Shown piece by piece: positions 1 to 44,665 of a DNA stretch of 44,665 nucleotides. The stretch comes from Candidatus Levyibacteriota bacterium (GTDB taxonomy: Bacteria; Patescibacteriota; Microgenomatia; Levybacterales; UBA12049). The notes under the pieces are model-generated. The model was not told the DNA's origin, made no database searches, and was given only the letters and a program-made list of their open reading frames with translations. Where the stretch lies: contig JACQKQ010000034.1 in assembly GCA_016204465.1 (NCBI GenBank), positions 1-44,665 on the forward strand, read 5' to 3'. The translations under genes were made by a program, and so were the position numbers. How positions within the stretch are numbered: the first letter of the stretch is position 1; each line of letters opens with the position of its first letter.

Positions 1-932
1 CCGTTATAAGAGATATTCATGTTTTATTGATTAAAAAACTGGTTAGTGTAACAGGAAAGGCTAGAGCTACAATATATTTTTCCAAAGTTCAAAACCCGCT
101 TCTTCGCGAGTTTAACCTTGAAAGATATTTCGCCGATGATCCAGACAATAGAATTGGTGCCAGAAAATCATTTGATTTTGAGATATTTAAAAACTTGCAT
201 GATTTATTGACGCCGGAAGAAATAAACACCTTAGAGAAAGTGGCACTAAGTTTTAGAGAACAGACGATGAAACTAAGTCCTGACCTTTTGAAAAGGGAAT
301 TAGAAAGGTTTGTCATTGAATTGTCTTGGAAATCATCCAAAATTGAGGGCAATACTTACACGCTTTTAGAAACAGAGTCTTTAATTAAGGAACAAAAAGA
401 AGCAGCTGGTAAGAGTAAAGATGAGGCAATGATGATTCTTAATCACAAAGCAGCTTTTGAAGAAATACTAAAAGCAAAAAATGATTTTAAAACTATTTCT
501 GTTTCAGGAATTAATCAGCTGCACAATATTTTAACTAAAGGGTTGGGGATTTCCTCTGGTATCAGAAAACAAGCAGTGGGAATTACCGGAACAACTTATC
601 ATCCTCTTGATAATGAACATCAGACAAAAGAGGTTTTTGAAAAAATGATTAATGCTGTAAATAGGAGTAAAAGCCCTTTTGAAAAAGCGCTGATTGTTCA
701 TTTTATGATTCCTTATATTCAACCATATACTGATGGTAACAAAAGAACTGCCAGAATGCTGACTAATGCGATTTTATTAGCCTACGATTTATATCCACTT
801 TCATACCGCAGCGTTGACGAAGATGAATTTAAAAAAGCTTTAATTTTGTTTTACGAGCAGGAAAGTATTTATGAAATCAAAAAGTTGTTTATAGAACAGA
901 TTAAATTTGCCAACGAGACTTATTTTAGATAA
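1..932 (+). CDS. Fic family protein with N-terminal winged-HTH remnant (5' end lies outside the window)
   Basis: Fic-like motif QPYTDGNKRTARM and SWKSSKIEGNT. The frame stays open back to base 3 (VIRDIHVLLIKKLVSVTGKARATIY, wHTH-like), so the TTG at 27 is probably not the true start. Confidence 0.85.
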   Translation, partial: VIRDIHVLLIKKLVSVTGKARATIYFSKVQNPLLREFNLERYFADDPDNRIGARKSFDFEIFKNLHDLLTPEEINTLEKVALSFREQTMKLSPDLLKRELERFVIELSWKSSKIEGNTYTLLETESLIKEQKEAAGKSKDEAMMILNHKAAFEEILKAKNDFKTISVSGINQLHNILTKGLGISSGIRKQAVGITGTTYHPLDNEHQTKEVFEKMINAVNRSKSPFEKALIVHFMIPYIQPYTDGNKRTARMLTNAILLAYDLYPLSYRSVDEDEFKKALILFYEQESIYEIKKLFIEQIKFANETYFR

Positions 933-941
933 TTTATCTGT

Positions 942-990
942 GGTTATATTAGAGTTACGATTATCGAGCTGAATTTGTCTTAATCTGACC
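942..990. repeat. att-like site A (49 bp, imperfect terminal inverted repeats)
   Basis: ggttatattagagttacgattatcgagctgaatttgtcttaatctgacc matches 3761-3809 at 35/49 positions without gaps. Its ends (ggttatattag and the reverse complement ggtcagattaa) are inverted. Confidence 0.7.
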
Positions 991-1015
991 AGTGAATTAA
1001 CAAATATTATCGATT

Positions 1016-1885
1016 ATGACTAAACCGGAAGTAATAGCTAAGCTTCAAGAATTGGCAAAAAAATTAGGAACAGATACCTTAAAGCAGGAAGATATTAGAA
1101 AAGCTGGATTTATTTACCAAGTAATGTTGCATTTTGGTGGGAAAATTAAACCAGCGCTCTTAGCAGCAGGACTTAAACCGAGTCGTCTTGGAGAGGCAAT
1201 GTCCACAACTGAGGAGGAATTACTTCAACATATCCGATACCTTCAAAAAAAACTTAGAAGACCTCCAGTAATAATAGATTTAAGACGAGAAGGTAAGTTC
1301 TCAGATAAAATTTATGAAACTAGATTTGGGAGTTTCCCTGAGGCACGAGCTATTGCTTTAGGAGGGACTCCACCTACTCAATCAAAAAGAACTCAAAAAC
1401 CAGGAGATTCAGATAATATAGGTGATCATTTCAATTATATTGGGAAGGCAGGAGAAATGTATATAATTTCAGAGTTACTTTACCAAGATTATAATGCAAA
1501 TCTAGCCTTGGTTGATACCGGAGTAGATGTAATAGCAACAAAAAATGATAAAACATTCTATTTCCAAGTCAAAAATGTTTCATTCAAGAATACAAATATC
1601 AGAACAGTCCCTATTACCAAAAGCTCATTTATTAATAACCAAAGAGGTAATATGTACTATATGTTCGTCCTTCAGATGGAAAATGAAAAGAAAGTTCTAA
1701 TTGTACCGTATCAAAACATTCATCAATATATTCAAAAGGAAATTATCCAGTTCGATGAACAAAAAAGACAATTTAACATAACTATTTCTATTGCAGATAA
1801 CACATTTAAAATTCACTCTGCTTCAAATACCCAGCGAGACGAAGATGTGAAGCACATGGTTGAAGACTGGAAAGTTATTGCTTAA
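1016..1885 (+). CDS. Homing-endonuclease-associated repeat domain fused to a PD-(D/E)XK nuclease
   Basis: Two N-terminal repeats (e.g. EELLQHIRYLQKKLRRPP...YETRFGSFPEARAIA). C-terminal GKAGE...DTGVDVIA...YFQVK nuclease motif. Confidence 0.65.
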   Translation: MTKPEVIAKLQELAKKLGTDTLKQEDIRKAGFIYQVMLHFGGKIKPALLAAGLKPSRLGEAMSTTEEELLQHIRYLQKKLRRPPVIIDLRREGKFSDKIYETRFGSFPEARAIALGGTPPTQSKRTQKPGDSDNIGDHFNYIGKAGEMYIISELLYQDYNANLALVDTGVDVIATKNDKTFYFQVKNVSFKNTNIRTVPITKSSFINNQRGNMYYMFVLQMENEKKVLIVPYQNIHQYIQKEIIQFDEQKRQFNITISIADNTFKIHSASNTQRDEDVKHMVEDWKVIA

Positions 1886-1888
1886 CTT

Positions 1889-1902
1889 TCTTAATCTGAC
1901 CA
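1889..1902. repeat. Half-site B, a 14-bp direct repeat of the right arm of site A
   Basis: tcttaatctgacca is identical at 978-991 and 1889-1902, bracketing the nuclease gene. Confidence 0.65.
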
Positions 1903-1934
1903 AGTTATTCTCCGCCCAGAAGGAGGTGAACAGA

Positions 1935-2846
1935 ATGAAAAATATAAAGATTCAAAGACATCTGTTAGTTCTCATCATATTGATCGGATTAATGTTTTGT
2001 TCTTCAAAAGGTGTTAAGGCAGCAGAATGTAGCACTTTGACGACTTGCGGAAGTACTTGCTCGTATGGAGGAGTTACTTATAATACTGTCATAATCGACA
2101 GCCAATGTTGGTTTAGAGAGAATCTCAATGTTGGGGCAATGATTACAAATTTAGAAATTCCTGATAATACAGCTCCAACTCTCAATGATCCAAACACTGT
2201 TTCAAAATGGTGCTATAATGATAATCCGATTTACTGTAATCAAGAAGGAGGATTATATACTTGGGCTGAAACCAACGCTTTGTCTAATTCTTGTAACTTA
2301 AATTCCTGCAGTGTCCCAACTCCCAATCAGGGTATTTGTCCCATCGGTTGGCACATTCCAACTGATGCCGAATTTTATACGCTGGAAAATTATTTAACAT
2401 CACCAGGGTAGACGTGTGATGCGACAAGAGATGGTTGGGGTTGCTCTGGTGCCGGAATCAAACTCAGACTGGGTGGAATCTCCGGTTTCGATGCGATAAG
2501 CGCCGGTAATCATGAAACGAATGGAAATCTCAGCTTTTTCGACAAGCGTGAGCCATCCATACACTTTTGGTCATCTTCCCCTTGCCTTGTTTGCGCTAAT
2601 TGGGGTCACGCGTATGGTCGCAGCTTGATAGGTTGGGGTGATAACCCCTTTGTTGCCCGTGGTTGGAGTCATATGGCGCATGGTATGTCTGTTCGGTGTT
2701 TATCTGACACTGCCGTCATTGGTCCTCCGACAAATAAGAACCAGTGTAAAAATAATGGCTGGCAGATATTTAATAATCCAACTTTTAAGAATCAGGGAGA
2801 TTGTGTCAGTTACGTCCAAAGTAGTCCGAATGCGATAGGCAACTAG
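1935..2846 (+). pseudogene. Secreted FISUMP (Fibrobacter succinogenes major paralogous) domain protein interrupted by one in-frame TAG at 2409-2411
   Basis: RBS aggaggtg at 1921, ATG at 1935, then a signal peptide. Motifs QCWFRENLNVG, GGLYTWAE and GICPIGWHIPTDAEF precede the TAG. The same frame continues TCDATRDGWGCSGAGIKL...FWSSS...GMSVRCL to the stop at 2846. Confidence 0.8.
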
Positions 2847-2927
2847 ACTAAATAGTAAGTTGGTTTATAGGCAACAACCCATCTTTTACGGCGGGCTGTT
2901 TGTTTAATTTTGTTTAATGATGAAGAT

Positions 2928-3065
2928 TTAAATCGTAGCGGCATGAGTGAGTATCCTGATCTGATTTAATCTTTCTCTCGCTTGCTCAGACGACACTGGA
3001 TTCTGAAAAGCCTTTATAATTGAATTCAAACCATCAGATCGATTAAAACTAGGATTACGGAGCAC
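2928..3065 (-). other. 45-codon minus-strand tail reading out of att-like site C
   Basis: Translates VLRNPSFNRSDGLNSIIKAFQNPVSSEQARERLNQIRILTHAATI*, which aligns without gaps to the tail at 3656-3790. Confidence 0.55.
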
Positions 3066-3115
3066 TTCGACTAGTCACGACAGTGAGTGAAATCGGATTG
3101 CTCAGTGTTATAACC
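3036..3115. repeat. att-like site C, interrupted by a ~40 bp REP-like hairpin insert
   Basis: tcgattaaaactaggattacggag (3039-3062) matches 4483-4506 at 23/24. Both copies then reach agtgttataa (3104-3113 and 4510-4519). Confidence 0.7.
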
Positions 3116-3159
3116 AGCTGGCACTTAATATACCTAAAATTTGATATAGTTAACTAAGT

Positions 3160-3648
3160 ATGAATACTGATTTAACACCCGAAGAAAAAAAGTTGGTTGA
3201 GTATTCAAAGGATGCTGTTGTTAAATACAATAAAATCCGTCATGCAAATGGAGGTATAGACACTCTGTATTCGTTTTTATTGTCAGATAGCGGGAAGATT
3301 CATGATGGAGCAAGTTATGAGCCGAATATTGCTCATGCTTCAGTTTGTGGGGAAAGATGCGCAATTGCGAATATGGTATTGCAGGAATCATATAAAGCCA
3401 AGATTAAAAGCATTGTTGTGGCGGATCCAGTTCCCGAAGTTCAAGAAAATAGAACTCCACCATGCGGAACTTGTCGTCATCTTATTTGGACTCATGGGAC
3501 ACCTGAAACAACTGTTATCTTAATGCAATATGTTCAAGGAAAAGATGGTTGGACTTTCTCAAAAATAGAGAAATATACGGCTAAAGATTTTTATCCGCTT
3601 CCGTACGAACCTAAAGAAGGACTTTGGGATAATTTCCAACGTAAGTAG
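3160..3648 (+). CDS. Cytidine deaminase family protein
   Basis: Zn-binding motifs VCGERCAI and PPCGTCR. Confidence 0.8.
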   Translation: MNTDLTPEEKKLVEYSKDAVVKYNKIRHANGGIDTLYSFLLSDSGKIHDGASYEPNIAHASVCGERCAIANMVLQESYKAKIKSIVVADPVPEVQENRTPPCGTCRHLIWTHGTPETTVILMQYVQGKDGWTFSKIEKYTAKDFYPLPYEPKEGLWDNFQRK

Positions 3649-3655
3649 TAGATTT

Positions 3656-3790
3656 TTAGATAGCAAGAGCTAGGGATGGTTTTACTCTTTCGATACCTTC
3701 TCTTATTTGAGCAACCAGCCTGCAATCTTCGAATGTCTTGATTAAACAAGCTAATTGACTGGTTATATTAACATTACGATCCTCGAGCCA
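3656..3790 (-). other. 44-codon startless minus-strand tail reading out of att-like site D
   Basis: Translates WLEDRNVNITSQLACLIKTFEDCRLVAQIREGIERVKPSLALAI*. There is an in-frame TAA just upstream and no start codon. Confidence 0.55.
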
Positions 3791-3809
3791 AATAGTTCTT
3801 ACTCGAACT
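3761..3809. repeat. att-like site D (49 bp)
   Basis: ggttatattaacattacgatcctcgagccaaatagttcttactcgaact matches site A at 35/49. The reverse complement of its right arm (agttcgagtaa) matches the left arm of site E (agttcgattaa) at 10/11. Confidence 0.7.
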
Positions 3810-3837
3810 TAACGTCATTTTAGATGCATTTTATGTA

Positions 3838-3866
3838 TTGACAAAGTATGTACAAGTTTATATAAT
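3838..3866 (+). promoter_or_regulatory. Consensus sigma70 promoter for the toxin-antitoxin operon (leaderless)
   Basis: TTGACA (3838-3843), 17 nt spacer, TATAAT (3861-3866). The GTG start follows 6 nt later. Confidence 0.8.
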
Positions 3867-3872
3867 ATATTT

Positions 3873-4172
3873 GTGCAATATAAAGGTTACAGAATTGAGT
3901 TTTCTGAAGAGAAGAATTTATTACTAAAGGAAACAAGAGAACTATGTTTTGAAGATGCTTTAAAAGCAATTGAAGAAAAGAAAATTTTGGATGACCTTAA
4001 GTCTAGTAGCAAAAAGTATCCTCATCAAAGAATATTAGTAATAAAAAGAGAAGAATATACTTATGCTGTGCCCTATGTGATAGACAAAAAAAGGAAAGTA
4101 ATTTTTCTTAAAACAGTCTACCCAAGTAGGGTTTTGACTGATAAATATCTGAAAGGAGGTGGGAAAATTTGA
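3873..4172 (+). CDS. BrnT-like type II toxin
   Basis: IEFSEEKNLLLKETRELCFED ... YPHQRILV ... YAVPYV ... FLKTVYPSR. Overlaps the downstream antitoxin by 4 nt. Confidence 0.75.
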   Translation: MQYKGYRIEFSEEKNLLLKETRELCFEDALKAIEEKKILDDLKSSSKKYPHQRILVIKREEYTYAVPYVIDKKRKVIFLKTVYPSRVLTDKYLKGGGKI

Positions 4173-4453
4173 AAGTAATACTTGATAAATATGAGAAAGA
4201 TTTAGAAGCTGCCCTAGAAAAGGGTGAATTTGTTAATGCGCCTAATTTAGAAGATACTAAACAAATGTTTCAGGAAGCAGCTAGAAACTTTAGGCAGTTA
4301 CAAGAAACAAAGAGTATTACCTTAAGGGTTAATAGAGAGGATCTTATTAAAGTTAAATCTAAAGCCAAGAGAAATGGTATAGCTTACCAAACCTTGATAA
4401 GCTTGTTAATTCGTCAATATATAAAAGGGGAGAAAGAAGTAATTTTAGATTGA
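4169..4453 (+). CDS. BrnA/CopG-like (ribbon-helix-helix) antitoxin
   Basis: C-terminal KSITLRVNREDLIKVKSKAKRNGIAYQTLISLLIRQY. RBS ggaggt upstream. Confidence 0.75.
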   Translation: MKVILDKYEKDLEAALEKGEFVNAPNLEDTKQMFQEAARNFRQLQETKSITLRVNREDLIKVKSKAKRNGIAYQTLISLLIRQYIKGEKEVILD

Positions 4454-4479
4454 GAAGATAAGTTCAAATTGATACTTTA

Positions 4480-4519
4480 AGTTCGATTAAAACTAGGAAT
4501 ACGGAGTCAAGTGTTATAA
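4480..4519. repeat. att-like site E (right boundary of the cargo array)
   Basis: agttcgattaaaactaggaatacggagtcaagtgttataa is near-identical to site C. Confidence 0.7.
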
Positions 4520-4524
4520 TGAGT

Positions 4525-4686
4525 AAGCGGCTATCCGAGGGTTTTTAACCCTCGGCTGCAAAGCTCTTGCAACAGGTCTGTAAAGAGTAGTAGACTTCAA
4601 TCGTGAAAGGATTGAAGTCTACGGCACAAACAAAGTACGATTTGAGATATCACTTTGTCTTTGTACCAAGGTATCGCAAGCGAGTA
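4525..4686 (+). mobile_element. tnpA: Truncated IS200/IS605 element: left-end hairpin plus the first ~28 codons of the Y1 transposase TnpA
   Basis: Perfect hairpin ccgagggtt-ttt-aaccctcgg at 4535-4555. KSTAQTKYDLRYHFVFVPRYRKRV is the typical TnpA N-terminus, and similarity is lost after it. Confidence 0.75.
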
Positions 4687-5006
4687 CCGAGGAGAAAAAT
4701 TTTAACAATTGTTGTGAACCTTGTTAATTTGAAAAATGCAAGGCTATCAGAGAGTAAATACAGTATTGCAATAGTCGAAGAAAAGATAAAGTAGTACGGC
4801 TCGTGCAAGTAGCCCCAGCCGAAGATATTGCTGATGAAAAAAATATAAATAAACGCAATGGCAATTGGCGTATCGAGCATCTAATCCATTATATCATCTG
4901 CTATTTACCGGCTTTGTTCCAGAGCAACCACTTCTTTTACCATAGGCAACATAGTAGCACAGTATGTTTTTTCTGCCAAGAGAGAAACCTCTGCTATACT
5001 AGTGGT

Positions 5007-5792
5007 ATGGAGGAATATCTTGATTTTGCCGTTTCCCTTGCGCTAAAGGCTGGGGAAATGATAAGAACTGATTTTCGAAAAGCCATTGTCCGCGAGTGGA
5101 AAGCCGACGAAACGCCGATTACAACGACTGATCGTAAGATAAACCAAATGGTAATTGAGCAGGTGGCAAAGCGTTATCCGACATACGCCATTTTGGCAGA
5201 GGAGGGCAGCAGGCCAAAGGAGAGCGAGTATGCCTGGGTGTGCGACCCAATTGATGGTACGGTGCCATTTTCCAACAAGTACCCAACGTCTGTATTTGCC
5301 CTTGCGCTTACCAAGAATGGAGAAAGCATGCTCGGTGTTATCTACGATCCATATATGGATCGGTTGCTCACAGCAGTAAAAGGCCAAGGCGCGTACTGCA
5401 ATAAAGAGCGCATTCATGTTTCAGAGTCAGATGAATTCAACAAAACGACAATTGATGTTGAAGCAGCTAGGGAGCCATTTTTACACGATATAAGTAAGCT
5501 ATATGAGCTGTTGCTGAAGAAAAATAGCGTTGCTATATCACTTCGTTCCGTTTCGTATGGGGGAATGCTTGTTGGCATAGGACAAATAGCTGCAGTTGTT
5601 GGAGCGCCACATTCGCCATGGGATGGCGCAGCGTCAAAGGTTATTGTTGAAGAAGCTTTAGGAAAAGTAACAGATTTATTCGGAAACAATCAGCGATATG
5701 ATCGAGAACTAAAAGGTATTATTATAAGTAATAGCTGTATACACGATGCTATAATCAAACTTGTTAGACCCCTTCTTGAAAAAAAGGTGTGA
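5007..5792 (+). CDS. Inositol monophosphatase family protein
   Basis: ILAEE, WVCDPIDGT and PWDGAA motifs. Start reassigned to the ATG at 5007, just after an extended -10 TGcTATACT. Confidence 0.9.
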   Translation: MEEYLDFAVSLALKAGEMIRTDFRKAIVREWKADETPITTTDRKINQMVIEQVAKRYPTYAILAEEGSRPKESEYAWVCDPIDGTVPFSNKYPTSVFALALTKNGESMLGVIYDPYMDRLLTAVKGQGAYCNKERIHVSESDEFNKTTIDVEAAREPFLHDISKLYELLLKKNSVAISLRSVSYGGMLVGIGQIAAVVGAPHSPWDGAASKVIVEEALGKVTDLFGNNQRYDRELKGIIISNSCIHDAIIKLVRPLLEKKV

Positions 5793-5805
5793 TATAATAC
5801 AAGCC

Positions 5806-6072
5806 ATGGCGACTAAAAAGAAAAAAACCATTGAACAGACGTTTTATGTTTCGGGCGAAAAGCTCATCGATAAAGTGAAAGAACTTGTCAGAGAGGGAAA
5901 CGTTCGCCGAATTATTATTAAAGACAAAAATGGTAAGGTGCTTGTTGAATTCCCTCTTACTTTTGGTGTTGTCGGTGCAGTGTTAGCTCCAGTTTTAGCC
6001 GCCGTTGGCGCGATTGCCGCGCTTGTTACCGAGTGCTCCATTACCGTGCAGCGCGAAGAGGAAAATATATAG
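5806..6072 (+). CDS. DUF4342 family protein
   Basis: LIDKVKELVREGNVRRIIIK...EFPLTFGVVGA signature. ATG at 5806. Confidence 0.8.
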   Translation: MATKKKKTIEQTFYVSGEKLIDKVKELVREGNVRRIIIKDKNGKVLVEFPLTFGVVGAVLAPVLAAVGAIAALVTECSITVQREEENI

Positions 6073-6105
6073 TATTTTCTTTGCACTCGACACTTAAGAT
6101 ATGCT

Positions 6106-6768
6106 ATGGTGAGAGTACGAGATATGAACAAAGTGCGCATCATGTGCCTTCTCGTAATAGTTGCCATATTTTTTGGCGCATTTCCTTCTTTAACAAACGC
6201 GCAGGTACAAAATCTTCCAAAAGTATCTGTATTGCCGGATAGCCCATTCTATTTCTTAGTAAGCATTGGTGAGCAATTAAGCGTATTTTTAACACCAGGA
6301 GGGTCTGGGAAAGCAAAGCAGGAAATGCTGCTTGCAGACACAAGACTTGCGGAAAGCTATGCGTTGCTTATGAAGCGTAAACCAAGCGACGTGCTTACCG
6401 TTTTGGAAAAGTATGAAGAGTACGTTTTACACATCACAGAAAGACTAAGACGGGAAACGGGACGAGGTTTGGAAACAGACCAAATGGTTTCTATCATATC
6501 TGAGAGATTTTATCCGCAGCAAATGACATTGGCAGATTTGTACGTGATTTCGCCAGAACAGATACAGCCTGCAGTATTTTTGGCAATGCAAACAAGCAAA
6601 GACGCATACAAAAAGGCAATAACGTACTTATCGCCCGACCAGCAAGGAAATCTAATGAGAAATACAGCAGCGGTAAAAGAACAGACACTACAGTATATTT
6701 CCAACTTAAGAATCCAAGGTAATGACTTACCATACTTTCCGCTTGAGATAGAGCAAGATGCTTTTTAG
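6106..6768 (+). CDS. Secreted DUF5667-like helical protein (start may be 6124)
   Basis: Signal peptide, then LPDSPFYFL...E...KAK...LADTRLAE pattern. Confidence 0.65.
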   Translation: MVRVRDMNKVRIMCLLVIVAIFFGAFPSLTNAQVQNLPKVSVLPDSPFYFLVSIGEQLSVFLTPGGSGKAKQEMLLADTRLAESYALLMKRKPSDVLTVLEKYEEYVLHITERLRRETGRGLETDQMVSIISERFYPQQMTLADLYVISPEQIQPAVFLAMQTSKDAYKKAITYLSPDQQGNLMRNTAAVKEQTLQYISNLRIQGNDLPYFPLEIEQDAF

Positions 6769-6771
6769 GGT

Positions 6772-7542
6772 ATGAATAAAAAAATACTTTTTTCCTACAT
6801 TGTTTTTGGAGTCATCTTGGTTGGTTTAGGGGCGATTGTTTTTTGGAATGTACAGCAAGCGCCAAAGGCGTCGCAAACGAAAAATACAACAGTCGTTCGT
6901 TCTCCGGCAGAAGGTACACAAGCAAGTTTTGACCAACCTAAAAAAAGCGCCCACTACGAATCCAATACACCGCAGCACGGTGCAGTGCTTGCAGGAGTGC
7001 CGATTAATGTTGTTATAGATTTTAATTTCGATTTGTCAGAAGGGTCACGTATTTCAATCATAAACAGTGGAAAGGAGTATGGAACCACAGATACAAGTAT
7101 TGATGAAAATATGCTTACCATGCGAAGATCAGTTGATCTAAATTCTCCAGAAGGTCTATATACCGTAATATACAATGCCTGCTGGCCTGACGGAAGCTGT
7201 CACGACGGAAACTTCCAATTTGTCGTTGATAGAACAAAGGCTGATACCCTTACTGATATGCGCGGACAAAGGGAAATTTTCGTTTCGCTTGCTGATATAA
7301 CACTTAAGCCGCAAAACGTTCGTATTCTAAAGGGAACAAAAGTTACGTGGCGAAATGATGATACGGTTGTTCATTATGTCAATACGGATAGTCATCCGGC
7401 ACACACCTATTTTCTTACACAAAATTCTAAAGCCTTGCAGAAAGGTGATGCATATTCGGTACAATTTGATACACCCGGAATTTACACATACCACTGTAGC
7501 GCACACGCAAATAGCATGGTTGGAACAATTCTTGTTGAGTAA
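6772..7542 (+). CDS. Membrane-anchored CopC-like domain fused to a plastocyanin-like cupredoxin
   Basis: N-terminal TM helix. HYESNTPQHGAVL...YTVIY...DGSCHDG is CopC-like. GTKVTWRNDD..H...YTYHCSAHANSMVGTILVE supplies type-1 Cu ligands (H, C, H, M). Confidence 0.75.
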   Translation: MNKKILFSYIVFGVILVGLGAIVFWNVQQAPKASQTKNTTVVRSPAEGTQASFDQPKKSAHYESNTPQHGAVLAGVPINVVIDFNFDLSEGSRISIINSGKEYGTTDTSIDENMLTMRRSVDLNSPEGLYTVIYNACWPDGSCHDGNFQFVVDRTKADTLTDMRGQREIFVSLADITLKPQNVRILKGTKVTWRNDDTVVHYVNTDSHPAHTYFLTQNSKALQKGDAYSVQFDTPGIYTYHCSAHANSMVGTILVE

Positions 7543-7587
7543 AAATACTACTTGACAATGAGTTAAAAAACTGTTGTAGTATATAGT

Positions 7588-7833
7588 ATGATTAAGAAAT
7601 CAGACTCCCACTCAACAGCAAAAGCTATCATCATGCTCATGGTGGTGATGCTAGCCTTTCTTATATTGGTTATCTTTATGGATCGCAAGGAAGCATTAGC
7701 CCAATCAGGTGATCTGACAACATTTATTAACTTAACTATTGTTGGTATGGGTTTTCTGATTGTGCTTGTTTATTTTGTTAATCAATCCGGCCACCACCCG
7801 CACGATTCTTCAAAGAAAAAGAAGAAAAGGTAA
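7588..7833 (+). CDS. Small two-TM membrane protein
   Basis: Two hydrophobic segments and a basic tail. TTGACA promoter element upstream. Confidence 0.6.
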   Translation: MIKKSDSHSTAKAIIMLMVVMLAFLILVIFMDRKEALAQSGDLTTFINLTIVGMGFLIVLVYFVNQSGHHPHDSSKKKKKR

Positions 7834-7862
7834 CATTTTCTTTTTATCAGATAATTTTTCGT

Positions 7863-8363
7863 ATGAATCGTATTTCAAGGTTTATTGTTTTTCTTCTTCC
7901 AAAAGCGTACACACATTGCGATATTCCCTGCGGCATCTACGATCCGCATGCTTCGCAGCTTGCAGCGCACACGGTTATTCGGATGGTAAGCCTTATTAGT
8001 GAACTCACACCAAGCAGTTCTGAACCTCCGTTTGAGGAAAGAAAAAGGATTATCCACCAAATCGCCCGCTACACAAAGGTAAAAGAAGAACATGCCGAAG
8101 CTTTAAAGCATGAAATTCGCGTTCTGTGGGGAGATTATTTTAAGGAAGAACACTTAAAGGAGTATCCGGATCTTCATAATTTAGTTTTTAAAACCATGAA
8201 ACTTGCTTCCAAAGCGCGCCAGGAAGTAAATCACGATGCGGCGCAAGAACTACTCGTTACCGTACAAAAGATTGCTGAAATCTTTTTTAAAACAAAGGGA
8301 CTTACGCCTGTTCGTGTCAAATCTCCCTACCCAACAGGAGGAGAGATTGTTCTCCATAAATAA
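7863..8363 (+). CDS. sodN: Nickel superoxide dismutase precursor
   Basis: Nickel-hook HCDIPCGIYDP after a 17-aa leader. VKEEHAE and LWGDYFK are conserved. Confidence 0.95.
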   Translation: MNRISRFIVFLLPKAYTHCDIPCGIYDPHASQLAAHTVIRMVSLISELTPSSSEPPFEERKRIIHQIARYTKVKEEHAEALKHEIRVLWGDYFKEEHLKEYPDLHNLVFKTMKLASKARQEVNHDAAQELLVTVQKIAEIFFKTKGLTPVRVKSPYPTGGEIVLHK

Positions 8364-8366
8364 ATA

Positions 8367-8663
8367 ATGCTTCTTTCGCTCTTTCGTATCCACGGCCACA
8401 GCATGGAACCAACCATCTTAAATGGTTCAATCGTTCTTGCGAGCTTGCTTCCATTTTTTTTTCGAGAACCAAAAACAAACGATATTGTTGCATTTGCAGA
8501 TCAACAAACTAAAAAAATATTTATCAAGCGAATTGTAAAACATGAAGGTCAAAAATTCTATCTTACCGGTGATAACAAACATGATAGTCTTGATAGCAGA
8601 AAAATCGGGTGGGTAGGTCGCAACGATATTGTTGGAAAAGTTATACTAAGATTACATTTATGA
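8367..8663 (+). CDS. sodX: NiSOD maturation protease (S26 family)
   Basis: GHSMEPT, IKRI and GDN..DSLDSR motifs. Directly downstream of sodN. Confidence 0.9.
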   Translation: MLLSLFRIHGHSMEPTILNGSIVLASLLPFFFREPKTNDIVAFADQQTKKIFIKRIVKHEGQKFYLTGDNKHDSLDSRKIGWVGRNDIVGKVILRLHL

Positions 8664-9184
8664 GTTTTTTCCTAGTAAATCTTATTCTATTAATCATTAT
8701 TGCATTGCTGCTTATTCTACTATCCTGGATCTGGCCGCCGGATTCTCCTTGGAGCCCGTGGTGGACGACAAAAGATCACGAAATTCGCCAAGCATTGAAA
8801 CTAGCTAAGGTCACGAAAAAAGACACTGTCTACGAGTTGGGATGCGGGAATGGAAGATTTTTAATTATTGCCGCAAAGGAGTTTGGCGCAAGGGGGGTTG
8901 GGATTGAGATTGATCCTCTGCGATTCTTCATTGCCACTCTAATGATACATATCAATAGAGTAAGCGATAAAGTAGTTATCAAACGAAAAAATTTCTTCGA
9001 CGAAAACCTTTCAAAAGCAACAGTGGTATACGTTTATCTTGTCCCAAAAGCTCTCAAACGGCTTGCTCCTAAGTTTAAAGAGGAGCTAAAGAAAGATACC
9101 CGTATTGTCAGCTACCGTTACGAAACCCCCTTAATGCTAAAAAAACACCGTACGGCAAGCAATCTTAGACTGTATCTAGTATAG
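8660..9184 (+). CDS. Membrane-anchored class I SAM-dependent methyltransferase
   Basis: VYELGCGNGR, GVGIEID and ATVVYVYL motifs. The ATG at 8660 overlaps the sodX stop. Confidence 0.85.
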   Translation: MSFFLVNLILLIIIALLLILLSWIWPPDSPWSPWWTTKDHEIRQALKLAKVTKKDTVYELGCGNGRFLIIAAKEFGARGVGIEIDPLRFFIATLMIHINRVSDKVVIKRKNFFDENLSKATVVYVYLVPKALKRLAPKFKEELKKDTRIVSYRYETPLMLKKHRTASNLRLYLV

Positions 9185-9216
9185 ATAACTTCAACTTTTT
9201 AGTGAAAACTTACACG

Positions 9217-11016
9217 CTAGCTCTTAAGAATTGATAAAAATGCCTCTTGGGGGATTTCTATCCTGCCAACCATCTTCATCCTTTTCTTTCCCTTTTTCTG
9301 CTTTTCTAACAGCTTGTCTTTTCTGGTCCTATCGCCACCATACAGTTTGGCTGTAACATCCTTCCTGTAGGCGGATAGTGTTTCTCTGGCAATGACTTTT
9401 CCTCCTATGGCTGCTTGTATTGCTACTTCAAAGTTTTGTCGTGGTAAAACCTCTTTTAACTTCTCCACCATTTTTCTGCCTATAGATAACGCTTTTTCTC
9501 TCACTATGATTTGCGATAGCGCATCTACCTTTTCACCTGCCACTATAATATCCAATCTCACCGCATCAACAGCCCTAAATTCTAAAAACTCCCAGTCAAG
9601 CGAAGCAAAACCAGAGGAAACCGACTTTAACCTATCATAAAAATCTGTTACCATCTCGGATAGGGGCATTTCGTATGTTAAGGCAACTTGAGACCCGAAG
9701 TGCTGCATGTTTTTAAAAATACCTCTTTTGTCTTGTGCTAAATCCATGACGCTACCAATGTATGTTTGCGGTACAAAGATCTCCAACCGTGCCCAAGGTT
9801 CATGTAAGTCCTTTAATTCCTCTCCTTGAGGGAAATCAGAAGGGTTATGGACCCTTTTACGACCAAACATGTATTCGACACTTGGTACAGTAGCAATTAC
9901 ATCCGCGCCAAATTCCTCTGACAACCGCTCCTGTACCACCTCTGCGTGAAGCAAGCCTAAAAATCCGCACCGAAAACCAGCGCCCAAAGCATGGGAATGC
10001 TCCAGCTCAAACGTAAAAGCCGGATCTGTGAGTCTAAACTTACCTAACGCTTCTTTTATATCCTGGAACTCCTTCTGAGCTATTGGGTAGAGTCCGACAA
10101 AAACCATGGGTTTTACTTCTTTGTACCCTGGTAAAGGTTTCGCATCGCATGTATTAGAAATAGTATCTCCAACCCTCACTTTATCCGGTTCCTTAATGCC
10201 TGTAGCTATATAGCCAATTTCTCCCTCTTTAAGGCTTTCTGTGGGTGTAAGCTGTGGGGCAAAATAACCTTTCTCTAAAACTTGTCCTTTGGCTTTTGTT
10301 CCCAAAAAATTAATCTCTGATTGATTCGGAGGAACATCGCCTTCTACTACTCTTACCTGTGCTACCACACCTTTAAAAGAGTCAAAAAAAGAATCAAATA
10401 TCAGAGCCCTTAGATTTCTGTCTATATCAATCTTGGGGTTTAATACGTTCACACCTAAGGATTTTGGGGGTGGGATACACTTAACTATGGCTTGTAAAAG
10501 TTTGTCTACTCCTTGGCCGGTTTTCCCAGAAACCAAAAGTATCTCACCCTCATCGAAACCAAAGGTTTCTTGAAGCTGTTTTTTAACTTCCTCTATATCT
10601 GCGTTGGGAAGGTCAATCTTATTCACTGCTGGAATGAGCGTGACATTTTGCTCCAGCGCAGCCAAACCATGTGATAGCGTTTGGGCCTGAATCCCCTGCG
10701 TTGCATCAACAAGAAGAATTGCTCCCTCAACAGCAGCAAGTGTCCTTGAAACTTCGTAGGAAAAATCAACATGGCCTGGGGTGTCAATTAAATTTAAAGT
10801 ATAGGGTATAGCGTTTAGCGTATAGTTAAGACGAACTGGTGCGAGTTTAATTGTAATTCCCCGTTCTCTTTCTAGGGCAAGAGAGTCTAAAAACTGGGGC
10901 TTAAGCTTCTCTTTTGGGATAGTACCGGTTATCTCAAGCATCCTGTCAGCAAGTGTAGACTTACCGTGATCAATATGCGCTACTACACAAAAGTTTCTGA
11001 TATTATTTTGCTGCAT
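9217..11016 (-). CDS. lepA: Translation elongation factor 4
   Basis: IRNFCVVAHIDHGKSTLADR, LIDTPGHVDF, GFRCGFLGLLH and KDVTAKLYGGD motifs. Confidence 0.98.
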   Translation of the reverse strand: MQQNNIRNFCVVAHIDHGKSTLADRMLEITGTIPKEKLKPQFLDSLALERERGITIKLAPVRLNYTLNAIPYTLNLIDTPGHVDFSYEVSRTLAAVEGAILLVDATQGIQAQTLSHGLAALEQNVTLIPAVNKIDLPNADIEEVKKQLQETFGFDEGEILLVSGKTGQGVDKLLQAIVKCIPPPKSLGVNVLNPKIDIDRNLRALIFDSFFDSFKGVVAQVRVVEGDVPPNQSEINFLGTKAKGQVLEKGYFAPQLTPTESLKEGEIGYIATGIKEPDKVRVGDTISNTCDAKPLPGYKEVKPMVFVGLYPIAQKEFQDIKEALGKFRLTDPAFTFELEHSHALGAGFRCGFLGLLHAEVVQERLSEEFGADVIATVPSVEYMFGRKRVHNPSDFPQGEELKDLHEPWARLEIFVPQTYIGSVMDLAQDKRGIFKNMQHFGSQVALTYEMPLSEMVTDFYDRLKSVSSGFASLDWEFLEFRAVDAVRLDIIVAGEKVDALSQIIVREKALSIGRKMVEKLKEVLPRQNFEVAIQAAIGGKVIARETLSAYRKDVTAKLYGGDRTRKDKLLEKQKKGKKRMKMVGRIEIPQEAFLSILKS

Positions 11017-11063
11017 GCATGGTATTATAGCGGATTAATAGGTATGAGGCTACTTGCCTTATG

Positions 11064-12725
11064 TCAAGGATTGATCTGGTGAGTTCCTTCGATAGTTTCT
11101 TCCCTCTGCTCTAAGATCTCACGCCAGTTGCCGATGCGTTTAAAAATAAGAATATATGTTGCTGCTTCCTTTACATTAAAAAGCCAGGTTAAAAAAAGAT
11201 ATAACGATAATCCAACAAAGCTTGAAATGCCAGTTATAAGCAGCAGCCCAATTGTTCTTGTTGTATCAATAACAAGTTGGTCGAGAAGTTTTATCGGGAT
11301 ATACAGTGCAAAACCCGTAAAAACAGATGCAGTAAAAATTTTAACAGTTGGGTAAAAAAGCGCATTTCTTTCAAACCCTCCAGTTTTTTTGCCAAGAAGT
11401 ATTAGCAACGCAACAAGACTGACAACTCCGGAAATTGAATGGGCAAGCGCAATGCTCTCAACGCCAAAATTCAAGCCAAGCACAAAAAGAAAACCTAGTA
11501 TAATTGTCAACCCTGTTGTAAAGATACCGACAACGAGTGGTGTTTTTGTGTCGTGCAACGCGTAAAAACCTCGAGAAACAAGGTATATAAGCGCTTGTGC
11601 AAAAATCGCTACGGAGAAAAATGCAAGCGTTTTTCCAGTAAGCACGGTTGCTTCCCAGTCAAACTGCGCTGCACCAAAAACAAGGCGAACAAATGGTATG
11701 CGTAGCACTAAAAACAGTGCAGAAACGGGGAGTACAAGATAGAGCATTTGCGTGAAACTTGCCAAGAATGTTGCCTTAAATTCTAAAAGCCGTTTCCGTT
11801 CGGCAGACAAAACTGGGAAGGCAGCCTGCGCTATTGTTTGACCAAAAAGGACGACTGGCGCAAACGCAAGTGTCTGCGCGTAGTCAAAAATTACATAGTT
11901 TCTCCCAGGAGAAGCAAGCAAAGAGATAAGCGCCACAATTGCTATGGTTCCTAACTGAAAAACGCCAATAGATAGCGTCCTGGGCCACATAAGCCGAAAC
12001 ACTTCCTGCACACCTTCATTTCTCCATGATAATGTGGAATAAAACCGATAGTCAACTTTTTTGATCATGGGAATTTGTGCAAGACAAAAGATAAGTGCAC
12101 CTAAAATAACGCCGTAGGCTGCAGCATAAATCCCAACAAATGGCGAAAGGATAACAATACCAATAATAATTCCAAGATTGTACATCGCCGCAGCAATCCC
12201 AGGAACAAAAAAATGGTTATATGACTGCAAAACCGTTGAAAGAAAACTTCCTACAATAAACAACAGTTCCCCAAATATAACAATTCGCATTAAAGAGCCC
12301 ATCAGAGCAATGTGCTCACTGTCAAATCCCGGTGCAATAATCCTTGAGAAAAACTCCGGAAAGAGAAACAGAAACAATGCGCAGAAAGAAAAGGCAATCA
12401 ATCCAAAAAATAGAAGCGACGAGGAAAATGCGTATGCTTCTTCCTTCTTCTCTTTTGCAAGGTAATCAGAAAAAACAGGAATAAATGCCGATGATAGTGC
12501 GCCGGCAATAAGAAGTTGGAAGAAAAAGTCAGGCAGTTTTGTTGAGGCAAGATACACTCCTAATGTATCTGATGCGCCAAAGATTGAAACAAGCAAACGT
12601 TGTCTAACAAGGCCAAGAATTTGGGAAAAAATAACAGTAGCCATAATAATAAACGCGGCAGACAGTATATTTGTTTGCCGCCGCATGAGCATTGCAATGC
12701 TTTTTTGAAAAAGGTTTAAGGGCAT
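11064..12725 (-). CDS. murJ: Lipid II flippase MurJ/MviN
   Basis: LGLVRQRLL, LPDFFFQLLIAGALSSAFIPVF and FYALHDTKTP motifs. Many TM helices. Confidence 0.92.
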   Translation of the reverse strand: MPLNLFQKSIAMLMRRQTNILSAAFIIMATVIFSQILGLVRQRLLVSIFGASDTLGVYLASTKLPDFFFQLLIAGALSSAFIPVFSDYLAKEKKEEAYAFSSSLLFFGLIAFSFCALFLFLFPEFFSRIIAPGFDSEHIALMGSLMRIVIFGELLFIVGSFLSTVLQSYNHFFVPGIAAAMYNLGIIIGIVILSPFVGIYAAAYGVILGALIFCLAQIPMIKKVDYRFYSTLSWRNEGVQEVFRLMWPRTLSIGVFQLGTIAIVALISLLASPGRNYVIFDYAQTLAFAPVVLFGQTIAQAAFPVLSAERKRLLEFKATFLASFTQMLYLVLPVSALFLVLRIPFVRLVFGAAQFDWEATVLTGKTLAFFSVAIFAQALIYLVSRGFYALHDTKTPLVVGIFTTGLTIILGFLFVLGLNFGVESIALAHSISGVVSLVALLILLGKKTGGFERNALFYPTVKIFTASVFTGFALYIPIKLLDQLVIDTTRTIGLLLITGISSFVGLSLYLFLTWLFNVKEAATYILIFKRIGNWREILEQREETIEGTHQINP

Positions 12726-12761
12726 ATTGTTTTTTACAGTATATCATGCTAAAATGCGTCC

Positions 12762-12989
12762 ATGCCAGTAATAAAATCAGCAAAAAAAAAATTACGACAA
12801 GATCGAAAAAGGAAACAAAGAAATGATGCGTTCTACTCACATGTTAAAAAATTGTTAAAGCAGGCAAGGAAAAGTCGTTCAAAAGAATCAGCTCGCAAGG
12901 CAACACAAGCTGTTGATAAAGCGGCAAAGAGAGGACTTTTACACAAAAATAAAGCTGCGCGGATAAAATCTTCTCTGGTAAAAAAATAG
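12762..12989 (+). CDS. rpsT: 30S ribosomal protein S20
   Basis: MPVIKSAKKKLRQ...VDKAAKRGLLHKNKAARIKS. Confidence 0.96.
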   Translation: MPVIKSAKKKLRQDRKRKQRNDAFYSHVKKLLKQARKSRSKESARKATQAVDKAAKRGLLHKNKAARIKSSLVKK

Positions 12990-13039
12990 ATGCATTTTGC
13001 TTTGACAAACAATTCAAATTCTCCTAGACTACAATTAGT

Positions 13040-13624
13040 ATGGGGAAAAATCTGCCAAACGCTAGACCATTTTTACCTGCGATTAATTTATTTAAAGGAC
13101 GACAGCAACACCTCGCAGATAAAATTATTAACTGGGCTCTCTCTGTTGGCCGTGTCATTGTAATTGTTGCCGAAGCAGTCGCGCTATCGGCATTTCTCTA
13201 TCGTTTTTCTTTAGATCGAGAACTAATTGACCTTAATGACAAAATAGAACAACGTCTCGCAATAGTTGATCGTGCAAAAAACACCGAAGGTGCGTTTCGC
13301 AACCTTCAAGAACGGCTGACTGTCATAAAGAATCTTTCTGCATCTGGAAAAGAAGTTGTTTCTCTTATGCAAGTTGTTTATTCTCTTGCTCCCTCTGGTT
13401 TTGTTATTAATGACTTATCTATCCTGGAAGATAAAGTAAAAATTGATGCATCCGTTCAATCTCCATTACTGATAACAACCTTTGTAAAGGAGCTAAAAAA
13501 ATATCCCAGTATTATTAATGTCAGTTTAGATCGGATAGAAAACAAGACGTCTTCGGCAAAGATTGGTATTGTGCTCTCCGCGCAGTTAAAACAAGAAAGC
13601 AAGCAAAAAGACAAAAATAAATAA
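13040..13624 (+). CDS. PilN-like type IV pilus assembly protein
   Basis: INLF motif, TM helix, coiled coil and a ferredoxin-like C-terminal region. Precedes the PilO-like gene. Confidence 0.6.
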   Translation: MGKNLPNARPFLPAINLFKGRQQHLADKIINWALSVGRVIVIVAEAVALSAFLYRFSLDRELIDLNDKIEQRLAIVDRAKNTEGAFRNLQERLTVIKNLSASGKEVVSLMQVVYSLAPSGFVINDLSILEDKVKIDASVQSPLLITTFVKELKKYPSIINVSLDRIENKTSSAKIGIVLSAQLKQESKQKDKNK

Positions 13625-13625
13625 T

Positions 13626-14222
13626 ATGGTAAAACTATTCCATCAATCTATAGGAAATCTCACCGTACCTCCTGCTTTTAAAAATAAACGTACACAAATG
13701 TACACATCACTTGTGCTCACGCTCTGCGCGCTTTCATTTTTTGGTATATTTGTTATAAACCCGAGCCTTTCAACAATAACCCTACTGCAGAAAAAACTTG
13801 CAGACAGCAGAGAAGTCGAAAAAAAACTTCAAGAAAAAATAACTAATCTTCGCATGCTACAAGAACAATACGTAGCAATTAAAAACGATGTTCCCTTGGT
13901 GCTGCAAGTTTTGCCAAATAGTCCCCTTGTACCAATTCTTGTAGGGCAACTGCAGACGGTTGCTAAACAGTCAAATGTCAAACTTACAAAGCTACAGGCA
14001 TTTCAAGTTGAGCTTTCGCCAATGCTGGAAAATCCCGATAAGTACATAGCGTTTAATGTTGCGCTCGATGTATCCGGCACCTATGGAGATATTGCAACAT
14101 TTATTAATACACTTACTAACTTTGATCGAATATTCTCAGTTAAAAGTATTTCTCTGACGAGAAGTGCGACCTTGGATGAGTATTCCCTTACCATACGGGG
14201 AGAAGCATATTTCAAGAAATAG
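13626..14222 (+). CDS. pilO: PilO-like type IV pilus assembly protein
   Basis: TM helix plus coiled coil. VSGTYGDIATFINTLTNFDRIFSVKSISL motif. Confidence 0.75.
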   Translation: MVKLFHQSIGNLTVPPAFKNKRTQMYTSLVLTLCALSFFGIFVINPSLSTITLLQKKLADSREVEKKLQEKITNLRMLQEQYVAIKNDVPLVLQVLPNSPLVPILVGQLQTVAKQSNVKLTKLQAFQVELSPMLENPDKYIAFNVALDVSGTYGDIATFINTLTNFDRIFSVKSISLTRSATLDEYSLTIRGEAYFKK

Positions 14223-14223
14223 T

Positions 14224-14550
14224 ATGAAAAAACGTGAGATTATTTTTATCCTCTCGTCAACATTTGTTGTAGTTGTTGCATGGATTGCATTTAGCATTTA
14301 CCACAACAGAATCACATCAACGATTCCCGATGCCCTAAGTATCAAGATAGCGCCAATTGAAAAAAGCTTTGATCTTGAAACAATCGAAAATCTTAAAACA
14401 AGGGAGCGCATCTCACCAATTTCTGAATCTGATTTTCTCTTGCTACAACAGACAACTCCTCCGCCAACTGGCGGACCAACGCCACAAGCGACGCAGTCAG
14501 CATTGCTATCTCCAACTCCAGCAACGCAAGGAGGAACGCTTGGACGATGA
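14224..14550 (+). CDS. Hypothetical membrane-anchored protein with Pro/Thr tail
   Basis: ATG at 14224, N-terminal TM helix, overlaps the next gene. Confidence 0.65.
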   Translation: MKKREIIFILSSTFVVVVAWIAFSIYHNRITSTIPDALSIKIAPIEKSFDLETIENLKTRERISPISESDFLLLQQTTPPPTGGPTPQATQSALLSPTPATQGGTLGR

Positions 14551-15950
14551 AACGAAGTTTATGGGAACTAAGGATTCCGACATTGCTTGTTTTAGTATTT
14601 CTTGTCATCGGAACATTTGCGACGTCTTATCTTGTACAAATAGGCATAAATCTTACCGGCAAAGCATCTATTCCTGAAAATCCAGAAAATGTCCGGCTGG
14701 CTAATATAGAAGATACATCGTTTACTGTTTCTTACACAACACAAGCAAGTGTCCTAAGCAGTGTTGCTTATGGTGAAGATGCATCTCTTGGCAACACAGC
14801 GGTAGATGAGCGTGATGGCACTAAGGTAAGCCAGCGTAAGACACACAGTATTATCGTGAAAAACCTCGAGCCTGAAACGACTTATTTTTTTTCTATACTT
14901 TCAGGTGGAAAAACTTTTCTTAATGGAAATAAACTCTTTGAAGTGACAACAGGAAAAACTTTGCAATCAAAACCACCAAAGCGCGTCGTAAAAGGAAAAG
15001 TGCTTGTTCAAAATGGCCAATCATCAGAGGAAGTTATTGTGTACCTGACCGCCGACAATACCCAAATGCTCTCGTCTGTTCTAAACGAAGAAAATGAATA
15101 CACATTTAACATAAGTAAACTACGAACCGAAACGCTTGCATCTCTTGCCGGACTTTCAGACAACACACCACTTAACATTCTTGCAATCTCAGAAAGTATG
15201 CAATCAACAGCAACGATTCTGGCAAAAAACGCAGAAACTATTCCGCCAATCACACTTTCTCAAAATTACGATTTTACAGCAAGTCCACTTTCCATTGCAC
15301 CAAAAGCTTCTTTCTCTGCAACGCCGCTTGCAGGCAATATCGGGTTTCCAAGTTTATTGGCAAGTCAATCTGCATCAATAAAACCCGAAATTCTTACCCC
15401 AGATGAAGGCGAACAATTTTCCGATCAACGCCCTATTTTTAGAGGCAAAACAGCACCAGGCGAGAAAGTTGAAATCACCATTGAATCGGAGCCAATAACA
15501 GCAGAAGTAACTGCAGATAAAAGCGGTAACTGGTCGTACCGTCCACCCTCGGCGCTTGCACCGGGAGAGCACTTAATAACAATTACGACAAGAGACAAAT
15601 TTAGTATAGCGCAGAAAATTACTAAATCCTTTACCGTCTTTGCCGCCGGTACGCAAGTGAGTCAAACGGCAACACCATCGGGAGAGCTGACAATAACACC
15701 GTCTCCTACAGTACCAATATCGGCAACACAGGCGCAATTACCAATTACACCAACAGCGGTTCCCTCGCTATCACCTAGCCCAACACCAACAGCGCAACCA
15801 ACTCTTATTCCAACAGCAGTTACGACATCGCTTCCAACGCTTCCGCCAGCAGGGGATACGTCAGTAAACATTGTTGGACTGGGCGCATTGACAATTGCTG
15901 GCATTGGGATTATTCTATTGCTTCTTAGCCGCATACCTAGCCCGCTATGA
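14547..15950 (+). CDS. Surface protein with FN3-like and bacterial Ig-like domains, Pro/Thr linker and C-terminal TM helix
   Basis: PENVRLANIEDTSFTVSY...NLEPETTYFF (FN3-like). RPIFRGKT...ADKSGNWSY...LAPGEH (Ig-like). Confidence 0.75.
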   Translation: MKRSLWELRIPTLLVLVFLVIGTFATSYLVQIGINLTGKASIPENPENVRLANIEDTSFTVSYTTQASVLSSVAYGEDASLGNTAVDERDGTKVSQRKTHSIIVKNLEPETTYFFSILSGGKTFLNGNKLFEVTTGKTLQSKPPKRVVKGKVLVQNGQSSEEVIVYLTADNTQMLSSVLNEENEYTFNISKLRTETLASLAGLSDNTPLNILAISESMQSTATILAKNAETIPPITLSQNYDFTASPLSIAPKASFSATPLAGNIGFPSLLASQSASIKPEILTPDEGEQFSDQRPIFRGKTAPGEKVEITIESEPITAEVTADKSGNWSYRPPSALAPGEHLITITTRDKFSIAQKITKSFTVFAAGTQVSQTATPSGELTITPSPTVPISATQAQLPITPTAVPSLSPSPTPTAQPTLIPTAVTTSLPTLPPAGDTSVNIVGLGALTIAGIGIILLLLSRIPSPL

Positions 15951-17236
15951 AAGTTGCAATAGTTGGCGCCGGATTCACAGGATTATCTGCTGCATACGAG
16001 CTTATTAAATACGGCCATCAGGTGACTGTTTTTGAGAGAGACGAGAAACCGGGCGGGCTTGCAATTGGATTCTCGCATAGGCACTGGCAATGGACGCTTG
16101 AGGCACACTACCACCATTGGTTTACCAACGATACAGCGGTTTTATCCTTAGCAAAGGAAATTAACTTTCCCGTTCTTATCAAACGACCGAAAACTTCTAT
16201 GTACCTGGATGGTTCAGTAGGCCAATTTGATTCCCCTCTTTCTGTTTTAACATACTCTAAGCTTTCAGTCTTGAGCAGGCTTCGTATAGCAGGTGTCATT
16301 GGCTTACTTCGATATAATCCATTTTGGCAGCCACTCGAAGCATTCCATGCAAACACATTTTTAGAGCGCGCCATTGGAAAGGAAGGATATAAAAAGATTT
16401 GGGAACCATTACTTGTTGGAAAATTTGGCAAACAAGCAAGTGATGTTTCGCTTGCCTGGTTTTGGGCACGGGTTAGGAAACGGACCCCATCCCTTGCGTA
16501 TCCAGAAGGAGGCTTTTTACAGTTTGCAAGAGCACTGCAAAAAGCGATTGAGCAACAAGGTGGAACCATTCACTTTAACACTGATGTAGCTGAAATCAAA
16601 AGCAATAAGGATGTTGTGATAAAATTTAAAAGAATTGGAAATTCGTCCGCCAGCCGGCGGATTGAAATTAGAAATTATGACGCCGTCGTCGTCACTCTCC
16701 CTTCATTTCTTTTCTTGCGCATCGCTCCACAATTACCACCAGTGTATCGAAATCAACTAACCCAACTTAAAGGACTTGGCGCGATTAATCTTATCCTTAG
16801 ACTTAGCAAACCTTTCCTCTTGGACAATACATACTGGCTTAATATTTGCGACCAACCTTCGCCCATACTTGCCGTTGTTGAGCATACTAACTTTATGGAG
16901 AAGAAATATTATAACAATGAACATATTGTATATCTTGGCAATTACTTACCCCAAGATCATCGTTATTTTCAAATGGACGAAAACGCATTGCTCAAAGAAT
17001 TCGATCCGCTCCTTAAAAAAATAAATCCGCATTACAAAAAACAAATTATTGGCGCTCATCGGTTTGTTACACCTTTTGCGCAACCGATTATTCCCATTAA
17101 CTACTCAAAAATTATGCCTTCGTTTGTAACGCCGTTGAGGAATGTATACTTAGCAAATATCCAGCAGGTGTATCCCTGGGACAGAGGGACAAACTACGCA
17201 GTAGAACTTGGTGAAAAAGTAGCAAAACTAATCTGA
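15947..17236 (+). CDS. FAD-dependent oxidoreductase (amine oxidase/protoporphyrinogen oxidase-like)
   Basis: VAIVGAGFTGLSAA, FERDEKPGGLA and YPWDRGTNYAV motifs. Confidence 0.85.
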   Translation: MKVAIVGAGFTGLSAAYELIKYGHQVTVFERDEKPGGLAIGFSHRHWQWTLEAHYHHWFTNDTAVLSLAKEINFPVLIKRPKTSMYLDGSVGQFDSPLSVLTYSKLSVLSRLRIAGVIGLLRYNPFWQPLEAFHANTFLERAIGKEGYKKIWEPLLVGKFGKQASDVSLAWFWARVRKRTPSLAYPEGGFLQFARALQKAIEQQGGTIHFNTDVAEIKSNKDVVIKFKRIGNSSASRRIEIRNYDAVVVTLPSFLFLRIAPQLPPVYRNQLTQLKGLGAINLILRLSKPFLLDNTYWLNICDQPSPILAVVEHTNFMEKKYYNNEHIVYLGNYLPQDHRYFQMDENALLKEFDPLLKKINPHYKKQIIGAHRFVTPFAQPIIPINYSKIMPSFVTPLRNVYLANIQQVYPWDRGTNYAVELGEKVAKLI

Positions 17237-17247
17237 ACAATACAACA

Positions 17248-18906
17248 ATGAAACAATTTCTAACAAAAAACAAGACAAGCCTGTTACTTATCGCAATGAT
17301 CTTTATAGCAGGATTACTTCGTTTTTACAATTTAAATTGGGGCGTGCCATTCTACTTCCATCCTGATGAACGAAATATCGCATCTGCGGTTTCTCAACTG
17401 CGTTTCCCGGAGCAAATGAATCCGCATTTTTTTGCATACGGAAGCTTCCCGATGTATACAATTTATTTTTCGGGAATACTGATGAACTTCTTTTCCAATT
17501 TCAAATTTCCAATTTCAAATTTCCAATTTCAAATGATAAACGCTATTTCTTTTGAACAAGCTATACTTATGTCTCGGTTTTTCTCGGCCGTGCTTAGTGT
17601 TCTGCTTATTCCTTTATTTTACCTTATTGGAAAAGCATTAAAAGATAAAAACACTGGGTTACTTGCGGCATTTTTGGGTGCATCAAGTGTTGGTTTTATC
17701 CAGTTTGCGCATTTTGGAACGTTTGAAATGTGGCTTACGTTTTTTTCCCTGCTGCTTTTTTACTTCGTTTACAATATTGCACTTACTGGAAAACTACAGT
17801 GGATGGTGCTTTCGGGAATCATTATGAGCATGTTGCTATCGATTAAAGTATCAAGTGCGGTGCTGTTGCCGCTTGCCCCTTTCGCTGTTTTTTTCTACGA
17901 ACTAAAGTACGCAACACGTGCGAAAAAGAAAAAGGCGTTGCTTATATCAGTTGCTGCTTCGTTTTTACTCATCTTTCTTTCCGCAAGCACTGCGCTTCTC
18001 TTTTCGCCATATGCGTTGCTTGATTTTCAATCATTCCGATCAACCATCATATATGAATCCTCCGTTGCGCTCGGAACACTTTCGGTTTTTTATACGCAGG
18101 GTTTTTACGACATACCCTTTCCAAATGTATTTCAACTTGTGCATATTTATCCATTTCTACTCAATCCGCTCTTGACTGTTGTATTACCTATTGCGATGAT
18201 TACCGTTTTGTATCAAGGATTGACAAAGAAAGATACTGGAATGCTTTTGGTATTGATCTTTTTTAGTATACTTTTTTTCTCCCAAAGCTTCTTTTTTGCG
18301 AAGTGGACACGATATATTGTTCCTACATTACCCTTTGCATACGTTACCATTGCTATTTTTTTTTCCTCCCCGATAAAAAATAAAAGGTTGTATTTTTTTA
18401 TGATAGGGATTTTTGTCTTTAGTGTTATATATACACTTTCTTTTTTAATTGTTGTCTATACAAGAGAAGACACTCGAATTGCAGCGAACAAGTGGGCAAA
18501 GAAAAATATTCCGCAACATGCTCAAATGTTAAGTGAAGTCTATGATCTTGGTATTCTTCCTTTTAACAATAACTTTCCTTCGATTACCCTATTTGATTTT
18601 TATAATCTTGATAAAAATGCACAAAAAAAGAGTGAGTTGAACATGCAATTACAAACAACAGATTACATTATTCTTCCAAGTCAGCGAATTCTCAAGAACA
18701 GACTGATAAATTCAAAAAGATATCCTGATGGAAACCGATTCTACAAATCTCTTTTTAACGGATCGCTAGGATTCCAAAAAGTGTATGAAACACCATGTGA
18801 TCTTTTATGTAAACTTGTATATATAGAGAATCCTGTTTTTTCGCTTGAGGAAACGACAAGTGTTTTTGACAGACCAACGGTGTATATTTTCAAGAAAATT
18901 AAATGA
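17248..18906 (+). CDS. GT-C (PMT/ArnT-like) membrane glycosyltransferase
   Basis: LRFYNLNWG..FHPDE, FFAYGSFP and QFAHFGT motifs. Multi-TM. Confidence 0.8.
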   Translation: MKQFLTKNKTSLLLIAMIFIAGLLRFYNLNWGVPFYFHPDERNIASAVSQLRFPEQMNPHFFAYGSFPMYTIYFSGILMNFFSNFKFPISNFQFQMINAISFEQAILMSRFFSAVLSVLLIPLFYLIGKALKDKNTGLLAAFLGASSVGFIQFAHFGTFEMWLTFFSLLLFYFVYNIALTGKLQWMVLSGIIMSMLLSIKVSSAVLLPLAPFAVFFYELKYATRAKKKKALLISVAASFLLIFLSASTALLFSPYALLDFQSFRSTIIYESSVALGTLSVFYTQGFYDIPFPNVFQLVHIYPFLLNPLLTVVLPIAMITVLYQGLTKKDTGMLLVLIFFSILFFSQSFFFAKWTRYIVPTLPFAYVTIAIFFSSPIKNKRLYFFMIGIFVFSVIYTLSFLIVVYTREDTRIAANKWAKKNIPQHAQMLSEVYDLGILPFNNNFPSITLFDFYNLDKNAQKKSELNMQLQTTDYIILPSQRILKNRLINSKRYPDGNRFYKSLFNGSLGFQKVYETPCDLLCKLVYIENPVFSLEETTSVFDRPTVYIFKKIK

Positions 18907-20633
18907 TTAAATATTCATTTCAAATTTCCCGCTTCGCACGCAAAGCGAGGCGAGCAAATTTCAAATTTCAAATTGACATAATCCTTGTCTTAATAATTGT
19001 GCTTGGTGCTTTCTTTCGATTTTACAATCTCAACTGGGACAGTAATTTTCACCTGCACCCGGACGAACGATTCTTAACCATGGTTGGCAATGCGATGCGT
19101 ATCCCTCAATCGATAGCAGAGTATTTTGATCCGTCTACGTCTCCACTTAACCCGCCAAACATCGGTTTTGGATTTTTTGTCTACGGAACTCTTCCGCTAT
19201 TTATGAACAAACTTTTTGCAGTTTTACTTCACACGGACAATTATAATAGCTTCACCATACAGGGAAGGTTTCTATCTGGCCTTTTTGATCTTCTTGTTGT
19301 TGTTCTTGTTTATAAAACAGCGCTTCTTTTCGAGAAGCATTACAAATTGAACGATGCAATTAAATACTGGGCCGCATTTTTCTATGCAATTGCCGTGCTT
19401 CCGATACAATTGTCGCATTTTTTTGCTGTTGACACGTTTCTTAATTTTTTCATGTTTGCGTCGTTCTACTTTGCGTTAAAATTTTCCTTTGAACAAAAAA
19501 GAAGACACGTTGTTTTGAGTGCTATTTTTCTAGGAGCTGCATTTGCATCAAAAATAAGTGCAATTTTTATTGTACCTCTTGTTTTGTTTTTTATTCTGAA
19601 AAATGCCTTTTTGAAAAAGAAGCTGTATCAACTAGTCATACTCCTTGGAGTATTTAGTACAGTTACATACATTACAGTTCGAATTGCAGATCCATACATG
19701 TTTGCATCGAACAATTTTTTCGACGCGCGCATAAACGAAACATTTCTGCAAAACCTCAAAACGCTGCAAAGTTTTGAAGGGAAAGATATCTGGTATCCTC
19801 CTGGAATACAGTGGATAGAAAAACTACCTATCATTTTTAGCTTGATCAATCTTATTGTTTTTGGCATTGGCATTCCTTTTTTCTTCTTCACACTTGCTGG
19901 TCTATATTGGATAGTAAAAAGAAGCAAAAATCTTATTCTTGTTATTGCACTTCTGTGGGTAACATTCTTTTTCCTCTACCAGTCAGTACAATTTGCCCAA
20001 ACAATGCGATATTTTATTCCTATCTATCCATTTCTCGCCATCTTTTCAGGCCTTGGTTTCCATTTCTGCATTACGTTTCTAAAGAAGAAACCAGGATATT
20101 GGTATGTATTTGTAGTATTGGTGCTTATTGGTAGTATTTTTCTATGGCCAATTGCATTTTTTTCCATTTATACCAAATCACATTCTCGTGTTTTGGCATC
20201 TGAATGGATATACGATAATATTCCTTCAAATAGCCTTATTTTGTCAGAGCATTGGGATGACGCACTTCCGCTCCCATTACCAAACAGAACAGATAAATTC
20301 TTCCGTTCTAAACAGCTTCCAGTTTTCGATCCAGACACCCCTGAAAAATGGGATAAAATAAATATACTTCTTGCGCAAGCCGACTACTATATCCTTTCAT
20401 CAAATAGAGCTTGGGGAAGCATTCCAACAGTGCCAGAAAAATATCCACAAATGAGCAAATTCTACGACGATCTTTTGCATGACAAAACCGCGTATAGAAA
20501 AATCCAAGAATTTACCTCGTATCCTACTTTTTCGCTTTTCGCTTTTCGCTTTTCGCTTAACGACGATTGGTCTGACGAATCATTTACCGTCTACGATCAT
20601 CCAAAAGTAATGGTATTTAAAAATAAAAGATAG
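18903..20633 (+). CDS. GT-C (PMT/ArnT-like) membrane glycosyltransferase, paralog of the upstream gene
   Basis: FRFYNLNWD..HLHPDERF, QLSHFFAVD, EHWDDALP and DESFTVYDHP motifs. Confidence 0.8.
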   Translation: MIKYSFQISRFARKARRANFKFQIDIILVLIIVLGAFFRFYNLNWDSNFHLHPDERFLTMVGNAMRIPQSIAEYFDPSTSPLNPPNIGFGFFVYGTLPLFMNKLFAVLLHTDNYNSFTIQGRFLSGLFDLLVVVLVYKTALLFEKHYKLNDAIKYWAAFFYAIAVLPIQLSHFFAVDTFLNFFMFASFYFALKFSFEQKRRHVVLSAIFLGAAFASKISAIFIVPLVLFFILKNAFLKKKLYQLVILLGVFSTVTYITVRIADPYMFASNNFFDARINETFLQNLKTLQSFEGKDIWYPPGIQWIEKLPIIFSLINLIVFGIGIPFFFFTLAGLYWIVKRSKNLILVIALLWVTFFFLYQSVQFAQTMRYFIPIYPFLAIFSGLGFHFCITFLKKKPGYWYVFVVLVLIGSIFLWPIAFFSIYTKSHSRVLASEWIYDNIPSNSLILSEHWDDALPLPLPNRTDKFFRSKQLPVFDPDTPEKWDKINILLAQADYYILSSNRAWGSIPTVPEKYPQMSKFYDDLLHDKTAYRKIQEFTSYPTFSLFAFRFSLNDDWSDESFTVYDHPKVMVFKNKR

Positions 20634-20635
20634 AG

Positions 20636-21763
20636 TTAAAAAACGATCGCTTCATAGGCATTAAGTGAATGATCTACTGAAAACTCTTTTTTGATAACCG
20701 CTTTTTTCTTTTGGTATAGCTTCTTATTAAATAGAACTGTAGTAATCTTTTTTGCAAGACCTATTGAATCATTAGGTTTTGCAAGTTCTCCCATTCCTGT
20801 TTTTTGTATAGGAATGCGAACTCCTGGTAAGTCTGATGCAATAACAGGCACACCGCAAAGCATTGCTTCAACTTGTACCATTCCGAATGCTTCAGTTTTA
20901 TTAACACTCGGCAAAACAAGTACGTCGAGTAATGAATAGAATGCACCCATTTCTTCTTGCGAAATTGTCCCAAGAAATATAATTTCAGCTTTATATTGAG
21001 TCAAAAGCGGCTGCAGCTTTTGCAAGTACGCTTTTTCTCCAACAGGTTTTTTGGGCCCCGCAATAAGAATTGCAAAGGAACTTTTTAGCTTTCTTTTCAA
21101 AATTGGAATTGCTTCAAAAAGATACTCCATTCCTTTTTCTGCTGCAATCCGAGCTGCGACACCAATGTAGTATTTTCGCTTTGGGATTTTTGCTCGTAAT
21201 TCTTCCTTTGCGTGCTTATTAACATTTGGAACAGGAATTGGTGGATAAATATAGTGCAATTTTTTCTTGAAAAAAGGGAGGAGAAGCGTATGATTTCCAT
21301 AATCTTTAGTATATGTCACAATAGTATTTGCAAGAGAGAGTGTGAAAAAATGCGACATATGCAAAAAAAACTCAATTAAATGATTTGCAAGTCCTTTTGG
21401 TAACGCCACCTCACAGTTGTAAATACAAATAACTTTTTTTCGATAGATTCTACCAATAATTGCAGGGATTACTCCCTCAAACTGTGGCATATTGATAACA
21501 ATGGCCTCTGCTTTTGCGATACGTTTCCAAACCTCTGAAAAGTAAGATGGCATAAAAAATCCCTTATTTACACGAAAAAGATACGGGATGCGAACAACCA
21601 GAACATTTGACATTTCTTCTCCAGTTTTTAATGCTTTCTCAAATTGTGTTGTCAGAACGCACACTGAATGATCTTTGGCAAACGCTTCGGCGAGTCGCTT
21701 GACAAGAATTGTTAATCCAGATACATACGGTGTGTAATAGGTTGTGGTAAAAAGTATTGTCAT
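20636..21763 (-). CDS. Glycosyltransferase family 4
   Basis: YYTPYVSGLT, EKGMEYL and EAFGMVQVEAM..G.PVIASDLPG motifs. ATG at 21763 overlaps the upstream TGA. Confidence 0.9.
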   Translation of the reverse strand: MTILFTTTYYTPYVSGLTILVKRLAEAFAKDHSVCVLTTQFEKALKTGEEMSNVLVVRIPYLFRVNKGFFMPSYFSEVWKRIAKAEAIVINMPQFEGVIPAIIGRIYRKKVICIYNCEVALPKGLANHLIEFFLHMSHFFTLSLANTIVTYTKDYGNHTLLLPFFKKKLHYIYPPIPVPNVNKHAKEELRAKIPKRKYYIGVAARIAAEKGMEYLFEAIPILKRKLKSSFAILIAGPKKPVGEKAYLQKLQPLLTQYKAEIIFLGTISQEEMGAFYSLLDVLVLPSVNKTEAFGMVQVEAMLCGVPVIASDLPGVRIPIQKTGMGELAKPNDSIGLAKKITTVLFNKKLYQKKKAVIKKEFSVDHSLNAYEAIVF

Positions 21764-22779
21764 GTGAATTCTAAAAGAAGATCTTTGTTTGCTTTTGCCC
21801 ATTCGTACATCATTAAAATACCAGTCTTGCATGGAGTAAGAGGTTTCCAATTAAGTATTTTTTTTGCTTTTGAAGTATCACTAACATAAACGTCTTGATC
21901 TCCCGGCCGTTTTGGCGCAAAAGAAATGTTAATCTTTTTCTTCATCATCTTCTCAAGAAGCACAATAAGTTCAAGAAGCGATAGTGATCGCGCATTTCCG
22001 CCACCGACATTGAATACCTCACCGCCCACGCGGTAAATGTTTTGCAACACTTTATCATAGAGAAAAACTAAATCATCGATATATAATACATCGCGAACCT
22101 GATATCCCGTTCCATAGATGGTGAGCAGTTTTTCAAACATTGATTGAATTAAAAAATGCGCAAGCCACCCTTGGTCTTCAACGCCAAGCTGACGTGTACC
22201 ATAAATACAGGATTGGCGAAGAACAACTGTTGGAATGCCATAAATTCTTGCGTAATCGTGCATATACTGATCTGCAGCGCCTTTTGAACAACCGTACGGT
22301 GAGTAGAAGTCAAGCGGCTCTGTTTCTGAAACGCCGTTTGGAAACGCGAGGTTACTGTAGCGCTTTCCTTTTTTAACAATTTTCCCCCGCAATTTGCCGT
22401 ATACTTTATTTGTCGAAGCGTACAGAACTGCTGGTTTATGCCCTGCAAGTCTTGCTGCCTCAAGAATATTAAATGTTCCTATCACATTATTTTCGAAGTC
22501 TGCTCTCGGATTAGCAATTGAAGTAGTAACTGCTACTTGTCCTGCAAGATGGATTACAACATCGTGCTTTTTGACTTTACGCTTTACCGTTGCAAAGTCG
22601 CGGACATCTGTTTTTACAATAGTGATGCGAGGGTATTTTTTTGACAGATATGCCGCATTATAAGTAACGCCTTTCCTTGAAAAATTATCAAGTATAGTAA
22701 CGTGTTTTCGTTTTGAAAGAAAGTAATCAGCAAGGTGCATTCCGATAAATCCAGCACCACCGGTTATTAGAATCTTCAT
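21760..22779 (-). CDS. NAD-dependent sugar epimerase (CDP-paratose 2-epimerase-like extended SDR)
   Basis: ITGGAGFIG, YASTNKVYG, SPYGCSKGAADQY and LRQSCIYG motifs. Confidence 0.88.
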   Translation of the reverse strand: MKILITGGAGFIGMHLADYFLSKRKHVTILDNFSRKGVTYNAAYLSKKYPRITIVKTDVRDFATVKRKVKKHDVVIHLAGQVAVTTSIANPRADFENNVIGTFNILEAARLAGHKPAVLYASTNKVYGKLRGKIVKKGKRYSNLAFPNGVSETEPLDFYSPYGCSKGAADQYMHDYARIYGIPTVVLRQSCIYGTRQLGVEDQGWLAHFLIQSMFEKLLTIYGTGYQVRDVLYIDDLVFLYDKVLQNIYRVGGEVFNVGGGNARSLSLLELIVLLEKMMKKKINISFAPKRPGDQDVYVSDTSKAKKILNWKPLTPCKTGILMMYEWAKANKDLLLEFT

Positions 22780-22823
22780 ATCGTCAAATTTTGATTTTAC
22801 AAGTATAATAGAAAGAAGGCAAT

Positions 22824-23363
22824 ATGAACATCAGTTTTGACCTTGACGGAATATTTGTTGATACGCCTCCATTTGTCCCAAAAAAAATCATTGATATTCT
22901 TTATAGAGAAAGGAGTAATCAAATCTCGTACCGTATCCCATCAAAATTTGAACAGCATATTCGCAAGATGAGCCATATTCCTCTCTTGCGTCCTCCCATA
23001 AAAGACAACATTGCAACACTTCGCGTTATCAAAAAAAACAATACGCATTCCTACCATCTTATTACAAGTAGGTTTGGTTTTTTGAATGAGGAAACAGACT
23101 GTGTTCTCAAAACGTATAATCTCCATAATCTCTTCCACACCATTTCAATTAACAAAACTAACAATCAACCGCACCTTTTTAAGCATGCTATGATTAAGCA
23201 ATTACACATCAAGCGGCACGTTGATGATGAGCTTATTTTGCTTGAGTACCTTGCGAAAATACACCAAAACGTCTTATTTTTTTGGCTTAATAAGAAACAA
23301 AAAAAGATCTTACGAAAAAACTTGTACTCAATTACCAATCTTGCTGATGTACTACAAAAGTAA
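22824..23363 (+). CDS. HAD-superfamily protein
   Basis: ISFDLDG motif I, LITSR, a conserved K and HVDDE. Confidence 0.7.
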   Translation: MNISFDLDGIFVDTPPFVPKKIIDILYRERSNQISYRIPSKFEQHIRKMSHIPLLRPPIKDNIATLRVIKKNNTHSYHLITSRFGFLNEETDCVLKTYNLHNLFHTISINKTNNQPHLFKHAMIKQLHIKRHVDDELILLEYLAKIHQNVLFFWLNKKQKKILRKNLYSITNLADVLQK

Positions 23364-23368
23364 ACCGT

Positions 23369-25666
23369 ATGCCATTAAGTGATATATTCCTTGTTTTTCA
23401 ATGGTGGGGAATGTTTGCCATTATCGGTTTATTGTTTTTTCCGCTTGCAAACTACCTTTTCCCATCATTTATTGACCGCGGCTTCGTATTTGCAAAAGTT
23501 TTAGGAATCATCTTAACCAGTTATATTGTCTTTCTTCTTGGAACACTTCGCATTATGCCGTTTACGCAAATAAACGTGATTGTAACTATCATTGGATTAA
23601 GTATAGCGCTCTTCTTTTTTCTAAAAGGCTCGCTTCTTTTGCAACAACTTAAAAAGTCTTGGTGGTTAATAGTGCTTGAAGAACTCCTCTTTTTTGCCAC
23701 GCTTCTATTTTGGACGTATGTTCGAGCGCACCAACCCGAAATCCGTGGCCTTGAAAAGTTTATGGATTTTGGATTTGTTAATTCTATTTTACGAGCTGAA
23801 TACTTTCCGCCAAAAGATATGTGGTTTACGCCTTTTTCGATTAACTATTATTACTTCGGGCATCTGACAACTGCAGTACTGACAAAACTTATTGGCATAC
23901 CATCTTTTGTAACATATAACCTTATGCTTGCGACGCTTTTCGCATTCACCTTCACTTGTTCATTCTCAATTGGAGCAAACCTAATTCATGCAATATCGAA
24001 TATCGAATCTCGAAATTCGAAACGATCTCAAAATAAAAAACGTTTTGAAAATTCAAATTTGTTTCGTGCTTCGGATTTCGGATTTCGGATTTTAATCGGT
24101 GGATTATTAACTGCATTTCTTGTTTCACTTGCAGGGAATCTCCATACTGTCTATACCTTTTTCAAACCATACCAAACAGATAACCCGCTCCCGATTACAC
24201 AACTCGCATTTTCTCCTACATCTTTTCCAAATAGCTACTGGTACCCAAATGCGACACGGTTTATTTACAACACCATTCATGAGTTCCCTATCTATTCATT
24301 CGTCGTAGCAGATCTCCATGGCCACGTACTGGATATCCCTACAGTTCTCTTGACAATTGCAGTATTACTTTCTCTAATAAATTCGAAGCACAAATATCGA
24401 AATTCGAAACAAGATCAAAATACAAATGACCAAAAAATGAAACTTTTTGAAAATTTTAATTTCAGAAATTGGAATTTGTTTCGGATTTCGGATTTCGGAT
24501 TTCGGATTTTACTGCTAGCATTTTTGCTAGCAGTTATGTACATGACAAATATATGGGACGGAATTATCTACTTATTGTTGGTAATTGTGGTTTGTTTGTA
24601 TCTTAATTTAAAAAATGTGCCATTTTCCGCTTTACGCTTTACGGTTTACACCTTGATACTTATAGTAGGATTTATTCTTTTCTCTCTCCCTTTTAGCTTG
24701 CACTTTAAGCCATTTGCGTCTGGCATTGGCGTTCTCTGTGCGCCACAATTTTTAACAAATATTGGAAGAATTGGTCCGTTTCTTTTTGAAGCAGATCATT
24801 GCCAAAAATCTCCCATCTGGCAGCTTGCAACACTGTATGGATTTTTCTATTTTTGGGTAATTGCGTTTTTTGTTTTCCTTCTTCGAAAATTGCGCGAAAA
24901 AACATTTATGCCGTCTGTGCAAGACCTTTTTGTTATTATGCTTATTTGCCTATCAAGCATCCTCATTGTAATACCTGAATTTATTTATGTAAAAGACATT
25001 TACCCAGCCCATTACCGAGCAAACACAATGTTTAAACTTGTCTACCAAGCGTTTATCATGCTCTCAATAGCGTCTGCGTACAGCATCACAAGAATAATTA
25101 CCAATTACCAATTTCAAATTTCAAATTTCAAATATATAAGATTTATCTTTTTTATATTTGCTATTTTATTTTTTATTTTGGTAGCAATATATCCGTATTT
25201 CGCGATCACTTCGTACTACGGCAATTTGCAAACATACCAAGGATTAGACGGCATAAGATACCTAAACGCGCAGTATTCCGATGATCATAAAGCCATTCTC
25301 TGGCTTAACAAAAACATCGCTGGTCAACCGGTTATTCTTGAAGCGCAAGGAGACTCTTATACTGACTTCGCACGAATTTCTGCAAATACTGGATTACCAA
25401 CAGTTTTAGGATGGACTGTGCATGAATGGCTCTGGAGAGGCACATATGATATTCCTTCTCCTAGAATTGCAGAAGTGCAAACGCTCTACGAAACAACAGA
25501 TATAAAAGAAGCAAAGCGGCTTATTGATAAATACAATATAGAACTTATTCTTGTCGGAACGCTCGAGCGGCAAAAGTACCCAAGCCTGCAAGAAGAAAAG
25601 TTCAGCGCAATGGGGCGCATTATATCCAAGCAGGGATCAACAACTATCTATAAGCTCACTCGTTAA
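23369..25666 (+). CDS. DUF2298 (YYY-motif) GT-C-like membrane protein carrying in-frame repeat inserts
   Basis: EKFMDFGF, INYYYFGH, IHEFP.YSF...DLHGH, RANTMFK and GLPTVLGW..HE..WR motifs. Confidence 0.85.
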   Translation: MPLSDIFLVFQWWGMFAIIGLLFFPLANYLFPSFIDRGFVFAKVLGIILTSYIVFLLGTLRIMPFTQINVIVTIIGLSIALFFFLKGSLLLQQLKKSWWLIVLEELLFFATLLFWTYVRAHQPEIRGLEKFMDFGFVNSILRAEYFPPKDMWFTPFSINYYYFGHLTTAVLTKLIGIPSFVTYNLMLATLFAFTFTCSFSIGANLIHAISNIESRNSKRSQNKKRFENSNLFRASDFGFRILIGGLLTAFLVSLAGNLHTVYTFFKPYQTDNPLPITQLAFSPTSFPNSYWYPNATRFIYNTIHEFPIYSFVVADLHGHVLDIPTVLLTIAVLLSLINSKHKYRNSKQDQNTNDQKMKLFENFNFRNWNLFRISDFGFRILLLAFLLAVMYMTNIWDGIIYLLLVIVVCLYLNLKNVPFSALRFTVYTLILIVGFILFSLPFSLHFKPFASGIGVLCAPQFLTNIGRIGPFLFEADHCQKSPIWQLATLYGFFYFWVIAFFVFLLRKLREKTFMPSVQDLFVIMLICLSSILIVIPEFIYVKDIYPAHYRANTMFKLVYQAFIMLSIASAYSITRIITNYQFQISNFKYIRFIFFIFAILFFILVAIYPYFAITSYYGNLQTYQGLDGIRYLNAQYSDDHKAILWLNKNIAGQPVILEAQGDSYTDFARISANTGLPTVLGWTVHEWLWRGTYDIPSPRIAEVQTLYETTDIKEAKRLIDKYNIELILVGTLERQKYPSLQEEKFSAMGRIISKQGSTTIYKLTR
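23992..24092. mobile_element. Heptamer-ended foldback element, copy 1, in frame within the DUF2298 gene
   Basis: Left arm aatatcg-aatatcg-aatctcg-aaattcg-aaac. Right arm gttt-cgtgctt-cggattt-cggattt-cggattt. Confidence 0.7.
24379..24509. mobile_element. Heptamer-ended foldback element, copy 2, in frame within the DUF2298 gene
   Basis: aaattcgaagcacaaatatcgaaattcgaaac ... aatttgtttcggatttcggatttcggatttcggattt. Confidence 0.7.
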
Positions 25667-26762
25667 GCTTTGAGGGGCTTGGTGTAACTTTGCAGTTACC
25701 GATTTCTATTTCGCATTTCACAAATGCTTGCATTTCTGTGTAATTGCCCGCCCCAAGCCGCGGAATAATAACCCATTGCCCTTCATATGCGTCTGAAACA
25801 GGCGGATTAATCACCATGCCCTGTTCTTTTTCATAGTACGGCGTATAGTAGAATACAACACTATTAGTCTTAGCGTTTTCCATTTTCCGCGCAAGTTTTA
25901 TAAAATCGTCATACTCATCCTCTTTAATATTTGTATCAATACTTTCTTTAAACACATCATACAAACTAATAATGCGCGAAGGATTTACAAGCGTCCCAAG
26001 AGAGAAGATTTTTGCCTTAAATGCATCAATGACTTTTTCCTGGCGTTTTGCCCTGGCAAAATCAGTACCTTCTTCTCCTTTTGCATGGCGTGAGCGGACA
26101 AACTTAAGCGCCGTTTCTCCATTTAGGTGCTGCAGTCCTTTTTCAAACTGTATGTGTTCAAACCGGCATGGAAACGCCTCAAGAATAGCTGAAGAAGTTG
26201 CCCGTTTTTCAAATTCCTCACCTTCAAAACCGCAGGTATCCGTTTCTTTGCCGGAAAGCGGGTATTCAGAATCTTCAAAGCTTCGTTCTACATTAACATC
26301 AACCCCGCCAATGGTGTCAATAGCTTTTATAAATCCGTTAAAATCAATTCTTACTGCGTAGTCAACAGGCTGTTGTAAAATCTTTTGCACAATAGCTGTT
26401 GTGAGCACCAACCCTCCTCCTTTACGTTTTGCCTCACCATAAGCATATGCGGTATTAATCTTTGCTTTCATTTCAGGAATCCATAAATCCCGCGGCAAGG
26501 AAACAAGTGTTGTCTTTTGTCCGTTGGAATCAATACCTGCATAGATAATAGTATCTGTAAGAAGCGGTCCGTCATGTCTTCCTCCACCGATTCCAAGTAC
26601 CAAGATGTTAATTCGAGCTTCAATTTTCTTAAGTTCGATTGCCGGCTTTAGGAAAAGCTGCCACAAAAACGGGATCTTCACGAGCACGATGCCGTATACA
26701 ACAAGTAAAAAAAATAAAACGGTAATAATAATTTTCTTCTTAGATATCTTTTTTTTACGCAT
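25656..26762 (-). CDS. LytR-CpsA-Psr (LCP) family glycopolymer ligase
   Basis: INILVLG, LTDTI, SLPRDLW, KINTAY, GGVDV, ALKFVRSRH and DFARAKRQ motifs. Confidence 0.92.
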   Translation of the reverse strand: MRKKKISKKKIIITVLFFLLVVYGIVLVKIPFLWQLFLKPAIELKKIEARINILVLGIGGGRHDGPLLTDTIIYAGIDSNGQKTTLVSLPRDLWIPEMKAKINTAYAYGEAKRKGGGLVLTTAIVQKILQQPVDYAVRIDFNGFIKAIDTIGGVDVNVERSFEDSEYPLSGKETDTCGFEGEEFEKRATSSAILEAFPCRFEHIQFEKGLQHLNGETALKFVRSRHAKGEEGTDFARAKRQEKVIDAFKAKIFSLGTLVNPSRIISLYDVFKESIDTNIKEDEYDDFIKLARKMENAKTNSVVFYYTPYYEKEQGMVINPPVSDAYEGQWVIIPRLGAGNYTEMQAFVKCEIEIGNCKVTPSPSKLNE

Positions 26763-27414
26763 TCTGGATGATTTGTAGGAATTCATCTACGTTGAGGCTT
26801 GCTCTACCAACTAAAACACCGTTTATATTTGGCATAAGCGTAAAATTACCTACATTTGCTGCTGTTACGTTTCCCCCATATAAAACAACTGCGTTTTGCT
26901 GTTTTTGTAAAATACTCTTTGCTGCGTTTTCTGCATTCTCTGGTGTATCGGCAGGACCAGGACTAATGGATGAAGGAGGCTCATAGGCAATAATTGAAAC
27001 ATTATGAGGAATCTGCGTACGACTATCTTGAATAAAGTATATTGATTGAAGATTGTACGTATTTGCCATTGCAACCTTTTTTTCTAACAGCTCCTGATTT
27101 TCAAACAAATATTTTTTTCTCTCGGAATGCCCTATAAGGACATAGTCTGCAAATTCTTTTATTTGTTTTCCGTTTACCTCTCCTGTATAAGCACCTTTAT
27201 CAAATGGAGAAATATCTTGCGCTCCAATCTTTATAGAAAGATTATGATTATGAATCAATGATTTTACTATAGGAAGAAGCGTAAATGATGGACAGATAAT
27301 AATTTCCTTTTCCCTAATTCCTAATTCATAATTCCTAATTCCATTGAACCACTCCTTGGCTTCAGATTCCGTTTTATTCGACTTCCAATTAGCCACAATA
27401 AAGATTCTCTTCAT
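26755..27414 (-). CDS. tpiA: Triosephosphate isomerase
   Basis: VANWKSNK, GAYTGEV, IGHSER, IAYEP, LYGGNV and LVGRASL motifs. Confidence 0.95.
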   Translation of the reverse strand: MKRIFIVANWKSNKTESEAKEWFNGIRNYELGIREKEIIICPSFTLLPIVKSLIHNHNLSIKIGAQDISPFDKGAYTGEVNGKQIKEFADYVLIGHSERKKYLFENQELLEKKVAMANTYNLQSIYFIQDSRTQIPHNVSIIAYEPPSSISPGPADTPENAENAAKSILQKQQNAVVLYGGNVTAANVGNFTLMPNINGVLVGRASLNVDEFLQIIQNA

Positions 27415-27474
27415 GCTTGATCGCATAAGACTAAAACTTGAGCCGCGTTTGACGCGGTGGTATTATTATACTCC

Positions 27475-29325
27475 ATGGAAAAAGACTTTCTCAATGATTT
27501 AAATAAAGAACAAATTGCTGCAGTAACCCACACAGATGGACCAATGGTAGTATTGGCAGGAGCTGGAAGCGGCAAGACAAGAGTGATTACTTATAAAATT
27601 TCTTACCTTGTACAAAAAGGTATTGATCCATTCAGGATACTAGCTGTTACGTTTACAAATAAAGCGGCCAATGAAATGAAAGAACGTGTTAAGCGTTTCT
27701 TTCCAAAACAACCAACACCGTTAATTACCACCTTTCATGCCCTCTGTGCAAAATTTTTGCGCATTGATGGAAAGCATATTGGTCTTTCTTCATCGTTTGT
27801 GATTTATGATGAGCAAGACCAACAAGACGCAGTAAAAGAAGCTATGCTGAAATTGGCTATACCAACAAAAGAGTATAAACCAAACTCAATATTAGCTTCA
27901 ATTTCTCAAGCAAAAAATGAGCTTATTGATCCGCAAATGTATATTTCTTTAGCCAGGGGTCATTTCCAAGAAGTCGTCGCCCGCGTTTACCCTTTATACC
28001 AGAATATTTTACAGGAGAATAATGCTGCTGATTTTGATGATTTATTGCTAAAAACAGTGCATCTTTTTAATAATTTTTCCGATGTTGGCGCAAAATACCA
28101 AGATAGGTTTCAATATATTCTAGTAGATGAATACCAAGACACTAACCACGCACAGTATGTCCTCACGAAAAAATTAGCCCAAAAATGGGGCAATATCTGT
28201 GTTGTCGGCGATTTCTCGCAAAGTATCTACAGCTGGCGTGGTGCTGATTTTCGCAATCTCACAAAATTTCGAGGGGATTTTCCAAGTACCCAAACTTTTG
28301 CGCTCTCCCAAAATTACCGTTCTACACAAACAATTTTAACAGGCGCATCAACCATTATTGCCAAAAATACAACACATCCTGTACTGAAGCTTTGGACAAA
28401 AAACCCAGAAGGAGACTCTATTACCATATATGAAGCTAGAAACGAGCAAAACGAAGCAGAATTTATCATAAGCGAAATTTCTCAGCCAAAGGCTGATCGG
28501 CCTCTGGCCGAAAATTTTCAATACAATGATGTTGCCGTGCTATATCGAACCAATGCCCAATCGCGTGTCATTGAAGAAGTTTTTTTACATAATGGAATCC
28601 CATATATACTCATTGGAGGTACGCGATTCTACGAGAGAAAAGAAATTAAAGACGTCCTCGCTTACCTTCGCTTGCTTGATAACCCAAAAGATATGGTTTC
28701 TTACAAACGCATTGAAAAACTTGGAAAAGGACGCTTGCAAAAATTTCTCGATTTTCAGTCAACATTTGATGCATCAAAATTTCAAACGATCGAAGTGCTC
28801 GACCAAGTAGTTAAGCACACAGGGTATCTTGAGCTATATGACGAGCATGATGAGGACGACAAGCAGCGTTTAGAAAACATCAAAGAGCTTCGTTCTGTTG
28901 CGGTTGCATTCCCTAAGCTCACAAATTTTTTAGAAAATGTTGCCTTGGTTGAACAAGAGTATACGCCAGAAAAAAAACTTGGGACTAAAAATCCGCCAGC
29001 TGGCGGAGCAGTAACACTTATGACACTGCATGCGGCAAAAGGACTTGAATTTCCTATAGTGTTCATGATTGGTATGGAAGAGGGACTATTTCCCCATTCA
29101 AGAGCAACCATGGACAGGCATGCACTAGAAGAAGAACGCAGACTTTGCTACGTTGGTATGACACGAGCAAAAAAGAAACTCTATTTTTCATATGCCAGGA
29201 AACGGCTCTTCTTTGGCCAGCGCAGCTCAAATACTATTTCGCGGTTTTTGCTGGAGCTTCCTGAAAATGTTCTTTCACAAAATACCTCTTTGGTGTATAA
29301 AGATGATGCGCCGGAATTTCTATGA
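27475..29325 (+). CDS. pcrA: UvrD/PcrA ATP-dependent DNA helicase
   Basis: LAGAGSGKT, VDEYQDTN, QNYRST, LYRTNAQSR, TLHAAKGLEF and EEERRLCYVGMTRA motifs. Confidence 0.95.
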   Translation: MEKDFLNDLNKEQIAAVTHTDGPMVVLAGAGSGKTRVITYKISYLVQKGIDPFRILAVTFTNKAANEMKERVKRFFPKQPTPLITTFHALCAKFLRIDGKHIGLSSSFVIYDEQDQQDAVKEAMLKLAIPTKEYKPNSILASISQAKNELIDPQMYISLARGHFQEVVARVYPLYQNILQENNAADFDDLLLKTVHLFNNFSDVGAKYQDRFQYILVDEYQDTNHAQYVLTKKLAQKWGNICVVGDFSQSIYSWRGADFRNLTKFRGDFPSTQTFALSQNYRSTQTILTGASTIIAKNTTHPVLKLWTKNPEGDSITIYEARNEQNEAEFIISEISQPKADRPLAENFQYNDVAVLYRTNAQSRVIEEVFLHNGIPYILIGGTRFYERKEIKDVLAYLRLLDNPKDMVSYKRIEKLGKGRLQKFLDFQSTFDASKFQTIEVLDQVVKHTGYLELYDEHDEDDKQRLENIKELRSVAVAFPKLTNFLENVALVEQEYTPEKKLGTKNPPAGGAVTLMTLHAAKGLEFPIVFMIGMEEGLFPHSRATMDRHALEEERRLCYVGMTRAKKKLYFSYARKRLFFGQRSSNTISRFLLELPENVLSQNTSLVYKDDAPEFL

Positions 29326-30308
29326 ACTCGTCTACATTTAATAAAACAGCCGCTCACCCTTTGCAAAGCTTTGAGTGGGGAGAATTTCGAAAGAAAACCG
29401 GCGTGAAAGTAATCCTAGGAGACTCATTCCAGCTCACCATTCATAAGATTCCCCACACACCATGGAATATAGGGTATCTGCCTAAAAGTGCGATACCAAC
29501 AAAAAAGCAAATAAGCGAACTTATTCGTATTGGTAGAGAAGAACACTGCGTTTTTATCCAATTAGAACCTAATGTTGATAAGGAATCGAATTATGAATTA
29601 GGAATTAGGAATTACGATATTAGGCCCGCGGCTCACCCCTTGTTCACAAGGTATACCTTTGTTCTCGATCTCACAAAGTCAGAGGATGAACTCCTAAAGG
29701 CTATGCATCCAAAAACTCGCTACAACATACGGGTAGCGCAAAAGCACGGTGTAGAGGTTGTTGAAGATAATTCAGATAAAGCGTTTAGAGAATATCTTAA
29801 ATTAACCGAAGAAACTACCAACCGGCAAAAATTCTACGCCCACACGAAAAGGTATCACGAGAAGATGTGGGAAACCCTAAAAATTTCAAATTTCAAATTT
29901 CAAATTTCAAATTCTCAAAGATTGACAGCTCATCTTCTGACGGCCAAATACAAAAATAAAACTCTCGTTGCTTGGATACTCTTTGTCTTCAAGGATACCC
30001 TCTACTATCCATACGGCGCATCGAGCAATGAACATCGAGAAGTTATGGCAAGTAATCTTGTGATGTGGGAGGCAATTAAGTTTGGAAAAAAACTAGGACT
30101 AAAGAAGTTTGATATGTGGGGCGCGCTTGGACCTAATCCAGACAAAAATGATAAATGGTACGGATTCCACCGATTTAAAGAGGGTTATGGAGGGCGGCAC
30201 GTTGGATTCATCGGCAGCTACGATTTGGTGATTAACCCTTTTTTGTACGAGATTTATAAGGTAACCGACACCCTACGCTGGTTTTTGCTTAAGTTAAAAC
30301 ACTATTAG
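29322..30308 (+). CDS. FemABX-family peptidoglycan bridge aminoacyltransferase
   Basis: HPLQSFEWGEF, KTRYNIR.A.K.GV, YYPYGAS, FDMWG and GFHRFKEGYGG motifs. Confidence 0.9.
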   Translation: MNSSTFNKTAAHPLQSFEWGEFRKKTGVKVILGDSFQLTIHKIPHTPWNIGYLPKSAIPTKKQISELIRIGREEHCVFIQLEPNVDKESNYELGIRNYDIRPAAHPLFTRYTFVLDLTKSEDELLKAMHPKTRYNIRVAQKHGVEVVEDNSDKAFREYLKLTEETTNRQKFYAHTKRYHEKMWETLKISNFKFQISNSQRLTAHLLTAKYKNKTLVAWILFVFKDTLYYPYGASSNEHREVMASNLVMWEAIKFGKKLGLKKFDMWGALGPNPDKNDKWYGFHRFKEGYGGRHVGFIGSYDLVINPFLYEIYKVTDTLRWFLLKLKHY

Positions 30309-30464
30309 TTTTCAACGAAAAGTATGTAAGTTTTCGATAAAAAGCAGAATCTGTTTTATACAAAAAAGTTTAATTTTAGCCTCAAATCTATACTTTCTAA
30401 AAACTATCTCCAAACTATTTGGTGAAAACTTATACCGACTCGAAGGAAAATCAAGGAATTCTTT

Positions 30465-31604
30465 TTAGAGGGCTAAAAGTAGAATGGCGCCGATAAGAAC
30501 GAGAGCAATACCGGCAATACCTACTCCTAGCACTATATCCTCCGGGCCTGTAGGTTCGATTGTTGGCTGTACTGCTACTTCCGTTGGTGTTGGAACCTCA
30601 GTTGGCGTTGCAGTTGGAACTGTTGTTGCAGATGGTGTTGCTGTTTGACCTCCTGCTCCTCCTGTGACGGTAATCGTTTGCTCGCATTTGGTATTTGGTG
30701 CGTTTACAACGTTTGCGTTATTTGTAAGTTTAGCTGTTGCTTTATATGTTCCGGCGTTTATAAAAGTATGTGCTTTCTGCAAGCTCACCTTATTTGTTCC
30801 AATGCCGCCGCCGGTTGTCACATCTTCCAACGGCCCGTCACCATAATCAAACGTTACCTTTTGGATTGTGCCCACCGCATCTGAACCGTTTACGGTGAAG
30901 GTAATGGAGAAAGGCGCACTGCCGGATGTTGTGCGATCAACGTTTAGGCTGTCACACGTTGGCGCTTGTGCAGAGGTTGTCGGTCCTGCTGTTGGCGATG
31001 GTCCTGCTCCAATTGCAATAAACGCAGCTGTTCTGCCTGAAGGTAGCAACACGTTTTCACTTGGCAAGTCGGATTCGGCGATTGAGAGCACTTGTGTTTG
31101 GGAATCAAATGTTACTTGTGTTGGTGTTGTGCCTGTTTCGGCAAGACCTTTAAATGTAACTGTCGCTACTTTTTTAGGTTCTTGTACGACGCTTGTTGGA
31201 TCAGCACCAACAGAAAGCGTCATCGTAATGCCCCCGCTTGTGTAGATATGCCCTTCAAGCGTTGCAGGGAAAGTTGTCGTATCTGGGCAGAGTGCTTCAG
31301 AACAGGAACCGCTAGCTGTAGCAAGTTTTGTTGCGTCGTACTTAATCACCAAACTGATAAAGGAGACCTGATTTTTGTTTGCACCAGGATCAACTTGTAT
31401 GTCAAGAGAGAATGTGTCACCAACTTTCTTCTGTAAAGGATTATTTTGTGACGACGAAGGAATAAAAGCAAGTGTTGTTGCCGGCGCTGCACGACTCTGC
31501 GTCTTCTGTTCTTGTTGCAGAAAGTACACCGTAAGGGGGACTGCAACCAATAAAGACACAATAAACCCTAGCAAAAGCAATTTTTTGCCTGAAAACAAAG
31601 ACAT
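30465..31604 (-). CDS. Surface protein with cohesin-like and PKD domains and a C-terminal TM helix
   Basis: QEQKTQSRAAP leader. VGDTFSLDIQVD...IKYD is cohesin-like. FDYGDG...HTF..AGTY is PKD. P/T linker and PTG-TM tail. Confidence 0.75.
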   Translation of the reverse strand: MSLFSGKKLLLLGFIVSLLVAVPLTVYFLQQEQKTQSRAAPATTLAFIPSSSQNNPLQKKVGDTFSLDIQVDPGANKNQVSFISLVIKYDATKLATASGSCSEALCPDTTTFPATLEGHIYTSGGITMTLSVGADPTSVVQEPKKVATVTFKGLAETGTTPTQVTFDSQTQVLSIAESDLPSENVLLPSGRTAAFIAIGAGPSPTAGPTTSAQAPTCDSLNVDRTTSGSAPFSITFTVNGSDAVGTIQKVTFDYGDGPLEDVTTGGGIGTNKVSLQKAHTFINAGTYKATAKLTNNANVVNAPNTKCEQTITVTGGAGGQTATPSATTVPTATPTEVPTPTEVAVQPTIEPTGPEDIVLGVGIAGIALVLIGAILLLAL

Positions 31605-31674
31605 ACATTTATAGTACGGGTCTTACAAAGATGTGTCAAGTAACATAAGCCCTCGAGATTTTAACTATAGGTTA

Positions 31675-31703
31675 TTGACAAACCGGTAGTTCTGTTGTAT
31701 AAA
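31675..31703 (+). promoter_or_regulatory. sigma70 promoter of groESL
   Basis: TTGACA (31675-31680), 17 nt spacer, TATAAA (31698-31703). Confidence 0.7.
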
Positions 31704-31730
31704 TTAGCAGTCACTTTCACTAAGTGATAT
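31704..31730 (+). promoter_or_regulatory. Degenerate CIRCE element (HrcA operator)
   Basis: TTAGCAGTC-N9-AAGTGATAT versus consensus TTAGCACTC-N9-GAGTGCTAA (8/9 and 6/9). Lies between the promoter and groES. Confidence 0.7.
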
Positions 31731-31747
31731 TTTTATCTTAAAAACGT

Positions 31748-32051
31748 ATGGCAGGAAAAGTAAAAATACGTATTCAGCCACTTTTCGATAATGTTCTTAT
31801 CAAACCGCTGGAGGCAGAAGAAAAAACTGTAAGCGGAATTATCCTGCCAGACACTGTAAAGGAAAAACCGCAAATTGGCCTTGTAATGGCTCTGGGTCCT
31901 GGAAAAGTAACTCCTAAAGGAGAAAAGCATAAAATGGTGATAAAAGTAAATCAGAAAGTTATGTATAAGAAATGGGGCGGCAACGAGGTAAAAGTAAACG
32001 GTGAAGAGTGGACACTGATCAGTCAAGATGATGTCTTGGCAATCGTAGAGT

Positions 32052-32053
<2 letters not shown>
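31748..32053 (+). CDS. groES: Co-chaperonin GroES
   Basis: IQPLFDNVLI...EEKTVSGIILPDT.KEKP..G.V.A.GPG. Confidence 0.97.
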
Positions 32054-33813
<1,760 letters not shown>

Positions 33814-33821
33814 ACGATAGG

Positions 33822-33849
33822 GTACCACAAGTACCACGAGTATCACGAG
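33822..33849. repeat. 9-bp tandem repeat, three copies
   Basis: gtaccacaa gtaccacga gtatcacga. Confidence 0.6.
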
Positions 33850-33860
33850 CAAAATTGATC

Positions 33861-33879
33861 CGCCGAAAGGCGTTTTTTT
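33861..33879 (+). terminator. Probable rho-independent terminator of groESL
   Basis: cgcc-gaaa-ggcg followed by T7. Confidence 0.6.
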
Positions 33880-34752
33880 ATGGCAACGCAAGAATTTCTC
33901 ACACAACATAATCAGCTTACCCTCTTGCGCGAGAGATTAGCAAACACGTATGAAGAGATTGAAGCAAGAGCCGTCTCTATGATACGGCAAGGGGAAGTAG
34001 TAGATAACCCAATTCTCACAGGGGAAAAACAAGATACTCGGTATGCTCTTGCAACAATTGCTATGATCACGGGAAGAGCAGATATGTTTTGCAGCCAAGC
34101 AACAGCAGCGGTACAACAAGTAGAGCCTGACATGCGAGTAGTTCCTGACGGGTTTCGTCATGTTACCTTACAGCTCAATTTTAGCAGGCAAGGACGTCGC
34201 AGTATTCTTGTTGATGCCAAGGTTGCACGCGCATACTATGAAGCATTAAGACAACAATTTTCAAGTTCTGGAAAACCAATTCGTTTAGAACTTTTGCGCG
34301 TATTACCAACGATTGATCAAGAGCAAGCTTCGGTATCTGTTGTTGGCGCATTTCTTCCAGTTGATGATATGCGAATTATCGAGGTTAGGAGGCAAGTCCG
34401 CCACGCAGCAGAGCAGAGTGGCCTTCCATTAGTAGGCAGACTTGGAGAAATACGGGTGATTTTTTCGACGTTAGGAAGACTGCCACATCCGCCTAGACGA
34501 GAGGGAGAAACAGCGCCTCTACTTGATGCAATAGATCATATCAACGGCCAAATACCAAAAGCATGCGATACAGTTATTGAGATGGTTGATATTCTCTCTA
34601 CAACGCGAATAAGCTACATGGGGTTAGATAAACACATTTTTATGGAACCGTCTCTATCATTGGTTAAGCCAAACAGAGCAGTTAAACCTCGTTTTGTTTC
34701 TGCTACTCAAAAAAACTTATTAGATAAAGTGAGGTTAACAAGATCGCCGTGA
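33880..34752 (+). CDS. Hypothetical protein, possibly a degenerate 2H phosphoesterase fold
   Basis: 290-aa ORF with one HxT motif (RHVTL). The second motif position reads FSTL. Confidence 0.5.
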   Translation: MATQEFLTQHNQLTLLRERLANTYEEIEARAVSMIRQGEVVDNPILTGEKQDTRYALATIAMITGRADMFCSQATAAVQQVEPDMRVVPDGFRHVTLQLNFSRQGRRSILVDAKVARAYYEALRQQFSSSGKPIRLELLRVLPTIDQEQASVSVVGAFLPVDDMRIIEVRRQVRHAAEQSGLPLVGRLGEIRVIFSTLGRLPHPPRREGETAPLLDAIDHINGQIPKACDTVIEMVDILSTTRISYMGLDKHIFMEPSLSLVKPNRAVKPRFVSATQKNLLDKVRLTRSP

Positions 34753-35543
34753 ATCAAACCGTTGCTTGCAACAATATCTTTTGCAAAAGCGTTCCATTTT
34801 TTGCCATAAGATGTTGTTATCTTTCCTCCAGCTTTTTGAATAAGTAGTCCTGCTGCTGCTTGATCCCACGGCTTAATCCCGCAAAACACAAATCCATCAA
34901 CCTCTCCTTTTGCAACCGCGGCCAGATCAAAAACCGCACTCCCCGACATGGTGAACGCTCTTACATTTTGAGAAAGGGGAGGAAACCATTCCTTGGCAAA
35001 TACTTTTCGTTTTGTCATATCCCATGATATGCCGCTCTCAATCCATGTTTCACGTAAAGTACTGGTTCCAGAAACATGTATAACTTGCCCATTAAGAAAA
35101 GCATAAGGGGAATCGGCCTGCGCAGTATAGAGTTCATCCTGCATTGGCAGATAAATAACAGCTGCTAGTGGCATGCCTTTTTCAACTAATGCAATAGAAA
35201 CAGCAAAATGGGGACGTCTTCTTAAGAAGTTTGTCGTGCCGTCTAAAGGATCGACAATCCAAAGACGATCAACGCTTTGCATATGAGAATAATCTTCTGG
35301 AGCGGTTTCTTCCGTAAGAATCTGCATTGTTGTAAAGCGGCGTTTTAACATTGAAGTGATTATCGCATCAATTTTTATCTCTACTTCTGTGTTAAAATCA
35401 AAATCACCTTTTGTTATTGCCCGACTTTCCCTTTTATAAAATTCAGCTCGAAGCTTGCCTCCAGCGGCTAGGGCAACATGAGAAGCAAAATCTAGCGTTT
35501 CTGCAAGGTTTAATCTACTGTGTTGATTGCGTTTATTTCGCAT
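34707..35543 (-). CDS. Inositol monophosphatase family protein (second paralog)
   Basis: ILTEE, WIVDPLDGTTNF, GSAVFDLAAVA.G and KPWDQAAA motifs. Confidence 0.9.
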   Translation of the reverse strand: MRNKRNQHSRLNLAETLDFASHVALAAGGKLRAEFYKRESRAITKGDFDFNTEVEIKIDAIITSMLKRRFTTMQILTEETAPEDYSHMQSVDRLWIVDPLDGTTNFLRRRPHFAVSIALVEKGMPLAAVIYLPMQDELYTAQADSPYAFLNGQVIHVSGTSTLRETWIESGISWDMTKRKVFAKEWFPPLSQNVRAFTMSGSAVFDLAAVAKGEVDGFVFCGIKPWDQAAAGLLIQKAGGKITTSYGKKWNAFAKDIVASNGLIHGDLVNLTLSNKFF

Positions 35544-35619
35544 ATAGTGCCTTATAGTGTCTCATTGGAAGATTCATTTGTCAAAGCAAGTTGTGCTGTG
35601 GTATAGTATCGGAAACTTT

Positions 35620-36465
35620 ATGAAGAAGCTTTTTGCTGTACTTTTGCTTTTTATCCTCATCGGAGTTGGGAGCGCATGGTATTTTTTGTACTTTAAGAAA
35701 AATGTTGAAAAAGGCGCGCTGCAGGTAACAGCGTTTCCAAAGAGCAAGGTATATATTAATGGAGAGTTAGTTGGTGAAACGCCACTTTGTCGCTGTGAGG
35801 CCAAAGACATGCTTTCGGCAGGTGAGTACAAGGTAAAAATAGTGCCTCAAGAAGGCGGCTTTGCTCCCTTTGAAGAGAAAGTGACAATCGTTCGATCAGT
35901 GCTTACTGTTTTGGACCGAGCATTTGGGCAGGGCGCAGAATCGCAGGGACACACTATTACCCTTCGTCCAATAAGTGACAATAAAAATCCCGAGCTTTTT
36001 ATAACTTCATTTCCCCAAGGGGCAGAAGTGCTTATAGACAAAAACGTTTCGGGGAAAACACCTAGGCTTTTGGAGAATATTACTGAATCAGACCACGAGG
36101 TGGTGCTAAGAAGAAAAGGCTATAAGGAAAAGACAATTCGGATTCGGACAGTTCCCGGCTACCAGTTAAGTATTATTGCTTACATGGGTATTGATACATT
36201 AGCAGCGTTTCCAATAGCGTCAGTCGCGGCAGAGGCAACATCTTCTGCCAAGCCAACACCTGTAGCACAGGTTGAAGTCCTCGACACGCCAACTGGGTAC
36301 TTAAATGTTAGGAAAAACGCATCGACAACAAGCAAAAAAATAGGTACGGTTACTCCAAGCGATATCCTTGAGCTGCTTAGTGAAGAAGAGGGGTGGTTTC
36401 ATGTAAAACTTCCAGACGGCACAGAAGGGTTTGTTAGTGCACAGTATGCAAAAAAGAAGGAATAG
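35620..36465 (+). CDS. PEGA-domain and SH3b-domain protein
   Basis: N-terminal TM helix, two PEGA-like repeats (G.TP) and a C-terminal YLNVRK...GWFHVKL..G.EGFVS SH3b domain. Confidence 0.85.
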   Translation: MKKLFAVLLLFILIGVGSAWYFLYFKKNVEKGALQVTAFPKSKVYINGELVGETPLCRCEAKDMLSAGEYKVKIVPQEGGFAPFEEKVTIVRSVLTVLDRAFGQGAESQGHTITLRPISDNKNPELFITSFPQGAEVLIDKNVSGKTPRLLENITESDHEVVLRRKGYKEKTIRIRTVPGYQLSIIAYMGIDTLAAFPIASVAAEATSSAKPTPVAQVEVLDTPTGYLNVRKNASTTSKKIGTVTPSDILELLSEEEGWFHVKLPDGTEGFVSAQYAKKKE

Positions 36466-37407
36466 TCATCCAATGATGTAGATGATGGTAGTAACAAGGA
36501 TAATCCAGATGACTACCGTTGCAAGTAGAGGTTTGTCGGAAAGTAGCACCTTGTCAGGGCTTTCTCCTTCGTGCTTTTCATAAATATCCTGCAAATACCG
36601 CATAAGACCATAAACGACAGGAATAATAGTAATCATGAGCCACTTTCGTTGCAAAAATACGGGAAGAAAATCAGGCAGTAAAATGCTTAAAGAAATCTTA
36701 AAACCAACCGGATTTTCAAGGAAGGTAAAAAGTGTGTAGGATATAAACGTAGATGTTGCAAAGATTGATGCGTAGACATCAAGGAGCCGTTCCGAGTAAT
36801 GCGATAAAGATTTACGTACAGCTGCTTTTTGTGTATCTGAATACTGGGAAATAAGAGTTAGTTCAGATCGTCTTTTTCCTATTGCCAAAAACAGCGAAAT
36901 GGCAATGGTTGTCAGCAAAAGCCAAACAGAAATATGGACACCCGATGCAAACTCTCCGCCGTAGACGCGCAAGATGTAGCCTGCAGCGATAACGAGAATA
37001 TCAATAATTGCTATATTTTTCAAAACGACAGAGTAGGCAAACTGCAAAAAGACGTAGATAACCGATAGCAAAAAGAACGCTGGGTTAATAGTGAAGCTTA
37101 ACCAAAGAGAGAAAATAATAAAAAGCAGTGCAAGGATTATTGCGTACAACAAAGAAAGATCGCCATGGGCAAGGGGACGGAATTTCTTGAACGGATGGAG
37201 CCTGTCTTTCTCTCGGTCGAAGATGTCGTTGATAATGTAGATAGCGGAAGACAGTCCGCAAAAGACTATAAACGCAGCAAGCACATCGCTTATGATTGCT
37301 CCATTGAACAACTCACCGCCGAATACCGCAGCGGCAAAAACAGCAAAATTTTTGATCCATTGCCTAGGCCTGACAAGTTTTAGTGTTCTATAGGCGAGTT
37401 TTTTCAT
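36466..37407 (-). CDS. UbiA-family (decaprenyl-phosphate phosphoribosyltransferase-like) prenyltransferase
   Basis: RPRQWIKN, YIINDIFDREKDRLHP.KK.RPLA.G and LAIGKRRSEL motifs. Confidence 0.88.
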   Translation of the reverse strand: MKKLAYRTLKLVRPRQWIKNFAVFAAAVFGGELFNGAIISDVLAAFIVFCGLSSAIYIINDIFDREKDRLHPFKKFRPLAHGDLSLLYAIILALLFIIFSLWLSFTINPAFFLLSVIYVFLQFAYSVVLKNIAIIDILVIAAGYILRVYGGEFASGVHISVWLLLTTIAISLFLAIGKRRSELTLISQYSDTQKAAVRKSLSHYSERLLDVYASIFATSTFISYTLFTFLENPVGFKISLSILLPDFLPVFLQRKWLMITIIPVVYGLMRYLQDIYEKHEGESPDKVLLSDKPLLATVVIWIILVTTIIYIIG

Positions 37408-38452
37408 CCCTATCTCGTAAAAGAAAATGGAGAAAAGTAATGCCGCCGCCAATGACAATACTTATCATGATAATTGCAAATAATTTGCCTCTGCTTGAAA
37501 GCGTTAGTGAGGTTACACCCAATATAGCAGATACAAGCCAATAAAACAATGCAATACGCCTTTGAGTGAAACCAAGTCGAAGCAGCAGATGATGGAGGTG
37601 TTGGTTGTCGTGCAAAAAGGGAGAGCGTCCAGAAATGATGCGACGGCCAATTGTGAAAATCCCATCAATCATCGGCACACCCATTACCATAATCGCTGTT
37701 GCCAATTTTGCACCGGAGAGTATAGAGACAACGCTTAAGAGAAGATACACCGCAGTTGCGCCGTAACCCGGAAAAATTTTCGCCGGTGAAAAATTAAAGA
37801 GTAAGAATCCAAGTGCGCTTCCGGCCAGAATAAACGACATTGTTGCAGCAACAAACGTATTTTGATCGGAAAGCGGAAACCGCATACTCAAAGCGCCAAT
37901 GACAATGCCTGAGATAAAAACAATTCCCGGCATTTGCCCGTCAACCCCCTTGCTCCAGTTAAGCATATTCATTACCCATACAATCCAAAGAAGGGTAATG
38001 AGTTCGGAAAAGTAAGGAAAGCCTACATCTGTAAGGTATAGTATGCCGCCCAAGGGATTTGTGATAAATGTTATTGTTGTACCGCTTGTAACAATAATGA
38101 GTGCGCAAACAATATTCATCAAAAACCTAATATATGGAGAAATGTCATATTTGTCATCAAGTAGCCCAACACTGAGCGCTAGAGCAGAAGCGGCAAAAAT
38201 TGCTGCAAGTTTTGGTGTAAAAGTAATAAAAAGCGCGCTTGTTACAATAATTCCAAGGAAAAAAGGGAGTCCACCTCCCCTTGGAACAGGTTTTGTATGG
38301 ATAATCGCAGGATGTTTATGTGTCAGCGGATCATCAAAGAGTTTCAGTTTTCGAATTAATGGCAGAGAAAGGTAGGTGAGTATAGTTGTTGCAAAAAAGG
38401 AAACTAGTATGGGATACAGTGCAACAGAGATAATTGACGGCGCGTCAAGCAT
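37388..38452 (-). CDS. MraY/WecA-family polyprenyl-phosphate sugar-phosphate transferase
   Basis: PRGGG, GLLDDK, NMLNWSKGVDG, FNFSPAKIF and D..HLHH.L motifs. Confidence 0.9.
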   Translation of the reverse strand: MLDAPSIISVALYPILVSFFATTILTYLSLPLIRKLKLFDDPLTHKHPAIIHTKPVPRGGGLPFFLGIIVTSALFITFTPKLAAIFAASALALSVGLLDDKYDISPYIRFLMNIVCALIIVTSGTTITFITNPLGGILYLTDVGFPYFSELITLLWIVWVMNMLNWSKGVDGQMPGIVFISGIVIGALSMRFPLSDQNTFVAATMSFILAGSALGFLLFNFSPAKIFPGYGATAVYLLLSVVSILSGAKLATAIMVMGVPMIDGIFTIGRRIISGRSPFLHDNQHLHHLLLRLGFTQRRIALFYWLVSAILGVTSLTLSSRGKLFAIIMISIVIGGGITFLHFLLRDRDEKTRL

Positions 38453-38458
38453 GCTATT

Positions 38459-38896
38459 TTAGACTACAATCCGAATTGTTCGAATGATGAAAATCAACGA
38501 TAGTACAGCAACTGTAAGGGTGGTGATGGAAATAATCCTAGATACAAGGGGTAGCTCTTTATAAAATAAGAGGGACAAAAAAGGATTAATTAAAAGAACT
38601 ATTGCAGCAATGGAGACAGGAATACCAAGCTGTATTTTCGTGCCAAGCCGTGCTTCTCCCCATGAGAGTTGGTTAAATAGCGGAAGTACAGGAGGAAGCT
38701 TTTGGTAAAAAACGATAACAAGGAATACGCAAATCATAATTGCGATAAAGGACAAAAGAATGCTAAACAGCAGGATTTTATCTGCTGTAAATTTACCTCG
38801 CGCCGCAATGTCCTGTTGGTCGGAACGTAGGTTAACCAATTTGCGCAAAAAGAAAAACCCAAATTGTGTGCGAGGTTTACTAATTAATCCGCTCAT
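38459..38896 (-). CDS. Hypothetical three-TM membrane protein (DUF1648-like)
   Basis: LPPVLPLF...WG motif and three TM segments. Confidence 0.6.
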   Translation of the reverse strand: MSGLISKPRTQFGFFFLRKLVNLRSDQQDIAARGKFTADKILLFSILLSFIAIMICVFLVIVFYQKLPPVLPLFNQLSWGEARLGTKIQLGIPVSIAAIVLLINPFLSLLFYKELPLVSRIISITTLTVAVLSLIFIIRTIRIVV

Positions 38897-40364
38897 AGAC
38901 TATTGCGTCTTTAATAATAATTTTTTCCCGATAATGCGCGGTTTTTGGGAATAGCGGATCTTTAGAAATAACTACGATAAACCGTGGTTTTATCCTGTCA
39001 AGCTCCGTTTGTACTTCAAGCATAGACCCTTTTGATGCGTTTATGTGATATACAACTGTATATTTTGTGGGAGGCGCTTTTTCAACGAGTTTATAAAGCT
39101 GTGCGTTGTTGCCCCAAACGAAAATAGTATCGTTTGAGAGGAGGTGGTTTTTTAAATAGTGCGAAAGTTCATAGTCGCGGGGCGTATTTCTATCAAAAAA
39201 AGCCTGATAGGTTGTTACAGTACTTTTATGTGTTAAAAAGGAGAGAAAATTTTGGTAATAAAGAAACGTTTTGATGTAGACTCTGAAATTTATTCCAATA
39301 AAAAATAGCGAAGCAATAGCGCCCATTGTGGCAGCGTTTCGCAAAAACCGTTCTCTATATAAAGTTACATTTTTTTCTGTAACACGCTCAAACGAAATAA
39401 GTCCCACAAGTAAAACAATGCTTGGTAAAAGAACAAGTAGGTAATGCGTGTAAGGCCGCTGGGCAAAAAAGGCATTAAAGAGAGAAAATGCAAACCATGT
39501 TAGGATAAAAAGAGAACTCTGCGAAAGCAGCTTTCTATATAAGAAAACTATAAGCAAAAATATTGCAAGCAGGAGCAGTTTTAGTATAAGGAAACCTTGC
39601 GGAATAAAAAATGTATTTCCATAACCTACGTACCCTACATTTTGCTTAAACGCAGCGCTAAAAAATTCATCAAGCGCATTCTGCGTAAGAAAAAAAAGTA
39701 TTGTCAGTAATATTGGAGAAATGAATGCGATAATAAAAGGGAAAGCTTTTGAAACAAGTAGACGAAGTTTTGCAAGTGAAGTATAGCTTGATATAGCCAA
39801 GAAAAAAAGAAACGCCGCAAAATCAAATATCCCGACAATTTTGAAAAGGAAAGCAATGCTTAGCGATGCGCCGGCGGCTAAGAGAAGCATGGGTTCTGCT
39901 TTGGGAGTTGTTTTAACAACAAGATATCCTGCAAGAAGAATAAAAAACAACATAAAATTTTCCGAATTTGCAATGTTGCCCTCTAAGAGTGGTAAGCCAA
40001 AAAAAACTGCATACACCCCTGTTGTAAAAAACACTGTTTTCGTGTGGGTAAAAAGACGTTTAGCTAGCAGAAAGAAAAGAAATACGCTCAAAAGACCAGT
40101 AAGAAGCGATGCAAATCTAACTCCGAATTGGTCGGATGAAAAAAACGCATACACCGCATAAAGAAGCGGGGTTTTATTGTCCCAAGTTTGCGCATAAAGT
40201 ATTTTACCCTCGCGCATAGCCATGCCTACTGCTTGGTAAATTCCTTCATCACCATACCATATTGGCTCAAAAAGGGAAGGAAGACGAAGCAAGAAGAAGA
40301 GAAACGCAATAAAGATAAGAAACCAGCTTGATTTGCTTTTTTCAATCCGGGCCAGGATTTTCAT
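38880..40364 (-). CDS. GT-C (ArnT/PMT-like) membrane glycosyltransferase
   Basis: EPIWYGDEGIY, LY...WDNKTP, NSENFM and YTHY motifs. Confidence 0.8.
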   Translation of the reverse strand: MKILARIEKSKSSWFLIFIAFLFFLLRLPSLFEPIWYGDEGIYQAVGMAMREGKILYAQTWDNKTPLLYAVYAFFSSDQFGVRFASLLTGLLSVFLFFLLAKRLFTHTKTVFFTTGVYAVFFGLPLLEGNIANSENFMLFFILLAGYLVVKTTPKAEPMLLLAAGASLSIAFLFKIVGIFDFAAFLFFLAISSYTSLAKLRLLVSKAFPFIIAFISPILLTILFFLTQNALDEFFSAAFKQNVGYVGYGNTFFIPQGFLILKLLLLAIFLLIVFLYRKLLSQSSLFILTWFAFSLFNAFFAQRPYTHYLLVLLPSIVLLVGLISFERVTEKNVTLYRERFLRNAATMGAIASLFFIGINFRVYIKTFLYYQNFLSFLTHKSTVTTYQAFFDRNTPRDYELSHYLKNHLLSNDTIFVWGNNAQLYKLVEKAPPTKYTVVYHINASKGSMLEVQTELDRIKPRFIVVISKDPLFPKTAHYREKIIIKDAIVYERIN

Positions 40365-40365
40365 A

Positions 40366-40410
40366 GTTCGATTTCACTCGCTATGACCCTGAGTCTATCG
40401 AACGGGTCAT
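40366..40410. repeat. REP-like double hairpin filling the intergenic gap
   Basis: Nested inverted repeats ttcgat..actc / gagt..atcgaa and atgaccc / gggtcat. Shares 13/15 nt with the reverse complement of the insert at ~3083-3097. Confidence 0.55.
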
Positions 40411-41897
40411 ATCTTTTCTGTAGTTTTATATTCAATGCGTTTTCCAAGCATAAGTTGAGTATGAGAAAAAATTGCAGGAAGGGTTGTTAGAAAAAAGCCA
40501 ACAACTGGCAGGAGTACAAATTCAAGGGGGAAAAGAAATTTTCGCATTGGTGATTGTGCTTGTTTAGGATTATTGCGAAAGTCAATAACAATCATTACAA
40601 CAATAGCAAAAAGACAGAGAGTAAGTATAAATCCGGCAAGCCGCGGAAGATTATAGCCAATAGTAGTTCGTGAAAATGCTGGATTGACAAATGGCATAAT
40701 GTTTGCCCCAATAGTAATAATAAACCAATTTACCGGCCAGAGAAAGTGATCAAGTAGCACATTATACAGTATAACAGTTTTTCTAACAAAGGGGACACCG
40801 GGGATAGTGAGCCACCACTTAATAAACAGCGGGTCGTCTGATGCTCCCCACGACCAGCGCTGCTCTTGTTGGTACTTATTCTTAAGACTTTTGAAATATC
40901 CAGACGACATGGGTGCATCCATTGAAGTGCGAAGAAATATCGGGTCAACCCATACGTTGCCTTTGAGGGCAAAGAAGGCCTTAAAGAAAATGCGGTAATC
41001 TTCTGGGATAACATCGGTATCCCAAAATCCGATTTGTTTGAGTAACTTAAACGAAAGCGTATAGGTTGAATTTGAAATAAGCCTGTCTTTTTGTACAAGC
41101 ACGCCCGTTCGCCAAAGGCTGCCAAAAAAAGAAATAACGCGGATAGGAGCTGGAACTCGCCAAAAATTGTTGTAATAAACGGTTGCTGATTGCCAGAATT
41201 TATTATATCTTTTTGGATCTTTTAAAAACTCATACGTAAGATATGCGAAGTATTGTTTATCGAAAATTGAATCAGCGTCAACAGATGATACAGTTGTGTA
41301 GTCAACAGTAATTATTTTCTTTTTAATAAGCTCTTCATCAGCCACACGCGCTGCGTATGCTTGGTTTGATGATTTGCCGCGTATCTCGTTTGGACTGTCG
41401 GGATGGTATGTGGCAAATATGCGGCCAAATACGCCCTTAAACTCTTTTATCAGGATGCTTGCTTTTTCCTCGGCTGCTTTTTCCCTCTGCTCCATTGCTA
41501 AGACAACATAGATCCGTTTTCTTGGAAACGTTTGCTCTGCAAGTGCCTGGAGAGTTAAGCGAAGTTTATGCACACCTTCGGTGTAGTTGGGTATGATAAC
41601 AATATGCGCAACTTTATAAAAATGTGAAAGCTTGTCAACTTTTGTAAGCCAATCCAAATTCTGCGCCTGGGCGATTTTTCTTGAAGCAATAAAAGCGGTG
41701 AAGGTAAGGGAAAACGACCGGTAAAGCCAATATACATCAAAAAAGAGGATAAAATACGCCATAATATACGGGATAAAAAATGATCCCCAGATAGGAGAAA
41801 GAATTAATGTCCATGAGACAACGCCTGGCAAGAGCTCAAGAGAGCGACGAGTTTTGATCGGATAGCGGGTGAATATGGTTTGGAAAAAGGTTGTCAT
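40407..41897 (-). CDS. Glycosyltransferase family 2 (processive, multi-TM)
   Basis: IIPNYTE, GKSSN, VDADS, IPED and QEQRW (QxxRW) motifs. Confidence 0.85.
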   Translation of the reverse strand: MTTFFQTIFTRYPIKTRRSLELLPGVVSWTLILSPIWGSFFIPYIMAYFILFFDVYWLYRSFSLTFTAFIASRKIAQAQNLDWLTKVDKLSHFYKVAHIVIIPNYTEGVHKLRLTLQALAEQTFPRKRIYVVLAMEQREKAAEEKASILIKEFKGVFGRIFATYHPDSPNEIRGKSSNQAYAARVADEELIKKKIITVDYTTVSSVDADSIFDKQYFAYLTYEFLKDPKRYNKFWQSATVYYNNFWRVPAPIRVISFFGSLWRTGVLVQKDRLISNSTYTLSFKLLKQIGFWDTDVIPEDYRIFFKAFFALKGNVWVDPIFLRTSMDAPMSSGYFKSLKNKYQQEQRWSWGASDDPLFIKWWLTIPGVPFVRKTVILYNVLLDHFLWPVNWFIITIGANIMPFVNPAFSRTTIGYNLPRLAGFILTLCLFAIVVMIVIDFRNNPKQAQSPMRKFLFPLEFVLLPVVGFFLTTLPAIFSHTQLMLGKRIEYKTTEKI

Positions 41898-42694
41898 AGA
41901 TTGAAAAGAGTCCGAACATTTTCTGTGGTTTGGTTGTCCACCTGGTTTAATTTGACGGCCTTAATTTGGGCAATTGCCTTTCCCACAAGTATAGCATACT
42001 GCGGTTCGTTTCGGCTACCTCGGTGAGGAGTAGGGGTAAGGTATGGACTGTCGGTCTCAATCACTATCCGATCAAGCGGTGTTGCTTTAACTAGATTGGG
42101 TAAAGAAGTATCTTCGCCAGGCGCTAAGCCAGGATAGGTTATGTTTCCGTCAAAACCGATATAAAAACCCATCCGTAAAGCAGATTGCAAAATATCTATA
42201 TTACCTGCAAAGCAGTGGAACATGCCAGGAGGGTTCAGAAGTTCATTCTTGTGATGTGTCAAAATCTCGAGAATCTGCTTTCCTGCGTGGCGGTTGTGGA
42301 TTTGGAGGGGTAGTTTGAGCTTGTGCGCGAGCATAATTTGCGCTTCAAACAGCTCTTGTTGCGCTTTTGGATCGGTAATGCCGTTTGATTGGTAGCGGTA
42401 GTTATCCAAACCAATCTCACCGATGGCTACTACTTTTGGTTGTTTGGCCAGCCGCTCAATTTGCGAAAGCCAGTCCGAACCAAGTTCAACTTTATCCGCA
42501 TGATGCGGATGCACGCCGACTATTGCGTATAAATTGTCGTATTTTTGCGCAAGCTCAACTGCTTTTTGGCTTGAATCAATTTTCGTGCCAACGTTAATAA
42601 TCGTTGTTACGCCGGCATCAGCAGCTCTTTTGATCACCTCATCATAATCATTCGAAAAGGCCTTAAAATTCAAATGACAATGCATGTCAATCAC
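41894..42694 (-). CDS. tatD: TatD family DNase
   Basis: DMHCHL, GVHPH, AIGEIGLD, HCF and ETDSPYL motifs. Confidence 0.95.
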   Translation of the reverse strand: MIDMHCHLNFKAFSNDYDEVIKRAADAGVTTIINVGTKIDSSQKAVELAQKYDNLYAIVGVHPHHADKVELGSDWLSQIERLAKQPKVVAIGEIGLDNYRYQSNGITDPKAQQELFEAQIMLAHKLKLPLQIHNRHAGKQILEILTHHKNELLNPPGMFHCFAGNIDILQSALRMGFYIGFDGNITYPGLAPGEDTSLPNLVKATPLDRIVIETDSPYLTPTPHRGSRNEPQYAILVGKAIAQIKAVKLNQVDNQTTENVRTLFNL

Positions 42695-42738
42695 AGTCCT
42701 ATTATATCAATATATCTAACTGATATAATAATGACACT

Positions 42739-43167
42739 ATGAAGATAAGGAAAGCTATCGTGTCAGATTATAAACAGGTGATACAGCTTTATAACGATTT
42801 TGTTGGAGAAAATAGGTATTCAAAATTCGATAATGACTCGTTTAAAAAAGTGCTACAAAGCCCAAGCAACCATATTTTTGTTGCAGAAGAAGGAAAAAAA
42901 ATAATAGGCTTTGCAAGTTTTTCTGTTCGAATGGTAGTACGCTATTCCAAGCCAATTGCAGAACTTGATGAGTTATATGTTGTACCAGAATATAGAAAAA
43001 CAGGCGTGGGTAGAAAACTAATGGAGGCAGTTCTCAAAACTGCAAATGAACTGGACTGTCACAGATTGTTTGTCGAATCACAATATAAGCACATAATCGC
43101 ACATAAGTTTTACGAGATATTAGGATTTAAAAATTACGGCTACCACTTTATAAAGGATTTGTCTTAA
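42739..43167 (+). CDS. GNAT family N-acetyltransferase
   Basis: LYVVPEYRKTGVGRKLM and AHKFYEILGF motifs. Confidence 0.88.
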   Translation: MKIRKAIVSDYKQVIQLYNDFVGENRYSKFDNDSFKKVLQSPSNHIFVAEEGKKIIGFASFSVRMVVRYSKPIAELDELYVVPEYRKTGVGRKLMEAVLKTANELDCHRLFVESQYKHIIAHKFYEILGFKNYGYHFIKDLS

Positions 43168-44621
43168 ATTCGAGGAAACAGGGGTTTTTGGGAGACGATT
43201 TTTGCACCTCTGAATTGCTCCTCGATTTTTTTTGCTGTTTCGGGAAGAAATGGTTCTAAAAGCGCTGCGATTTCTTGGATTTGGTCAACGCAGTGGGCTA
43301 AAATAGACTTTAGTCTTTGGTCGTTTGTCTTTAGCAAAACCCACGGCTTTTCGTCGTTAATAAATTTATCAAGCAGGGCTATTTTTTTCCACACAACGGA
43401 AGTCGCGTCGTTAAAACGAAATTCGGAGAATGCCTGCGAATACTCTTCGGCATGAATTAAATGCACCGATTCCTTTGAGGCCGAGATCATTTGTTCAAAC
43501 TTTGCTGTCTCACACAGTTTTGCCACGCGTGAAACCAAATTCCCCAGTCCATTTGCCAAATCCGCATTGTACGCCTCTTTAAGTTTTTCTTCGGAAAAAT
43601 CACCATCGGCAAACGGCGAAATTTTTGCCAGACAATAGTAGCGCAGCGCATCAGCTCCGTATTTGTTCACAATTTCGATTGGATCAATCACATTACCTAA
43701 AGTTTTGGACATTTTTTGCCCATTTACGGTGAAGTATTCGTGGACAAAGAGTTTTTTAGGAAGCGCTAGTCCTGCAGAAAGCAGAATCGCCGGCCAGTAA
43801 ATTGCATGGAAACGGATAATTCCTTTGCCGATTACATGTAAATCTGCCGGCCACCATTTTTTATATGATTCAATGTCATTCTGCTCTGCAGAACCAAAGC
43901 CTATTCCGCTTTGATAAATGTTTAAGGCATCAAACCAGACATAGATTCGTTGTGTTGGATCATTTGGAACAGGAACTCCCCAGTTTTTCGCCCTAGTGTT
44001 ACTTCGCGAAATGCTAAAATCCTGCAAGCCTGATTTTATAAAAGATAGAATTTCATTTTTTCGAAATTCAGGGACGATTTCATATTCGTTAGATTCAATA
44101 ATTTTGATCAGATCATTTTGGTATTTGGAGAGTTTGAAAAAGTAGTTTTCTTCTTCGACTTCTTCAAGCTTTTTCCCTGGGTGTTCAAAGCACTCGCCGT
44201 TTTCGTTGAGCTCACTTTTCGTGTAGAACGCTTCGCAACCAACGCAATAAAGGCCTTTGTAGGTTTTCTTGTAAATATCTCCTGTTTTCTCGCAGAGTTG
44301 CCACAGTTTTTGGGAAGACGCATGATGTTTGGGGTCACTGCCTTTTTGAAATACATCAAACTCGACATTTAGTTTTTTTGCTAACGCTTCAAACAATTTT
44401 GCGTTTTCATCAACAAATGCTTGTACAGGTTTGCCTTCTTGCTCTGCAGCTTGGACGTTTTTAAGCGCGTTTTCATCCGAACCACACAAATAGAAAACAT
44501 TATCGCCTGTGATTTTTCGAAATCTTACGATTGTGTCTGCCTGGATAAATTCCAATGCATGGCCAATATGCGGCTTTGCATTCACATACGGAATTGCACT
44601 GGTTAAATAGAATTTTCCCAT
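43164..44621 (-). CDS. metG: Methionine--tRNA ligase
   Basis: PYVNAKPHIGH (HIGH), YVWFDAL and KMSKTLGN motifs. Confidence 0.97.
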   Translation of the reverse strand: MGKFYLTSAIPYVNAKPHIGHALEFIQADTIVRFRKITGDNVFYLCGSDENALKNVQAAEQEGKPVQAFVDENAKLFEALAKKLNVEFDVFQKGSDPKHHASSQKLWQLCEKTGDIYKKTYKGLYCVGCEAFYTKSELNENGECFEHPGKKLEEVEEENYFFKLSKYQNDLIKIIESNEYEIVPEFRKNEILSFIKSGLQDFSISRSNTRAKNWGVPVPNDPTQRIYVWFDALNIYQSGIGFGSAEQNDIESYKKWWPADLHVIGKGIIRFHAIYWPAILLSAGLALPKKLFVHEYFTVNGQKMSKTLGNVIDPIEIVNKYGADALRYYCLAKISPFADGDFSEEKLKEAYNADLANGLGNLVSRVAKLCETAKFEQMISASKESVHLIHAEEYSQAFSEFRFNDATSVVWKKIALLDKFINDEKPWVLLKTNDQRLKSILAHCVDQIQEIAALLEPFLPETAKKIEEQFRGAKIVSQKPLFPRI

Positions 44622-44665
44622 GCGTGAATTGTATCAGGAATAAAGGTTCTGAACAAGGATTATGC

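Follow-up and report, generated by a model that had tools for sequence, protein, structure and literature searches.

In the SSV-type integrases of archaeal viruses and plasmids, attP lies in the integrase gene and integration splits int at a tRNA gene; these are tyrosine enzymes, and the split falls near the N-terminus. Toxin-antitoxin (TA) and Fic-type genes are typical cargo of integrons. Canonical large serine recombinases (LSRs) join, to our knowledge, attP to attB only, and the attP x attL/attR steps required for tandem stacking are non-standard for them. In the SCC composite islands of staphylococci (SCCmec, SCC and ccr-less pseudo-SCC at rlmH/orfX), LSRs insert at one conserved chromosomal site, and tandem units, some of them recombinase-less, are divided by direct repeats of the integration site; one such example is described in a preprint as three SCC elements in tandem with four ISS repeats and one pseudo-SCC without recombinase genes (bioRxiv 10.1101/336396). 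Mycobacterium phages with integration-dependent immunity are described as carrying attP within a gene, so that a 3' remnant is found at attR, and their tandem prophages have been proposed to arise from an incoming attP and a resident attR (PMC9934374).

Here, we describe an array of small cargo modules in the genome of an uncultivated groundwater bacterium of the CPR. In the window, that is, the whole 44,665-nt stretch of DNA analysed, five short modules lie stacked (fic, nuclease-like, FISUMP, deaminase and TA). Half-sites bound each of them, none includes a recombinase gene, and the best interpretation of the array is an SCC-like stack of cassettes without recombinase. We consider it likely that the sites between the modules, A to E, are scars of one LSR system acting at tRNA-Asn, and that the recombinase-less modules were stacked by serial crossovers. 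The modules and the sites are as follows.

3..932, plus strand: cargo 1, Fic/DOC-family gene (PF02661, E 3.4e-15), truncated by the contig start
942..971, minus strand: site A left, P half-site and codons 1-10 of a D-type LSR tail (LDNRNSNITT; by translation), in the register of full-length LSR tails, att centre ~969-971
972..992, minus strand: site A right, P' half-site, equal to the codons (L)VRLRQI that the LSR has immediately before the tail (by translation)
1016..1885, plus strand: cargo 2, 289-aa protein with a homing-endonuclease-associated repeat (PF18780, E 1.5e-13)
1881..1902, minus strand: site B, P' half-site without tail (14/14 to 978-991), overlapping the stop codon of cargo 2
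1935..2846, plus strand: cargo 3, Fib_succ_major (FISUMP) gene containing an in-frame TAG (2409-2411); its first half matches PF09603 (E 5.4e-16)
2928..3065, minus strand: site C core, remnant of a C-type LSR tail, 44 codons and stop (by translation), ending at the att centre, ~3063-3065
3066..3134, strand not assigned: 53-nt insert, then K-type P' half-site (3119-3134), which runs into the promoter-like leader of the deaminase
3160..3648, plus strand: cargo 4, cytidine/deoxycytidylate deaminase-like gene (PF00383, E 1.3e-5)
3656..3811, minus strand: site D, D-type LSR tail (43 codons and stop) plus 7 degenerate P' codons (VRVRTIW; by translation), att centre ~3786-3790
3873..4453, plus strand: cargo 5, TA-like module of two genes (PF12441, E 3e-6), coding for 99 aa without Pfam match and for a 94-aa CopG/BrnA-type antitoxin
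4480..4509, minus strand: site E, C-type P half-site with nine codons of tail (LRIPSFNRT) and stop (by translation; 23/24 to C), att centre ~4507-4509
4535..4688, plus strand: right border, two strong hairpins (fold z-score -5.5) and the start (~28 codons) of an IS200-type TnpA

The initial annotation had seen repeats at all five boundaries, and this observation was confirmed: all five sites are present at the positions given, and the matches claimed between A (942-990) and D (3761-3809), 35/49 without gaps, and between C (3039-3062) and E (4483-4506), 23/24, were reproduced. These pairs also emerged from a repeat search, at 76% (45 nt) and 83% (40 nt). Across the five intergenic stretches, the top match was 36 for 49-mers and 23 for 24-mers, while 100 mononucleotide shuffles gave maxima of 30 and 18 and never (0/100) attained the observed values. 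The shared minus-strand register of the four full sites also held, with 23/30 matches between the 30-mers of A and D, 25/30 between C and E, and 17-18/30 when either of A and D is set against either of C and E. Site B's 14-mer (1889-1902) is indeed repeated 14/14, but its copy at 978-991 passes the end given for A by one base, and the inverted ends of A and D, described as 11 bp, proved weaker (8/12 and 7/12).

The description of the sites as a free-standing family of ~49 bp did not stand; they are rather minus-strand pieces of the 3' end of an LSR gene, and the conserved units of C (~2928-3135) and D (~3656-3811) are longer. Neither are they five equivalent sites, as the scars are heterogeneous: A and D hold both half-sites (P-P', attP-like), B is a P' half-site alone, C is P and gene tail followed by an insert and P', and E is a P half-site with gene tail. 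Exact copies of the motifs in the 881-kb assembly were confined to the window and to position 15055 of contig C33, directly after tRNA-Asn.

Sites A to E are minus-strand 3'-end fragments of a CPR LSR gene. Substitutions among the copies track the codon positions (47:22:82 in four C-type and 192:108:329 in seven D-type copies), which points to a coding origin. A profile built from the tail fragments (A1) matches 83 proteins, including 20 LSRs of 526-619 aa with Resolvase and Recombinase domains (PF00239, PF07508), and in 20/20 of these full-length LSRs the tail peptide forms the last ~45 residues, the extreme C-terminus. The core of C shares 81% DNA identity with genome G026 and 64% identity with residues 490-533 of LSR P0055, and D shares 67% identity with residues 480-525 of P0016. 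The P' codons of A likewise stand directly before the tail in P0055 and P0048, and in G026, G160 and G041 this P' motif comes after the 3' end of tRNA-Asn; the K motif follows tRNA-Asn at C33:15055, and its reverse complement reads ILSANW, as before the tail of P0054. At the DNA level, the P-centre-P' sequence is contained in full-length LSR genes of G010 and G083, and by inspection P, P' and the T-arm of the tRNA share half-site motifs. A and D correspond in form to LSR att sites of ~40-50 bp, with two imperfectly inverted half-sites round a centre, and the site sequence lies within the 3' coding region of LSR genes; their recombination by a cognate LSR is predicted. The earlier assignment of the sites to a large serine recombinase system is thus upheld, in that they are pieces of LSR genes that hold attP.

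The attP lies inside the LSR coding region, ~37-53 codons before the stop, and integration therefore splits the LSR gene and leaves the tail at the far junction. Among the ten top-ranking LSR matches from 245 genomes, nine break off at residue 491-492 of 526. The LSRs target the 3' end of tRNA-Asn(GTT): this tRNA gene overlaps the LSR 3' end at 9 of 15 scanned loci (tRNA-Gln at 1/15), and two LSRs (L038 and the first of G104) continue directly into antisense tRNA-Asn. The initial annotation had predicted a tRNA gene nearby, and tRNA-Asn was found on C33 just before a second fic, which is 92% identical to cargo 1 and lies at the contig end, 190 nt past the tRNA gene; it also stands beside arrays or LSRs of relatives. 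Counting against the preferred reading, contigs C33 and C14 have no physical join, and the two fic copies reach only 92% identity.

The initial annotation placed the recombinase outside the window, and the window indeed contains no LSR body. In the 88.8%-complete assembly, we found no cognate LSR; its sole LSR (contig C11, 522 aa) belongs to another subfamily and is without this tail.

Within one order, the tail profile gave 76 matches in 54 of 245 genomes, and 74 of these sit in frames of at most 164 aa. Orphan tails form arrays next to tRNA-Asn in several genomes of the order: tRNA-Asn adjoins arrays in G128, G160, G233, G041, G215, on C33 of the present genome and, intron-split, in G026. 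Seven tail matches lie within 15 kb in G041, and G104 and G010 have tandem LSR elements with an internal intact attP. The recurrence of the repeats between modules was thus found in other genomes as well. The remnants are ragged, starting at LSR residues 463-496, with longer ones of ~157 and ~160 aa in relatives, and P' is shortened to ~7-10 codons in most copies.

The boundaries of the cassettes coincide with the att centres. The deaminase unit (3119-3790) is 72-95% identical to a counterpart in G041, of another family, where its neighbours differ, and the homology stops at both att centres. Cargo 5 has 74% DNA identity to G023, where it is flanked by different repeats, and by inspection the G041 array opens, next to tRNA-Asn, with a close homologue of cargo 2. 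Assembled metagenome contigs (four runs of a single study, related organisms being a possible source) diverge from the window after 971 (one contig of run X4) and after 3790, end loosely at 4514 and show two further joints, a back-joint 4510->3119 and a joint 3786->4689; the divergence falls at the centres of A, D and E. As at LSR att sites, homology thus breaks in mid-site in the LSR/antisense tRNA-Asn fusions, at the deaminase ends and in the contig divergence. One joint variant, 935->2998, is off any att centre and, together with the ragged remnants, indicates that illegitimate deletion is also at work. The proposal that single-module cassettes were stacked by site-specific recombination is supported by the end of cassette homology at the att centres, but deletional decay has shaped such loci too.

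According to the mechanism that we propose, a CPR clade of LSRs would integrate at the 3' end of tRNA-Asn(GTT) by means of a ~50-bp attP in its own coding region. A crossover at mid-site would keep the LSR body fused to antisense tRNA-Asn at one junction, while the last ~45 codons and the P half-site would land at the far junction. Successive LSR crossovers at the tRNA-Asn locus would have assembled the stack, probably with attP x attB first and attP x resident hybrid sites next, in the way that SCC composites grow at rlmH. The recombinase bodies would later have been lost, or would never have been carried by the cassettes, and further movement would require an LSR in trans. What the data show is the identity of the sites, attP within the LSR gene, the tRNA-Asn target, the recurrence in relatives and the cassette boundaries at att centres; the order of these events, and the present status of any site as a substrate, are what we infer.

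Whether cassettes are still excised and re-inserted by an LSR in trans, as on a live integron-like platform, is a separate matter; this explanation differs from serial LSR scarring solely in claiming present activity and otherwise overlaps with it, and we regard it as unlikely. It gains from the intact half-sites of A across 49 bp, from the P' end point, which falls within a few bases among the copies compared and suggests selection on the site itself, and from the cassettes being single co-oriented genes with a promoter-like leader in common. One cassette with different neighbours in two families, and alternative partners at att centres in the source community, including the back-joint, point the same way, but that joint may reflect the cassette order of another strain rather than a circle. 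Further, B, C and E are incomplete or interrupted, the P' of D is degenerate, FISUMP has an internal stop codon (contigs of runs X1 and X3 span 1741-3757, including this TAG, without a differing letter), the cognate LSR was not found in the assembly, and we know of no report of attP x attP exchange by canonical LSRs. Rather improbable, in our assessment, is a mosaic made by homologous recombination, in which remnants (tRNA-Asn, leaders and LSR tails) served as homology arms for RecA-type swaps after one or a few ancient integrations, with no site-specific events thereafter. Conserved blocks of 40-190 nt common to several genomes, a K leader conserved past the half-site as far as the cargo ATG, and the 935->2998 breakpoint away from att centres would suit such swaps, but tails that are 70-82% identical between genomes are a poor substrate for homologous exchange, the right-hand homology of the deaminase ends at an att centre despite related neighbouring half-sites, and a crossover at the centre agrees with the junctions where a D-family P' meets a C-type tail (C, L033 and the back-joint).

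Two further explanations are contradicted by the data. With its small co-oriented cassettes and its TA and Fic genes the array resembles a chromosomal integron, but that it is a classical integron or CALIN, with attC sites that an IntI tyrosine recombinase would recombine in folded, single-stranded form, has next to no probability. Folding of the five sites on both strands (10 folds) gave z-scores of -0.60 to +0.68, so near zero that none of them forms a hairpin, in agreement with the initial view that they are not attC; the sites come from the coding sequence of a serine recombinase gene, and no IntI adjoins the array, the two tyrosine recombinases of the assembly (PF00589; 314 and 293 aa) lying on contigs C35 and C39. 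Hardly more credible are purely regulatory repeats, that is, promoters or operators before each gene with no recombination history. Extended -10-like motifs ~40 nt before start codons can be made out by eye in the K leader and at the ends of C and E, and a promoter role of the leaders can coexist with LSR scarring, but regulation as sole explanation does not say why divergence is codon-periodic, why the sequences match LSR C-termini, why they are linked to tRNA-Asn or why homology breaks at site centres.

The preferred reading, serial scars of one LSR system, aligns the locus with the SCC islands: five LSR-less units, divided by repeats of the site, are in tandem in the window, and the arrays of relatives are at tRNA-Asn. 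The target departs from the Ccr/rlmH pairing of SCC, being the 3' end of tRNA-Asn and not rlmH, the host is a CPR bacterium, and the units measure ~0.7-1.2 kb with one or two genes, as against 10-60 kb in SCC. In addition, attP here lies inside the recombinase ORF, and unlike in SCC every event thus leaves a ~45-codon gene tail. In this regard, the locus resembles the SSV-type elements: attP is within the ORF of the recombinase, a tRNA gene is targeted in its 3' part and gene fragments stand at two borders, so that integration partitions the gene at the tRNA; the chemistry is not that of tyrosine enzymes, the recombinase being of the serine type (PF00239, PF07508), and the C-terminal ~45 residues alone are displaced. 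The Mycobacterium phages share attP in a gene, a 3' remnant left at the junction and tandem units, but they split a repressor, use a tyrosine integrase and stack whole prophages instead of single-gene cassettes. As in integrons, small co-oriented, mostly single-gene cassettes each end in a recombination site, but the sites here are gene-derived, double-strand LSR att sites without attC hairpins, and neither a resident integrase nor a common promoter was identified for the array. Of the earlier suggestion of a functional analogue of an integron, the use of LSR att sites without attC is upheld; the scars are heterogeneous, and with no cognate LSR found in the 88.8%-complete assembly and no circular cassette demonstrated, the analogy stays an inference.

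CPR genomes are tiny and their acquisition of accessory genes is little understood. The tRNA-Asn gene is a dedicated hot spot at which defence- and toxin-type genes gather as small modules, and the tail profile finds this type of locus in 54 of the 245 genomes of one order. Full-text literature, with supplements and subscription journals outside its scope, gave no description of an LSR with attP in its own gene that is remodelled by integration. Such an LSR would interest specialists, as would recombinase-less units of integron-cassette size, and genomes directly supply natural LSR-attP-attB triplets that have a tRNA target. More tentatively, and as less probable than not, these features may be read jointly as an LSR clade with attP in its own 3' coding region and a tRNA-Asn target, an integration-dependent switch and trans-mobilised cassettes, making up an integron-like platform. 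The switch could exchange the ~45-residue tail for a tRNA-encoded end of 3-10 residues, and the cassettes, as part of this tentative reading, might be recombinase-less, promoter-bearing, single-gene units that use the same att sites. If true, ultra-small bacteria would possess a platform for gene capture that resembles an integron but relies on a serine recombinase.

At the right border of the array, the match of the TnpA start to PF01797 (E 0.0043) is under the curated cut-off, and in our reading of the loose end the gene is intact beyond 4687 in the community contigs.

The repeats that punctuate the array are distinct from chance similarity. Among the five intergenic stretches, the best 49-mer match had 36 identical letters against a shuffle maximum of 30 and the best 24-mer match had 23 against 18, with none of 100 shuffles reaching either value. 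The identities reported in the initial annotation for the sites between cargo modules (A to E) were reproduced (A/D 35/49, C/E 23/24, the 14-mer of B again at 978-991), and the minus-strand register in which it aligned them proved on translation to be a reading frame. The proposed unit of about 49 bp stood as a repeat but not in its length, as the conserved units are longer (C about 2928-3135, D about 3656-3811). Exact motif copies in the 881-kb, 50-contig assembly were restricted to this window and position 15055 of contig C33. When window 1-6000 was compared with 40 relatives, the intergenic stretches themselves gave matches, including 2952-3072 to genome G026 at 81% and 3650-3788 to G031, G012 and G039 at 71-80%, and BLAST of four spacer regions against fetched loci revealed clusters of spacer copies in G041, G089, G128, G160, G233 and G026. 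Rfam gave no match for window 1-6000 with E up to 0.1. The sites separate five cargo units, all co-oriented:

Cargo 1: fic gene (Pfam Fic)
Cargo 2: gene for a nuclease-like 289-aa protein with a homing-endonuclease-associated repeat
Cargo 3: 1935-2846, FISUMP gene with an in-frame TAG at 2409-2411
Cargo 4: deaminase gene
Cargo 5: toxin-antitoxin (TA)-like module of two genes

The reading frame of the sites leads to large serine recombinases (LSRs). A profile of 12 tail copies (A1), searched against longer proteins, gave 83 matches, 20 of which were proteins of 526-619 aa with Resolvase and Recombinase domains and, in most cases, a zinc-ribbon domain, their named sources being Roizmanbacteria, Microgenomates or Patescibacteria. 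In all 20 of these full-length LSRs the tail peptide forms the extreme C-terminus. The second half of A and the whole of B correspond to the seven LSR codons immediately upstream of the tail (VRLRxIx), and the leader with the K-type P' half-site, located before the deaminase, reads ILSANW, the same codons that precede the tail in protein P0054. Site A thus corresponds to 17 consecutive LSR codons forming an imperfect palindrome. Counted pairwise, differences are distributed over codon positions 1:2:3 as 47:22:82 among four copies of the C-type tail and as 192:108:329 among seven of the D-type tail, a bias that marks divergence under protein constraint. The copies are nevertheless fragments and not genes, because in most of them the start codon is absent and the frame opens directly after a stop, which also rules out a small independent minus-strand ORF. 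The idea that the sites derive from the 3' end of a targeted chromosomal gene, such as purH in G160, was dropped after the LSR match was found; in that genome (locus L032, 9263-9390) a C-type LSR tail lies in frame after the purH stop, so that the array abuts a core gene. Taken together, we consider it very likely that LSR integration at tRNA-Asn left the sites behind as scars. Additionally, three called ORFs (P0034, P0032 and P0062) are chimeras that arose at junctions of this kind, in which an SDR, a DNA methyltransferase or a thioredoxin-reductase-like fragment is fused with the remnant of an LSR tail, and the full-length LSR P0048 combines the body and P' codons of the C-type family with a D-type tail, a swap of the kind expected from crossover between the att sites of two LSR lineages.

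The attachment site itself lies within the recombinase gene. In the full-length, tail-bearing LSR genes of G010 and G083, P, centre and P' are all located inside coding DNA. When 245 genomes of the order were searched with P0016, nine of the ten best matches (60-74% identity) broke off at the start of the tail, residue 491-492 of 526. The LSR 3' end is overlapped on the opposite strand by tRNA-Asn(GTT) in 9 of the 15 loci scanned, the remainder including one tRNA-Gln and five with none by ARAGORN (among them G104, where an intron-split tRNA-Asn was missed). At locus L038 the ORF passes from LSR codons directly into the antisense tRNA and stops 10 codons on, and in G104 it stops there after three codons. 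With attP in the LSR gene and LSR/tRNA-Asn fusions at the junctions, integration therefore splits the gene; the LSR body stays next to the tRNA, whereas the tail moves to the distal junction. Several features of these tRNA loci were also recorded. A group I intron splits tRNA-Asn in the anticodon loop in G026 (L019, 5112-5328; Rfam RF00028, E 1.2e-15) and G104 (L070, about 900-1250), both genes being missed by ARAGORN. A related LSR with 41% identity to P0016 has its 3' end over tRNA-Gln(CTG) rather than tRNA-Asn (L050, G024:C1:910510-914994), and a small GIY-YIG-type ORF adjoins tRNA-Asn in G160 (L032, 10780-11330) and in L031, L034 and L035. G160 further carries duplicated tRNA-Asn halves, with a hairpin insert of about 40 nt in the D-loop region.

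Across the order, the tail profile gave 76 matches, spread over 54 of 245 genomes; only two of the matches are on a long ORF (G083 and G010) and the other 74 are in frames of at most 164 aa; G041 alone holds seven matches inside 15 kb. Arrays are adjoined by tRNA-Asn in G128, G160, G233, G041 and G215, and by the intron-split gene in G026. The tRNA gene expected beside the present array does exist in this genome, as tRNA-Asn at C33:14977-15051, but on another contig than the window, which starts at the first base of C14, so that the contig holds nothing left of base 1. On C33 the K motif comes next after the tRNA-Asn; then, about 190 nt along, there is a fic gene that extends to the end of the contig and matches window 4-690 at 92% identity. 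Both contigs break off within fic, as would fit an assembly gap caused by a repeat. The K-type leader had been taken for the native flank (B') of tRNA-Asn; since it reads as LSR codons, the tRNA-K junction is probably itself a scar.

Comparison of cassette content and order at a related locus, a check put forward in the initial annotation, showed that the deaminase unit occurs with other neighbours in G041, from another family of the order. The two copies share 72-95% identity over an interval that opens with the first base of the K half-site (3119) and closes at the centre of D (about 3790), with identity at background level on either side. G041 has the nuclease-like gene as well, placed immediately behind tRNA-Asn and a P' half-site. 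The window was further found in four groundwater runs of one study (X1-X4), for which assembled contigs only were compared; runs X5-X20, whose word shares were small, fell outside this comparison, and joints with a 21-letter side (881->4383, 3035->4479, 3138->3701, 3854->4090) were left out. One contig in X4 agrees with A through 971 and three in X2 and X4 agree with D through 3790 before diverging, a joint in X2 and X4 returns from the centre of E (4510) to the K half-site (3119) with a single added letter, and a joint in X1 and X3 (3786->4689, side 30) bypasses the TA module together with the IS200 remnant. These contigs place alternative partners at att centres, whereas a fic variant joined 935->2998 in all four runs lies within the C-type tail and does not. 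Related strains or organisms could be the source of all five variants, and circles are beyond what contigs can reveal. Contigs from X1 and X3 also cover 1741-3757 with zero differing letters, and the FISUMP TAG, after which the frame continues for 144 codons, is thus present in the population and not an assembly error. Downstream, window 4535-4794 holds two strong hairpins (z -5.5), followed by the first ~28 codons of an IS200-type TnpA with a homology break at 4687/4688, beyond which metagenome contigs run on as an apparently intact transposase. In G023, a homologue of the TA module lies between copies of another direct repeat of ~40 nt (L005, about 1330-1390 and about 2230-2290), with no recognisable C- or D-type tails at its flanks.

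The array is best read as a series of stacked modules, each lacking a recombinase and bordered by half-sites, and a history of accretion by crossover is likely. Tandem stacking with an intact internal attP does occur, because two LSR elements lie in tandem in G104 and G010 with the tRNA-distal LSR at full length; these elements carry, among other genes, a C5 methylase and an AbiEii-type AAA ATPase, and a scan of 10 ORFs yielded nothing recognisable as a phage structural gene. Longer LSR remnants (about 157 aa in G215 and about 160 aa in P0034), together with remnant starts at residues 463-496, show decay in progress, although the dominant form is still short, with P' trimmed to about 7-10 codons, a single gene and tail-plus-P, without the LSR body. 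These ragged remnants weaken the sharp outer P' edge as proof of a site-specific origin. The dominance of the short form reflects either common ancestry or selection keeping just the functional site, and the latter would favour the alternative that cassettes are still moved by an LSR supplied in trans. No cognate LSR was found in the 88.8%-complete assembly. Its sole serine recombinase (G000:C11:12836-14404; L003, 1489-3057; 522 aa) belongs to another LSR subfamily, with no tRNA within 1.4 kb on either side, and was rejected as the cognate enzyme on account of a different C-terminus, the weak tblastn match (E 0.21) lying ~60 residues before its end. An integron is ruled out as well: as the initial annotation had held, attC sites are not used, since folding each of the five sites as single-stranded DNA, for both strands, gave z-scores between -0.60 and +0.68, no better than shuffled sequence, and both tyrosine recombinases encoded in the genome are on other contigs.

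Parts of this arrangement have counterparts in known systems. SSV-type archaeal integrases resemble it in that attP sits inside the recombinase ORF and a tRNA gene is where that ORF is split, but they are tyrosine integrases. The full-text literature, with subscription journals and supplements outside its scope, yielded neither a serine recombinase with attP in its own gene nor a case from CPR or Patescibacteria. The gene 3' remnant left at the junction and the formation of tandems are shared with mycobacterial prophages, for which such a remnant at attR and tandems via attP x attR are described, although with tyrosine integrases (PMC9934374). In overall layout, the nearest parallel is the SCC composite island of staphylococci, in which LSR-driven elements, some of them ccr-less, stand in tandem at one site with site repeats between them (10.1101/336396).

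Follow-up and report, generated by a model that had tools for sequence, protein, structure and literature searches.

[quoted passage not shown] In the same part of that review, the SSV1-, pTN3- and pT26-2-type integrases have the recombination site within the recombinase gene, which is parted by integration, and gene and site form a compact module whose parts are exchangeable between elements (PMC8371274). The system described here resembles them in both respects. Unlike in the SSV type, the enzyme concerned is a bacterial large serine recombinase (LSR, with serine domains) and not an archaeal tyrosine recombinase with Phage_integr_3, and the last ~43 residues alone are exchanged while the catalytic and DNA-binding domains stay together. 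In the mycobacteriophages BPs and Brujita, according to the available portion of the report on their immunity, attP also lies inside a coding sequence and the viral and prophage forms of the protein differ at the C-terminus; integration costs the repressor a C-terminal degradation tag, and a tag is present on the integrase as well (PMC3694055). A subset of the tails described below appears to end like the host tmRNA tag. However, in BPs and Brujita it is the repressor that is cut and the integrase is of the tyrosine type, whereas here the recombinase itself is cut.

The tycheposons of Prochlorococcus likewise target tRNA genes, where their insertion leaves partial copies of the tRNA and displaces older elements further into the island, and integrase-less remnants are common among them; 910 of 937 elements carry a tyrosine recombinase and the rest LSRs (accessible part of bioRxiv 10.1101/2020.12.28.424599). 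In contrast to the present locus, that part of the preprint reports no coding recombinase tail at the partial tRNA copies, and it deals with a cyanobacterial host and mostly tyrosine enzymes. Integron arrays are alike in that short cargo units with their own sites are stacked at one fixed position in the chromosome, with the most recent ones closest to the anchor, and in that many arrays have no recombinase. They differ in that the recombinase here is a serine enzyme instead of IntI, the array is anchored at a tRNA 3' end instead of attI, the sites are double-strand att sites that include a coding tail in place of a folded attC, and a promoter of its own is present in at least one cargo unit.

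The window (the whole stretch of DNA analysed, 44,665 nucleotides) is contig C14 of a MAG (G000) that is 88.8 % complete; C33, C11, C35 and C39 are other contigs of the same genome. The host is a tiny groundwater bacterium, and the island lies beside a tRNA gene. Positions 1-4510 hold five arrayed units but no recombinase, and five sites (A-E) stand between the cargo genes.

Two homologous peptide tails had been predicted on the minus strand at sites C and D, and translation reproduced the coordinates and strands of both. The tail C unit (2928..3065) consists of a C-type core (3038-3065, with GAGCAC at 3060-3065) and an intact tail of 45 codons, read from 3065 to 2928 as VLRNPSFNRSDGLNSIIKAFQNPVSSEQARERLNQIRILTHAATI and then a stop. 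The tail D unit (3656..3790) consists of a D-type core (3760-3790, with GAGCCA at 3785-3790) and an intact tail of 44 codons, read from 3790 to 3656 as (I)WLEDRNVNITSQLACLIKTFEDCRLVAQIREGIERVKPSLALAI and then a stop. The first codon of tail C is GTG; tail D lacks a start codon, as predicted, with no ATG, GTG or TTG between the upstream stop and the first conserved residue. The two tails align without gaps in the predicted register with 10 identities in 44 positions and a BLOSUM62 score of 26, which was reached in 0 of 20,000 shuffles, and the score of residues 11 to the end was reached in 1 of 20,000. BLASTP gave no alignment of tail C with tail D at E<=100 because the pair is too short, and the shuffle test and a profile comparison were used instead. 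When profiles of 6 C-type and 39 D-type tails were compared using hhalign, they matched in the same register (probability 93.6 %, E 2.2e-7, 39 gap-free columns). Tails C and D are thus homologous. They were also said to differ strongly in DNA, which holds, as 59 of 132 bases (45 %) are alike. Neither tail matched a family in Pfam, and Rfam found nothing at E<=1 in positions 1-6000 of the window. Against the tail HMM, the profile of which includes both sequences, tail C scored 57.2 bits and tail D 80.2 bits; tail C is 63 % identical to the copy in G038 (E 1.7e-12) and tail D 79 % identical to the C-terminus of LSR P0001. In an AF2 model the pLDDT of the tail was just 45-67.

The tail family was found in ~80 further stretches of candidate phyla radiation (CPR) genomes. 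An exact pattern search of genome contigs found the D core in 73 stretches and the C core in 11, and the conservation of codons 1-9 is inflated by this manner of collection. Core-bearing records with informative names were mostly Microgenomates-type CPR (Patescibacteria), and a few were labelled Omnitrophota, Zixibacteria, Spirochaetia or Woesearchaeota. Using the tail HMM, 111 merged tails were assigned to 78 loci. Truncations or frameshifts affect 48 of the 111 tails, so that decaying relics make up many of the copies. In every multi-tail locus (29/29) the tails share one strand, and the next gene is mostly convergent on the tail, as in the window (printed locus maps, read by eye and uncounted). 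Most copies are orphans, just 4 of the 111 tails in the fetched loci having an ORF of at least 150 aa before them, and the best 150 of 196 profile matches are 32-234 aa long. The exact D-core pattern occurred in 0 stretches of the IMG/VR viral contigs, so that this search, a weak one with a single exact pattern, gave no sign of known phages.

The DNA difference between tails C and D had been taken as a sign of selection at the protein level. For the family this was borne out, with a median dN/dS of 0.245 in the tail frame vs 1.10 and 1.60 in the other frames (codons 11-36 of 51 distinct D-type tails; the pairs are non-independent and the value is that of the family, not of the C/D pair), but it does not extend to the first ~9 codons, which are conserved as DNA and not as protein because they are the recombination site. 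Codon-position entropy in the D-type tails was 1.34 at third positions vs 0.86 at first and 0.62 at second positions. Coding-type selection acts on the tails.

According to the original prediction, each tail is an alternative C-terminus that recombination fuses to an upstream gene, possibly the recombinase itself. A search of other genomes for serine recombinases with such C-termini was positive, and both LSRs fused to the tails and tail-less relatives were found there. The tail is in frame on at least 10 full LSRs. D-type tails end the LSRs L026, L068, L091 and P0001, which have Resolvase, Recombinase and Zn_ribbon domains; in L026 (526 aa) these are Resolvase PF00239 (E 1.3e-16), Recombinase PF07508 (E 5.9e-14) and Zn_ribbon_recom PF13408 (E 2.9e-6). 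C-type tails end the LSRs P0178, P0180, P0185 and P0189 and the partial forms P0177 and P0183. LSR Pfam domains were found in 21 of 22 matches to residues 440-526 of L026 and in 6 of 21 matches of the search that yielded the C-type-tailed LSRs. The 22 matches to L026 end in the tail (8), in W followed by L.R.DSN.. (7), in W followed by LPD, LPG or LRR (5) or otherwise (2); close relatives of the tailed recombinases end in tRNA antisense instead, so that the C-terminus does change with the recombination state. Among 10 tail-bearing LSRs, the median identity is 25 % in the body vs 75 % in the tail and the tail is more similar than the body in 44 of 45 pairs, the tail identity being inflated because these LSRs were found via their tails. 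The cargo of two LSR-bearing units (L068 and L065) comprises an HNH endonuclease, a lectin-like hydrolase domain and DUFs; a scan of 10 ORFs showed neither phage nor conjugation genes. No LSR gene is present in the window, as there is no Resolvase match on C14 and none beside the tails. The MAG has one LSR, on contig C11; with 22 % identity it is only distantly related, and it has no tail of this family.

The core is a conserved TGGCTC inside the LSR gene (TGG and CTC, coding for W and L), the complement of the tRNA-Asn 3' end GAGCCA, and it lies 43 codons before the stop in L026, L068, L091 and P0001. The sequence GAGCCA, which reads TGGCTC on the strand of the tail, occurs in the att sites as well as at the tRNA-Asn 3' end, and homology between units that stand in different contexts ends there; GAGCCA/TGGCTC is therefore the probable crossover core common to sites and target, judging from the sequences compared. 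In LSRs integrated at tRNA-Asn, the tail is gone and the reading continues antisense into the tRNA (W followed by LPRxDSN...). The LSR of L097 is of this kind, reading ...IW and then LPRQDSNLEPAG to a stop, with tails 21 kb upstream on the same strand, and L065 is arranged like it. A tRNA-Asn(GTT) is present in 14 of the 78 loci, and in 14/14 it lies downstream of the tails on the opposite strand. That the sites are tRNA-Asn 3'-end copies and the array a tRNA-linked island was absent from the original prediction.

Along the array, cargo 1 is a Fic-domain gene (3..932, plus strand; Pfam Fic, E 3.4e-15), the 5' end of which is cut by the contig end and the DNA of which is 92.8 % identical to L078 and L052. 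Site A (941..971, minus strand) is a D-type core without a tail, with a P' arm and a degenerate tRNA 3'-end copy (GAGCTG at 966-971). It was predicted to open like the tails and then run antisense into fic, and it does, reading LDNRNSNITTDKL... (LDNRNSNIT). Its bases 941-969 are 96.6 % identical to the core of L078; there the fic stop is separated from the core by 280 nt more than at site A, and this extra DNA holds an intact tail. The left arm of the next unit (AATTTGTCTTAATCTGACC..., 972..997) has the same motif as found directly after the tRNA-Asn 3' end in G038; the AATTTGTCTTAATCTGACC motif recurs at site B, and related arms stand 21-22 nt ahead of the core in other loci. Cargo 2 (1016..1885, plus strand) is an HNH_repeat protein (Pfam E 1.5e-13) whose relatives adjoin tails in L045, L035, L078 and L083. 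Site B (1886..1908) was identified from sequence reading and a motif scan as an arm-like remnant, TTTCTTAATCTGACC, and no recognisable core or tail was found there by motif scan. Cargo 3 (1935..2846, plus strand) is a Fib_succ_major gene (Pfam) with an in-frame TAG at 2409-2411.

Beyond tail C, a spacer and the left arm of the deaminase unit (3066..3140, TGGCACTTAATATACC from 3119) follow, and this arm matches the arm after tRNA-Asn on C33. Cargo 4 is a cytidine/deoxycytidylate deaminase-like gene (3160..3648, plus strand; Pfam dCMP_cyt_deam_1, E 1.3e-5). Beyond tail D lie the left arm and putative promoter of a toxin-antitoxin-like unit (3791..3872, plus strand), with TTGACA at 3838-3843, a 17 nt spacer and TATAAT at 3861-3866; in L016 the flank homologous to this interval follows a real tRNA-Asn (...GGGGGAGCCA). 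Cargo 5 (3873..4453, plus strand) is the two-gene toxin-antitoxin-like unit itself. Its second gene is a CopG/BrnA-type antitoxin (Pfam), and its first gene has no Pfam match over the cut-off. Its amino-acid identity is 80-82 % to L016/L059 and 69-79 % to L019, all beside such sites. The island ends distally with site E (4477..4510, minus strand; GAGTCA at 4504-4509), a C-type core with a 9-codon stub (LRIPSFNRT and a stop) that is also found in L014 and L016. Just beyond it is a weak N-terminal fragment of an IS200-type transposase (4603..4690, plus strand; Pfam Y1_Tnp, E 0.0043, below the cut-off).

The array most likely starts at the genome's own tRNA-Asn on C33. There, an arm and a fic gene come after the tRNA-Asn (14977-15051), and positions 15293-15979 of C33 are 91.7 % identical over 688 nt to positions 4-690 of C14, so that the candidate link is a 92 %-identical overlap and not a joining read. 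Positions 3829-4510 of the window are 82.5 % identical to L016, where the unit stands directly after a real tRNA-Asn (...GAGCCA followed by GATAGTTCTT); the window has this flank after the core of tail D instead (...GAGCCA followed by AATAGTTCTT). The homology to L016 stops at 4510, right after GGAGCCA, and L078 and L052 likewise have the fic unit, placed after a partial tRNA end. The boundaries of the cargo units thus fall at the core, and two units recur elsewhere with homology ending exactly there.

Contigs of four runs in Logan break at cores; runs X5-X20, with small shares, form no part of this result. The contigs depart at 971 and at 3790 and have loose ends at 4480 and 4514, and a back-joint from 4510 to 3119 was found in contigs of runs X2 and X4, in which circles are not distinguishable from arrays of other strains. 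The joints 881 to 4383, 3035 to 4479, 3138 to 3701 and 3854 to 4090 were rejected as too weak, with ~21 letters on one side. We also dropped the idea that the arms are chromosomal 'B arms', because they travel with the cargo and similar motifs occur inside LSR codons. Weak matches on C11 to tmRNA positions 347-363 (4084-4100 and 8272-8288) were discarded as att repeats, as they are T-arms of ordinary tRNA genes.

We consider it highly probable that the tails are the detached last ~43 codons of LSRs together with the recombination site, that integration at tRNA-Asn separates the tail, and that serial insertion builds the array. In an LSR family of Microgenomates-type CPR, the attachment site of the element would lie inside the 3' end of the recombinase gene, with crossover in the 6-bp core TGGCTC, between the codons for W and L, and the 3' end of tRNA-Asn(GTT) as chromosomal target. 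Integration would part the tail from the recombinase, and the reading frame of the integrated LSR would then extend by several codons into the tRNA, antisense to it. The tail would stay at the far end of the inserted DNA, behind a degenerate tRNA 3'-end copy, and each later insertion at the tRNA would push older units outward, the unit of the array being left arm, promoter, cargo genes, convergent tail and core. Units without an LSR would be moved by a recombinase supplied in trans. The recombinase's own end is, with good confidence, swapped each time DNA is moved, and this exchange may regulate the enzyme, as the 'switch' of the original prediction, which was largely right, had it.

If the sites and tails in the window were instead idle now, as inert scars of LSR-element integrations whose recombinases were later deleted, the coding-like signature would have been kept because the tails were recently part of working genes. 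This is plausible but somewhat short of probable. It agrees with the 48 truncated or frameshifted tails, with the state of site A (no tail), site B (no core) and site E (down to 9 codons), with a frame-breaking indel in the G038 copy and with the lack of a cognate LSR in the 88.8 %-complete MAG. However, tails C and D show no damage and have the usual length, and the 29-nt core of site A is kept at 96.6 % identity although the adjacent 280 nt are lost. Idle scars also fit poorly with left arms that move with the cargo, with the same units at different array positions elsewhere and breaks exactly at the core, and with the core breaks in contigs of four runs and the back-joint in two of them.

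The units are compact, mostly with one or two genes, they share an orientation, and each has a 60-170-bp site behind it; together with the integron-typical cargo (toxin-antitoxin-like pair, Fic), this recalls a classical array of attC sites served by an IntI tyrosine recombinase, in which the open frames would be a by-product of attC structure. We regard this as hardly credible, given that serine recombinase ORFs of other genomes run straight into the tails, the sites are tRNA-Asn 3'-end copies in arrays that abut tRNA-Asn, and the codon-position pattern shows coding selection; moreover, the only two tyrosine recombinases of the MAG (PF00589; 311 and 286 aa) are on C35 and C39 and not beside the array. 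It is also very unlikely that the tails are small free-standing genes, e.g. for a regulator or directionality factor, that are translated alone. The GTG of tail C and the short proteins that gene callers predict on many copies (the 32-234 aa among the best 150 of 196 matches) would suit such genes, but a start codon is missing from tail D and from the G038 copy, what precedes the conserved L is variable in both length and sequence, conservation begins exactly at the recombination core, and the full LSRs carry the tail in frame.

Returning to the tails as detached LSR ends, several of them, tail D included, appear to end like the genome's own tmRNA degradation tag, which is a lead. The G000 tmRNA was missed by ARAGORN at default settings and found by Rfam; with ARAGORN at -ps90, a relaxed threshold, its tag ends RPALALAA, and tail D ends KPSLALAI. 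A score of at least 15 against the tag end was reached by 9 of 63 intact tails vs 1 of 484 and 0 of 731 background ORFs, while most tails have no match in register. A broader reading, which we offer tentatively and consider rather doubtful, is that a CPR serine recombinase captures genes at a tRNA gene by integron logic. Each cargo unit would bring a spare C-terminus, and the pooled tails would be exchanged among recombinases that are ~25 % identical. The two-helix tail, ending in a mimic of the tmRNA tag, would serve as a state sensor, such that the excised or tail-restored enzyme is tagged and integration-active, and the enzyme at a naive tRNA-Asn is untagged and behaves differently.

No LSR with an attP that overlaps its own 3' end was found described in the titles and abstracts of the openly searchable literature, subscription journals and supplements excluded. 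A target site in the recombinase's own gene has been held, in the accessible part of the review, to be a trait of the archaeal tyrosine family (PMC8371274); here a milder form, in which a short tail is swapped, would occur in bacterial LSRs. Around a hundred conserved small 'ORFs' in CPR genomes would thereby be explained, and tRNA-Asn would be a hot spot of gene gain in genomes of less than 1 Mb. The control of LSR direction is an active question that is relevant to genome engineering. Natural pairs of LSRs with and without the C-terminal module are on offer here, and because direction matters for genome engineering, it would be of practical value if an LSR controlled itself by exchanging its tail or removing a tag.

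The feature in the window is very probably an integrative system that is based on a large serine recombinase (LSR), targets tRNA-Asn and carries a detachable, exchangeable recombinase tail. When the sequence was translated, the two minus-strand frames predicted to open from att-like sites were confirmed, namely tail C (3065-2928; 45 codons with a GTG start) and tail D (3790-3656; 44 codons and, as had been stated, no start codon). The two tails differ strongly at the DNA level (45 % identity), also as predicted, and BLASTP gave no alignment of the two peptides. The gap-free register put forward in the original prediction has a BLOSUM62 score of 26, which none of 20,000 shuffled controls reached. 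When profiles of 6 C-type and 39 D-type tails (named after tails C and D) were compared using hhalign, they matched without gaps in this same register (probability 93.6 %, E-value 2.2 × 10−7). The observation of two homologous tails is confirmed.

A six-frame search of 60 related genomes gave one clear match to tail C (G038; 63 % identity, E-value 1.7 × 10−12), and the G038 locus also contains a D-type copy. The first codons of each tail type were then used as DNA patterns for the core (the crossover stretch opening each tail) in one-genome-per-species contigs, which gave 73 stretches with the D core and 11 with the C core. Informatively named records were mostly of Microgenomates-type candidate phyla radiation (CPR) bacteria (Davies-, Woese-, Gottesman-, Roizman-, Levy-, Curtiss-, Shapiro- and Collierbacteria), with a few under other labels. 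Peptides of about 43 residues recurred on translation downstream of the cores, with the consensus LE[ND]RN.NIT.QL..I.K.F.DFRLVAQIREEIEKVKP.... for the D-type and LRNPSINLT..L..IIKAFQNPIWAEQARERLKQI..L.... for the C-type. Among 51 distinct D tails (codons 11-36), the median dN/dS was 0.245 in the tail frame versus 1.10 and 1.60 in the two alternative frames and third codon positions were the most variable, so the proposed protein-level selection holds across the D-type family. The first nine tail codons are conserved at all three positions, and these codons also served as the search pattern. The majority of copies are orphans, as an ORF of at least 150 aa precedes just 4 of the 111 tails in the fetched loci. 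The tail profile matched 196 of 1.84 billion representatives; the 150 matches listed are 32-234 aa long. Four D-type sites (L031, L032, L041 and L075) have an insert of about 40 nt directly after ...CTCTAATAT, in tail codons nine/ten, which reads in frame in L075 (LENRNSNI[RTCFAISKACCFA]ITTQL...) and may represent a small mobile repeat or else mark a second breakpoint.

The tails were proposed to be alternative C-termini, possibly of the recombinase itself, and this was borne out by both tail and profile searches, in which the matches included C-termini of serine recombinases. At locus L026, a 526-aa protein with Resolvase, Recombinase and Zn_ribbon_recom domains, i.e. an LSR, ends in the tail, and the tail is likewise at the protein end in L068 and L091. 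A word search among longer proteins returned a 550-aa LSR (P0001) with 79 % identity to tail D across the tail. With the C-terminal 87 residues of the L026 protein as the query, 22 proteins were returned, 21 of them with LSR domains; their C-terminal ends were the tail (8), W/L.R.DSN... (7; the slash marks the crossover), a stop after W/LPD, W/LPG or W/LRR (5) and others (2). The C-type profile had 21 matches among longer proteins, including six with LSR domains, four of which are full-length LSRs with a C-type tail end. These results support the view that recombination joins the tails to recombinases as their C-termini. In three predicted proteins, the C-type tail is combined with unrelated enzyme parts (SDR oxidoreductase in P0176, DNA methylase fragment in P0122 and disulfide oxidoreductase in P0187). 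P0176 and P0122 also have an LSR C-terminal fragment ahead of the tail, and in P0187 the tail is N-terminal and no LSR part was seen in the protein. These are probably rearrangement products at the sites or gene-calling artefacts.

The tails were also compared with the recombinase bodies. Among 10 tail-bearing LSRs, body identity was 21-40 % (median 25 %) and tail identity (residues 10-37) was 32-96 % (median 75 %), with the tail more similar in 44 of 45 pairs, a contrast that is inflated because the 10 LSRs were found via their tails. Near-identical tails are present on very different enzymes (e.g., P0160 and P0162), which fits an exchange of tails among recombinases at the core, as judged from sequence comparison.

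In G064, a 569-aa LSR reads into an opposite-strand tRNA-Asn(GTT) (...ARPIW/LPRQDSNLEPAG, then stop), and two tails are located 21 kb upstream on the LSR strand. The LSR of L065 likewise overlaps tRNA-Asn, with an orphan tail 4.7 kb upstream. A tRNA-Asn(GTT) was found inside 14 of 78 tail-bearing 8-kb loci, in all 14 downstream of the tails on the opposite strand, and tRNA-Gln(CTG) has that position in two further loci (L024 and L027). The junction is invariably TGG/CTC (W/L), the complement of the tRNA-Asn 3' end GAGCCA; therefore, the site of the element and the 3' end of its recombinase gene overlap. In our reading, the core would be a degenerate tRNA-Asn copy comprising the T-arm and acceptor end, and 'DSN' would be the T-loop read antisense. 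Integration at tRNA-Asn would exchange the 43-residue tail for 3-13 residues of tRNA antisense and leave the tail at the opposite end of the insert. A different LSR (L095, G062:C1:104276-105832; 518 aa) ends antisense inside tRNA-Ser(TGA); together with the tRNA-Gln(CTG) of L024 and L027, this suggests that related recombinases use other tRNA 3' ends. The tRNA-Asn(GTT) adjoining the G038 array (L005:2536-2815; G038:C3, minus strand) was missed by ARAGORN because it has a group I intron in the anticodon loop (RF00028, 63 bits, E-value 6.4 × 10−15). Outside the window, the sole LSR of the MAG (contig C11, 12836-14404, plus strand) extends antisense by about 22 codons into the tmRNA 3' end (gene at 14340-14746, minus strand; Rfam 97 bits). 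A 32-nt repeat of this junction (C11:10233-10264) continues in frame to a different 30-residue ending, and C11:10233-14746 appears to be a further case of the detachable-tail design, with a different target.

The window itself holds an array of such units without a recombinase. Its left 4.5 kb consists of plus-strand cargo genes in a row with short conserved sites between them. From the tRNA outward, these are a Fic-domain gene (3-932) with site A, where just the 29-nt core is kept; an HNH_repeat protein (1016-1885) with site B, where just the arm is kept; a Fib_succ_major gene (1935-2846) with tail C; a deaminase-like gene (3160-3648) with tail D; and a two-gene toxin-antitoxin-like unit (3873-4453; the second gene is a CopG/BrnA-type antitoxin) with site E, a 9-codon stub (LRIPSFNRT, then stop) that is also present in L014 and L016. 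The Fib_succ_major frame is interrupted by an in-frame TAG (2409-2411); each half has a match to one and the same Pfam family, which is weak for the second half (E-value 0.084), and the TAG may reflect a pseudogene, a sequencing variant or read-through. Just past the distal island end, a short frame (4603-4690) is similar to the N-terminal part of IS200-type Y1 transposases (E-value 0.0043, under the Pfam cut-off). The tRNA-Asn(GTT) of this genome is on another contig (C33:14977-15051), 930 nt from the contig end, and beyond it come GAGCCA, an arm (AGTGGCACTTAATATAAT), a stretch resembling a promoter and a fic gene. As window 4-690 is 91.7 % identical to C33:15293-15979, we infer that this locus extends into the window or that the window represents a strain variant of it. 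The motif GAGTGAAATCG, common to window 3085-3100 and C33:15113-15133, separates the arm from the promoter in two units and may be part of a small repeat.

The units are modular. The toxin-antitoxin-like unit (3829-4510) is 82.5 % identical to L016, where it immediately follows a real tRNA-Asn (...GGGGGAGCCA/GATAGTTCTT...); in the window, the L016-like flank follows the tail D core (...CCTCGAGCCA/AATAGTTCTT...). At its far end, homology to L016, L019 and L014 ends just past GGAGCCA. For the fic unit, identity to L078 and L052 is 92.8 %. In these loci, the unit is preceded by a partial tRNA end, and 280 nt, including an intact tail, separate the fic stop from the core; in the window, the core is kept at 96.6 % identity and the tail is lost. 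Logan contigs of four groundwater runs from one study, one possibly the source sample, break at the cores, and contig-summed depth is highest in the site-holding bins. Loose contig ends were found at 971, 3790, 4480 and 4514, a joint 935->2998 in all four runs, and a back-joint 4510->3119, where one letter is added, in two runs (X2 and X4). These patterns fit either alternative arrays or circles, which are indistinguishable in mixed-community contigs. Units lacking an LSR may be autonomously mobile.

An att site in the recombinase's own gene, as in these LSRs, has been described for archaeal integrases, which are tyrosine enzymes, and is said in a review to be archaea-only (PMC8371274). Elements such as tycheposons are likewise inserted serially at tRNA genes and leave partial tRNA copies and remnants, as far as described in bioRxiv 10.1101/2020.12.28.424599. 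Mostly at the level of titles and abstracts, we found neither an LSR whose own 3' end contains attP nor any example from CPR bacteria.

An AlphaFold2 model of the L026 protein (30 aligned sequences) has a body with block-mean pLDDT mostly of 80-95, a core-encoded peptide (residues 486-491) with confidence below 50, and a tail of two helices (489-503 and 505-525; pLDDT 45-67), which we place after the final strands and helix of the zinc-ribbon region. The last five residues are small or hydrophobic in 73 % of intact tails versus 45 % in other ORFs of the loci. The tmRNA tag of this genome ends in ...NFRPALALAA (ARAGORN, relaxed threshold) and tail D in ...KPSLALAI. Against the last eight tag residues, 9 of 63 intact tails score at least 15; among ORFs, this applies to 1 of 484 from the loci and to none of 731 from the genome. 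Most tails have no match in this register. In mycobacteriophages with integration-dependent immunity, attP is described within the repressor gene, whereas in the LSR family it is within the recombinase gene; integration there strips a degradation tag from the C-terminus, and the integrase also carries a tag (PMC3694055). By analogy, the tail may destabilise the full-length recombinase or alter its direction of action, and tail exchange would then act as a functional switch.
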